A stretch of 62,747 bases of DNA, filler included, from Asterionella formosa (Eukaryota): assembly GCA_002256025.1 (NCBI GenBank). It is 21 parts of 21 records of this genome, joined end to end, with 100 filler letters (N's around TTAATTAATTAA, not from the genome) between each part and the next. Parts side by side here need not be neighbours in the genome. Positions count along the whole stretch, not along the records: positions 47,912 to 50,800 come from NKIB01014696.1; 20 more parts are not named here. One strand, written 5' to 3'. Each line of letters starts with the position of its first letter. Within the stretch, counting starts at the first letter, position 1. The position numbers and the translations under genes are program-made. This document shows positions 1 to 62,747 of this stretch, piece by piece. The notes beneath the pieces were generated by a model. That model searched no databases. It worked only from the letters and a program-made list of their open reading frames with translations, and was not told the DNA's origin.

Positions 1-416
1 CAATCAATGAATTTTAAGCCCAAAATGTTGTGGATACATGTTTTGCAGCTGCGTCATATGCAGCTCGAGCTACTTTTCATAGTATATTACGTATTTCACC
101 AGGAGCATGGGTTTTTCAACGTGATATCATGATATTAAATATTCCTTTGATTACAGATTTACAATTAATACATCAACGTCGACAAGTGATAATTGACGAA
201 CGTTTACGTCGTGCTAATTTCCGTCGTCGATCTTATGATTACAAAGTGGGTGACGAGATTTTAATATTATTGGATAATCCTAATATTTTGGATGATCGTG
301 GACGAGGTCCTTATACTATTATTCAAGTACATGCCAATGGTACAGATACTTTTCAACGCACTATGCACATTACAGAACGAATTAATATTCGTCGTATCAA
401 ACCTTTTCATAGGTAA
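1..416 (+). pseudogene. Ty3/gypsy integrase C-terminal fragment, copy A
   Basis: ORF 30-416 has YDYKVGDEIL...GRGPYTIIQVHANGT...ERINIRRIKPF (GPY/F-type integrase tail). In-frame TAA at 15-17 where contig 17 has GAA. Homologous to about 50060-50472. Confidence 0.9.
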
Positions 417-441
417 AAGGCTTTCCCTCAAGTGTGGGAGA

Positions 442-638
442 GTGAGCAATCCTGCACATCGATGCAGATGTATTTAGGGTTAGGGTTATATCAAATATAT
501 CGGAAGTCAATAATGAGAGAACTCGACTAACACTCATTCTATACTTTGATGTCAGTTCAGGAAATGAGTTGTACATAAAGATTAATTAATAAACTCATAT
601 ATTCAACAAATACTACTACTTCTAGTTGGATACTTCAC
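442..638 (+). mobile_element. Gypsy 3' LTR, copy A (197 bp), preceded by a short purine tract
   Basis: Follows the pol stop and GGGAGA. Begins (G)TGAG and ends CTTCA(C). Homology to 1301-1497 and 50498-50689 stops at this end. Confidence 0.8.
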
Positions 639-893
639 TAGGTACCGGTCGTCAGTATACATACGTATTCAGTATGGAAGGTAAAATCACATGATATACT
701 TACTACCAAGTACCGTAAACTAAAATAATTTATTACTCTGGGGTTTCATGATAAACTCTCGCATAGATCACCACCCTACCTCCAAACCAAACCACTAACT
801 GAAAAATGGTCGCATACGTATGAATATGGCGACATATGATGGTGCAAGGTACCGGTTTCCAGGTACCGTATGATGTAGGCAAGATAGTCTACC

Positions 894-1275
894 GGATACA
901 TGTTTTGCAGCTGCGTCATATGCAGCTCGAGCTACTATTCATAGTATATTACGTATTTCACCAAGAGCATGGGTTTTTCAACGTGATATGATATTAAATA
1001 TTCCTTTGATTACAGATTTACAATTAATACATCAACGTCGACAAGTGATAATTGACGAACGTTTACGTCGTGCTAATTTCCGTCGTCGATCTTATGATTA
1101 CAAAGTGGGTGACGAGATTTTAATATTATTGGATAATCCTACTACTTTGGATGATAGTGGACGAGGTCCTTATACTATTATTCAAGTACATGCCAATGGT
1201 ACAGTTACTTTTCAACGCACTATGCACATTACAGAACGAATTAATATTCGTCGTATCAAACCTTTTCATAGGTAA
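894..1275 (+). pseudogene. Ty3/gypsy integrase C-terminal fragment, copy B (5'-truncated)
   Basis: Near-identical to 32-416. Homology starts abruptly at 894 (GGATACATG). Confidence 0.9.
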
Positions 1276-1300
1276 AAGGCTTTCCCTCAAGTGTGGGAGA

Positions 1301-1497
1301 GTGAGCAATCCTACATATCGATACAGATGTATATAGAGTTAGGGTTATATCAAATATATCGGAAGTCAATAATGAGAGAACTCGACTAACACCCATTCTA
1401 TACTTTGATGTCAGTTCAGGAAATGAGTTGTACATAAGGATTAATTAATAAGCTTATATATTCAACAAATACTACTACTTCTAGTTGGATACTTCAC
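1301..1497 (+). mobile_element. Gypsy 3' LTR, copy B (197 bp)
   Basis: Direct repeat of 442-638 with a few substitutions. Confidence 0.8.
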
Positions 1498-2658
1498 CAT
1501 TTACCGTGTATTCCGTAGAAAAATAAGCATCATCCCTCGTTCCTTTCCTCGCTGTTTAATTCCATTGATGATGACAAACGTGAATACCGTTACGACGTAG
1601 CTAATATGTAGGAGAAAATACATAGTAGTATACCTGTATTATGGTAGGCACTAGTCACTACATACCTACGATAGTGCCTGGTACCCTGGTACCATGTACC
1701 GGTAGTTACGTTCCTCGTAAACGCACGTCCCAGAGGGAGTACGACATGAGCAAGATACCATGTACATTATATGATTAGGGTTAAAATAGTCGATGTAAAT
1801 GCTTCTTATTTTTATACCGGTATTTGGAAAATGATCCAGCCATCATCATGCAAGGTTCTTTTTGCTGAGGCAGGCGGGGAGGATTTTAAAAACCAAAGTA
1901 CCGGTAATATACGTACCGGTAATATACCGGAATGCCGAAATGTATGATACGTGTAACAAGTAACGGTAGCTAGATGACAGTCACGAACAGTAAAAGGATT
2001 TTTACAACTGGCACGTTCGTATGTAATGAGTATGAACGGGTACCAGTACAATGGTATCATGGTACCCTGGCATTCGGGTACATATGTTATGTATTTAAGA
2101 ATGCCAGCGGGGGTGCCTGGTTTATCTGCCGTTTTAATGCCATCATTTTTATAGCTCACCATGGCATTATTACAATTTGAGCCCTCATTCATATGACTGC
2201 TGTAAGGTAATGGGGTGGCTGGTGGAGAAATGTGGTCATTTCCTTGGGCAGAAGCATTCATGATAATTAATTGTTTTGAGGTACAGTAGTACTGTTAGCT
2301 TGGTATTCTTGAGCAGTCACTCTCATCATGATATGTCTTGCACAGCTGGGTGATTCCCATTTTAACCCACACCAATATATCAACCTCTTTTCATAGGACT
2401 GGATTTTCGATCAAAAATTCTTCCAATTTTTGGCAAACTATTTGCTCGTATATCCCCAAAAGTATCAACTTTGATCCCATTTGATATTGATGCCTGATAG
2501 CTTTTCAAATACTTTATATATTTCTTGGTTTGCATCAATAAAAGGTTGCAAAAAGCAGGTGGAATTTCTTTTTACACCACTATCTTGCGGGTATCTGATA
2601 TACGTACCCATCCAAGATCCTGTGAGGTTTTTCCCACATCTAAGCCGCGAAATACGCC

Positions 2659-2902
2659 ACTTTTCGAAATTTCGTCTACGTATGAGTGTTAGTTATGTGG
2701 TACTTCACATGCATTAATGCCACTCTTCACGTGAAAAAGATTACTTTTAACGGTTTCATGTGAAGTTTTAACTGCTTCATGTGAAGTTTTCACAATGAAT
2801 TTTGAACGCGAGACTGAATTAGTTGATGTTTCAAATAATTCATTTGACTTTTCGAAATTTCGTTTACGTACGAGTGTTAATTATGTGGTACTTCACATGC
2901 AT
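2659..2902 (+). repeat. Direct repeat with 188-bp period, cut by the contig end
   Basis: ACTTTTCGAAATTTCGT..TATGTGGTACTTCACATGCAT at 2659-2714 and 2847-2902. Internal TTCATGTGAAGTTTT duplicated near 2755 and 2776. Confidence 0.8.
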
Positions 2903-3002
2903 NNNNNNNNNNNNNNNNNNNNNNNNNNNNNNNNNNNNNNNNNNNNTTAATTAATTAANNNNNNNNNNNNNNNNNNNNNNNNNNNNNNNNNNNNNNNNNN
3001 NN
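2903..3002. other. Artificial contig linker N44-TTAATTAATTAA-N44 (first of 20)
   Basis: Identical 100-nt spacer with stops in all six frames at 2903, 5901, 8899, 11896, 14892, 17888, 20884, 23879, 26873, 29866, 32859, 35851, 38842, 41833, 44823, 47812, 50801, 53789, 56778 and 59764. The contigs between them shrink from about 2902 to 2884 bp. Confidence 0.99.
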
Positions 3003-3069
3003 GTTTCCGAAGTGTTCTGCTCCATGTTGGGTCACAAGGAAGATGCAGTGGTGCAAATGCTGGGATGAT

Positions 3070-3595
3070 GATCTTCTTAACAAAATAATTGCCATTGGGC
3101 AAATTCACGAACACAAAGTTGCCATTAAAGTCAGTAACAGTAGCATATAGTAGAATAGGGCCATTACCACTTGGACCCTATAGAGTAATAGTCACACCCA
3201 CCAAGTTAGTATCTTCACTATCATTGTTGTTGTTATCTTCCTTGACACTTCTGGAAATTGGTCCAAGCAAAAAGTACCTGGAGATGCAGCCACCCGCACT
3301 TGGAGCACTGATGGGGTGCTGGTCATCGAAACGAATGTTCAAAACATTTTCAGCACTTGTATTTACAGAAATTGTGCTGCTGCCAAAATTGACGAATCCA
3401 AGAGGTGTCTGTTAGACAAATCTGTACTAGTACATGCCTGGAGAAGCATTCAACATGAAGTTACCATTGCAGTCAGTCATGGTTGGCATGACAACTGTAC
3501 CATTGGGATCTTTCAGGTGTACAGTAGCGCCACCAATCTCAACATCGCTGCCATAGTCATTATTGGTATCTTCAAGCACCTGTTTACTGATCTTA
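3070..3595 (-). pseudogene. Degraded SdrD-B / Cna-B-like repeat protein (two repeats)
   Basis: Manual minus-strand translation: ISRSVKEDNNNNDSEDTNLVGVTITL*GPSGNG...ATVTDFNGNFVFVNLPNGNYFVK and ISKQVLEDTNNDYGSDVEIGGATVHLKDPNGTVV..TDCNGNF. Contains stops and is absent from the ORF track. Confidence 0.6.
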
Positions 3596-4154
3596 TGCGA
3601 AGGCTCATCACCAATGAAATCTCCAATCTGCTACACTTGGAATGACCATGGTACCTGGTGCGTGGTACCAGGTACCAGGTACTCCGGTACCAGTACCAGT
3701 TTAAAATGCTACTGTATGCATATACCGGGTAAGGCTTGGCGCATCCTGAATCATTAGGTAGTAGCTAAAATACCGTAACTACGAGTATAACAAATGTTTT
3801 TAGCTTGAGTAAAATTATTTACATAAACAACATACCATTACATATGAATAAATTATATGTATATACATTTAAATAATTTCACCATCCGATCACGTTGTTG
3901 TGGTTGTGGTTGAGTTCATTCATGATGAACTTGAAATCGAAGTCAATCGCACAGCAATGGCTGTGAAAGCGTTGTAGTAGCTTAATTGTAACTCCAACAG
4001 GACCGTATGTGATGAATTCCTGTACAGTTTCAACTCCAGATAGCCCACTGTCAAGCTCAAGAGCTTTTGCACGTGAATTTGTTGGTCATGTACTAATAGG
4101 CGTATTTTTGCCGTGCTCAACACAAACTAGGTCATATATGAACCAAATCGTGTG

Positions 4155-4229
4155 CTCCCGCGCCGCTTGACGCGTTTACTGATAGCGCTTCTCATGACGG
4201 TTATGTTGATAAATCAAGCGGCGCGGGAG
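4155..4229. repeat. Perfect 16-bp inverted repeat (mini-hairpin or MITE-like)
   Basis: CTCCCGCGCCGCTTGA (4155-4170) and TCAAGCGGCGCGGGAG (4214-4229). Confidence 0.85.
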
Positions 4230-4592
4230 GTTGTAACATTGTTGAGTAAATCAACAGAATAATACCGACATGGTCAATGTGATTTTAATATTGGTTTTTA
4301 GGCGCAAAATATTATTTACAGTAGTTTCAGGGTTTTTGCCAATACTTGCCCTCTATTTACACATACCTCGTGGCCCCAAAAATTGCACATGCCCGGCCAG
4401 CCATACATACAGATCAACAGGTACTCCGTACAGACCAAATATACCGTATATACCTGCATACATAATAGTTAGTAACACCACTACCGGCCTTTCAAATGAT
4501 CCTAACTATTACCGGTAGGGTAACTGGTACGTTAAATCCAGAACGAAGGATGTGCGGTTTTTCACTTTGGCCAGAAAAAACTAATTTTGGAG

Positions 4593-4700
4593 ACTTCAGG
4601 AAATTCCAGGAATTTCCTGAAGTTTCCTTACGCATTTCCTTACGTTTCCTGAAATTCATAGGAATTTCCTGAAAGTCATAATGTTTTCCTGAAATTCATA
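4593..4700. repeat. Palindrome plus TTTCCT(G/T)A short-repeat cluster
   Basis: ACTTCAGGAAATTCC-A-GGAATTTCCTGAAGT (4593-4623, perfect 15-bp arms), followed by repeated TTTCCTGAAA/TTTCCTTACG units. Confidence 0.75.
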
Positions 4701-6000
4701 GTCACATGCTTTGTATTCTCGTTTTTGCTATTAGAAGGATTCCGCTATTTATTTCGCTGAATCGTGCTATGAATTGAAGATGTCCTTTAGTACCATTTAT
4801 GATAAAATATGTCGCTGTCCGGTAACACGTTGTCCGTTTCAGGAAAATGACCGCAGCTTGCAGGTACAGCAACCAGCTGCGGCCATTTTGCTTAAATAAA
4901 CAATTTGATAGGGGATAAAGATAGCTAAATCCTTAGTTCAGCAAAATTACCGCAACTTGCAGATGATCATGTAGATAATCATACTCATACATTTTCTCCA
5001 CCAAAAGGGGGATTTTTTCAAATTTTCAATTCTAAACTGTTTGAAAGCGTTCATGGCATCTGAATTGCTCGGCTACAAAGAGAGGTGAGGCTTTCCTTTA
5101 TTGATTGTTGACTTGTTACAAAAGACATCTTGCATATGAGTATGCAATAAGCCTTTGATTCCATTGTCCAAGGGTCATCAATGTGGAGGATGCTTCAATT
5201 ATACCAAGAGTTATTCATCAATCTAAGTGAATCTAGACCCTGTTGTCATTTCCAACTTGTATCATCCTTTTCCTTCTGAAAAACTCGAATCGATTCATTG
5301 TGTCACTTCATTCATTATGCAAATAATTTTCCTTCCCCTTTCCTGTGCCTTCTTGCGCCATCTAAAATCGCTTTGTCACATTGTTGTCTAGGAAATAAGA
5401 GACATTACTGTTCTTTGGAAAAATAGGAGCAGGTGACTAGTCTCAGCAACGAAGGAGAGGTTGCTTGTGCGGCGGGGCCTGCACAACCTCTCTGCATTCC
5501 ATTCCTTGTCGCTTTGATGATCAAAAAGCTAGTTCTCGTGATGATTCATGAACTCAACACAAACGAAATCAGAAACAATGATAATGTGATGATAAAATTC
5601 ACATGGAAACAATTGCCGGACCACCAATGATGTGATGATTACATTGACACGGAAACAATTATTGCCGGAGCACTAATAACACGGTTACATTCATACACCT
5701 TACCGCTCCTAGTATCTATTGGTAGGTATTAGTTTATAACGCTATTACGTACTAGAAACAACCTATCATTGACATCTATAGGTTGTGGAGACTATCCTAC
5801 ACGTTTCTTGATCAAAGCATATTTATCATATGATAAACGATCTCAATCATATGAGAACATGAATCCTCTAATTATTATAAGATTTGTACCATATGGAAAA
5901 NNNNNNNNNNNNNNNNNNNNNNNNNNNNNNNNNNNNNNNNNNNNTTAATTAATTAANNNNNNNNNNNNNNNNNNNNNNNNNNNNNNNNNNNNNNNNNNNN

Positions 6001-8670
6001 GGTAAGTCAAGCTACCATACCGGTGGTAGCGATTCCGACTGTACAGATCACGACACAATACTAGCTACAGATGTTTGCGTACCAGACAGCACAGACACAA
6101 ACTCGCCCGACCGCCACCACGACACTCCGCGGCAATTTGCACGAATAGCCCCACTCCCCGCCAGCCCCACCATCGAACAACACACATCACGCCATACTTT
6201 GGAAAACGAGTTGCTCCGACACATCAATTGCATTCTAGATACTCCATCACCGCATATGAACACACCGACATTTCGTTTCGAATGGAGTACGGAGGCGGCA
6301 AACCACAACTGGGCGATACTAGTACAGTTCAACCTAGACATTACCAAGGCAATTGCGAGCCAGGCCAACTCCCCGCTCAGTATAGGTTCGGAATTCCGAG
6401 CATTACACCTACTGCGTCCTCTACTATCCTACCATCCGCTGTGGGGACGTTTCGTCACTCTCATCACGACTGGTGTAGAATTCCCGCTCAAACCTCTACC
6501 GGACGAGCAGAGGCTACACGACTTGGAGCTCGCCGTCGCGCGAGGCAACCACACATCGGCGAAACTTAAACATGAAATAGTTACGAAACTTCTAATCAAA
6601 GAAGTCGACAGAGGCTGGCAACTCCCACTCCCACCGGAAAATATCCGCCTACTACCACACGCTGTTGTAGCGCCGATAGGTCTAGTGACGCAAGCCACGA
6701 TCAACGCACACGGGGAAATAATACCCAAAGACCGGCTGACCCACGACCAATCATTCGAGTTCTCCCCAGGGACTTCAGTCAATGCACGTGTCATATTTGA
6801 CTCGCTGACACCGTGTAGATACGGCACCGCACTGAGACGATTTATTCACTACATAGTGGATCTAAGAAGAATCTATCCGGACACTCGAATTCTAATGACT
6901 AAATTAGATTTTAAAGCCGCGTATCGCCGCCTACATACATCGAGTCTCACAGCGTCACAGGCCGTAGTCATTATCGATGACATAGCGCTTCTCGCTTTAC
7001 GGATGACTTTCGGGGGGGCACCAAACCCAAGCATGTGGAGCGATGTCTCTGAACTAGCATGCGACACGTGCAATTTGTTATCACGTTGCGACCGATGGAA
7101 CTCGGAGTCCACGCCCACACTGGAATCCCCGCACCAACAAAAATACGTCACCATGCCAAAGTACCTCAACACTAGGTCAACTTGTGAACCAGCACAACCC
7201 ACGACAGTAGCGATCGACGCTGACCTAGCACCGTTTACTGAATGTTATCTAGACGATCTATTTACGTGTTTCTTGGATAATCCGACAGCTATATGGAAAG
7301 GTTCACGAATTACACTGCTTATGCTACATCTGTTGGGCAGACCTATAGCTGAATCCGAACCCCTACAACGTGAAGATCTACTCGCGTTCGAAAAAATGAC
7401 AGCAGAAGGCTCCCCAGAAGAATCCAAGATAATCTTAGGATGGGAGGTGAACACACGCACCCTTCGACTACGCCTCCCCCACGATAAACTCACGTCCTGG
7501 AATGCGGAAATTGACCGCATACTACAGTTGCCCACGGTTGATTGTGAAGTATTAGCGACCACGATCGGTCGACTGAACCATGCCTCGTATGTGATCCCAA
7601 CCGCTCGTGCCTTTCTATGCCATCTCCGACGTGCCGAACGGCGAGCAAGGGTCAGCGGAAAAAGAATTCCATTATCGGAATTACAAAAGGAAGAATTGCG
7701 GCAATGGCTCACCTTCTTACGTACCGCAAGCCAAGGAATCAGCCTAAACCGACTAACACTACGTGTTCCCACCATCCTCCTGCGTGCCGACGCCTGCCAA
7801 CACGGAATCGGAGGGTTCTCGCTCACATCGGGCCGAGCCTGGCGATTCGAAATTCCAACAGAATGTCGGGGACATCTGTCGCTGAACCTACTGGAGTACC
7901 TTGCATCCATCACCACCATTGCAACTGAAGCCGCAGTCGGTAACATCAGACCCGACGACTGCATTCTCTCCCAACTGGACAGCTCGACGGCGGATTATTG
8001 GCTTCACCGCGGTGGCGCACGGTTTCAAGGTCAAGAAAAATCGACCCATTTAGCAATCTCTCGCTGGCTAGCCGCGATCCTCGAGCAAACCCAGGCGTGT
8101 AGCTACAGCCAATGGATCCCAGGAGATGACAACGTGATAGCCGATGCCCTCTCTCGTGACCATCATCTATCAAATGCACAACTAACACACCTCATCCATC
8201 ACTCGGCCACCCACCAGATGCCCCCGAATTTCTCCATCTCGCCGCTCCCCACCGACATCGCCTCCAAGCTTACCTTATGGATGCAGATCGGGCGCGCTCC
8301 CAAGGACTTCAAGCTAACACCACGGCGAAGCTCAATCGCGTCTTCCGAATCTGGACCGAATTCCTTGCGTCCATTGGATTTTGTGATGTCACCGATCCAT
8401 TCCTCGCCAACCTCTCACCAGAACAACGCATTCGACTCATCGGAGCATTCGCGCATGCCGTCCGGCAGGCCGAGTTCAGTACACATCGAGACACTCCTCT
8501 GGCATCAGCGACAGTCCGGGACACCATCGCATCTCTATCGGCGACCTTTGTGGAGAACGACAGACCTGACCCCGCAACAAACATACACGGCAAGACTCAC
8601 CGAATTCTACGCCTCCAGTTCTCCGCTTATCGACATACCGATCCAGCCGTTAAACATCAACGAGCATTAA
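6001..8670 (+). CDS. DIRS/Ngaro-like retrotransposon RT-RNase H ORF (5'-partial)
   Basis: RT motifs RLTHDQS, KLDFKAAYRRL, MTFGGAPNP and CYLDD. RNase H motifs ADACQHGIGG, NLLEY, LDSSTA and WIPGDDNVIADALSR. Frame is open from the contig start. Confidence 0.9.
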   Translation, partial: GKSSYHTGGSDSDCTDHDTILATDVCVPDSTDTNSPDRHHDTPRQFARIAPLPASPTIEQHTSRHTLENELLRHINCILDTPSPHMNTPTFRFEWSTEAANHNWAILVQFNLDITKAIASQANSPLSIGSEFRALHLLRPLLSYHPLWGRFVTLITTGVEFPLKPLPDEQRLHDLELAVARGNHTSAKLKHEIVTKLLIKEVDRGWQLPLPPENIRLLPHAVVAPIGLVTQATINAHGEIIPKDRLTHDQSFEFSPGTSVNARVIFDSLTPCRYGTALRRFIHYIVDLRRIYPDTRILMTKLDFKAAYRRLHTSSLTASQAVVIIDDIALLALRMTFGGAPNPSMWSDVSELACDTCNLLSRCDRWNSESTPTLESPHQQKYVTMPKYLNTRSTCEPAQPTTVAIDADLAPFTECYLDDLFTCFLDNPTAIWKGSRITLLMLHLLGRPIAESEPLQREDLLAFEKMTAEGSPEESKIILGWEVNTRTLRLRLPHDKLTSWNAEIDRILQLPTVDCEVLATTIGRLNHASYVIPTARAFLCHLRRAERRARVSGKRIPLSELQKEELRQWLTFLRTASQGISLNRLTLRVPTILLRADACQHGIGGFSLTSGRAWRFEIPTECRGHLSLNLLEYLASITTIATEAAVGNIRPDDCILSQLDSSTADYWLHRGGARFQGQEKSTHLAISRWLAAILEQTQACSYSQWIPGDDNVIADALSRDHHLSNAQLTHLIHHSATHQMPPNFSISPLPTDIASKLTLWMQIGRAPKDFKLTPRRSSIASSESGPNSLRPLDFVMSPIHSSPTSHQNNAFDSSEHSRMPSGRPSSVHIETLLWHQRQSGTPSHLYRRPLWRTTDLTPQQTYTARLTEFYASSSPLIDIPIQPLNINEH

Positions 8671-8898
8671 CAATCGAATTTATTTTAAAATTATACTTTC
8701 AACACGCAACACCGGTCGACACTTGCATGGGCCCACTCATTATCTTAGCATTTTTCTTCGCGATGCGCTCATGTGAATACTTGACCATCCACGGTGAACG
8801 ACGCACCAAACTGCTACGCATCCAAGACATTCGCTTCTTTCAGGAGCGCAAAGATATCACACAAAATCGCGCGACAAACCATCTTGCCGACATCATCT
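8277..8898 (+). CDS. Tyrosine recombinase of the DIRS/Ngaro-like element (3'-truncated)
   Basis: Helical N-terminal region, then ALTIEF..LAFFFAMRSCEY (first catalytic Arg box). Overlaps the RT-RH ORF by 394 nt in another frame. Confidence 0.85.
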
Positions 8899-9168
8899 NN
8901 NNNNNNNNNNNNNNNNNNNNNNNNNNNNNNNNNNNNNNNNNNTTAATTAATTAANNNNNNNNNNNNNNNNNNNNNNNNNNNNNNNNNNNNNNNNNNNNTT
9001 GCAATCATCAGTATTACCGGGGTACATAGGAGTCAAGCTTCGAAGTACTGGATGTGTGGGTTATACCGGTATTAAGGTACCGGTAACCTTCTCGTTTATT
9101 GAAAGCAGTATGAGGGAAATAACTACCGGGTAGTTTCACATGTATAATATAAATAGAAGAAACAATCA

Positions 9169-10442
9169 TTAATATCCAGCCTTCTTATCCACAGGATTTA
9201 ACAAGGGCTCTCGTCTCATGAATCTCGGTACATTTTCGCGAACAAAAAATTCAGTCGCTTCGTGCATAAAGGTGGCAGTTTGGTCCATATTGTGTGGACT
9301 CAACAAGACATTTTCCAACTCCCACAATTTACTGGATGCTGGTAATGGTTCGTTTGTAAACACATCCAACGCCGCCCCCTTTAGTTTGCCTGTTTTCAGT
9401 GCCTCGATCAAAGCCACTTCATCCACCACAGGCCCACGTCCCAGGTTAATAAAAACAGCATCTTTTTTGGCATGTTCAAATTGTGCCTTCCCGATCAAAC
9501 CTCGTGTTTCTTCGGTCAATGGAGCGCTGCATAAGATATAATCACTTTCTCGAATCAATTGATTCAATGATTCTGTATCACTCCCTAATACTAAATCACA
9601 AAGTGGATCACCCATGGCCAACATGGGATTCCGGCGAAGGGCCACAACTCGCATCCCATACACATGTGCGAGTTTGGCACATGCTCTACCAATGTCACCA
9701 TATCCCACCACGCCCAATGTCGACCCCCGCAATTCCAGGACATCGTACTTGGCCCATGTTTTGGATTTCTTTTGAGACATGAGACGTGGGAGATCCTGTT
9801 GGTTGAAATATTTACAAAAAATAAAAATAATGTTTTTGTTAAGAAAACAAGAAAACAAAACACATCATGTAAATATAAAATGATACGTGCCTTGGCAAAA
9901 TAAGAACATGCCATCATGGTATACTCAGCCAGTGTACTACTAAACTGCCCCTTGGCATTTGTCACATAGACATTGGATTCTGCCAATCCCTTGCTTGTGA
10001 CGAAATCAATACCTGCACTTCTTGTATGAACCCATTCGATGGATGGGAGTTCCTTGAGCAACTCTTGGAGTGGCCCACGAGATAGCGGATGCGAAACGAA
10101 CAATACATTAGGCTCCATTTTCAATAGATGCGGCAAGTCAAAATCGTCCAGCGTAGCTCCAATGGCTACTAGCTCTGCACCATCCGGTAAGGTCCCATGA
10201 TGCAGACCATCGTTGGCTGGATCCTTGGCGTCACTGAGGGAAACAATCTGACATTTGCGAAGAATCGGAGCCGCTTCACTGAACGATTGTTTGCCTGAGG
10301 ACTTCCAGTACTTCAATGAGGAGGGATCGTCCACACAATAGTTAGGGCCCTTTAAAGCAAAGGACCGGGTCAGTGTTGGTCTCGTCCTTGTCGAAACGAG
10401 GTATCGCGAAGCTAGGAGTAACGTTGAGCGAAGCATCATCAT
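9169..10442 (-). CDS. D-isomer-specific 2-hydroxyacid dehydrogenase; exons 10442-9891 and 9795-9169 (392 aa)
   Basis: WVHTRSAGID, VTNAKG..STLAEY, Rossmann GVVGYGDIG, FINLGRG, AALDVFTNEP and LSPHN. Splicing joins YFAK|DLPR. The Arg/Ser/Thr-rich N-terminus resembles a mitochondrial presequence. Confidence 0.92.
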
Positions 10443-11335
10443 TTTGAATTGTTTTTTTTTGCAATATTTTGCTTTCTAGATGTTTTCTTGATACTAGCTA
10501 TGGGCTATGGATATGTGCTACGTGTGCGTATCATCGTATTAGCGGTACCGGTAGTCTATATGTAGGGATATACCGGTGGTACACATACCGGTATATAGTA
10601 AGCACACATATGTCTAGATGGAACTTATACTGATAATAAAGTACGGTATGTACTCCGGTACCGGTATAGCTGTTCGCATATTAAAACGGATAGTACTCAT
10701 CATACATAGATACAAACATTAAAGGACACCATACTTCAATGTCAAATGTAATGGTCGTGTATGTAAAAAGATGTGTGGATTGATAATCAGCCGCAGGTGT
10801 TGTCTAAAACTGACGTCATTTTGCAGTAACAGCAGTTGACATCAGTTCAGTTCAACCGACAACGTACCTGGTACCTGGTACCAGGTGCCACGATTCTATT
10901 TAGCTCCACCGGACGATCGTCCGGTACCTGGTAGCTATTTGAGAAAACATACTCAAACTGCCTACAGGTATCATCGTCAAGACGAACACGGTGAAGCTAG
11001 TGATTCACGGTTGAAGTAATAATGAAGATCACCTTGATGGCGGTCCCCAGCCTCGAACACATGTATACTCGCAGGCATGAGACCACCTCAGACGTGTCAT
11101 TGCCTCCAGCATTTCATTTTAAAATGATGAATGCTGATGTTAAACTGGTGGACTACTAAGCACAGGTCTGTGGAACTAAAAATATTAATATGTTTGGTTC
11201 AGCATAACAGTCAGTCTCGAAATGGCCTGGTGCAAAATAAAACAATAGCTTCTAGTCAACTCCTTTTCGTGGCAATCATTCGCTGCCAGTCCAAGAAAAA
11301 CTATCAAAGAAATGGCTCGATGTACATGCAATGTA

Positions 11336-11893
11336 TTACTCTAAATCAGGCATCATATCATCACCAGATGCTTGAAATTGTTTGGCAATTGTTTCTTCCG
11401 CCAGAGACCTTGCTAGCTCCTTAACTTCCAAGATTTTACGCACCATGGCGAATTTCTGTCCACCCACATATTTGTACTGACACCGTGCCTTGAGTACTTT
11501 GAATTGTTTTTCGCCAAGTTGCAAAATATCACCACTCGTTGTTTGTTTGTCCAATTGAAATTCCCCCAGAATTGGAAATAATTCCTCATTGTCACTGTTG
11601 GCAATAAAAATACTGGCAGCAATGTTCATGTTCGATGGTCCAGTTCGTGTTTTACGATCTTCTCTCGTCGCCTGTTGGGCCTTGGCCTTTTTAATCTCCA
11701 GCCTGGTGTAGGGATCTGGGGTCGTGAGCTTCACAACAAAAGGCAAGTTGTCCCTATTGTCGGCAATTTCTTCTTTGAACTTGGATCCCTTTTTGCGTTT
11801 CACAGATACCATGTCGCCAGGTGATATCTTGAAATCTCGCGTCGTGGTGTTGTTTCCATTCGGATGGTCCTTGGATGGATCGACGTTCCCGTG
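11336..11893 (-). CDS. Hypothetical protein, 5'-partial; C-terminus resembles DUF6464-like proteins
   Basis: Frame is open to the contig end. LGEFQLDKQTTSGDILQLGEKQFKVLKARCQYKYVGGQKF resembles the remembered cyanobacterial/plant pattern LG...D..P.PG..L..EG..Y.VLERRHRY. Not searched. Confidence 0.6.
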   Translation of the reverse strand, partial: HGNVDPSKDHPNGNNTTTRDFKISPGDMVSVKRKKGSKFKEEIADNRDNLPFVVKLTTPDPYTRLEIKKAKAQQATREDRKTRTGPSNMNIAASIFIANSDNEELFPILGEFQLDKQTTSGDILQLGEKQFKVLKARCQYKYVGGQKFAMVRKILEVKELARSLAEETIAKQFQASGDDMMPDLE

Positions 11894-12020
11894 TTNNNNN
11901 NNNNNNNNNNNNNNNNNNNNNNNNNNNNNNNNNNNNNNNTTAATTAATTAANNNNNNNNNNNNNNNNNNNNNNNNNNNNNNNNNNNNNNNNNNNNTCCGA
12001 CGACATAACCAAAGTTGAGC

Positions 12021-14515
12021 ATGGCCGACCACCAATACCATGCCCAGCAAGCTGTTGCACAACAGAGACCCCCCGGTAGCCGCCCGCAGATGGCAGCGAG
12101 CCTATCAGTGCGAGTGCAGCAGCCCAATCAACAGCAGTCAGCTTCCAGGAAAATGTCACTTGAAGACACAATGCTGGTGACCAAAACTCCGGATGAAGAG
12201 ACTGAGGACGGACGCATTCGCAATCGAGAGGCTGCGACGAGGATTCGAGACGCTTGGATCTACAAGCAGATTCGACTGAGACAGGACGAGTTCACGCAAT
12301 ACAGAACGGTAAGGGCGATGTATTCCTTGCGCGTGGACACAACAAAACACCAGAAAGGACCTGCTTAGCTAGATTTTTCGCTCTCTGAGGCTGCTGCTTG
12401 TTTATCCCATCTAACCCTTCCCTTGCACGTTGCACTGCTCTCCTCGATACGAAGGCTCGAGTGTTTCTAGGATCATGGAATGTCAACGCAAAAGGAAAAG
12501 AGGAGGCGTTGGACGAATGGTTGATCAAGGACTGGGGACCGAATCAGGAATATCCACCTGACATTGTTGCTGTTGGTTTCCAGGAAATGGTCGATCTGAA
12601 TGCTGTCAACGTCACAGTCGACAACAAGTCGCAGGCACGAACGCAATTCTGGGTGGAGCGGATCCGAGCCACCTTGAACGCCCCACAGTATACTCGGAAT
12701 GACCCCGCTCGCGGATACACCCTGCTCACGCAGCGGTATTTGGTTGGGTTGTTGGTCTGCGTCTTTGTTAGGAATCCGCACAGAAACCGAGTCAGGTATG
12801 TTCAAAGTGATAGCGTCGGTGTTGGTGTCATGGGGATGTTGGGGAACAAGGGCGGTGTCAGTATCCGATTGCAGTTTTATGATTCCACCATTTGCGTCAT
12901 TTGTTCCCATTTGGCCGCTCATCGGGAAAACGTTGCAGGGCGAAACAGCGATTTTGCCAACGTCTTCCAAAAAACTACCTTTGATATTGGAGAAGAGGCC
13001 ATTCGAGAAGTCATCCGATCTGGATCTTTGTCTCAGTGGGCCACGGGCTCCTCCAGTGTTGGAGTGCCCGACCACGATGTTGTGTTCTGGATTGGAGATC
13101 TCAATTACCGCATTGACGAATCGCTAACCACGGAAAAGGTTATCGAGCTCGCAGAAAGAGGAGACTTGGACGAGCTCCGTTCTCTGGACCAGTTGAATGT
13201 CGAGCGAGCAGCTGGACGCGTTTTCCAAGGTTTCGAGGAAGGGGTCCTGAGGTTTAGACCGACCTATAAATATCAGCCGGGAACGGATGGCTATGATCAG
13301 CGGCCTGACAAAAAGATTCGTGCGCCAGCATGGTGTGATCGCATCTTGTGGTTGTCCCAAGAACCAGCTCATGTTAAGCAGTTGACTTACAATAGAAGTG
13401 AAACGCCAAACATTTCCGACCACAAGGCTGTGTACTCGACTCTCAATGTTACAATTAAGGATGTCATGCAAGCGAAACGAGAGGCTGTCTATGAGCAGGT
13501 CATGAAGTTGTTGGACAAGTACGAAAACCAAACTTTGCCAATGGTCGGTCTCGATCGAATCAATTTGGACTTTGGGCACATTCGGTATGAGGAGAGCATT
13601 ACTCTTCCTATCAATATTACCAACACTGGAAAAGTTGTTGCTCAATTCAGATTCGTTCCAAAGCTCGACGAAAGCACGCTATGCAAGCCCTGGATGAGTG
13701 TAGCGCCAACGTATGGTATGCTGATCCCCGGTGAGAATCCTGCGACGATTAACTTTTCAATTGAGATCAGTAATTCCACCGCAAACTTGTTAAATACCGG
13801 GAGGGAAGTTCTCGACGACATTTTGATCCTTCGGCTAGAAAATGGACGAGACTACTACATCACAATTAAGGCGCAGTATGCTCGATCTTGCTTTGGTATG
13901 TCAGTAGACGAGCTCGTCATGTATACTGATCCAATTCGCCAAGTTCCTCTCGACCCCATCAAGCGGGCCGAGAAGTACGATCCAACCCCTTCTTCTGCAT
14001 TGTGTGTCCCGAAGGAGTTGTGGCGAATCATTGATGCCATCTACGAGCGGGGTCTGCAAGAAAAGGATCTCTTTATGATCCCTGGCATGCCTGCAGAAGT
14101 CAACCAGATTCGAGAATGCTTAGATACTGGAGCTCCGCTTGCTAATTTCCACATTCACTCTTTAGTGGAAGCCATGGTTTCCTTTTTGTCTAGTCTGTCG
14201 ACGCAAATCGTCCCTCCGTCATTGTTTCCTACTTTAGAGATCGACTCACAAAACATGCAGTCACTTGCGCGCAAATTTCTCGAGGAGTTACCACCAATTC
14301 ATTACAATGTCTTTGTTTACCTCATGTCATTTTTCCGGGAAGCTCTTGTGTACAAGGAGAGTAACAGGCTAACTGCTGCAAAGCTGGCTAGAATTTGCTG
14401 CAGTTGTATGGTTGTCGGCAACAATGGTCGAATGGATGATTCCGAGAAGGCAATGCAGAGAAGGAATGGGATGCAATTGATCATGATGCATTTGTTGGAG
14501 ACGAATTCAATTTAA
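12021..14515 (+). CDS. OCRL: OCRL/INPP5B-type inositol polyphosphate 5-phosphatase (5-phosphatase, ASH, RhoGAP-like); exons 12021-12308 and 12455-14515
   Basis: GSWNVN, VGFQEMV, GNKGGV, SHLAAH, FWIGDLNYR, PTYKY, PAWCDRIL, SDHKAV. ASH region with LDDILILRLENGRDYY and SCFG. RhoGAP-like VPKELWR. GT-AG intron 12309-12454 with a CTAAC branch site. Confidence 0.93.
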
Positions 14516-14991
14516 GACTAAAATCGGAATAGCCTCAGCTTTTCTACAAATATTACTCTAATGAAACATTTTTCACAGATTCGCCCACAGTAGTACAGCT
14601 GCAAAACTGTAAATGACTGTCGTTCTCAAATACAAAAAGTAATCTAGTTGTAGGTACCATAGGGCTGGCTAGAGCACCATGAAATGAACAGTTCTAAACA
14701 CATGGGTTGATATGTTTCATTACTTTTTTTATGAGAAAACAACTCAGGGCTTATATAGCAGTGCCTGTGAGGTCGCACTGGGGCGAGAAGGCCCTGGGAA
14801 GGCGCAAGAACCTAAATGTGGTTGTCAGAACGGCAGAGGATTGTACAGACAGTAAGAAATGGGCGGATGAATCCCTGGCGGCATTTGTTGTNNNNNNNNN
14901 NNNNNNNNNNNNNNNNNNNNNNNNNNNNNNNNNNNTTAATTAATTAANNNNNNNNNNNNNNNNNNNNNNNNNNNNNNNNNNNNNNNNNNNN

Positions 14992-16209
14992 GGTTGCAAA
15001 ACGAAAATAACTGCTAACGAAAGAATCGGAGTGATGCTTATTGCCTGTGTTGTCATGGCATGTGATGCTGGAATCAAAATCTGCCGAGAAGAAAGTGGTA
15101 TGACCAATCAAGAAATTCGAAACTTTCAAGGTCTATTCGAAGGGATGCTCTGCTACAATGCCTGGTTTAGTAAAGAGAGTTTTGATGTGGGAAATTTACC
15201 ACAGGAACACCAAAGCGTTGTCAACTATTTTACTAAGCTGGTAAAAGAATGCCCGAGAACAACAACCTCTCAGGGATGGAAGCTTGTGAAGTTTCATCAA
15301 CAGATGCATACTGTAAGAAACATTCATCGTTTCGGAAGTCCACAGGTTTTTAATGGAGGCCCAATGGAAAAGAATCTTAAATTCTTGTGTAAATTACCAG
15401 CCAGGACTTCCCAGAAACGCAAAGATGTGATGGATATTCAAAGTGGGGCGAGAATGGTGGAGAACATGGTGATCGGAACCGCTTGTAGTCAGTTTCTTGG
15501 CGAAGATATTGGAGATTTACAAAACAAATTGGAAGCTGTCCCAGTTGACGTTGGAATTGTGAAATCCAAAACAGGAGGTACTCGATATTCTCTTCTGATT
15601 GAAGAAGATGGAAATGGTGAATTTGAGATTGCCAGGGTTTCATCATCATCAAGTAGCATCCGGAAAACTGGGATTGACCGAGATCTGGTGCGAGTTCTAG
15701 GCGACCAACTCCTTCCTTTCATTTTGTCAATGGAAATTGAAGTGATGTGCGACCACACTCGAAGTGAAAACGTAATATTTCATGCCCATCCAAGCTACCG
15801 TGGTGGTCATTCCTGGTATGATTGGGCAGAGTTTGCTTGGTTAGATGGAGAAACAGGAGTTGAGTCAACTGTGCTTGGCCAGATCTACGGTTTTATTGAA
15901 TTGGGATTGGGTCCATCTTCGATCAATTTCACTGATCCAAGATTACCATCATCCTTGAGAAATCAAAGCCCCGGTGTCTTTGCAATTATTCACTCTTGTA
16001 AATATGCCTCAGAACCTTTGCACAACTACTCAAGGTTGCTGTTAGGGGCTGATCTCACATTGGATCGACATGGAAACAAAGGACTTTTGTTTGTTCCCGT
16101 GGATTGCATTCATTCTCCTGCTGTTGTTGTTCCTAATTTAGGAGCCTCTCCAGGTAAGGTGATTCAAATCAAGCCGCAGTCTGCCTGGGCATCCCTATTC
16201 CATTTTTGA
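14992..16209 (+). CDS. Plavaka/CMC-like transposase, C-terminal part (5'-partial), copy 1
   Basis: WKLVKFHQQMHTVRNIHRFGSPQVFNGGPMEKNLKFLCK fits the K.H...H....I..FG......E pattern of Plavaka/CACTA-type transposases. Also FHAHPSYRGGHSWYDW. Multicopy in this window. Confidence 0.7.
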   Translation, partial: GCKTKITANERIGVMLIACVVMACDAGIKICREESGMTNQEIRNFQGLFEGMLCYNAWFSKESFDVGNLPQEHQSVVNYFTKLVKECPRTTTSQGWKLVKFHQQMHTVRNIHRFGSPQVFNGGPMEKNLKFLCKLPARTSQKRKDVMDIQSGARMVENMVIGTACSQFLGEDIGDLQNKLEAVPVDVGIVKSKTGGTRYSLLIEEDGNGEFEIARVSSSSSSIRKTGIDRDLVRVLGDQLLPFILSMEIEVMCDHTRSENVIFHAHPSYRGGHSWYDWAEFAWLDGETGVESTVLGQIYGFIELGLGPSSINFTDPRLPSSLRNQSPGVFAIIHSCKYASEPLHNYSRLLLGADLTLDRHGNKGLLFVPVDCIHSPAVVVPNLGASPGKVIQIKPQSAWASLFHF

Positions 16210-16419
16210 TTTGCTGGTTGATGCGATTGCATAAAGCAATCTATGAAAGAAATGTTAAGATAAAATTTGTAGTTGATGATGTGGAAACGATTAATATTAC
16301 TACAAAACCAACAAAAAAGGGAAGTAAGGTAACATATAATTATCAATTTTTATAGAAATCATTAATCTCCTTGATTCATTAGTAAGGTATTAGGAGATGC
16401 TAAACATTCACTCATTTAC

Positions 16420-17886
16420 TCACAATGCAGATTCATGGTCAGAATCAATCACTTTGGACTTGTCCTCCTCATCTAACTTGGAATCCGATTTTTCACCACC
16501 AGTAGAGGTTTCACAACTAGTTGAGGACACAGCAGAAGACGAGGTTTCAGAGGAGGATGGGGTTGTAGATGGAGAACGTAAAAGATTCTCGCCATCGGCA
16601 GGGACATGGATGAGAACTTTTCCTGGGATGGAAACATTCTCAGAGAGAATAGAATATTTTTGAAGGCCTTTTTTGGGCATCGTATTACCTTTTTCTTTTC
16701 GAGCAACATTAACTTCATTCTTTGCAAAGAAAGGTGGGACAGTAGGTTGGATTTTTTTGACAGATTTTTCAACAGATTTGAGAAATTCCAAAGAAGGACC
16801 ATCCTCGGAGACATTGGAACTATCTTCGTCTTGGCTTTGTGAATTCAGCTTGCTGGTGTGCTCTGTTGGAGGCACAGGTTTGGGTACCGGTTTGATATGA
16901 TCCTTCTTCTGGAGAATAAGACGAAGTCTACCCTTCGTGACCTCATCATCCTTCTTGTCGACCGCAGGCACCTCCTTCACACTTGATTTCTGAACAGACT
17001 TGAGAAATTCCAAAGAAGGAACATCCTCTGAGAGAATGGAACTATCTTCGTCGTCTTTGCCTTGCGGAATCACTCTGGTGGTATGCTGAATCACTCTGGT
17101 GATATGCTTGGATGGAGGCACAGGTTTCAGACCAGGTTGGACATGATCCTGCTGGAGGGAGATAGAATGTGGGAGCTTGATGATAGACCAGGTTTCACCT
17201 AAAGTTTCATCTGTGTTCCTATCTCGCTGGAGGGTAAGATGTGGACCCTTCTCGACCTGCTTATGATCCTTGCCGTTGATCCCAAGCAACTTCATATTCG
17301 ATTTTTCAACAGACTTGAGAAATTCCATCGAAGGACCAGCATCTGAGGCATCCTCTGAGGCGATGGAAATATCTTCTTCGTCTTTGCCTTGTCGATTAGC
17401 CTTGGTGGTGTGCTTTGTTGAGGCCACAGGTTTGAGGGCAGGGTCCAATACTGGAGGTGCTGGTCGATGAACAAAAACCACAGTGGCATTGCCACTGTTT
17501 TCCTTACGCGCATTTTTCTCTGATTGAGCTGCTGATTCAAGAACTGAATCATTAGTATTTGAATCATAATTCTTGGTGCTCCGGTCAAATCTCAAGTGGA
17601 CAGGATTTTTGACTGGACTAGAAATATTGTTAAGCAAAGCTGGTGGAGTTGGGACCACAGCTTCTTTGGCCTTTACAATGTTCTTTTCCTTGGAAGAAAT
17701 CAAGGTTTCTTGCTCGATGTTTTTACGCCCCTCATTGTTAATGTTGGTCAAAGGTGGTGAAGGTAGGACCTGAACATCAACAATTCTCTTGGAGTCAAAC
17801 CTGTTGGAAACGCCAAAAGTAGGGTCTTGAAAACTGTGCATCCACTTTGCACTCTCTTTCACACCCTTGTTCCCAGTGAGAGGCGA
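16420..17886 (-). CDS. Low-complexity Ser/Lys/Asp/Pro-rich partner ORF, convergent with the transposase (5'-partial), copy 1
   Basis: Over 480 open codons. Three repeats of about 45 aa (KPV..TKHT..Q.KD.EDSS..SED.PSLEFLKSVEKS). Same arrangement in contigs 7 and 18. Confidence 0.7.
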   Translation of the reverse strand, partial: SPLTGNKGVKESAKWMHSFQDPTFGVSNRFDSKRIVDVQVLPSPPLTNINNEGRKNIEQETLISSKEKNIVKAKEAVVPTPPALLNNISSPVKNPVHLRFDRSTKNYDSNTNDSVLESAAQSEKNARKENSGNATVVFVHRPAPPVLDPALKPVASTKHTTKANRQGKDEEDISIASEDASDAGPSMEFLKSVEKSNMKLLGINGKDHKQVEKGPHLTLQRDRNTDETLGETWSIIKLPHSISLQQDHVQPGLKPVPPSKHITRVIQHTTRVIPQGKDDEDSSILSEDVPSLEFLKSVQKSSVKEVPAVDKKDDEVTKGRLRLILQKKDHIKPVPKPVPPTEHTSKLNSQSQDEDSSNVSEDGPSLEFLKSVEKSVKKIQPTVPPFFAKNEVNVARKEKGNTMPKKGLQKYSILSENVSIPGKVLIHVPADGENLLRSPSTTPSSSETSSSAVSSTSCETSTGGEKSDSKLDEEDKSKVIDSDHESAL

Positions 17887-17988
17887 CNNNNNNNNNNNNN
17901 NNNNNNNNNNNNNNNNNNNNNNNNNNNNNNNTTAATTAATTAANNNNNNNNNNNNNNNNNNNNNNNNNNNNNNNNNNNNNNNNNNNNG

Positions 17989-19455
17989 TCGCCTCTCACT
18001 GGGAACAAGGGTGTGAAAGAGAGTGCAAAGTGGATGCACAGTTTTCAAGACCCTACTTTTGGCGTTTCCAACAGGTTTGACTCCAAGAGAATTGTTGATG
18101 TTCAGGTCCTACCTTCACCACCTTTGACCAACATTAACAATGAGGGGCGTAAAAACATCGAGCAAGAAACCTTGATTTCTTCCAAGGAAAAGAACATTGT
18201 AAAGGCCAAAGAAGCTGTGGTCCCAACTCCACCAGCTTTGCTTAACAATATTTCTAGTCCAGTCAAAAATCCTGTCCACTTGAGATTTGACCGGAGCACC
18301 AAGAATTATGATTCAAATACTAATGATTCAGTTCTTGAATCAGCAGCTCAATCAGAGAAAAATGCGCGTAAGGAAAACAGTGGCAATGCCACTGTGGTTT
18401 TTGTTCATCGACCAGCACCTCCAGTATTGGACCCTGCCCTCAAACCTGTGGCCTCAACAAAGCACACCACCAAGGCTAATCGACAAGGCAAAGACGAAGA
18501 AGATATTTCCATCGCCTCAGAGGATGCCTCAGATGCTGGTCCTTCGATGGAATTTCTCAAGTCTGTTGAAAAATCGAATATGAAGTTGCTTGGGATCAAC
18601 GGCAAGGATCATAAGCAGGTCGAGAAGGGTCCACATCTTACCCTCCAGCGAGATAGGAACACAGATGAAACTTTAGGTGAAACCTGGTCTATCATCAAGC
18701 TCCCACATTCTATCTCCCTCCAGCAGGATCATGTCCAACCTGGTCTGAAACCTGTGCCTCCATCCAAGCATATCACCAGAGTGATTCAGCATACCACCAG
18801 AGTGATTCCGCAAGGCAAAGACGACGAAGATAGTTCCATTCTCTCAGAGGATGTTCCTTCTTTGGAATTTCTCAAGTCTGTTCAGAAATCAAGTGTGAAG
18901 GAGGTGCCTGCGGTCGACAAGAAGGATGATGAGGTCACGAAGGGTAGACTTCGTCTTATTCTCCAGAAGAAGGATCATATCAAACCGGTACCCAAACCTG
19001 TGCCTCCAACAGAGCACACCAGCAAGCTGAATTCACAAAGCCAAGACGAAGATAGTTCCAATGTCTCCGAGGATGGTCCTTCTTTGGAATTTCTCAAATC
19101 TGTTGAAAAATCTGTCAAAAAAATCCAACCTACTGTCCCACCTTTCTTTGCAAAGAATGAAGTTAATGTTGCTCGAAAAGAAAAAGGTAATACGATGCCC
19201 AAAAAAGGCCTTCAAAAATATTCTATTCTCTCTGAGAATGTTTCCATCCCAGGAAAAGTTCTCATCCATGTCCCTGCCGATGGCGAGAATCTTTTACGTT
19301 CTCCATCTACAACCCCATCCTCCTCTGAAACCTCGTCTTCTGCTGTGTCCTCAACTAGTTGTGAAACCTCTACTGGTGGTGAAAAATCGGATTCCAAGTT
19401 AGATGAGGAGGACAAGTCCAAAGTGATTGATTCTGACTGTGAATCTGCATTGTGA
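17989..19455 (+). CDS. Partner ORF, copy 2 (5'-partial)
   Basis: Reverse complement of copy 1. The protein differs only near the C-terminus (DHES vs DCES). Confidence 0.7.
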   Translation, partial: SPLTGNKGVKESAKWMHSFQDPTFGVSNRFDSKRIVDVQVLPSPPLTNINNEGRKNIEQETLISSKEKNIVKAKEAVVPTPPALLNNISSPVKNPVHLRFDRSTKNYDSNTNDSVLESAAQSEKNARKENSGNATVVFVHRPAPPVLDPALKPVASTKHTTKANRQGKDEEDISIASEDASDAGPSMEFLKSVEKSNMKLLGINGKDHKQVEKGPHLTLQRDRNTDETLGETWSIIKLPHSISLQQDHVQPGLKPVPPSKHITRVIQHTTRVIPQGKDDEDSSILSEDVPSLEFLKSVQKSSVKEVPAVDKKDDEVTKGRLRLILQKKDHIKPVPKPVPPTEHTSKLNSQSQDEDSSNVSEDGPSLEFLKSVEKSVKKIQPTVPPFFAKNEVNVARKEKGNTMPKKGLQKYSILSENVSIPGKVLIHVPADGENLLRSPSTTPSSSETSSSAVSSTSCETSTGGEKSDSKLDEEDKSKVIDSDCESAL

Positions 19456-19665
19456 GTAAATGAGTGAATGTTTAGCATCTCCTTCTACCTTACTAATGAA
19501 TCAAGGAGATTAATGATTTCTATAAAAATTGATAATTATATGTTACCTTACTTCCCTTGTTTGTTGGTTTTGTAGTAATATTAATCGTTTCCACATCTTC
19601 AACTACAAATTTTTTCTTAACATTTCTTTCATAGATTGCTTTATGCAATCGCATCATCCAGCAAA

Positions 19666-20883
19666 TCAAAAGTTGAATAGGGATGCCCAGGCAGACTGCG
19701 GCTTGATTTGAATCACCTTACCTGGAGAGGCTCCTAAATTAGGAACAACAACAGCAGGAGAATGAATGCAATCCACGGGAACAAACAAAAGTCCTTTGTT
19801 TCCATGTCGATCCAATGTGAGATCAGCCCCTAACAGCAACCTTGAGTAGTTGTGCAAAGGTTCTGAGGCATATTTACAAGATTGAATAATTGCAAAGACA
19901 CCGGGGCTTTGATTTCTCAAGGATGATGGTAATCTTGGATCAGTGAAATTGATCGAAGACGGACCCAATCCCAATTCAATAAAACCGTAGATCTGGCCAA
20001 GCACAATTGACTCAACTCCTGTTTCTCCATCTAACCAAGCAAACTCTGCCCAATCATACCAGGAATGACCACCACGGTAGCTTGGATGGGCATGAAATAT
20101 TACGTTGTCACTACGAGTGTGGTCGCACATCACTTCAATTTCCATGGACAAAATGAAAGGAAGGAGTTGGTCGCCTAGAACTCGCACCAGATCTCGGTCA
20201 ACCCCAGTTTTGCAGATGCTACTTGATGATGATGAAACCCTGGCAATCTCAAATTCACCATTTCCATCTTCTTCAATCAGAAGAGAATATCGAGTACCTC
20301 CTGTTTTGGATTTCACAATTCCAACGTCAACTGGGACAGCTTCCAATTTGTATTGTAAATCTCCAATATCTTCGCCAAGAAACTGACTACAAGCGGTTCC
20401 GATCACCATGTTCTCCACCATTCTCGCCCCACTTTGAATATCCATCACATCTTTGCGTTTCTGGGAAGTCCTGGCTGGTAATTTACACAAGAATTTAAGA
20501 TTCTTTTCCATTAGACCTCCATTAAAAACCTGTGGACTTCCGAAACGATGAATGTTTCTTACAGTATGCATCTGTTGATGAAACTTCGCAAGCTTCCATC
20601 CCTGAGAGGTTGTTGTTCTCGGGCATTCTTTTACCAGCTTAGTAAAATAGTTGACAACGCTTTGGTGTTCCTGTGGTAAATTTCCCACATCAAAACTCTC
20701 TTTACTAAACCAGGCATTGTAGCAGAGCATCCCTTCGAATAGACCTTGAAAGTTTCGAATTTCTTGATTGGTCATACCACTTTCTTCTCGGCAGATTTTG
20801 ATTCCAGCATCACATGCCATGACAACACAGGCAATAAGCATCACTCCGATTCTTTCGTTAGCAGTTATTTTCGTTTTGCAACC
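19666..20883 (-). CDS. Plavaka/CMC-like transposase, C-terminal part, copy 2
   Basis: Near-identical to 14992-16209 with a few substitutions (LVK/LAK, GGP/GGL, FHF/FNF). Confidence 0.7.
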   Translation of the reverse strand, partial: GCKTKITANERIGVMLIACVVMACDAGIKICREESGMTNQEIRNFQGLFEGMLCYNAWFSKESFDVGNLPQEHQSVVNYFTKLVKECPRTTTSQGWKLAKFHQQMHTVRNIHRFGSPQVFNGGLMEKNLKFLCKLPARTSQKRKDVMDIQSGARMVENMVIGTACSQFLGEDIGDLQYKLEAVPVDVGIVKSKTGGTRYSLLIEEDGNGEFEIARVSSSSSSICKTGVDRDLVRVLGDQLLPFILSMEIEVMCDHTRSDNVIFHAHPSYRGGHSWYDWAEFAWLDGETGVESIVLGQIYGFIELGLGPSSINFTDPRLPSSLRNQSPGVFAIIQSCKYASEPLHNYSRLLLGADLTLDRHGNKGLLFVPVDCIHSPAVVVPNLGASPGKVIQIKPQSAWASLFNF

Positions 20884-23800
20884 NNNNNNNNNNNNNNNNN
20901 NNNNNNNNNNNNNNNNNNNNNNNNNNNTTAATTAATTAANNNNNNNNNNNNNNNNNNNNNNNNNNNNNNNNNNNNNNNNNNNNACAAGCGTAAAACACAC
21001 GAGAATGATTGTAACATGCAACATCAACGAAAATTGAACATGACGTTTGGAGCAACCAAAGTATGAAATGCGATGTAATAAGTAGCATCAAATGAGAAAT
21101 AGAAAAAATTATTTTGGGTTAGAAATGAAATAAAAAATAAGAGTTCCAATGGAGACTTATGCATTGTGAATCATTGTAGTACTTACACACCAGGCAACAT
21201 TGACTTTCCATCACCACACAATCGAAGACCGAAATAAGAAGGGAAAAGCTGAACCCAATCTTGACCTACATCGTTATGTAGCGTAAATGGTCTGGTTTCT
21301 GCAACCATGCGCATCGCTGTAGTAGCCTGACACCAGTAGCAGTATTTCCGCCACAGTCATTCCTCTCCGCCGCCCACCAAACAAGCAACCCTGATCATTC
21401 CATTCTGAGCAAGCGTGATCGCCACGCTGCTCCCCCAGCACTATTGACTCTCTCTAGCTGAGTATTCATGTAGCTTCTGATACAAACTCGTAGTAGAAAT
21501 GTAGCAAAGCGCGTTAGTACAAGAAAAGCATTGTTGCTTGGCGGAAATATTGACATCATTGTCAACGACTATACAAATCAACAAATACGATCAACAACGG
21601 CACAATAACACATCTTCAATCAGTAGTCATTGATAAATGCATTGGTTCTCATGTAGATATGTACAATCGAAAGAAAATGACAGTGCGTAACGACAAACAA
21701 CGATGGAAGCGATCAAAACAAACCATGGAAGCAATCAAATCGGAAAGTCGGCCCGATAAATACGATCTACAATCCACATTCAGTATTTCACTGTTGTACT
21801 CACCGATCCGCTTCAACTAGCATAAGAAGCAGCAGACGATGGGATAAAAGAAAGACGAACGTTGCCTATTGCAAGCCCGAATAGAGCAAAGGCAGGCAAG
21901 ATAGAGTGAGAACTATATTTATGAGGACAAAATCTGGCATACAGTACGCACGTAAAATCAATTAATATGTGAACGATGTAATTCAACATTTCAGGTCTCG
22001 TAAAAATAATACCGATTCTACAGAGATAATATTATTACGTGTTCAAAGTAAGCGTTAAAGCATAGCTTAAACCATGTCAAGAATATTAGCCCGAGTCACA
22101 AGGATTGTGGACTCGATTGTAATCGAATATTGCATTGCCACGTCAATCAGCTGTCTAACGAGATCAGAGATTGAAGATTTCTATGGAAATGTTAAGTGGA
22201 AACTCGAAGAGAGTCTTAGAATGACTTTGCAGGAAGCAAAGATGCATGGAAAGGAAACATTTAGTTTAGCTTATAATTTAATTTGAGTTTTAGATTATCA
22301 ACCGAGGAAACAGTGTGTTAATTGACAGTAAGGTCAATTAGTCTATCTAGCAGGAAGGCTAGAAGAAGAGACAAGAGAGAAAGTAAGTGGTACTAGGTAG
22401 TACTACGATCACGTAAGAGTCTACGTGAAGAGAGATCCAACCCGCGGGAAGGAGTACGGACCATTTCAACAAAACCATGCATGGTTGTTTTTAGTACCAC
22501 GTATGTATGTAGACTACCGGTGGATGACTGCCGGTACCGGTAGAATATCCATTAAGCATCATTACATACATGACCGGAGCAAAAACTTGCCACCAACATC
22601 AGATGTATCGATATCATCGTTCATCCGACGAAATATGGACGATGCGACTACATGAATGCCTCGAGAAGACAAGCAATCCAACAATCAACCGCATCCGTTA
22701 GGCAAAGAATCGCTGCTGGCGTCATCGCGGAACTGATTTCGCTTCAAACCGGTCATGATGGACGACGATTGGCTGGCATGGTGAAAGGTGAATTGCCGGA
22801 GTCCACTTTTCAGGAGACGAACAAAAACGAGGTGAATTCTAGATATAAATTATTAGAATCTGTGTAGTATATAAAATGGTTTCCTTAAGTAGACCCCTTG
22901 CCGATTTTGGCAATCCCAGGGCTGGAAAACCGAGGGGCAATTGGCGTCTGTTGTCTTGCCAAATGCGAAGACATGAAATATCCAAAACATATTTTAATGA
23001 TGGGCAATATTGGACCTTTGGCAATTTTCGAGGTGAAGATAGGAAATATTCAAAATATATTTTATATGATGGGCAATAGTAGGCTAAATTTGTGGGCAGT
23101 AGGTAAGAGAATGACACGACGATAGCTAGAACGGGAATTGCCTCAACAATACCCTTCTCGGCGGCTACCGGTACTTGCCTTTTCGTACACATGTGTACTC
23201 GCAGGCAAGAGACCACCTCGGGCGTGTATTGCCTTCAGCAATAACGGTAGGAATGCTGTGCCATATCATAACAGCTGGTACGCCCTCAATAAGTACCCTA
23301 TGCAAATGTCTAACAATTTGAAATTTTGACTCTCTTGCGATGGTGATGAATACGGGAACGAGATTGCTCGGGTTCTCCGGGGAATTGGTGACTTGCTGCT
23401 TCTTACCGCAACTGATGAATCAGATATTCATAGTATTTGATGGGCACTAGTTACCACGTACCAGGTATTGGTACAACGTGGTTGTACCATCAACGTAGAT
23501 ACATACTAACCTAGTAAAATGTACTGCTGGAATGGGCTCAAGTCACAACTTGTTGGACCTACCATTACAGGAGGGCACTAACAGGCCAATTTGTCTTTAG
23601 ATAGCATCTTATCAATGGGGCGGTTTGTAGAAAACGCATAGCACAGTACACTCTAATTCATCATGAAACTTTTTCTCGAACTTCTTCGTTCGTAAATTGC
23701 ATACTACATGAAAGTCACAAGCTAATACCGGTAGTATGTTCTGTGAAATAAGCCACAACAGCAATGAATACCCAATTGATATCATAACAAGCAAAGATCA

Positions 23801-24211
23801 GATCCCCTTCCCTCGAGAAGTTAAAGAACAGTTGTCATGGATTCCCCCTTTATCGAACACAGGCAAAAGCGCAACAAANNNNNNNNNNNNNNNNNNNNNN
23901 NNNNNNNNNNNNNNNNNNNNNNTTAATTAATTAANNNNNNNNNNNNNNNNNNNNNNNNNNNNNNNNNNNNNNNNNNNNGCAAGCAATATTCTCAAGGGAG
24001 GTCTGCAAAAAGAAGATTCCAATTTGCTTTGCGTATGTTGGAAAATACAATGTACAGGTGGGCTTTAGAAATACCCACTTACTGTTTTTTGGGAATTCGT
24101 CCCAGACAGAACACTTGGAATCGATTTTCGCTAGAGTATGTAGTTTCTAGAGGGACAGTGTACAATACATGCATATATTATGTTATTAGGGTATACCAAA
24201 TATGTATCGAG

Positions 24212-24853
24212 GCTGAAGCAGGAGGTATCACTACGATTCTGTCTGCAATGAAGACTCATTCCTCCAATGCTACTGTGCAAGAGAATGGTTGTGGAGCACT
24301 TAGGAACTTGGCTGTGAATGAAAACAACAGGGTAACGATTGCTGAAGCAGGAGGTATCATTACGATTCTGTCTGCAATGAAGACTCATTCCTCCAATGCT
24401 ACTGTGCAAGAGTATGGTTGTGCAGCACTTGATGACTTGGCTGATAGTAATGAAAACAACAAGGTGGCCATTGCTGAAGTAGGAGGTATCCCTCTGATTC
24501 TGTCAGCTATGAATAATTATTCATCCAATGCTAATGTACAACTCCAAGGTTGTGCAGCATTTTGGAACTTGGCTGACAATAATGAAAACAACAAGGTGAC
24601 GATTGCTGAAGCAGGAGGTATTCCTTCAATTCTGTCTGCAATGAAGACTCATTCCTCCAATTCTAGGGTTCAAGAGCATGGTTGTGGAGCACTTTGGAAA
24701 TTGGCTTTGAATAATGGCAGCAACAAGGTGACGATATCCGATGCTGGTGGAAAAGCCCTAATTGAGTCTGCTATGCGAAATTACTCATCCAATGATGGTG
24801 TTCAAGAAAAAGGTAATGGAGCACTTCTCAATTTGACCCATTGTGGGAAATGA
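24212..24853 (+). CDS. Armadillo-repeat protein fragment (5 repeats of 43-44 aa); true start unclear
   Basis: Tandem AEAGGI..ILSAMKTHSSNATVQE.GCGAL.NLA units with a 129-132 nt period. The upstream part of ORF 24029 is not repeat-like. Confidence 0.8.
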   Translation, partial: AEAGGITTILSAMKTHSSNATVQENGCGALRNLAVNENNRVTIAEAGGIITILSAMKTHSSNATVQEYGCAALDDLADSNENNKVAIAEVGGIPLILSAMNNYSSNANVQLQGCAAFWNLADNNENNKVTIAEAGGIPSILSAMKTHSSNSRVQEHGCGALWKLALNNGSNKVTISDAGGKALIESAMRNYSSNDGVQEKGNGALLNLTHCGK

Positions 24854-24870
24854 TCATCATGGTAATAATT

Positions 24871-25110
24871 GCTGAAGCAGGAGGTATTCCAACAATTCTT
24901 TCTGCGATGAGGACTCATTCCTCAAATGCTACTGTGCAAGAATATGGTTGTGGAGCACTTTAGAAGTTGGCTTTGAATAATGTCAGCAACAAGGTGACGA
25001 TATCTGATGCTGGTGGAAAAGCCCTAATTGAGTCTGCTATGCGAAATTACTCGTCCAATGCTGGTGTTCAAGAAAAAGGTAATGGAGCACTTTGCAATTT
25101 GTGGAAATGA
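24871..25110 (+). pseudogene. Duplicated last two ARM repeats with an internal stop
   Basis: Copy of about 24605-24853. TAG at 24961 replaces TGG. The terminal GGAAATGATCA is also duplicated. Confidence 0.8.
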
Positions 25111-26142
25111 TCATTATGGTTATATTTAGGAGGATCATTTAGTTTATATTATTGTAATTACGGAACTGTTATGTCTTGATTATCAATAAGTAGGTTATGT
25201 TTTTGTTAAACTGTTAGTTGAAATTTACGTTTACACTCTTCTTAATGGATGTTTCCCTGATTATGATACAAACATTCTGAGCGATGCTTGTTTTGTAAAC
25301 TCGTTCATATTGCATACAGAAGGATCCATCAACATGGAGATGGACATGGAGATGAATAGCACACCGTCACCATCTGGGGGTAGCCGGAATGAAACAAGTC
25401 CTTATATAATGTATTCGCAACAGCAACAAATCAGACATGATTCCTCGGAGAAAGTGATGAGTGAGTACCAGGTACCTGTCGTATCCCAGTCGTCTTGGTC
25501 TACAGTATTAGGGGTTTATTATATATAGAGGAGGATCAGAACAGCTGGATATGTTCCGATCCTGAGAATTTGAGAAAAAGAAATACGTATGTTTGCATAC
25601 CAAGTCAATTCAGTGATTACGTATGCACTATTTACGTATGGAATCAGAATTACCCTACAGGAAGAGAGGAATGGATTGACCATTGGAGATCATTTCCATT
25701 TTTCACAGTTTATATCATAATTTTAGTTTACGTTTTACATTTTAACCTTTATTATCCGGTACTGCCACTGAGAATATCGTCACTGTTTAAGACGGTTTCT
25801 GGTTAAGAAGGTTAGCCAGCCCCCATTTTCCCTCCACTACATAATATGTCATATTAGGAGAAAGTTATAGTGATCACGTTTTTACTATTTACATAGCAAA
25901 ATACTATGGCCCATATTTCGATTCATGACGTAAGTTTGCAATATATTAGCTTTTTTGATGAAAATGTAACTTCGTCAAAGCATAGAATTTCTGGCATCGG
26001 AAGCGATTTCAGGGATGAAGTCTCTGGCTCATTATCGAAGAAAGTATACAATTGAGGAAATGGTAAGTTGTCCAAAATCATGATGTCATAACTTCGGCAA
26101 GACCATCATCATCGTTGTAGCTGTTGATTGTTATTTGCACTA

Positions 26143-26251
26143 ATGTCCTGTCGTTGCTCTTGTAAGCACAGCGGATGATGCAATGTGGCTGGAGGAGGAA
26201 CGGCAGGGGAGACATGTCCTGTCGTTGCTCTTGTAAGCACAGCGGATGATG
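26143..26251 (+). repeat. 38-bp perfect direct repeat, period 71
   Basis: ATGTCCTGTCGTTGCTCTTGTAAGCACAGCGGATGATG at 26143 and 26214. Confidence 0.9.
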
Positions 26252-26320
26252 GGGAGGGGGGCATCGAACTGAATGCAGGAAGAAATAATCAGCAATCAGC
26301 CGCATGTGACAGGGTCGATT

Positions 26321-26872
26321 TCAAGGAATAATGAGACAGCAAGCAATCTCCGGTGTTAGGGATCCAAAAAGTTGAGATCCCAAAGGGGACAAAGCTGTGA
26401 TGTCTGTCCTACCGTCGTTGCAATCAGTGTTATCCCAATCACAAAAATTATATTCAGAAGCAGTTCCATTATCATGCAACCATGATTCGCCTGAAAGGAG
26501 ATCACCAGTCGCATAATTGAACACCGCCAGCACATAGAATTGCAAAACAACATAGTCTGTGGCACTATTATAAAGTGTCGACTTGCTTCTCCAACCTTGT
26601 AAGTGCCTTTTTTGTGAGGAGCCAGTAGTTGAAAGTGCTGTTCCGTTATCAAACGAATGTTCAGCCAAGAATCCAAACAAACTTTGAGATGGGCTTACTG
26701 ATGGAGTTTCTGATGGAGCCAATGTTTTGAGTGATGTTTTTTTTTAGCTGAATTGGGATGGAAACGAAGATGTCAATTACCAAAAATATTAACAAAGCAG
26801 TCTTCACTTGACGTTGACATTGGGCTGTTTCTTCTGCTTCAACGTCAACAAGAGAGGCACTGCTGGCAAGTT
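26321..26872 (-). pseudogene. Diatom-type LRR membrane protein fragment (Pro/Ser/Thr linker and LRR N-cap), truncated
   Basis: APSETPSVSPS, TGSSQ, LQFYVLAVFNYATG, SWL..FCDW..C..ITAL...LFGSLTPEI, then a stop before any LRR array. Confidence 0.65.
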
Positions 26873-27981
26873 NNNNNNNNNNNNNNNNNNNNNNNNNNNN
26901 NNNNNNNNNNNNNNNNTTAATTAATTAANNNNNNNNNNNNNNNNNNNNNNNNNNNNNNNNNNNNNNNNNNNNGGATAGGCGAACGACATAGTGGCTGGAG
27001 GCGATGTGGACAATTGAATCTATATGAGTCGGGAGGATGCCTTGTTGTTCACCCCTTTGTCCAATGATGCCGGTGTGCTGCATTTACCTGTTGCTTGGTG
27101 TTGTATGTTGTATGTATACCCAGTTGTACGAGGGAGTTCTCGTAGCTCGTACATAATGTGATACCAGGGTACCTGGTACCAGGTACCACTGTATTAGATA
27201 TGCCGCCAACTATGCATGCTGCCTGGCAGGTAGCCGGTATGTACGACAGGGGAAATAACAAAGGCAAGACTACGACCAGGTACCTGGTACCGGGGAATGC
27301 TAACGGTATGTAGGTACAACGTGCAGTGGTATGTTTAGGCATAGATTTTATGCATTTTTGGATTCATGCATGTGTCGTACATACTGTGTATTACAGGATC
27401 GGCTACCAGAACCATTGTACATGATACCTGTATGTACATTCCGTTACCAGTTACCTGGTCCCTGGTGCCAGTACCGGTAGTCTGCCAGAGGGGTTTCTGT
27501 ATCTCAGCTGGTATACCGAGATATAACAAGGGACTCCAGTACAAGGGTAGTAGCAGTTTCAGATATTCAGCGAGTTCAAGTACCAGGTACTCCAGTGTTC
27601 CAGAGATGGGTCGTGAAGAATGGTCTTGTACGACTCCAAATCTGAACGGTGCTCCTGTGCAAAAATGAACGGGACCACAACCGCTTGTTGTGATCTTGTT
27701 TCCAAAAGGGTTTCCGGGTTGTGTAGGTGTGTTTGTCGAGCCCAAATATTGCCTGCACGAACAACTGCTACCGGTACTACCGGTACCTGGTACCTGCACC
27801 AGGTCGTATGTATCGCTAAAGACATTGCAAAGAATCATACCTATATACCATGATACTCCGACCATGCATAATCATGCATACATACATACCACTGGAGGGG
27901 CAGTCGACTATGTACTACCCAGAAAGAAAATGCCACACCGTGAAATATGATCACCCAAATTAATAATTTTGGTGGCCCACT

Positions 27982-29421
27982 GGGCGCGCTCTGATATTTA
28001 AAATTATTCTATCATGTGCGTATAACACAAATTATTTTGGGGATTTGATACAAAATAACATTGTCGCGCTCTGATAATCAAGATATTTTACATTAGTCAT
28101 CTGACATTTTATATAAATTTAACTTTAATTTATAACAGTTATAGTTTCATAGTGATGCATGATCCTCTTGCGTCCTCGTCTTATTCAGCCTCTTGTTCAT
28201 TGTCCACATGAGTTCCATAATTTCACTAATGTCAGTCACTGACCAGCATGTCGGCTTACCTCTCCTCATCTCCTGATGACAAGGATGATGCCATGACTGA
28301 GTGAACTTAAAACATGAGACAGAGACATAGAAATTTCAGCTTTTCTCAAGAAGAAACAAGCCTCTGATCGTCAAATCAGGCCAACAGAACTTTCACAACA
28401 AGGTATTGCTCTCCAAGAGCAAATGAAGACAGTCAGAGGGACTTGCATCGTTTGTTTGCCCATGCTATGGACTGAGCCCAACCTGTTCCTGCTTTTCAAC
28501 GACAAGTTCTTATCAATCCCCATAGCAATGGAGGTGAAATCAATCAAGTTTTCGATGAAATTGAAAATAAATTTCAGCAAAGGCAAGAGCGATTGGCAGC
28601 AAGCCCGCCAACTTATTCCTGACTTTCAAACAAGACAAAAAGATTGTATCAATTCCCATGGGGACGGAGGTGAAATCAATCCAGTCTTGATGACATTGAA
28701 AATCAATATCAACAGCTGCGAGAGGAAGTGACAGCAAATCCAAATGTATTGCAGCTTGTAGATGGATACAATCATGAGGTACCAGCGGAGATATTAAGTG
28801 GACTGTTTTTTGTCTGGAAAATAAGTTCCCTGCTGCAGACGCCATTGTACATAGGATGCTACAGTAACAAAGGTCTGTGGTGAACACAATTTCTTCATTT
28901 ACAAGCACAGCAAATGTATTTTAGTTTATGGCAGTGTTGACGATGTAGTGACATTAAAGCTAACAAACAAATGTATAGAATGATATAATGTGCTCTGTTT
29001 CTTCATTTCGCCTTCTAATTATCAATCAGTGCAGACATTGCACATGAGTTAATATTGGCTGCGACCTCTAAGATTGTATTGCAGGTGGATTGTGAGCAAG
29101 AAGACATGATCACAACAAAACTGGAAGCAGACGTGGATTGATGATACCTTTATGATGATTGATGTGTATATGTATATGCATACCAACATCGTTTTTTTGG
29201 TAAGAGCAAGAAGCCATTTCGGGTATGAGCAAGCAAGTCTTGAAATATTAAGGAAAAAATTATATGCAGTCATTCATGCCTAAACATCTTCTTATATAAT
29301 GCACTGTTATGCATAACTGTAAAAAATTTGGTCAACATAAACACAAATTTTGGGGTTATGGGTACAACGATTTGTGTTATAATACACAGGTTATAATAAT
29401 TTTTAATATCAGAGCGCGCCC
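27982..29421. mobile_element. 1,440-bp non-autonomous TIR DNA transposon (PIF/Harbinger-like) with a 3-bp ACT target-site duplication
   Basis: Left end GGGCGCGCTCTGATATTTAAAATTATT..TATAACACAAAT and right end ATTTGTGTTATA..AATAATTTTTAATATCAGAGCGCGCCC. ACT at 27979-27981 and 29422-29424. No intact ORF inside. Confidence 0.8.
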
Positions 29422-32331
29422 ACTAAATCAAATTGGGGTACATGCATTGAATGTATATAAGAAATTGTGATGCATTATAGAATATACCCATATATGATAA
29501 GAGTGAACTAAACTAGTTTCGACAATTTCCATAAAATAACTCCTGTAAAACAATCACGCAAACAATACTGGCGTGGTCTGCAATTTCGTATGAGTGCACC
29601 ATGAGGACCTCCAATTTTAACACCCTTCAACTAATATTGTATGATGAACGTTATCTCATAAATTCGATATTTTTCATTTGCAGATGATTAGTACTACTAC
29701 GGTAGATGATGTAACAGCCCAGTGACCATCATGAAAAATTTGATCATCACAAGAATCCCGGCTTCCACTTTCCACATGCCTCGCCAATGGAACAAATTCC
29801 TACTCCCATTCAGATGAGCTCCTATATGTTAGCAGCTTGATAACCGCTGATACTGAATGTTCTGTNNNNNNNNNNNNNNNNNNNNNNNNNNNNNNNNNNN
29901 NNNNNNNNNTTAATTAATTAANNNNNNNNNNNNNNNNNNNNNNNNNNNNNNNNNNNNNNNNNNNNATATCAATTGGACATTGAGATCGGTTTGATGCATG
30001 CACCAACCACCCCTTCCTTGTCTTGGCAATGCCTTTATGGATACTGACATCAGCAGCATGCAGAGCGAGGAGGTGGAACATCTGGCAGTGCTTTTGGTAG
30101 CTAGAACCTGCTCTCCTCAGTGACAGACTGTGACATACCATGCAATCAGTGTTTGTCATTTTGACTGAACAGGTGCATCACCATCTCATTTATACCATTA
30201 CACTATGGACTTCATAATCACAATTTTATATGGATCAGCCATTCCATGACTGGTTTGTACAACCTTCACCTTCTCTCAAAGGGCATTAAATCAGAGCCTT
30301 GTCTTCTGGTGCTTGCCATTTTGTGCAATCCATTGAAATCATGTGGTGTTTTGCATTTGCTCCATGAGATTTGGTACCAGCCATTTAAAAACTGATTTGA
30401 ACCTCCATCGAAATTATTTTATCGCTTTCAACCTTTTTACATATAGAATAGCACATTTTGTCATGAATTTCTGATTGAATACAAATCTGAAGCGATTCTT
30501 CTGTAGCCGAGCATGTAGCGCTTCTCTATGTGTGAAGGAGCTACTCTGAACATTCAGTTGTATGATCGGTATTTTTGTGTGAAAGTGGCAATCAACTTTT
30601 TTGACAAAATAGATGTTAACCACATCCTTAGGGAGTACAAGCATATGTGCACATCCATGAATTAGGTAAACCTTATTATCATATGTGTATTTAGATTTCA
30701 CATACATTTATTTAGCCCTTTAGTAGTAATCATACCAAGTGTTTGTAGTACCAGTAATTTATGGCGAATACTCATTATGAAACATTGTAATTCGTCTTCC
30801 CTATGGAGCATAAATTAATTCTGCATTAAGAAATTTTTATATACAGCTTTGAACCTCTATAATGGATAAATACATCATCATAAACAACGCATAGCTTCGG
30901 TTGTAACCATAATCCTCCACCTCTTGTGATTATCTGGAACATCTGCGATGATTGAAATTGATATATCAGTGTTAAGTCATACTATCAATCAAACGTAGTT
31001 AAACAAAGATTCGAAGCAGTTTTGAACTGGGACCAGTAGATTCTTTCCAACAGAAAAGTGAAGCCAGTGGTCATTCGTTTCGTGATGTTAATTGATTTTT
31101 CTTGAGCTGTTCAATTTGTTTTTGCAAGATCATCACCATCCACACTGTTGCGTGCATCTTTTCTCCACTAGATTTCTCAATGACAAATGGGAGACCATGC
31201 TTGAATGCTACGTCTTTCTTATGATTACTTACTGTTGGGGTCCTTTTAATGAACCCTTTTGCTTGGAGATATTACCTATTTGCCAAGAGAAGTTGCCATT
31301 GTAACCCAAAAAATATCTAGTAAGGAGAAAAATAGTTTTCAAAGTCGTCAAATCTTTACATGAGCAGAAGCATGGACTGAAATGGAATCCCGAATAACAC
31401 ATCATGGAGCGCTACTGAGCAAGTACTCGAGGACATGATTGAAAGGTGTGGTAGCAATCGATACATAGGGAACCAGCCACATTTCTTCTCTTTGTTCATA
31501 ATTCTTCTAAGCTAGAATTACAAGTAAGCAAGGGAATGGCTTTGTGGTCCTTACTAGGCCCATCAGTTCCCTCTGGTCTGAAGTTGTGTGGTTTGATTCC
31601 CGCAATTCTTTTGAAAAGCAATTGTTGGGTTCGATTCCCACACTGCTGGTAGTTACCACCCCGCATGTCCTTGTAGTATGGTGAGCAGGAATCATGTGTG
31701 GTACGTTAGAGGTGGCTGATCATGTATTGAAAAATAAATTCGTAGATGAAGTATAGTGGGGAAGCGGAGATACAATTGATTGTGGGGAGATAGCATTGTT
31801 TCAATTTATAGTTTCAACACACAGCATGTAAAACACCTATCTACTCTGTAGGGATATGAGCCATTCATTTAATGAATGTATGAAACTAGGAATATTCACT
31901 TTGATTATAATTAAAGCAGAGAAATTTTTTAATTATTATATGGAATCCATTGCCTTTTGAGGAAAGCAAGAGCAATCGCAATTGATCAGTAGCAGCACGA
32001 AGATACAGCAATACCAGCAACTGATATGGCACAGCCAGCGAAGGCCTACCAAGAGGAATTTGAAAGTAGAAAGAAAACAGAAAGTTGAAGCACCATGGTG
32101 ACAATACAAGAATTTGGCGAATTTGGTAGCACTTGGAGTTGAGAAGATTGAAATACTGAATGATTGTTGGAGTTTTTTATGAGCTGGTTGATTGGTGAAG
32201 TCCAAAGCAACTAACTTTTGCCTTTAACCTTCTGGCACTGAATAAAATGTAAAAATGCTTTCTGTCACAGGATAAGTTTACATACCGTGTTCTTAACTTT
32301 TATCATTGAGACCCCATCCAGATTACGGCAC

Positions 32332-32856
32332 CTAGCTATCCTTGTTGTCAAGAGGGGTTGCAATAGGTATGACATATTCAGCTGGAACAACATAAATTGG
32401 TTCCTCAGTTTGTGCCATTTGGTAGGGGGGAGCACTTGGAATGACAGTTGGATTCAAAGCAGGTGGGTTTTCATACCCTTTAACCTGGGACCAACAAAAG
32501 CATCCAATACTCAGAGGCAGAGTCACCAACAAGGCAATCATACCCCACAACCGAGTTGCAAATATATGAACTGTGACTACCTCATCGGCCTGGATTAAAA
32601 TGCAGCTATGCCTATCTCTTCTGTTCAAAGTGCATTCAGTTGTTTTTTCGCAAGCGGCACTTTTCTGACCTGTCAAATCAAAGGATGTAAGGTCCACATG
32701 ATATGTGATTGTCAGTCTGCCATGGCTATTTGAGGCATTGTCATATACAACCACATATGTATCTGAATTTGGTGCTGTGTATTGAACATGAATAGTTTGT
32801 CCCTTGGCTGCATATCGTTCAAGAATGGCTCCCTTGTAAATTTTAGTATCAGCTTC
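32332..32856 (-). CDS. C-terminal part of a hypothetical single-pass membrane protein (5'-partial)
   Basis: Frame is open to the contig end. Beta-rich ectodomain (DTYVVVYDN, three Cys), hydrophobic LWGMIALLVTLPLSIGCFCW and a Pro-rich tail with PSAPPY. Confidence 0.65.
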   Translation of the reverse strand, partial: EADTKIYKGAILERYAAKGQTIHVQYTAPNSDTYVVVYDNASNSHGRLTITYHVDLTSFDLTGQKSAACEKTTECTLNRRDRHSCILIQADEVVTVHIFATRLWGMIALLVTLPLSIGCFCWSQVKGYENPPALNPTVIPSAPPYQMAQTEEPIYVVPAEYVIPIATPLDNKDS

Positions 32857-32977
32857 AGNNNNNNNNNNNNNNNNNNNNNNNNNNNNNNNNNNNNNNNNNN
32901 NNTTAATTAATTAANNNNNNNNNNNNNNNNNNNNNNNNNNNNNNNNNNNNNNNNNNNNCAGCGCGGAAACAAGCAAA

Positions 32978-35850
32978 ATGGAACAGGAGAAGCCAACAGT
33001 GGGACCCATTGGTGCCACTCCTCCGGTATCGTCAGTAGTAATGCTAACAAAAATACAAGAATGGTCTCCAATTCAGACCCCCGCCCCAGGAGAATCCTCC
33101 CGTATGAATACATCTACCTACTTTGCTACGACCAGCATTACTAGTCGTCCCATCAGCAAACCAGAAAATATAGGTATTTTGAAATTCAGCTCAGTGCGTT
33201 GTTCGTTAGAAGACGCAACTCCAAAAGACACCATACATCAGGAAACTGTCACACAATCATCAACGCCGTCCTTCATGAAGGCAAATTCTCCACCACAAGA
33301 AGTTGTTGTTTCCGATGCAGTTGACGACAATTTACAGGAGAGTAGAAACAGTATCGACGAGGAACTGAAGACATTCATTGCGGCCAATCTAACGTCGCCA
33401 AGACGGGACTATCACAAAGACTTGCTTTTTGGAATTTTTCTTCGCGATCCTAACAGCAGGAAAAGAAAGAACGATGATGTGATGCAAAATAATTGCAATA
33501 TTACTTTTGGTGGCTATTTAAATACGATCCGAGCCACTGAGGGAAGGAAGAGACGAATTGAATCCATGGCCACCATCGACTCGCAACAGACAATAATGAA
33601 TGATGGCAAGGTCGTTGGAACAAAATTCAGAAGGACAGACACCACATGCATCACATTTGATGATAAAAAATCGCAAAACGAGCAATGTCGAATATCATCC
33701 TCACATTTGGCGTTGCTCCCACGCGTTTTGAATAGTTTTCCCAAACGTAACGATTCAAAAACAACAAAATCACCAATACAATTCGTCCCTGGGGCGAGGC
33801 GGCGTACAGGAGTGACAGCGCGCCATTTCGTGGAATTGACAAAGTATGTGTCGTCAAGATTCTTGAATTCATCACTGGGTCAAAGTGCGATAAACACCAA
33901 AAACTCATCTCTTCAGACTGTACAGGCAGAGCACAACAAAATACGAAGAGGGGGAATGATTCCTGGTCAAAAAATCGCAAGCTTTCAGCCCTTCGGGTTA
34001 GTATACAATGAGTGTTCACTGGCTGCTTTGGCGAATTGGTCAACACAGTCGGGTGTGACTCATGCCACTCCAAATGGCGAGCACCTCATAACTACCTCCA
34101 GCATCGTGGTCCCTGCTGCGTCTAGCACGTACCGAAAATGCTCAATTTGTGATAATTTTGGTCACTATGAAATTGAATGTCTTGCCTTGTTGAAGCAATC
34201 CACAATCACAAGCATGGCTGACCAAGTATCGATTCAGCTTAATTTGCGTGCTTATGAGGAAGCGAAATCGTATCCCAAAAGCGAGCGAGTCATTGAAAAA
34301 GACGAAGAGGACAACGTCACTGCATTTTCAAAGTGTGAAGTGGGTGCGAGTGCTCATAGCGGCGAGTTACTCTTGCTCTGTGATGGATGCGGCAAGTCGT
34401 ATCACACTACCTGTTTGAATCTCCCATTGGACTATGTTCCTGATGGCGACTGGTTCTGTTCCTCGTGCGAAAATTACAACTCCGATGTGAGCTCTGTCGT
34501 TGAGATTGAAGGATGTGAGGGGTTTGTTATTGAGCAACAGAAGAGAAAATGTGTCGTTGCAACTGGGGAACAAATTAGCTTTCCGGGCAAGCAAGGACAA
34601 GATCTTTCTGATGAAGATGGTTGGTATTCATCTGTGGCAATTATGAGAGCAACACCAGAGTTAGATCGTGATCACGCACAAGGCAAAAACTCGTCAGCTT
34701 TGAAAACGTCCCACACTGAATTGACTTTGTTCCCAGGTGCGATTTGCTGGGCCATGCAACGACAAGTACTATACGGCGAAATGGGAACAATCCGCTGGTG
34801 GCCTGCTATTGTGCAAGCAGTTGTGAAGGGGAGTAGTGGCGAAAAGTCTTCCACTTGTTTGGTAACTCTAGTTGGTGTTCACAAAGCTAATACGGTACAC
34901 CATACTTCTTGCGCCCTTCCATTTTTGGAACACTTCGAGACCTACGGTTACAACAAGATCAATAATCTCAGGAGGAGACACCGAGGTAGCAAGATGCTTA
35001 AGCTGTTTGAGGAGGCAGTCTGGAGCGTTGTCAACGAATTGGGTTTCAAAACATGGACTGAAGTTTTACAGATATCCCGAGAGGTATCCAGAGACAAGAA
35101 TCTATCATTAGGCTCGACATCGTCAAAGCGTCTACATTTCATGTTACCACAATGGGCAAGTGCTGACGAGGATGAGATTGACGGGATAGTTTTGCTTTCG
35201 AAAGAGCGAAACGTCAGGCCTTTCCGAGAAATAGATAGAATAGGAACTGATGCAACCAGAGGAACAAGGCATTCAATAATACGAGCTGGAAGCACCGTTA
35301 CTTGGATGGCTGATCACTTTGCTGAATCCCTTAGTAGAAAGGAGACGCAGGTGGGGACAGTCCTCGCAATCGACAGTGGACATCGTCTTGCTCTTGTTCG
35401 TCCTCTCACAAATTGGAAGGAGATTTTGCTGGAACAAGATTTCTCCGTCCGTAGCCGCGAGGGGCAGGGAATTCTATCTGTGAACGTCGCTCCCGCCTCT
35501 GCATTGACATGGATCGCGATGGACGACCTTCATGTTATCAGTAATCGTCCAACCGAGAAAGACTGTCTAAATGTTTCCATGAATGTTCTACCCAGACACC
35601 TCTGCTCGTCGCGGCAAACAATATCGAAGGGGGACACTAATGCAATAGAAGAAAGGGAAAATGAGAGCGGCGCACATATTCACATGAAGGTACAAACAGA
35701 GTTGCTACCGACTGAAACACTAGACGGTTGCAAACAGGTTGAAGATCTAATTGATACTTGTTTCAATGAATCGCAAGCGCATTTTCCTTCTGTACGAACA
35801 ACCGATATCAACATAAATCTGGAGAACGAGCCGGCGCTTCCAGTACAAAT
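32978..35850 (+). CDS. Chromatin-reader-like protein with a CCHC knuckle, PHD finger and PWWP-like domain (3'-truncated, possibly 5'-partial)
   Basis: CSICDNFGHYEIEC; CEVG..LLLCDGCGKSYHTTCL..VPDGDWFCSSC; PGAICWA..RWWPAIV..LPF. About 957 open codons. Confidence 0.85.
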
Positions 35851-35950
35851 NNNNNNNNNNNNNNNNNNNNNNNNNNNNNNNNNNNNNNNNNNNNTTAATT
35901 AATTAANNNNNNNNNNNNNNNNNNNNNNNNNNNNNNNNNNNNNNNNNNNN

Positions 35951-38841
35951 ATCTTGTCAGCATGATCCTCCATGAAAAGACCAAGGGCATAGCAGCTGAG
36001 ATTGTTGCTACTGACAAAAAGGCGAAGAAAAGTCTTCGTCATGCCTTGGCCAAGATTGGAGAACGCATGGCGCTACTTGGCACATTAACTCAGACGGGTG
36101 ATGATGGTCAAAATAGCACTCCAAATCGGCAAATCAAGAAACTAAAGTCAAAAATCAAAGCATTGAAAAGAAAGGATTCCGAGAAAGGAAGAGGGATAGG
36201 CGATAAGAAACAACAGAGCGAGAACAATTATATTCCAGATAATGTAATTGAGGCAGTGAAGAAAGCTGGAGGGAAATTCGGGAGCAAATATGTGAGCTAT
36301 CTGCTCAGGGGTCGAAATAAAGAGGAAGGTCGTGTTGTTAAATCGGTATTGAGTGAAGGACATGACAATGAGCGAGCCGATTCTGAAGATGATGCGACTG
36401 AAGGTCCCAGCCACATGCCAAGTGACGCTGCTTCCGCATCATTCGGCCGCGACTCTCGGAATAGGCATTCTGAGAACCCAACCAAAAAGCAAAAGGTCAG
36501 CTCAACAAGCAGCACCCGTAGGGAGCTCGCTGGTGTGGTGACTCACTGTAAAGTGGGCTACAAGGTTGGAAAGGCACTAGTCATACAGCATCCTAATGAC
36601 TTTAAGGTCACAGCTCGTCTGGAAGTGGATTCCAGAGCCGACACATGTTGTTTTGGGAAAACATTCCGCCTACTAGAGCAAAGCGATCGAGTGGCAGATG
36701 TTCAGGGCTTCTCTGGGGAGCTAGGATCCTTTTCAGATGTTCCAATTGGCACATGTGCAACAGCAATTGACCTAACAGGGCTACAGGAAACCATCATTGG
36801 TGTCTGGAACGAAGGCCTTTACTTTGGCAAGCGTTTAGACGATTCACTCCTCAACCCTAATCAGTGTCGAGCATATGGTATTGTAGTCGACACCTGCCCC
36901 AAGCAATATTCCCAAGGAAAATCTTTGCATGGAATTTATGTTCCAGAACAAGACCTTTTCTTCCCATTTAAGATGCATGGATGCATCAGCTATCTCACTA
37001 CTCGCCTCCCTACCGATGATGAATTAGTCAACTGTCGGCACGTCACATTTACTTCCGATGCAGCATGGGACCCTTATTCGCAGTCCTTTGCCAACCTCGA
37101 GAAGGTTTATGAAAATGTTGCTCGTGGAGATACAACTGGGGAGTTCTTTAGCACACATGGCGACATTGTGCACTGTGTTGGAGCCACTTCCAGCACAGAT
37201 CGCCGCTCAACTGTGGATGCAGCCACACTGGCCCGACGATGGGGGACAAGTTTGGCAACTGCAGCGAGTACCCTGCAGGCATCTACAACAAGAGCAGTTC
37301 GGTTTTACCCACAAATGGAAGAGCTCTCCCGCCGGTTTCGTACGCGTCAAGGACAGCTACGATACCCTCACCTTCGTACTAGGTGGTACACTGATACCAT
37401 GTTTCCCAAGGACAAGGTGAAGTCGGTGAGGGGACACACATGTGCACAACTTTTCTGTAATGATCAGTGTTGGGCCAAGGTGTATCCAATGCGCTCTGAG
37501 GCAGATTGTGGGGATAGATTCAATGCGGCCATCCGGCAATATGGGATTCCAGAACTAGGTATCCACTCAGACAATGCAGCTGCGGAAACGGGGGACTTCA
37601 CAGAGTTCGAGAGAGTCCGGAAGATCCACTTAGTTCCTCGCACAACAACAGAGCCTCACAGCCCCTGGATGAACAGAGCTGAGAGCGAGATTGGACAATT
37701 CAAGACGCATTGGCGTCGTATCATGAATAGGTACAGATGTCCAGACATGCTGTGGTGTTTTGCAGCGGAATATACCTCCAACATCCGTGAGCTCATGTCT
37801 AGACCTGCACTTGAGGGTCGATCTCCATATGAAGTGATGACAGGTGAGACTCCTGATATTTCGGAGTATACAGATTTCGATTTCTATCAGTTTGTGATTT
37901 ACTATGATCCCAATGATATGGACGAGAGTGGCCTGGCCTGACGGAAACTCGGGAGATGGCTCGGCCCCTCCAAGAGCGTTGGGCAAGCTTTATGTTACTA
38001 TGTACTTAATGCGAATGGGCGGTACATCGCTCGGTCGACTGTAAGGCCGATTGTCGATGATGATTATTTAAAGTATCCAATGCTGAGAGATGAAATGAAA
38101 GAATTTGAGACTAGGATAAAGGAGCATGTTGGGGTCCATGATAATGACGCTATCCTCCAGTCTGAGGTAGATGAGCCTGAAGAAGAGATCTTCGAGGCTA
38201 CCCCTGATGGCATTCTCCATACAGATGAAGATCTGGAAGAAGATCCTAATGGTCCAAGTTTCGATCCACTGATTAAGGCTCAGGTCGTACTTCCACACAA
38301 GGAGGGCGATATGATTGCAGTGGTCATTAAACAAAAGCGGGATGCAAACGGGAACCTGGTTGGGCGAAAGCACAGGTTTCCAAGGTTAGATTCCAGGGTT
38401 TATGAGGTCGAATTCTTAGATGGTGAGCGACAGCAAATCGCATACAATATATTGGCAGAGCATCTCCTCAGTCAGGTAGACGAGGAGGGTAGACAGTACC
38501 AACTCTTCAAAGAAATTGTGGACCATCGCCGTGATTCAAGGAAGGCTGTGGAGAAGAGTGATCAATACTTCCAGAGAAACGGGAAACATTATAAGAAGAA
38601 GACAACAACTGGTTGGGATCTAGAAGTCGAATGGAGGGACGGATCTACATCCTGGCTCCCATTAAAGACTTTGAAGCAAACAAATCCAATTGAAGTTGCC
38701 GAATACGCCAAAGCGAACCAAATCGAAACCGAGCCTGCTTTTGATTGGTGGGTTCCAATGGTTTTAAGACGCAAGAAACGAATCATCAGGGCAACACAGA
38801 GTAGACACCACCGAGCTGGTTTTAAATTTGGGGTTCAAATG
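35951..38841 (+). pseudogene. CoDi-type Ty1/copia gag end, protease and integrase; copy with a nonsense codon
   Basis: Protease LEVDSRADTCC; integrase YTDTMF, HSDNA, NRAESEI; TPDISEY. TGA at 37939-37941 where contig 14 has CGA. Confidence 0.9.
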
Positions 38842-38941
38842 NNNNNNNNNNNNNNNNNNNNNNNNNNNNNNNNNNNNNNNNNNNNTTAATTAATTAANNN
38901 NNNNNNNNNNNNNNNNNNNNNNNNNNNNNNNNNNNNNNNNN

Positions 38942-41832
38942 CATTTGAACCCCAAATTTAAAACCAGCTCGGTGGTGTCTACTCTGTGTTGCCCTGATGA
39001 TTCGTTTCTTGCGTCTTAAAACCATTGGAACCCACCAATCAAAAGCAGGCTCGGTTTCGATTTGGTTCGCTTTGGCATATTCAGCAACTTCAATTGGATT
39101 TGTTTGCTTCAAAGTCTTTAATGGGAGCCAGGATGTAGATCCGTCCCTCCATTCGACTTCTAGATCCCAACCAGTTGTTGTCTTCTTCTTATAATGTTTA
39201 CCGTTTCTCTGGAAGTATTGATCACTCTTCTCCACAGCCTTCCTTGAATCACGGCGATGGTCCACAATTTCTTTGAAGAGTTGGTACTGTCTACCCTCCT
39301 CGTCTACCTGACTGAGGAGATGCTCTGCCAATATATTGTATGCGATTTGCTGTCGCTCACCATCTAAGAATTCGACCTCATAAACCCTGGAATCTAACCT
39401 TGGAAACCTGTGCTTTCGCCCAACCAGGTTCCCGTTTGCATCCCGCTTTTGTTTAATGACCACTGCAATCATATCGCCCTCCTTGTGTGGAAGTACGACC
39501 TGAGCCTTAATCAGTGGATCGAAACTTGGACCATTAGGATCTTCTTCCAGATCTTCATCTGTAGGGAGAATGCCATCAGGGGTAGCCTCGAAGATCTCTT
39601 CTTCAGGCTCATCTACCTCAGACTGGAGGATAGCATCATTATCATGGACCCCAACATGCTCCTTTATCCTAGTCTCAAATTCTTTCATTTCATCTCTCAG
39701 CATTGGATACTTTAAATAATCATCGTCGACAATCGGCCTTACAGTCGACCGAGCGATGTACCGCCCATTCGCCTTAAGTACATAGTAACATAAAGCTTGC
39801 CCAACGCTCTTGGAGGGGCCGAGCCATCTCCCGAGTTTCCGTCGGGCCAGGCCACTCTCGTCCATATCATTGGGATCATAGTAAATCACAAACTGATAGA
39901 AATCGAAATCTGTATACTCCGAAATATCAGGAGTCTCACCTGTCATTACTTCATATGGAGATCGACCCTCAAGTGCAGGTCTAGACATGAGCTCACGGAT
40001 GTTGGAGGTATATTCCGCTGCAAAACACCACAGCATGTCTGGACATCTGTACCTATTCATGATACGACGCCAATGCGTCTTGAATTGTCCAATCTCGCTC
40101 TCAGCTCTGTTCATCCAGGGGCTGTGAGGCTCTGTTGTTGTGCGAGGAACTAAGTGGATCTTCCGGACTCTCTCGAACTCTGTGAAGTCCCCCGTTTCCG
40201 CAGCTGCATTGTCTGAGTGGATGCCTAGTTCTGGAATCCCATATTGCCGGATGGCCGCATTGAATCTATCCCCACAATCTGCCTCAGAGCGCATTGGATA
40301 CACCTTGGCCCAACACTGATCATTACAGAAAAGTTGTGCACATGTGTGTCCCCTCACCGACTTCACCTTGTCCTTGGGAAACATGGTATCAGTATACCAC
40401 CTAGTACGAAGGTGAGGGTATCGTAACTGTCCTTGACGCGTACGAAACCGGCGGGAGAGCTCTTCCATTTGTGGGTAAAACCGAACTGCTCTTGTTGTAG
40501 ATGCCTGCAGGGTACTCGCTGCAGTTGCCAAACTTGTTCCCCATCGTCGGGCCAGTGTGGCTGCATCCACAGTTGAGCGGCGATCTGTGCTGGAAGTGGC
40601 TCCAACACAGTGCACAATGTCGCCATGTGTGCTAAAAAACTCCCCAGTTGTATCTCCACGAGCAACATTTTCATATACCTTCTCGAGGTTGGCAAAGGAC
40701 TGCGAATAAGGGTCCCATGCTGCATCGGAAGTAAATGTGACGTGCCGACAGTTGACTAATTCATCATCGGTAGGGAGGCGAGTAGTGAGATAGCTGATGC
40801 ATCCATGCATCTTAAATGGGAAGAAAAGGTCTTGTTCTGGAACATAAATTCCATGCAAAGATTTTCCTTGGGAATATTGCTTGGGGCAGGTGTCGACTAC
40901 AATACCATATGCTCGACACTGATTAGGGTTGAGGAGTGAATCGTCTAAACGCTTGCCAAAGTAAAGGCCTTCGTTCCAGACACCAATGATGGTTTCCTGT
41001 AGCCCTGTTAGGTCAATTGCTGTTGCACATGTGCCAATTGGAACATCTGAAAAGGATCCTAGCTCCCCAGAGAAGCCCTGAACATCTGCCACTCGATCGC
41101 TTTGCTCTAGTAGGCGGAATGTTTTCCCAAAACAACATGTGTCGGCTCTGGAATCCACTTCCAGACGAGCTGTGACCTTAAAGTCATTAGGATGCTGTAT
41201 GACTAGTGCCTTTCCAACCTTGTAGCCCACTTTACAGTGAGTCACCACACCAGCGAGCTCCCTACGGGTGCTGCTTGTTGAGCTGACCTTTTGCTTTTTG
41301 GTTGGGTTCTCAGAATGCCTATTCCGAGAGTCGCGGCCGAATGATGCGGAAGCAGCGTCACTTGGCATGTGGCTGGGACCTTCAGTCGCATCATCTTCAG
41401 AATCGGCTCGCTCATTGTCATGTCCTTCACTCAATACCGATTTAACAACACGACCTTCCTCTTTATTTCGACCCCTGAGCAGATAGCTCACATATTTGCT
41501 CCCGAATTTCCCTCCAGCTTTCTTCACTGCCTCAATTACATTATCTGGAATATAATTGTTCTCGCTCTGTTGTTTCTTATCGCCTATCCCTCTTCCTTTC
41601 TCGGAATCCTTTCTTTTCAATGCTTTGATTTTTGACTTTAGTTTCTTGATTTGCCGATTTGGAGTGCTATTTTGACCATCATCACCCGTCTGAGTTAATG
41701 TGCCAAGTAGCGCCATGCGTTCTCCAATCTTGGCCAAGGCATGACGAAGACTTTTCTTCGCCTTTTTGTCAGTAGCAACAATCTCAGCTGCTATGCCCTT
41801 GGTCTTTTCATGGAGGATCATGCTGACAAGAT
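38942..41832 (-). mobile_element. CoDi-type Ty1/copia gag end, protease and integrase; uninterrupted copy (partial at both ends)
   Basis: Uninterrupted ORF of about 960 codons. Near-identical reverse complement of contig 13 with the same breakpoints. Confidence 0.92.
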
Positions 41833-43484
41833 NNNNNNNNNNNNNNNNNNNNNNNNNNNNNNNNNNNNNNNNNNNNTTAATTAATTAANNNNNNNNNNNN
41901 NNNNNNNNNNNNNNNNNNNNNNNNNNNNNNNNGTAGAACAAGATCCGAATCTCACTCAGGAGCTTTGAAAAATGCATATGTCTCATTTCTACCATTAATT
42001 AGCATGTTCGCTTGAAGTTATTCACTTAAACATTTTGGTAGTCTCAGTATTCAAAAATCAATATTTCTCTTGCTGAAATCAAAGCATGTGCTTATATATT
42101 TGAAGCGACTTTTTGTTTTTTCCCTTGTTGGCCTTTGAGTGAGTCATGAGCAAGATTTCAGAGCGAAAGAAGAACTATGTCATGGTACTTCTGGGAGGCA
42201 GTTGATTGCAACTGAAGGAAATCAAATAGGATTTATCAAAATTTGTAAGAATCTAAATTTCCCATTCACAGGAAAATCCTAATGCAAGAAACACTAACCA
42301 AAAATTTATCTCCATCGATATAAATCAGAACAAAGCATGCAGCTGCCAGCTTCATGAAATCATCTTTGTTTCCATGGTCTGATGCTGTTTGCTGTAATTA
42401 CATTTGCGGTTTACTACTACTTCCTTCACACATATTTTCCAACAACAAATGAACAGGCAACCATCCATCATCAGTCAACAATAAATTTGGAATGGGCGTT
42501 GTATGTCCATCCACTACCACAGATCTCAGTAAAAGCGTTGAGTCCATTACAACAGTCCACCATTCCTGTGGCAAATAGCCTTCCAGCACCATTTCTGCCG
42601 GAATTTTTTCAGACAAGGTCCAAAGGAGTTCTTGAACCATACATTCCGGAGTGAGCATGGGATGAAAGGATTCCAGCAATACATTCCTGAATTTTTTTCT
42701 CGTGTCATTTGAAGTTAAGTTTTCAGGACCCAGGAAAAAAACATCCTTGCGATCCAGTTGGCCTAAAATGGCAGCATCCAATCGATGATTTTCAATTCTT
42801 GCAATAGTCCTTGTTGGTGATGGATTTTTTACAACTAATTCCGACTGTTCTTGATTGACACCTGTGAATTGCATCAATTCTGTTGTTATTTTTCATCTTG
42901 GCCTGTTGCATTAAGGTCTTCTGTCGATTTGAGACCTTGGCAGTGTTGGCAGCATTGTTGCTAGTAGCAATGGTCATATTGGCAATGGATCCGCCGGTCA
43001 GGGAGTGAATGACCAAATCAGACGAAGCTCTTGTGCTGCCACAACCATTGTACTTCGACGCCTTTGGATTCATCACATTATGCTTGTGAAATAGATAAAT
43101 TGCTTGGTGGTACCACATTGATTGGATGCATCACTCCGATTGCTCACAATTTGTTCTCGATTGTTATGTAATTGATGACTGCCTGGATGGTATGGGTCTT
43201 GATTCTTGCATGGTTGCCATGGCTCGCTGTGGCTCTGAGATGGTGTGGCGACCTTCTTCTGTCATGCTGAGGAGAGATTCAGCTTGTTGATTTATGACTC
43301 CGCAATTTATGATGACTTCGGGGCAGGAGGAATGGATTGGGACAATTGTTTTGCAATTTTGATGGAAGATGGGATTTACTTTCAATTATTATAGCTAGCT
43401 GCCCTACCTGCTACCAGGTACCCAGAAAGAATGGCAACAATCAGGTTTATGTGGATGACCATCACTGTATAATAGTGAATACCA

Positions 43485-43700
43485 GTCGTGCTTCTGACTT
43501 GGTATATAAAAAACCAGGTTATTAACAGTGCTTTACAATAATAACCGTGGTTATTTGCCATCAAGTCTGACTTGTGGCGTCAGACTTTTGACTCAAGTCC
43601 AGACTTGGTATAAATAACTAGAGGTTATTATTATATTCAAACCATGCATCAGACTTCATTTTGTGTGGCAAGTCTGGATGTGTTAAAATAACCAACCCTC
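43485..43700. repeat. Cluster of TCTGACTT/CAGACTT and AATAACC/GGTTATT motifs, possible DNA-transposon subterminal region
   Basis: AAGTCTGAC..GTCAGACTT hairpin at 43563-43587, further CAGACTT copies and repeated ATAACC motifs. Confidence 0.45.
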
Positions 43701-44400
43701 ACCTCTCTTTTATATCATGTACATTTATGATGTATTATTATCGGTAGGTTATGTACATATGTGGAGTATATACCTATAGGTACCTGGTGCACCTGTAAAC
43801 GACAAAACAAGAAGCAACCATGGTCACCAGGTAGACCAGGTAGGAGTACTCTGCAGCTAATACCGTATATCTAAAAAAACATATGACATGAACTGACCCT
43901 CCATTCATAGTAAACTGTGACGGCCATTATGTACCTCCTGGTTTCATGTACCGTCAGAATGGCTGAATATTCGATGAAGACAACCCGGAGTTTGGTATTG
44001 CTTTACGTAGAGGAAAGTGAGTACCAGTCGGCATCTCACTGAAAGATTCGAGGTTGTCGTTAAATCTGAATATTGCGGAAGCTATTTCCACGTCAGACGT
44101 CCCGTCGTCGTGTTCCGTCCATCTGGTTGACTCACTTAGCTTGGTTTCTGCCATAGAAAGGAACGAAGGAGTTGCAGTTAATAAGAAAAGTGCAAGCTGA
44201 CATCGGCCACCTCAAAACTAATAAATTCGCAGCTGTAGAAGTGTACGAGGATTTAACGATAGTGCGATGACGCCATGAGCATCAAATCCCTCAGCACAAA
44301 ACCTATGTTCCTATATCATATGTTTGTATGCACATGGGGAAAACACCTATGTTAGCACAAGAAGATCGAAATCACCAAACAACAACAATTTGTTTCAATC

Positions 44401-44822
44401 ATGATGCAAGGCCTCGACGCTCTTGCTGCCGCTAGCGACGCTGCCACGCAAGCAGATCGCAACGAGCAACAGAGGCTTCAACGGAACGATTATAATGGAG
44501 AATTGACACCACAACAGAGCATCGCAGCTAACCAGATGAATGGTCACCATTCAGTTCCTTCGCCCACCGCATCTACTTATACAGGTGCCCCAATTGCTGT
44601 CCAGCACCAGGTCGAGTCAAACAAATCCCTCCCTGCATACGCTCCTGTCCAAGTTCAATGGGGTCAAGCAAATCACATGTTTGGAGCTCCCAACTCTGCG
44701 GCTACTTCTGCTGCAGCGGCTGCCATGTTTCAAGCGGCCCTTGCTCAGAATCCTGTCATGGCAAAAACTGGCGGAGCTGAGACCTATAACGCTATGCAGC
44801 ACCTTGCATACTATCAATTCAT
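44401..44822 (+). CDS. N-terminus of a Gln/Ala-rich protein, possibly a transcription regulator (3'-truncated)
   Basis: Starts MMQGLDALAAAS after a CAACAACAA-rich leader. Low-complexity Q/A composition; open to the contig end. Confidence 0.65.
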
Positions 44823-46332
44823 NNNNNNNNNNNNNNNNNNNNNNNNNNNNNNNNNNNNNNNNNNNNTTAATTAATTAANNNNNNNNNNNNNNNNNNNNNN
44901 NNNNNNNNNNNNNNNNNNNNNNCACAAACTCTTGTCAATGAAGAAGTGTAGTACTAGATAAACTAGCTAGCTAGTTTCTATAAATATAGTATTTTTACTA
45001 TTCTCCTGCTATGTAGCAGCACAGTAGCTGTTTCTAGACTAGCAAAAAACAACATTGTACTAATTAGCTAGCTACCAGCATCATTCTGGATGAGATTTTG
45101 CTCTAGTAAACAAACACTACCAGTAGCAATTCAAATGAATATTTCCTATGCTGAGTCATCAGGAGGTCGTTCAGGGCATATAAAATCAGGGGTCACGAAA
45201 ACTTGCTAAATTAGTTGACTATGAGAAAAAGTAAAGAAACTAAAATAATCGCTACAGTGCGCGCTGTAAACAAAAACCTAGATGAACACAAGGGATCAAA
45301 AATCCTATCCATAAAACGACAAGTGCTCCATCTGTATTTGTGGTCGACAGGAATCTGTCATCGTTTTCATCCTGCTCAAACATATTGAGAGCAGGCAAGG
45401 TTTTCCGTACATGATTTTCGAAGATCTGAAAAGGAAGCAAGTCTCCTCACTCTCTCACTTTGTCTGTACAGTACCTGGTAGACTAATACCATTTTGTAAG
45501 TACCGGTAGGGTGGATGGGAAAACAAATCTCAATCATTTCCTGCATTTCCTGAATTTTGCTTATTGCCCTTCTTACAATTATTACGGTACATACATATCA
45601 GTTCTTGTTTTCCAATAAATGTACCTCCTGTGCATTAAAAATGATACTGGTGTATTCAGGACACTGTAAAGATGTTAACATACATGTCGCTCGTAATTTC
45701 TCAAAATGTCTTTATGATCTCATTCATCATGAAACAACGTAACAGATGCATGCATGATCGCGGCGGAATGATGGTGTGAGGCAGAAACATGCTATCCATG
45801 TGTTAATGTATCGTGATACATCATTATGTGACCCTTCCTGCCTATCACAGATGTAAAAATGATACCATTATGCATATATGTGAAGATAATAGCAATCATA
45901 CTGGCTGAACCCCCAATGTGGAGCGACTTTTAATGTCCATGTGGAGTTATTCTTTTATTATTATATCACAGGACTTTTTTAATACTGCCGACCCCATCAA
46001 AGAATCAGCAAAAATAAGATGAATTCATCATCAGTATGCACATTATATGACATGTAATTTGTTTTGCATCATTTGCTGGACCTTGTCACTGTTTTCCATC
46101 TTCATCTTGAGGTGGTGACAGTGTGCTATCCATCTCCATGTTGATGGATCCTTCTTTATGTAAATGAAAGAGTTTGCAAAACGAACATCACCATGAATTT
46201 ATCAATCAGGGAAACATCAATGAACATAAATTCAAAATCAGCAGTTACCATTTCATTGAACATCAGCCAGCATCATTTGCTGGTGGTGCTCTTGGTCCTA
46301 CTATGGTTTGGAATCTCTACTTCAATATGGCT

Positions 46333-47001
46333 TTATTTTGACCTAATGGGCTCATCTGTATTCCATTGTCCATCATGTCGCACACGCCCATCAGGATATG
46401 TTTCAACACCTTGTCCATGAGCCATTCCTGTCTTCCATTCACCCTTGTAGGTACGTCCATCTTCCCAATGACATTCCCCAAATCCATCATACCGACCATC
46501 GACCCAAGATCCCACATAGTATCCTCCATCAGAAAAGGTATATCGACCATGCCCTTCACGTTGACCCTGAACAAAATCCCCTTGATAAGTTGCTCCATCA
46601 GGCCATTTAAAGGTCCCCTTACCATGTCGCTTGTCTTCACTAAACGAGCCATCATAGAAACGTCCATCTGACCAACAATAAACTCCCCTTCCATGACGTT
46701 GATCAAATCTATACTCTCCTACATATGAATCACCGTTCGCAAAGGTGGCCCTACCATGTCCATGCCATCGTCCATGCCTCCAATCTCCTTCAAATGTGCG
46801 GCCATCATCTTCATAGACCATGCGCCCGACACCATGCGGCATTCCTGTTGATCGCAAGACGAGACCTGAAAAATTTCCTCCGTCTCCATATGGGTCCAAC
46901 AACGTTTGGGCCAATACCCTTTGGCAGTCTTCTGCAGCAATCGGGGACGACATGGAAGTGGTTGGAATTTGGGTTGAAGGCTGAGACTCTGTTGCTGGCA
47001 A
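46333..47001 (-). CDS. MORN-repeat protein; start uncertain (first in-frame ATG at 46953)
   Basis: About seven Y.G.W/F....HG.G repeats (FEGDWRHGRWHGHG, YVGEYRFDQRHGRG and others), preceded by DPYGDGG.FSG. Confidence 0.88.
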   Translation of the reverse strand: MPATESQPSTQIPTTSMSSPIAAEDCQRVLAQTLLDPYGDGGNFSGLVLRSTGMPHGVGRMVYEDDGRTFEGDWRHGRWHGHGRATFANGDSYVGEYRFDQRHGRGVYCWSDGRFYDGSFSEDKRHGKGTFKWPDGATYQGDFVQGQREGHGRYTFSDGGYYVGSWVDGRYDGFGECHWEDGRTYKGEWKTGMAHGQGVETYPDGRVRHDGQWNTDEPIRSK

Positions 47002-47911
47002 AGAAGGAGGCGGCCCTTGGGAAGGATCGTATGAAAAGGCGTAATTCGTCGTGTTTGCTTTGTTATTCTTTGTTGATTTTGTTGTTGTATCGCATGTATA
47101 AAATATATAATGAAACGCCTTTTTCTTTGTTGTGTGGTCATGTTTGTAATTATTGTTGAGTCTTGCCCATTACCGTTTCTCTATGAACTGATATGATGTC
47201 GTTGAATTCTACTACATGCATCGTCCGAATTCATTTAGTCATACTGAGTAGAAGTTATACCGGAACTTTTATCCAACATAATAACAATATTATGTTCTAT
47301 TTACGCACTACATTCGTTCGTTACATACTATGTAAGTACCAGTAATGCAGTGGTTATGAAAGGGCTTTTGTTGCGTATTCCATAAACCTCGGTCTATTTT
47401 TAATGAATAATTATTATATAGATTCTACATGAACTTTCGTACCGGGTATACTGTAAAAATAGATAGAATACTTGATGCTCATCCTTTTGTAGAAGAAGAG
47501 GCTAAAGAGGAAGAGCTGAAAGCCACTGCTTTGGAGGATTCGGCAGCGATGATGCTCCCTCGTCAAGATGCCAAGAAAAAGTCTGGTGGATCTAGCAAAG
47601 AAATACCGTTCTTTGCAGAGGAGCCGAAAGTGGTTTACCAAGACCAGAAAGACAACACTTAAATTGCAGAAGATACTTGCAGTTGTTGTGCCTCAAGATC
47701 ACAATCAGACAACGATTCTTCTGACTGTCCTTTTAAGCCACTCATCCAAGAGTCCGCAATTCTCAACAAGGACATACTTACATGGTCCTTTGCATCAGGA
47801 TAAGGAAGCTCNNNNNNNNNNNNNNNNNNNNNNNNNNNNNNNNNNNNNNNNNNNNTTAATTAATTAANNNNNNNNNNNNNNNNNNNNNNNNNNNNNNNNN
47901 NNNNNNNNNNN

Positions 47912-50472
47912 AATTATTATCAAATGCTATCCCTTGTCATCAACGAGCATATCCTGTCGCTCATATTAATTTAGAAGTTTTCAAAACCGAATAACAACGG
48001 TTGTGTGATATTGGAGTCCTACAAAAATGTGGTGCTTTTAAATGGGCATCTCCCACTTTTATTATTCCAAAAAAGGATGGAAGTGTCCGATGGGTATCAG
48101 ATTTTCGTGAACTTAATAAAGTCATCAATCGCAATATATATCCTTTGCCTCGAATACAAACTATTCTCACTAAACGTGCTGGATATGTATTTTTCACCAA
48201 ATTGGATGTTACCATGCAATACTATACTTTTGCATTGGAGGTGGAGAGTCAAAACTTGTGTGTTATTTCAACTCCATTTGGTTTATATAAATATTTACGT
48301 CTCCCATGGGGGTGAAACAATCATCTGATATAGCACAAGAAACTATGGAAAAGATCCTTAGTGATTTAGATGATGTGGAAATTTATATTGATGATGTGGG
48401 TTGTTTTTCAATGAATTTTTCGGATCACATTCATTTATTGGATACTATTTTACATCGTTTACAGGCAAATGGTCTTACAATTAATCCATCTAAGTGTGAA
48501 TGGGCAGTCCAAGAGAAAGATTGGTTAGGCTATTGGTTAACTCCTAATGGACTGAAACCTTGGTCTAAAAAGGTCCAAGCATTGATTAATATGTCTTCAC
48601 CTACCAATCTTAAACAAGTCAGATCATTTCTTGGTGCTGTTACGTACTATCGAGACATGTTTCCTAGACAATCTCATGGGCTTGGACCGCTTACAGATTT
48701 AATCGGAACTAGTCCATTTGTCTGGTTGCCTATACATGAACAAGCTTTTGAAGAAATGAAAGCATTGTTGATTGCAGATACACTCATGCGTTATCCTGAT
48801 CATAATCTTCCTTTTAATATAGTTACTGATGCCTCTGATTATCAATTAGGATCGGTCATTATGCAAAATGATCTACCAGTTGCTTATTATTCTCGCAAAT
48901 TATCTGCTGCTCAAAAGAATTATACTACTATTGAGAAAGAATTACTTTCTGTGGTAGAAACTTTCAAAGAATTTCGCTCTATGTTATTGGGTGCAGTTCT
49001 ACATGTTCATATTGATCATCGAAATCTTATTTACAATACTTTACATACTCAACGTGTTCTAAGATGGAGACTTTATATTGAAGAATATCATCCTACTTTT
49101 CATCATGTGAAAGGGACTGACAATGCTATTGCAGATTCCATCTCTCGCCTCCCGAGGCTTGAGTCTTTGGTGGGGGATGATATTGGACCGAAATCTCCAG
49201 CATCAACATCCATTTCTACCTTTTCAATTGAATTAGATGATGAACTTTTGCCTACCTGCCAGTTTCCTTAATCATCCAATCTTGACAGACAATATTCAAT
49301 TTCCTCTGGACTATAATTTAATACATGATAGACAATTGCTGGATATACAATTGATTCTCAATCAACAAGCACATCCTTTAAAATTTCCTTCTATCAATTT
49401 TTATGACATATTTTTAATATGTTTTGTGAAGAATCCAGGAGATAGTTGGCGTATTGCTATTCCTACATCATTATTGGATCCTAATAATAATTGGTATCAT
49501 CAGATGCTAGCTCATGTGGGTATGACAAGATTAAATGCTACAATTGCTACACATTTTTATCACCCTACATTAAAAGCAAGAGTGGAACATATTGTAAGAG
49601 TATGTGAAGCATGTCAATGTACAAAATTACCTGGTACTGGCTTAGGTGAACTTCCACCCACCAGGAATGCATTATTATTGCCATGGTCAGAAGTTGCAGT
49701 CGATTTTATTGGTCCATGGAAGATAACAGTGGCAAATCAATTAATTGAATTTCGTGCTCTAACTTGTATTGATACGGTTACCAATTTGGCAGAAATTTCA
49801 TGTATCAATAACAAAACATCAGAATATATTGCAATGAAATTTGAAAATGATTGGTTAGCCAGACATCCATGTCCAGAACGTTGTATACATGAAAATGGAG
49901 GTGAATTTACTGGTGCTCCTTTCTTACACATGTTGGTGTTGAATGGAATTAAAGATGTGACTACTACTACAGTCAAGAATCCACAAGCAAATGGTGTCTG
50001 TGAACGTTTACATCAATCTATCCGTAATAGTCTACGAGCTATGTTAAAGGCTCATCCTCCAATGAATGAATTTGAAGCCCAAAATATTGTGGATACTTGT
50101 TTTGCAACTGCATCATATGCAGCTCGAACTACTATTCATAGTATATTATGTATTATTCCAGGTGCATGGGTTTTTCAACGTGATATGATTTTAAATATTC
50201 CTTTGCTTACAGATTTACAATTGATACATCAACGTTGACAAGTTATAATCGACAAACGCTTACGTCGCATTAATTTTTGTCGTCAATCTTATGATTACAA
50301 AGTGGGTGATGAGATTTTAATACTTTTGGATAATCCTACTACTTTGGATGATTGTGGACGAGGTCCTTATACTATTTTTCAAGTACATGCCAATGGTACA
50401 GTTACTTTTCAACGCACTATGCATATTACAGAACGAATTAATATTCGTCGTATCAAACCTTTTCATAGGTAA
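47912..50472 (+). pseudogene. Ty3/gypsy pol (RT, RNase H, integrase), frameshifted
   Basis: WASPTFIIPKKDG, DFRELNK, YIDDV, TDASDYQLG, YTTIEKELLS, HHCC zinc finger (H..H..CEACQ), VDFIGPW, NPQANGVCERLH. Frameshifts near 48310 and 49250; TGA at 50236. Confidence 0.93.
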
Positions 50473-50497
50473 ATGGTTTTCCCTCAAGTGTGGGAGA

Positions 50498-50689
50498 GTG
50501 AGCGATCCTGCACATTGATACAGAAATATATAGGGTTAGGGTTATATCAAATATATCAGAACTCGACTACCGGTATCGGTAACACCTGTTGTATATTTTG
50601 ATGTCAATTTGGGAAAACAAGTTGTACATAGATTAATTAGCATATATTCAACGAATACTAATACTTCTACCGGTAGTTAGATACTTCAC
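50498..50689 (+). mobile_element. Gypsy 3' LTR, diverged copy carrying CCGGTA insertions
   Basis: Homologous to 442-638, with insertions at 50570-50581 and 50670-50675. Confidence 0.8.
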
Positions 50690-50901
50690 CTGCTACCTGG
50701 TACCAGGGTACTGCTGTCATCACTTCATTGTCATACATGACACCGGTACCTGGTACCTGGTACGGGCTGATGCGTGATGACGAATTTTTACGATACCTGG
50801 NNNNNNNNNNNNNNNNNNNNNNNNNNNNNNNNNNNNNNNNNNNNTTAATTAATTAANNNNNNNNNNNNNNNNNNNNNNNNNNNNNNNNNNNNNNNNNNNN
50901 G

Positions 50902-53284
50902 GCTGCTTCTATAGTTACAGCAGGATCAACACAGGCCCAATCCCGAGTGTTGCAGAAGAGTGTTCCAAAGAAAGCTGCAAAGACGAGGATGAAGGCTCCT
51001 CCAAGAGCTGTTGCTGCAAAAGCTGTTGCACTCAAGCCTTCTGCCAAGGCTACTCCCAAGCATGATGCTACCAAAGCCATCACATCCAAGGCAGGTGCTT
51101 ACAACGCTGCGAAGTCAACAGCCAGGAGCCGAGATGTTGCATCAATGCCTGTAACTAATCCTCACGAAGAATCTGAATCGGACTGCAAACCAGCCGCGAT
51201 TCCCAGCAAAAAAGTATCGAAACCAGACTCTAAACCAGCTGCCATAAACAGGAAAAAAGTATCCAAACCGGATTCCAAATCAGCTGCCACCTCCAGCAAA
51301 TTGGTCTCCAAACCGGAGTCCCAACAAGTTGCTGTGCCAATAATCAAGAAACGATCGAAGGCTACCTGGTCCCCTTCTAGTTCTATTTCCAAGAAATCAC
51401 GAATTTCTTCCAAGGACAATGATGTGATTAGTCTAACAGATGATGATAGTAGTGAGTCAAAGGCAACTGCCTCAAAGAATGACCTCCTCCATTGTGTCAA
51501 TCCTGAACTACCTTCTGTTGCCAATTTCAACAAAAGTAACCAGAAGGTGATCAAGCTGGAACTCATCCTGTCCCACCATGGGATAAGGTCGAAACAATTT
51601 GACCTAGCAGGAACTCTTGCTTCACGCCGAGCAATCACCACTCAAAGGTTCAGCTCTCAAGGCAGTTTCAAGGGTGTCACTAACACAGCAAATATTTCAA
51701 GCTTGCTCTATCAGGCTGATGCAGCCTACCACCAATTTCGTCAGGAGTGCTTGCAGTATGCGGAACGAGTGTTGTACCCATCGTCAAATGAAGATTTGAC
51801 GAAAAATAATAGCAAGTCGCCTCTCACTGGGAACAAGGGTGTGGAAGAGAGTGCAAAGTGGACGCACAGTTTTCAATACCCTACTTTTGGCATTTCCAAC
51901 AGGTTTGACTCCAAGAGAATTGTTGATATTCAGGTCCTACTACCTGAACCACCTTTGACCAACATTAACAATGAGGGGCGTAAAAACATCGAGCAAGAAA
52001 CCTTGATTTCTTCCAAGGAAAAGAACTTTGTAAAGGCCAAAGAAGCTGTGGTCCCAACTCCACCAGCTTTGCTTAACAATTTTTCTAGTCCAGTCAAAAA
52101 TCCTGTCCACTTGAGATTTGACCGGAGCACCAAGAATTATGATTCAAATACTAATGATTGAGTTCTTGAATCAGCAGCTCAATCAGAGAAAAATGCGCGT
52201 AAGGAAAACAGTGGCAATGCCACTGTGGTTTTTGTTCATCGACCAGCACCTCCAGTATTAGACCCTGCCCTTAAACCTGTGGCCTTAACAAAGCACACCA
52301 CCAAGGCTAATCGACAAGGCAAAGACGAAGAAGATATTTCCATCGCCTCAGAGGATGCCTCAGATGCTGGTCCTTCTTTGGGAATTCTCAAGTATGTTGA
52401 AAAATCGAATATGAAGTTGCTTGGGATCAACTGCAAGGATCATAAGCAGGTCGAGAAGGGTCCACATCTTACCCTCCAGCGAGATAGGAACCCAGATGAA
52501 ACTTTAGGTGAAACCTGGTCTATCATCAAGCTCCCACATTCTATCTCCCTCCAGCAGGAATGTCCAACCTGGTCTGAAATCTGTGCCTCCAACCAAGCAT
52601 ATCACCAGTGTGATTCAGCATGCCACCAGAGTGATTCCGCAAGGCAAAGACGACGAAGATAGTTCCATTCTCTCAGAGGATGTTCCTTCTTTGGAATTTC
52701 TCAAGTCTGTTCAGAAATCAAGTGTGAAGGAGGTACCTGCGGTCGACAAGAAGGATGATGAGGTCACGAAGGATAGACTTCTTATTCTCCAGAAGGATCA
52801 TGTCAAACCGGTACCTAAACCTGTGCCTCCAACAAAGCACACCAACAAGCTGAATTCACAAAGCCAAGACGAAGATAGTTCCAATGTCTCCAAGGATGAT
52901 CCTTCTTTGGAATTTCTCAAATCTGTTGAAAAATCTGTCAAAAAAATCCAACCTACTGTCCCACCTTTCTTTGCAAAGAATGAAGTTAATGTTGCTCAAA
53001 AAGAAAAAGGTAATACGATGCCCAAAAAAGGCCTTCAAAAATATTCTATTCTCTCTGAGAATGTTTCCATCCCAGGAAAAGTTCTCATCCATGTCCCTGG
53101 GCCTGCCGATGGCGAGAATCTTTTACGTTCTCCATCTACAACCCCATCCTCCTCTGAAACCTCGTCTTCTGCTGTGTCCTCAACTAGTTGTGAAACCTCT
53201 ACTGGTGGTGAAAAATCGGATTCCAAGTTAGATGAGGAGGACAAGTCCAAAGTGATTGATTCTGACTGTGAATCTGCATTGTGA
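50902..53284 (+). pseudogene. Partner ORF, copy 3 (longer N-terminal part visible; disrupted)
   Basis: Continuous with the copy 1/2 protein from SPLTGNKGV. TGA at 52159 (TCA in copy 2) and a 2-nt deletion near 52560. Confidence 0.75.
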
Positions 53285-53494
53285 GTAAATGAGTGAATGT
53301 TTAGCATCTCCTTCTACCTTACTAATGAATCAAGGAGATTAATGATTTCTATAAAAATTGATAATTATATGTTACCTTACTTCCCTTGTTTGTTGGTTTT
53401 GTAGTAATATTAATCGTTTCCACATCTTCAACTACAAATTTTTTCTTAACATTTCTTTCATAGATTGCTTTATGCAATCGCATCATCCAGCAAA

Positions 53495-53788
53495 TCAAAA
53501 GTTGAATAGGGATGCCCAGGCAGACTGCGGCTTGATTTGAATCACCTTACCTGGAGAGGCTCCTAAATTAGGAACAACAACAGCAGGAGAATGAATGCAA
53601 TCCACGGGAACAAACAAAAGTCCTTTGTTTCCATGTCGATCCAATGTGAGATCAGCCCCTAACAGCAACCTTGAGTAGTTGTGCAAAGGTTCTGAGGCAT
53701 ATTTACAAGATTGAATAATTGCAAAGACACCGGGGCTTTGATTTCTCAAGGATGATGGTAATCTTGGATCAGTGAAATTGATCGAAGA
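53495..53788 (-). CDS. Plavaka/CMC-like transposase C-terminal tip, copy 3
   Basis: Matches the copy 2 C-terminus (IIQSCKY..WASLFNF). Confidence 0.7.
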   Translation of the reverse strand, partial: SSINFTDPRLPSSLRNQSPGVFAIIQSCKYASEPLHNYSRLLLGADLTLDRHGNKGLLFVPVDCIHSPAVVVPNLGASPGKVIQIKPQSAWASLFNF

Positions 53789-53888
53789 NNNNNNNNNNNN
53801 NNNNNNNNNNNNNNNNNNNNNNNNNNNNNNNNTTAATTAATTAANNNNNNNNNNNNNNNNNNNNNNNNNNNNNNNNNNNNNNNNNNNN

Positions 53889-56456
53889 GCGAGCGCCTCC
53901 ACGCGGGCAATGGCGGTGTCCGTCATGGGCAACTCCGTCCAATTATGTCGGGAAATCTTATTGCCGGTTGCAAGAGACATGAAGTAGTAGTCACCTTGGG
54001 CATTGCCAGTGGGGGTAAGGGCAATTGCTCCGAGGGAACGCGCTTGAAGGGTGTTGGATGGGTCGTTGTCTTCAAAAACTTGGACGTAGGTCCCAAACTC
54101 AATGCGCATTTGGTTGTATTCTGGGTTGGCAGCGCCCGTGACAATGCATGCAGGGCTCATGGTGTCTGAGATGCCGTTTGCCCATGGGAACTGGTTTAGA
54201 CATCGAACGGCATCGATCACCATATGGTTGATGATCACCCGTGGAAGACGCTTGAAAGGTAGGCCGTGTGCACACGAGCGTAGTCGCTCCTTGATGGTTC
54301 GGATGGACCGTTCCACCTCACCAACGTGACTGTCGGCAGGTACAATGTTTAATGCGATACGTTGCAAGTCCTCACGAACACACTCGAGTTCACTGTCAGC
54401 ATGCACATCACAAACTTGTAAACCGCGTAGGTGGTAGAGGCGGACCGCACTCCGAATTTTGCGTAGAATGGTAGTCTTGGTCCGGTCGGGAACCAGGTCC
54501 ACGGTTCGGAAACCGATACCGCGTGAGATGGTATGAAAAAATGGTAGACCCTGAACAAAGAAGAAATCGGCGCACAAAGTTACGTTGTGGTGATGCTCCA
54601 GGATTGGGGCAGGAATCGGTTCGACCACAAACGTTGGCGCTCTTGGGGCGGCGCGCGACCGCGTAGTTTTACCTTTTATGACAGCGATGTCTGGACCGTA
54701 AATAATGAGGGCGCGCTTGGCGTCGTCTGGCGTCACTGGGAAATTTCTAATCAAGTTGTTCCGTAGGATGGATTGGAATTCCGCCTCGGCAGGCCGCCCG
54801 ATCTTTCTATACAAATCTCTGGCTGCATTGGCTGATCGAATTTCACGTCGTGAGAATAGTTTCTTCTGTTCTGCTACTGTGGATAGCATAATATAACCTG
54901 TAACACTGTCGTTAGTATCGTTGTTACAACTAAACACTTATAGTCCTGAGGGGTGCTCAAGAAATTTCATCACAGTTCCATCGAGTCTATGGACAAGCAT
55001 CGCGGGCTCGTCCGCAGAGTCCATGGTGATGCGGCATACCTTGCGCACCTCAGCAAGGGAGAGGATGTTGGCAATTGATTCACGGTTGTACCAAACCTTA
55101 CCCAAGTTGGGAAAATCTCCTACCATGTTGGAGTCCTGGTAGCCCCCATTTGTGAGCGCCCTGAGTACGTAAGAGCTACGCCGGATGTTGCTGAGCATGT
55201 CGGCGTTCTTGAACACGGAGATTGTCGACTGCGAGTCGAGAAGGATCCACTTAGGATCAATCCCAGGGTCGCCGGTCTGTGCAAGCATGTATGCATACTG
55301 CGTCAATGTAGTGCCTGAGGTCGTCGATCCCTGCCTGTCAGGGCAGTCTCCCGCGTAGTGTCCTAGGCTTTGGCAGTTGTAACAGATGATGCCATCATGT
55401 AACACTCCATTATTGCCTGCGATTTCGCCATGTTGCGCAAACGTCATTTCGCTGGCCTCAGGGCTTCCAGTCGGCTGGGAGCGTGGTGTATCTCTCCTGA
55501 CGTTGGTGTTCGTTGGAGTTCTGTAGTTGACGAGAAGGCTTTGGGCTGACAACAAATCGGTGGGGTACTGGTCAATTCCCATAGCATACTGGTTTGACAG
55601 GTCAGCAATGAGGGTGCCATACCTGGTGGGGTCAGTTCTTCGAATCAAAGCGATTGCAAGGGTGTGTTCACACGCAATCTCCTTTCGCTCTTCAATGCTA
55701 TGCCCATTCCCGTCCTGATCCTGGAAGGGTACCAGTTTATAATTTGCTGCCACGGTGCCGCCATGGTCATCAATGGTCTCAGCCCATCCTCGCAAACACT
55801 CAACGTAGTCTTCTGCAGACTGTCCTGCTTGTAACTGACGATAAGTGAGGAAACTGGTCTGAGCGTCCAAAAGTGCAATGAAACCGTTCCTGCTCTGATC
55901 GAACTGTAAAGTAATCGACTTGATCTGTTTTAGAAGCCAAAAACAATCGTTGTTGGCAGTCTTGTCCTTGTAGTCATCGTGCGTTTTGACCTTTGCCTTC
56001 ATGTCATCACTACACTGGCCCCAAATCACCGCAAAACACTGTTACTAGGTTGCTCTTCAGGGTGTAATTGCGCTTGACATACGTTTTTACTTCTTCTGCG
56101 ATAATCATTTTCATGGTCAGTCCTGCATCATCATCTAGGTCATCTGGCATGTCTACCATGGGAACCGCCATGGTGTCGGCAAACAAAGGGGCAAGGTCTT
56201 CAGAGTACTTCAGTGTTTTCCTCACATATCCATCTAGAACTTCTAACGTTTTGGCGTACTGGCGTCTGTCACTTTGTTCTTAATAGCATTCAAATACGTT
56301 TCCGTTCATGCCCTCCGCGCTGCCCTTGAAAATGCCACAGTTGTTGCTTGTCGCTTGTGTCCTTGCCCGCCCACCACGGCTCCCGTGCAGACGGTTGTCC
56401 CTTCGCCCTCGCCCACTGGTGCTGCCGCTGATCGTTGCGTCTGAGGTGGTGCTCAT
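53889..56456 (-). pseudogene. Second CoDi/copia family: gag (CCHC), protease and integrase, decayed
   Basis: IWGQCS, CYNCQSLGHYAGDC, protease WILLDSQST, integrase CADFFFV, HADSE and HVGEVERSIR. Stops at 56280 and 54938 (GL*VF); frameshift near 56030. Probable gag ATG at 56456. Confidence 0.9.
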
Positions 56457-56982
56457 GGGGTTTGTTGGTCAAATCTCTTCAAATTGTCGCTGTTGGTTCC
56501 TTGATTGGTGGCTGCGGCCTTAAGCTGCGCTACTCGAATCTATAGAATGTAAATTCCGCGATTGAGATGTCGAAACTCCAGCCTTCCATGTGAGTCTCAA
56601 AACGGCTGGTTCCTTTTATTTTAATGTTTTTATTTTATTTTATTTTTATCTCGAAACAATGTTGTTTCAACTACCGTAATCGACCGTATCGCAGGCCTTG
56701 AACCTTGTACTGTGTCAATCGAATACAGTTGATGAAATTAATAGTAACGAAGAAGTCGTCAACTTAAACTTTCACTTNNNNNNNNNNNNNNNNNNNNNNN
56801 NNNNNNNNNNNNNNNNNNNNNTTAATTAATTAANNNNNNNNNNNNNNNNNNNNNNNNNNNNNNNNNNNNNNNNNNNNTGACACCAGTTACCTCCTGGGCA
56901 TGCAATGACGTGTGGCACCGAATCCAGGTCAATGTTTAGTGATATATTTGTTTGGTTTCACCTCCCATGTATTCGAGGGGAC

Positions 56983-57278
56983 TGAACGAATATTGCAGTG
57001 CAGTGTGGGCGCATGGGTGCTCGTACCATGTCATATGGTACAGTGTACTCGAATAAATACGCTAGTGTGGTCAGCAGAACAACTTACATGGTGCACAAGG
57101 AAAGAAAGATAAAGGTTGAAAAGATAGACTTAAAGATACATATACCTACTCCGCATTCTCTGCTCCAAGCTTGCACGCTGTACTATCGCGAAAGCACTCT
57201 AACGGCTAGTTAGTACCCTGAACTGTATGACACGGTACGCTCACCCACGCGCCCATACTGCACTGCAATATTCGTTCA
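56983..57278 (-). mobile_element. Putative CoDi 3' LTR (296 bp) with about 67-bp imperfect terminal inverted repeats
   Basis: On the minus strand it follows GAGGGGAC (purine tract), begins TGAACGAATATTGCAGTGCAGT and ends ACTGCACTGCAATATTCGTTCA. Confidence 0.6.
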
Positions 57279-57445
57279 GTCCCCTCGAATACATGGGAGG
57301 TGAAACCAAACAAATATATCACTAAACATTGACCTGGATTCGGTGCCACACGTCATTGCATGCCCAGGAGGTAACTGGTGTCATAGGTTGTGACATCGCG
57401 ATGAACCTTGGCTTCAATCTTCGACCCACTGTGATCCAACAGCCA

Positions 57446-59763
57446 TCAATACATGAACTTGTCGCACAAATACTCTCGTGTAATTTGGGGTAATGGCTTC
57501 GTCAGCACATCAGCCAAATTAGTCTTTCTATCTTCCTTCGTTACCCGAATCATCCCTGCCGCCACAGCTTCTCTCGCTCTGTGATACACTATCGCATTAT
57601 GTTTCTTTTTCAAAGTCGATTCTGGATGAATCGTGTTCTTCGTCACCGCCTCGTTGTCGCAGAAAACGTTAGTTGGTCCATCGATTGGGATTCCAAACAT
57701 TCTCAGCTTATACCTCAATGCCTCGATCAGTTCGACCGAGATCTTCAAAGCCACAAATTCGCTACCAAATGTCGATGTCTCGACAGTGTTCTGTCGCTTA
57801 CTGTACCATATAATTGGAGCCCGATTCACAAAAATCAGTATCCCGGTCTGCGAGCGCCTCGTCACCCGATTCCCCGCATGATCCGCATTCACAAAACAGT
57901 GAGTAGTTACAACATTACCTCTGGGCTTGGGTGCGTCCCCTGGAATAGACTCCTGCGCTCCCCTGTAAAAGTCGTGCCAATCGCATTTAACAAACCTGGA
58001 CTCGTTTATATTGGGTTGTATCGGATCAAAGATCAATGTCCTCTTGGGTTTCGCTTTCAAATATCCGAACATGTGATATACCTGTTGTAAGTGTCCGCTC
58101 CTCGGCAACGCTAGGTGAGTAGATAACATAGAAACTTCCATAGCAATGTCTATTCGTCCAAGCTCCACTGCCCAGCGGAGCACGCCGATCAATTCCTGGT
58201 AGTATCTCACGCCTTCAATCTTGAGTTTGGCAGAAGTATCCAGCTCCGGTCTATAATTCCCCTGCAATGGGGTAGTGCACCTCGTTGGAAGCCGCTAACC
58301 CGACTCGTCGAGTTTGAGCTCTACGTTGGCGATGGCCGCCTTGACATACTGCTCAGAAGTCATGGCCCAACATTCAACTCCGCCGACTATTTTCTGCATT
58401 ACCTGGGCTCCCAGGTAATTTTCCGGCTTCTCGACTTTATCGTCCTTCCATTTGAAGGTCGACTGTATCCTCGCTAAAGGCTGCGCTGAAATGCAAAGAA
58501 TGTCATCAACATATACAAGAATCATTTCGTGATACTCAAAACCATCCTGTTTTACCGCCGGTCGAATCCATACATCAGGGTCCCCTTTCGTGGGCAAGTA
58601 ACCCAAATCATGGAGGGTTTATGCGAGATGCGCTCTGAATGCCGCACCGCTAGATTTGAGCCCATACAGCGCTTTCTTCACCACCATGGTAGCTCCCGCT
58701 TCCGACCCAAATTCCGGCCCTGCAATTATGTAAATTTTCTCTCTGCAATCTGCGGTTAGATAAGCGTTTTGAATATCGCAAGCAAGAAGTTGTAAGTCGT
58801 TCAATGAAGCAACCAATAAGGCAATGCGCACTGAGTCCCTCGACACAACTGACGAATACGTCAGGGCTGCGGGCGTTTCCGTCCGGCTGCCGTCAGCAAC
58901 TAGTCTCGCCTTACGCCGAAAGTTTTCGCCCATTTTGATGTCGAACACGAAATGACACCTTATCTTTTGGTACCCTGGCGGAAGGTCTCCCTCTCGCTTT
59001 TCCCACTTTTCAAATGCCGGTCGCACGTTTTTCATTTCCTTGCAGATGGCGTCCCACCATAATGTGTTGCCATTGGCTTTATCAATCGCTAACGCCTCTT
59101 CGACGGACTTCGGTATCCGTATACCGTATTTGTGAGTTCGCTGCCAATACTTAGACTTTACCTTCGCTAGGACTCGGTCCTGTTTCTTTAGAAGAGTCGG
59201 CACCCACCATGCAAACGCCGCCTCGTCATCAATACGATTAGCAATTGAGTACTCCGCCACCTGTATGGGGTACGATTGCTTCATATCCTTAAGTGCAACC
59301 CAAGTGGTACTCTCATCCCTCCATTAGCACAGGAGTTGCCACCCTTGAGTCGTCTGTCTCCGCCGCTTGACACCGGTAGACATTGTGATGAACGCGTCCT
59401 CTTTGTCAAGTGCCGTCGCATTCCGCCTATGATCGATAATGTCGTCGAGAAGTACGTGTCGTTCGCCCTCCTCGTCTATCTGTGAAAACAAATTCTGAGC
59501 AATAAGGTCAGAGGACAATGCCTCTGAGTGTCCATCAAAGAACTCGACCTCATACTCTCTGGTGTCAAGCAAAGGATTTTCGTGAGCCTTGCCGATAGGT
59601 CTACCATCGGCGTCGCGCAATCTCTTGGTGACTCTGCCAAATTGAACACCGTCGTTGTCATCTCCAGCGCCCCTCGCTATCGCTATCGCTATCTCTTTGT
59701 TGAGGTATGTATCCTCGAAAATATCGGGCGTGAAAGTGTCATCGGCATCTGGTATTTGGTGAT
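57446..59763 (-). pseudogene. Third CoDi copia family: integrase tail, RT and RNase H with three nonsense codons
   Basis: RKARLVA, CDIQNAYL, KALYGLKSSG, YVDD, TRRSQTG, SKRQNTVETSTFGSEF, FCDN, NLADVLTK. In-frame stops at 59324, 58619 and 58295. Confidence 0.93.
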
Positions 59764-61679
59764 NNNNNNNNNNNNNNNNNNNNNNNNNNNNNNNNNNNNN
59801 NNNNNNNTTAATTAATTAANNNNNNNNNNNNNNNNNNNNNNNNNNNNNNNNNNNNNNNNNNNNACGTTTCTACTTCAGTTATTGATCCAAGAAAATTGGC
59901 TCCTGTCGATGATACCATTACAATTCGGTTCAAAACTCGTCCATACGAGGTTATCAAGACTCTTCAATTTCAGGAGCCTTATCAGAACGTCGTTCTCGCT
60001 TAGCTAAAATTGAACTGATCCATCAATTGTCACAAAGGTTGTGAGTTTTATTTTCAAGACCAAGAAGTTTTGCTGTGAACATGTAAGTTTGATGTTATAG
60101 TTTGTGAATTGCAGGTACTGTAAGAATATCAATCAAATGTGCTTTTTTCTGGTCCCAAAAGAGAATCAAACATCCCGCCCTGCCTATCTGGTCCAAGTAG
60201 TATGAAAGGCATTTCCAATCACAAACAGGATTGGTTTGCCGAATGTTGACCTGCCAAACTCGGCTATACACAGTGAAACCGTTGTTAGGCAAAGAAGTGG
60301 AGAGTGACCCGGCCCAGGGCTTGCCGATTTCATATGGAATTGTTCTGATGCACTACTTCCAATGAATCAGACCATTGAACGTACCAATAAGGCACGTTTA
60401 GATTACATCAAATCAACATTTGGTGGCATGTGCATAAAAAAGTTGAGAGAATGTCAGAATGTATTGAATAATCAATTTAAAGGAATCTTAGGTAAGCAAG
60501 TTCTTGCAGGGAGATGCTCCGAAAGCATGATGTTTTGAGTCGGTGATTATATTCTTATCAAATATGTTTCAATTTAAAAATGCTAACATAATTCATGACA
60601 CACCAGCTAGTCTAACAGAATATAGCTAACTTCCAGACTATGGATAGCTATTGATGACTTTATTAGGTGGGCGTTGACGCTTTATCGTTTTGTGCAGTCA
60701 AAGGACATTGACAGTCCAGGGGAAGCCATGGATACCAAGCAAGTCTGGCGTGATGTTCTTGCTCCGGTGTATTTTATAGGCAGGACAAGCTGTGGAGAAC
60801 CATTTTAACAGGAGACAAATCTGGTGTGACCAAGACAAATTTCAACTCAGTCTTCGGGCACAGTGTGAATTGCAAACACGTTTTGTCGGTTCGCTGATCA
60901 ATGCCAGTACAGAAGCATTTTGCTTCTTGGTGCTGAAAGGAAAATTCTGATTGCAACAAAAATATTTGGGTTTCAATCCAGATACCCATGATATTTCAGA
61001 GAACGAAATTCGTCATTTTACCGATTTCGTCGACATTGGTGGGAAACCACTTATTAAGAAAAGTGTGAGGGAAGAAAGTTCAGTTTCAAATGGTCTTACT
61101 GATCAATGGACTGATGATATTGATTTACTCGTTTATTATAAGGAAATCTACACTGGACTTTCACAAAAGAATTGATCTGAATATGGAAGGAATTCTAGTG
61201 CTGGAATTGCTACTCCCACCACAAATATCATCTACCCACACTCATACTTCTCATTTCCCAATGAAAGTGAAGAGGATATGCATGAATTTGTTGAATCACT
61301 TCAACCAAATTTTCCTGAAAAGAATATTGATTATAATGACCGCATTAATCAACGGGACATTGATGATGATGTTGATTTTGAATGGATCTAATAGAATCCA
61401 ATGCATACTTAGTAGTTACATAATAATTATAGTTAGTGTGAGACTTCTACAAATGCAAGCCATATCATAGATGATAGGGAAACATTGATTCTGCTCTATA
61501 CTACTATTACTATTAGTGCCGCCTGTACTACATGTAGCGGTATACCTGCATTTTTATTACTATGGTGGAGTGATAATTTCACGACTCTGTATTTTCCAGC
61601 ACAGCATGTTCGAAGTGGCGCTCAATTTATTATATTTTAATTCATTTTCATTCTATCCTTTTCATATCCTGACTTGGTC

Positions 61680-62110
61680 ATCATTTGGAATTTTCAATGT
61701 CTTTGCGCACATTGCAATGGTTGAAGTCAGTGATCTGGAGAAACAAATGAATAATAAGTTGCTTATCTGGTGAGGACTTGTCCTTATGTAGACTCAAATT
61801 ATATCATTCTGTTACAGGATTTCTATTGTCACCTTTCGAAGAGCGATCCAAACAAGTCATACGATATTTGGGTTCTTGGTCTTGGTATGACAAAAGTTTA
61901 TTTCCAGATTGGAATGATCATTGGTGATACAGAAGATCACAATAAAATTTGTGGCTTCAGGGGTGGTAATGGATTATATCGATGATATGTTTGTCGTGAT
62001 TGCCTGGTTTCAACTGAGGATGCTGATAATCCTGATATTGGATGTGAACGTTGTAAAGTGTCAGATGTTAAAATGTTTTTAAACAAGTTTCTTGACAAAA
62101 TGCATATCCC
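61680..62110 (+). pseudogene. Relic of a Plavaka/CMC-like transposase central region
   Basis: Read through the stop: FQIGMIIGDTEDHNKICGF..GLYR*YVCRDCLVSTEDADNPDIGC. Upstream SFGIFN..V.DLEK lies in another frame. Confidence 0.5.
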
Positions 62111-62747
62111 GATGGAAAATTGCCATGTATCCCAGCCACCTAATGTTGTGGAATAAAACTTACCGGTTCATTTTTGTCATCTTAACTTTGAGAGAAGGTT
62201 AACGTTTTGTTACCTTTGTTCCAACAGAAGTGAATAGGCCCAACGAGCGACAAGAGCACTTACGCAATTTGGTTTTGTTTTACATTGGTGCTCCCCAACA
62301 AGCGAAACAAGCTGTTGAATCAACTGAGAAAAAAGGAAATGTGCGTTTAGTTAACAATTTGTTGTTGTGCTGCCTGCCTCCCAACGATTGTCATCCAAGT
62401 ACCACATTGATGGCTTCATTACCTTAATCATTCACCATCCTTCGAAGGCGCAATGTGTCGTAGCCACAATGTTTTTCGTTATGTATTGCGTAAACTCTCT
62501 TTTCTTGTCATGTGCTTTACTACAACGTATCTTTTCATGAAGTAGCAGGCATTGTTTGTTAACATGACAGAACGATTCAAAAATATATATGCCATGAATA
62601 TAGTAATAAAATTTGTAAATATATATATATATATAGCATTGGACATTTATAAAATTCAAAGGCGCTCTCGATATGGAACATCTGATATGGTTGAGATGGC
62701 CATACTTGCATATACATAATTCGAAAATACTCAATGCACTACATGTC

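Follow-up and report, generated by a model that had tools for sequence, protein, structure and literature searches.

TA-CCGG-TA insertions in a diatom gypsy LTR as probable excision scars of pogo-type transposons

Introduction

How does the dinucleotide TA become TA-CCGG-TA, and do so twice within a single LTR? The question is raised by a gypsy-type retrotransposon in a stretch of 62,747 nucleotides from Asterionella formosa (the window), which strings together 21 unrelated contigs, each about 2.9 kb long and set off by spacers, from a eukaryotic assembly of 68.4 Mb in 15,436 contigs. Footprints of transposon excision are usually regarded as rare and ragged. An earlier note on this DNA read the inserted letters as excision scars of an element with CC...GG termini.

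I propose that pogo-type DNA transposons ending in CCGT...ACGG leave TA-CCGG-TA behind when they excise, and put the probability of this reading at about 0.84. The chemistry is textbook. It is the uniformity and the scale that are unusual, and a probable source can now be named.

Two recent insertions in one LTR

The LTR in question closes the element of contig 17 (Table 1). Complete copies of this retrotransposon measure about 5.1 kb. An exact CCWGG starts 25 of the 36 distinct 3' flanks, usually with TA next, and identical CCWGG duplications bound five of the seven full elements. At two loci (L005, L026) gypsy elements have inserted tail to tail within one CCWGG-TA array. The LTR also holds two TTAGGG units (window 50532-50544), which I take to be telomere-like.

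Table 1. Features of the window that bear on the insertions and their candidate sources
Feature	Position	Strand	Remarks
3' LTR hosting the scars, TG...CA, 190 bp	50499..50688	+	end of gypsy-type retrotransposon
Purine-rich tract immediately 5' of the 3' LTR	50486..50498	+	
Broken pol, several frames	47995..50472	+	RT, RNase H, integrase zinc-finger: gypsy order
Target-side flank: CCTGC, then CCWGG-TA array remnant	50689..50707	+	CCWGG is the insertion target of the gypsy family
Site 1, stacked scars TA-CCGG-TA-TCGG-TA	50568..50581	+	LTR alignment, L003, run contigs, genome-wide pattern counts
Site 2, single scar TA-CCGG-TA	50668..50675	+	missing from same-flank copy L003 and run X9 contig
Contig-1 LTR copy, sites 1 and 2 empty	443..637	+	
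Second contig-1 LTR copy, sites 1 and 2 empty	1302..1496	+	
Contig-18 3-bp gain TA-C-TA	51937..51943	+	class XY-(C/G/GC)-XY
End of Plavaka-associated element, CATC terminus	2637..2902	+	candidate source of second scar class

The letters of contig 17 are as the earlier note gave them, and both LTRs of contig 1 are indeed empty at both sites. The direction of change is settled by the alignment of LTR copies, where site 1 is empty in 29 of 34 and CCGG occurs at site 2 only in the contig-17 locus. Genome-wide, the empty pattern of site 1 has 609 matches (control, 16) against 16 of the filled pattern: 12 scarred LTRs, three instances outside the LTR site and one that is ambiguous, with no intact element at site 1 among the 16. 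The family state is therefore empty, and CCGGTA was gained rather than lost in contig 1. Both changes from TA to TACCGGTA are confirmed as derived; each took place at a single TA and left TA on both sides.

The order of events can be read from a second copy, L003, which shares the downstream flank of contig 17 and differs from it by 15 substitutions over 1068 columns. L003 carries TA-TCGG-TA alone at site 1 and an empty site 2, so the two TACCGG units are recent in contig 17: the TCGG unit is the older, and the CCGG unit joined it at its left TA. TCGG fails as a footprint in its own right (seven instances against 5.0 expected, no excess) and is therefore read as what it probably is, CCGG with C changed to T. 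An ancestral double scar might instead have contracted in L003, a less parsimonious course, for run X9 appears to have the same single form; an X9 contig over 50574-50800 lacks the six bases of site 2 and otherwise has no differing letter. The two newest gains share a haplotype and are separated by 100 bp, a spacing that would fit local hopping. The letters of contig 17 recur in a second contig, identical over 1064 bases, although the same reads may underlie both. In run X1, one Logan contig runs across site 1 with no differences at a depth of 882; none of the listed X1 pieces spans site 2.

On a tree of 54 LTRs, built with the scars removed beforehand, the scar at site 1 needs five changes, at least three of them forced by well-supported branches (the scar pattern itself had served to retrieve four of the eight scarred rows, which biases frequencies there). 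Scars arise, then, at single TAs, repeatedly and independently. One gypsy element bears the same scar in both of its LTRs, so reverse transcription can copy scars, and another LTR copy has an intact scar beside one decayed at CpG. At one locus (L263; G000:C497:12642) only the final 17 bases of an LTR are present, and a TA-CCGG-TA scar links them to unrelated DNA, a junction that may mark a transposon-driven rearrangement.

Abundance and specificity

The insertion is not peculiar to this LTR. The word TACCGGTA has 28,528 exact sites in the genome, against 1,718 for a reversed-word control, and TA-CCGG-TA occurs 19 times in the window (38 when both strands are counted, against 0.6 expected). The density is about 0.4 per kb, or roughly 0.7% of all TA sites. 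Small CCGG insertions proved specific to TA, as the earlier reading required: XY-CCGG-XY is enriched when XY is TA (200 vs 4.7), the other 15 dinucleotides being near expectation. Gains occur also at isolated TAs within pogo elements, Plavaka elements and tandem repeats. The form accounts for 16 of 54 clean 6-bp indels over all loci, a count in which events are incompletely de-duplicated and loci were partly picked by scar patterns.

A contiguous sample of 212 kb in two contigs holds 85 sites. The commonest one-letter variants there are those produced by decay at CpG (46 vs 8.4). The cores CCG and CGG, which resemble those of Sleeping Beauty, are enriched only twofold and lack the flank signature described below. 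CCWGG-TA arrays are as common in this sample as the CCGG scar (96 vs 85), with a different flank profile. TA-CCWGG-TA was considered as a de novo scar and rejected: both 7-bp changes found are unit changes within existing arrays, and the flanks are without the pogo signature.

The resident pogo elements

TA-duplicating elements with CC...GG ends, which the earlier note had inferred, do exist in this genome. The genome has 93 DDE_1 matches. Families B and C are bounded by TA|CCGT...ACGG|TA, family A by TA|CAGT. Among 100 ends of families B and C, 95 are flanked by TA, 95 start CCGT and four carry an extra C; the terminal inverted repeats (TIRs) are imperfect and about 26 bp long. Empty paralogous sites of pogo insertions show a single TA. 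The CCGT pogos thus insert at TA and duplicate it. Copies of family B are 99-100% identical in different flanks, and one has an open frame of 421 codons (DDE_1, E=1e-21) with the triad D188/D306/D342, that is, DD35D. DDE_1 with a DDxD triad, short TIRs and TA duplication place the elements in the pogo superfamily. The exact ends of family-C type number 325, with 114-359 candidates by other counts, all lower bounds. The expectation of a pogo or DD34D/E transposase is borne out in its first half, by the DD35D pogo; no DD34D/E enzyme came to light, in searches with DDE_3, where controls worked, and with a Transposase_1 profile, whose search of the genome gave no match and whose positive control was silent. 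A Transposase_21 profile search gave no match either, its control not working, and among solved structures none matches the pogo transposase.

Two other elements deserve mention. One (L257; G000:C5371, about 6690-7590) is unclassified, with TCGG...CCGA-like ends, no clear duplication and one copy in an LTR. The other, of 1.16 kb at G000:C12180:10536-11692, has TTAA flanks and GG...CC inverted ends and is presumably Kolobok-like.

What ties the scars to these elements? First, the scar core is what their terminal bases would give, CCG and CGG overlapping in CCGG. Second, scar sites share the target preference of the element. The flanks of 326 scar halves, two halves of one scar not being independent, are compatible with those of 95 pogo insertions (homogeneity chi2 30, df 24, p=0.18; r=0.65), while local TAs (chi2 120, df 24) and Plavaka flanks (p=7e-9) are rejected as matches. 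Scar and pogo flanks alike are poor in G and rich in T at +3, rich in T at +7 and rich in G at +1. On the pogo matrix CCGG scars score z=6.1, CCWGG -1.1 and TAGCTA -0.2. The same matrix gives TATA z=4.4, scars score z=3.25 on a Plavaka matrix, and replication in 57 independent ends is weaker (z=2.2 vs 5.4). The match may be generic to TA-targeting transposases, and I regard the flank test as suggestive and non-exclusive.

Third, one and the same TA of the LTR is empty, occupied by a pogo or scarred, depending on the copy. At this third LTR TA there are nine pattern matches, six of them scars and three element-type junctions; the two junctions inspected are confirmed pogo ends. A fourth occupied copy lies in a metagenome contig. 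By chance one would expect about 0.02-0.07 occupied copies. Flanks differ among the copies, so the states are paralogous, and no orthologous pair of an occupied and a scarred site was found at this TA or among 105 flanks. Site 1 has 12 scarred copies and no occupied one. Fourth, at two loci (L215, L275) a scar has a pogo end seated immediately on its TA. Finally, related pogos at 77 metagenome loci, many of them with CCGTA ends, are accompanied by TACCGGTA 10 times against 0.9 expected; at the same loci 10 of 11 control palindromes are near expectation and one occurs six times against 1.4. For the pogo family that ends in CAGT, no corresponding scar is in excess.

The suggestion of excision scars from a CC...GG element is thus supported by flanks and by the shared LTR TA, with the amendment that the exact ends are CCGT...ACGG. 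The DD35D pogo with TA|CCGT...ACGG|TA ends is the probable source. Excision itself would be the step that connects occupied and scarred states, which are known from different copies only.

A model of scar formation

In the model I favor, excision would leave a 3-nt overhang on each donor end, CCG on one and CGG on the other. These could anneal through the self-complementary CG, and fill-in and ligation would then yield TA-CCGG-TA. Pairing through CG may be the reason why one core dominates over the Sleeping Beauty-like CCG and CGG. Ligation of two 2-nt overhangs, CC and GG, would give identical letters. The two versions can be set against the elements with an extra terminal C: four ends in 100 predict about 8% of scars with CCCGG or CCGGG, and the 23 of 208 observed, whose flanks tend the same way (z=2.2), favor 3-nt overhangs.

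The model would also account for stacking. Each scar offers two TAs for renewed insertion, which may produce stacked scars such as that of site 1, and a pogo seated on the TA of a scar, as at L215 and L275, would be the expected intermediate. Old scars would decay, chiefly at CpG.

A second class of small insertion

The earlier note had set beside these sites a similar change between contigs 18 and 7. That change is real, but it is TA-C-TA and belongs outside the CCGG class. In gypsy alignments (138 kb) insertions are most frequent at lengths of 3 and 4 bp, and the core between any duplicated dinucleotide is C or G in all 32 unambiguous 3-bp gains and GC in 8 of 13 4-bp gains. Over all loci, XY-C/G-XY makes up 156 of 229 clean 3-bp indels and XY-GC-XY 55 of 104 clean 4-bp indels; the three stereotyped forms together are 227 of 633 clean indels, events being incompletely de-duplicated. 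The XY-(C/G/GC)-XY class is commoner than the CCGG class. The two also differ in where they fall: gypsy interiors have 80 gains of 3 or 4 bp flanked by duplications but neither CCGG scars (0 in 129 kb) nor pogo ends (0 of 101), an avoidance in common that speaks for a pogo origin of the CCGG class, and LTRs show the opposite tendency (Fisher p=2e-4, the LTR side being partly ascertained).

The candidate source is a Plavaka-associated element with CATC termini, a 13-bp TIR and several hundred ends, which in one case, read from two contigs (L103:5815; L368:222), made a 2-bp duplication in a gypsy LTR. A hairpin intermediate would put G in place of its terminal C. The match is incomplete. TA makes up a similar share of Plavaka ends (30 of 68) and second-class scars (23 of 55), with a background of 8%; dinucleotides of GA/AC type flank 10 of the 55 scars and none of the 68 ends.

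Some observations stand apart. Contigs 6/7 and 13/14 of the window match each other as reverse complements, at 99.2% and 99.5% identity and with no indels, and are probably alternative haplotypes; contigs 6/7 overlap Plavaka loci. A 172-bp inverted repeat at 56878-57383 adjoins a pol remnant that I take to be copia-like.

Alternative origins

The alternative that survives best, though an improbable one, is that the source is another TA-targeting element, perhaps a divergent Tc1/mariner or one whose ends literally read CCGG, and that the CCGT pogos share only its taste in targets. It draws on numbers: some 27,000 scars outnumber the few hundred known element ends about 50-100 to 1, so very many hops are required of the pogos. 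The searches leave it some room, those for families giving lower bounds and the terminal-repeat screen covering about 0.6% of the genome. Yet none of 16 candidates matched DDE_3, with controls working. The screen of TA-bounded inverted repeats gave no CCGG-ended element, the sole candidate, of 112 bp, being a tandem repeat that holds two scars. Nested insertions in 50 gypsy and 30 pogo loci also revealed no source element. And it is CCGT pogos that occupy the same LTR TA.

Half as credible, to my mind, is a process without a transposon, in which slippage or error-prone repair copies CCGGTA into TAs from nearby GGTACC-rich tracts. Scars do cluster, with 20% of gaps in the 212-kb sample under 100 bp (7% expected), CCWGG-TA arrays adjoin LTR ends, and slippage could expand stacked units. 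But the inserted word is fixed and differs from the neighboring CCWGG unit, lone TAs inside pogo, Plavaka and tandem repeats have gained it too, and a pogo flank signature is not what copying predicts.

Slightly less likely again is that TACCGGTA is a selected protein-binding promoter motif, as proposed for Phytophthora. Most sites (73 of the 85) do lie outside long open frames, and PMC3597505 counts the identical 8-mer among promoter motifs. It is too much to ask of selection, however, that it supply the letters, which arrive as a clean 6-bp gain in one step, dead repeats included. Later use of scars as binding sites is possible. As for an artefact, the evidence comes from contigs of a fragmented short-read assembly, but the deep X1 contig over site 1, variants mutationally decayed mostly at CpG, an element with the scar in both LTRs and the avoidance of open frames make it a very poor bet.

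Comparison with known systems

If the scars come from CCGT pogos, their formation has good precedents. Transposases of this type, as described in passages of bioRxiv 10.1101/659086, cut the two strands in a staggered way, so that a few terminal bases stay behind with a TA on either side, and the Tc1 footprint taCATGta is cited in a passage of PMC3520976. In the excerpts available, Sleeping Beauty and Tc1 likewise duplicate TA round a few terminal bases, through staggered cuts and end joining. Sleeping Beauty leaves 3-bp cores in two alternatives, CAG and CTG, whereas here a single palindromic 4-bp core dominates, and the scars form a genome-wide fossil record. In rice, according to a passage of PMC4423477, clean excisions are rare (8 of 94), which makes a uniform CCGG scar unusual.

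By its described features the source pogo resembles Passer, a DD35D pogo reported from nine stramenopiles (PMC9976928, PMC7386202, in part): each has a single ORF of about 420 aa and short TIRs, and each duplicates TA. Fot-like identity is possible. Passer footprints are given as 0-4 bp (PMC9976928, section 19), and the passages seen of the two papers describe no genome-wide scar load like that found here. PlavakaB of the CMCT clade, described from fungi, has CATC termini and a 2-bp duplication, as does the second-class candidate only; the word footprint is absent from PMC12730594, and the CCGG class does not fit Plavaka flanks. In the literature searched, mostly openly available main text, I found no report of excision footprints in diatoms.

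The same palindromes are known from another stramenopile. The motifs TACATGTA and TACCGGTA abound upstream of genes in Phytophthora, where, in the passages seen of PMC3520976 and PMC3597505, they are taken as transcription-factor sites and a footprint origin is dismissed because of their abundance and conservation.

Implications

A large part of the small indels consists of stereotyped scars, which would make transposon hopping a main source of indels in this genome. One may go further, tentatively, to a view that I think more likely wrong than right as a whole: that most small insertions are the work of two transposons, each in its own complementary compartment, CCGT pogos hopping repeatedly in promoter-like DNA and, through overhangs that self-anneal, leaving one fixed CpG-bearing palindrome tens of thousands of times, and Plavaka leaving hairpin-type (complemented) scars in silent transposon bodies, so that scars would be a fossil map of chromatin accessibility and the oomycete motifs would have the same origin. 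In any event, a warning is in order that palindromes in excess in the promoters of stramenopiles may be scars. The young pogo with its intact frame makes the claim of a source directly testable. Past hops could be counted long after the elements themselves have gone, and each would have supplied new CpG sites near genes.
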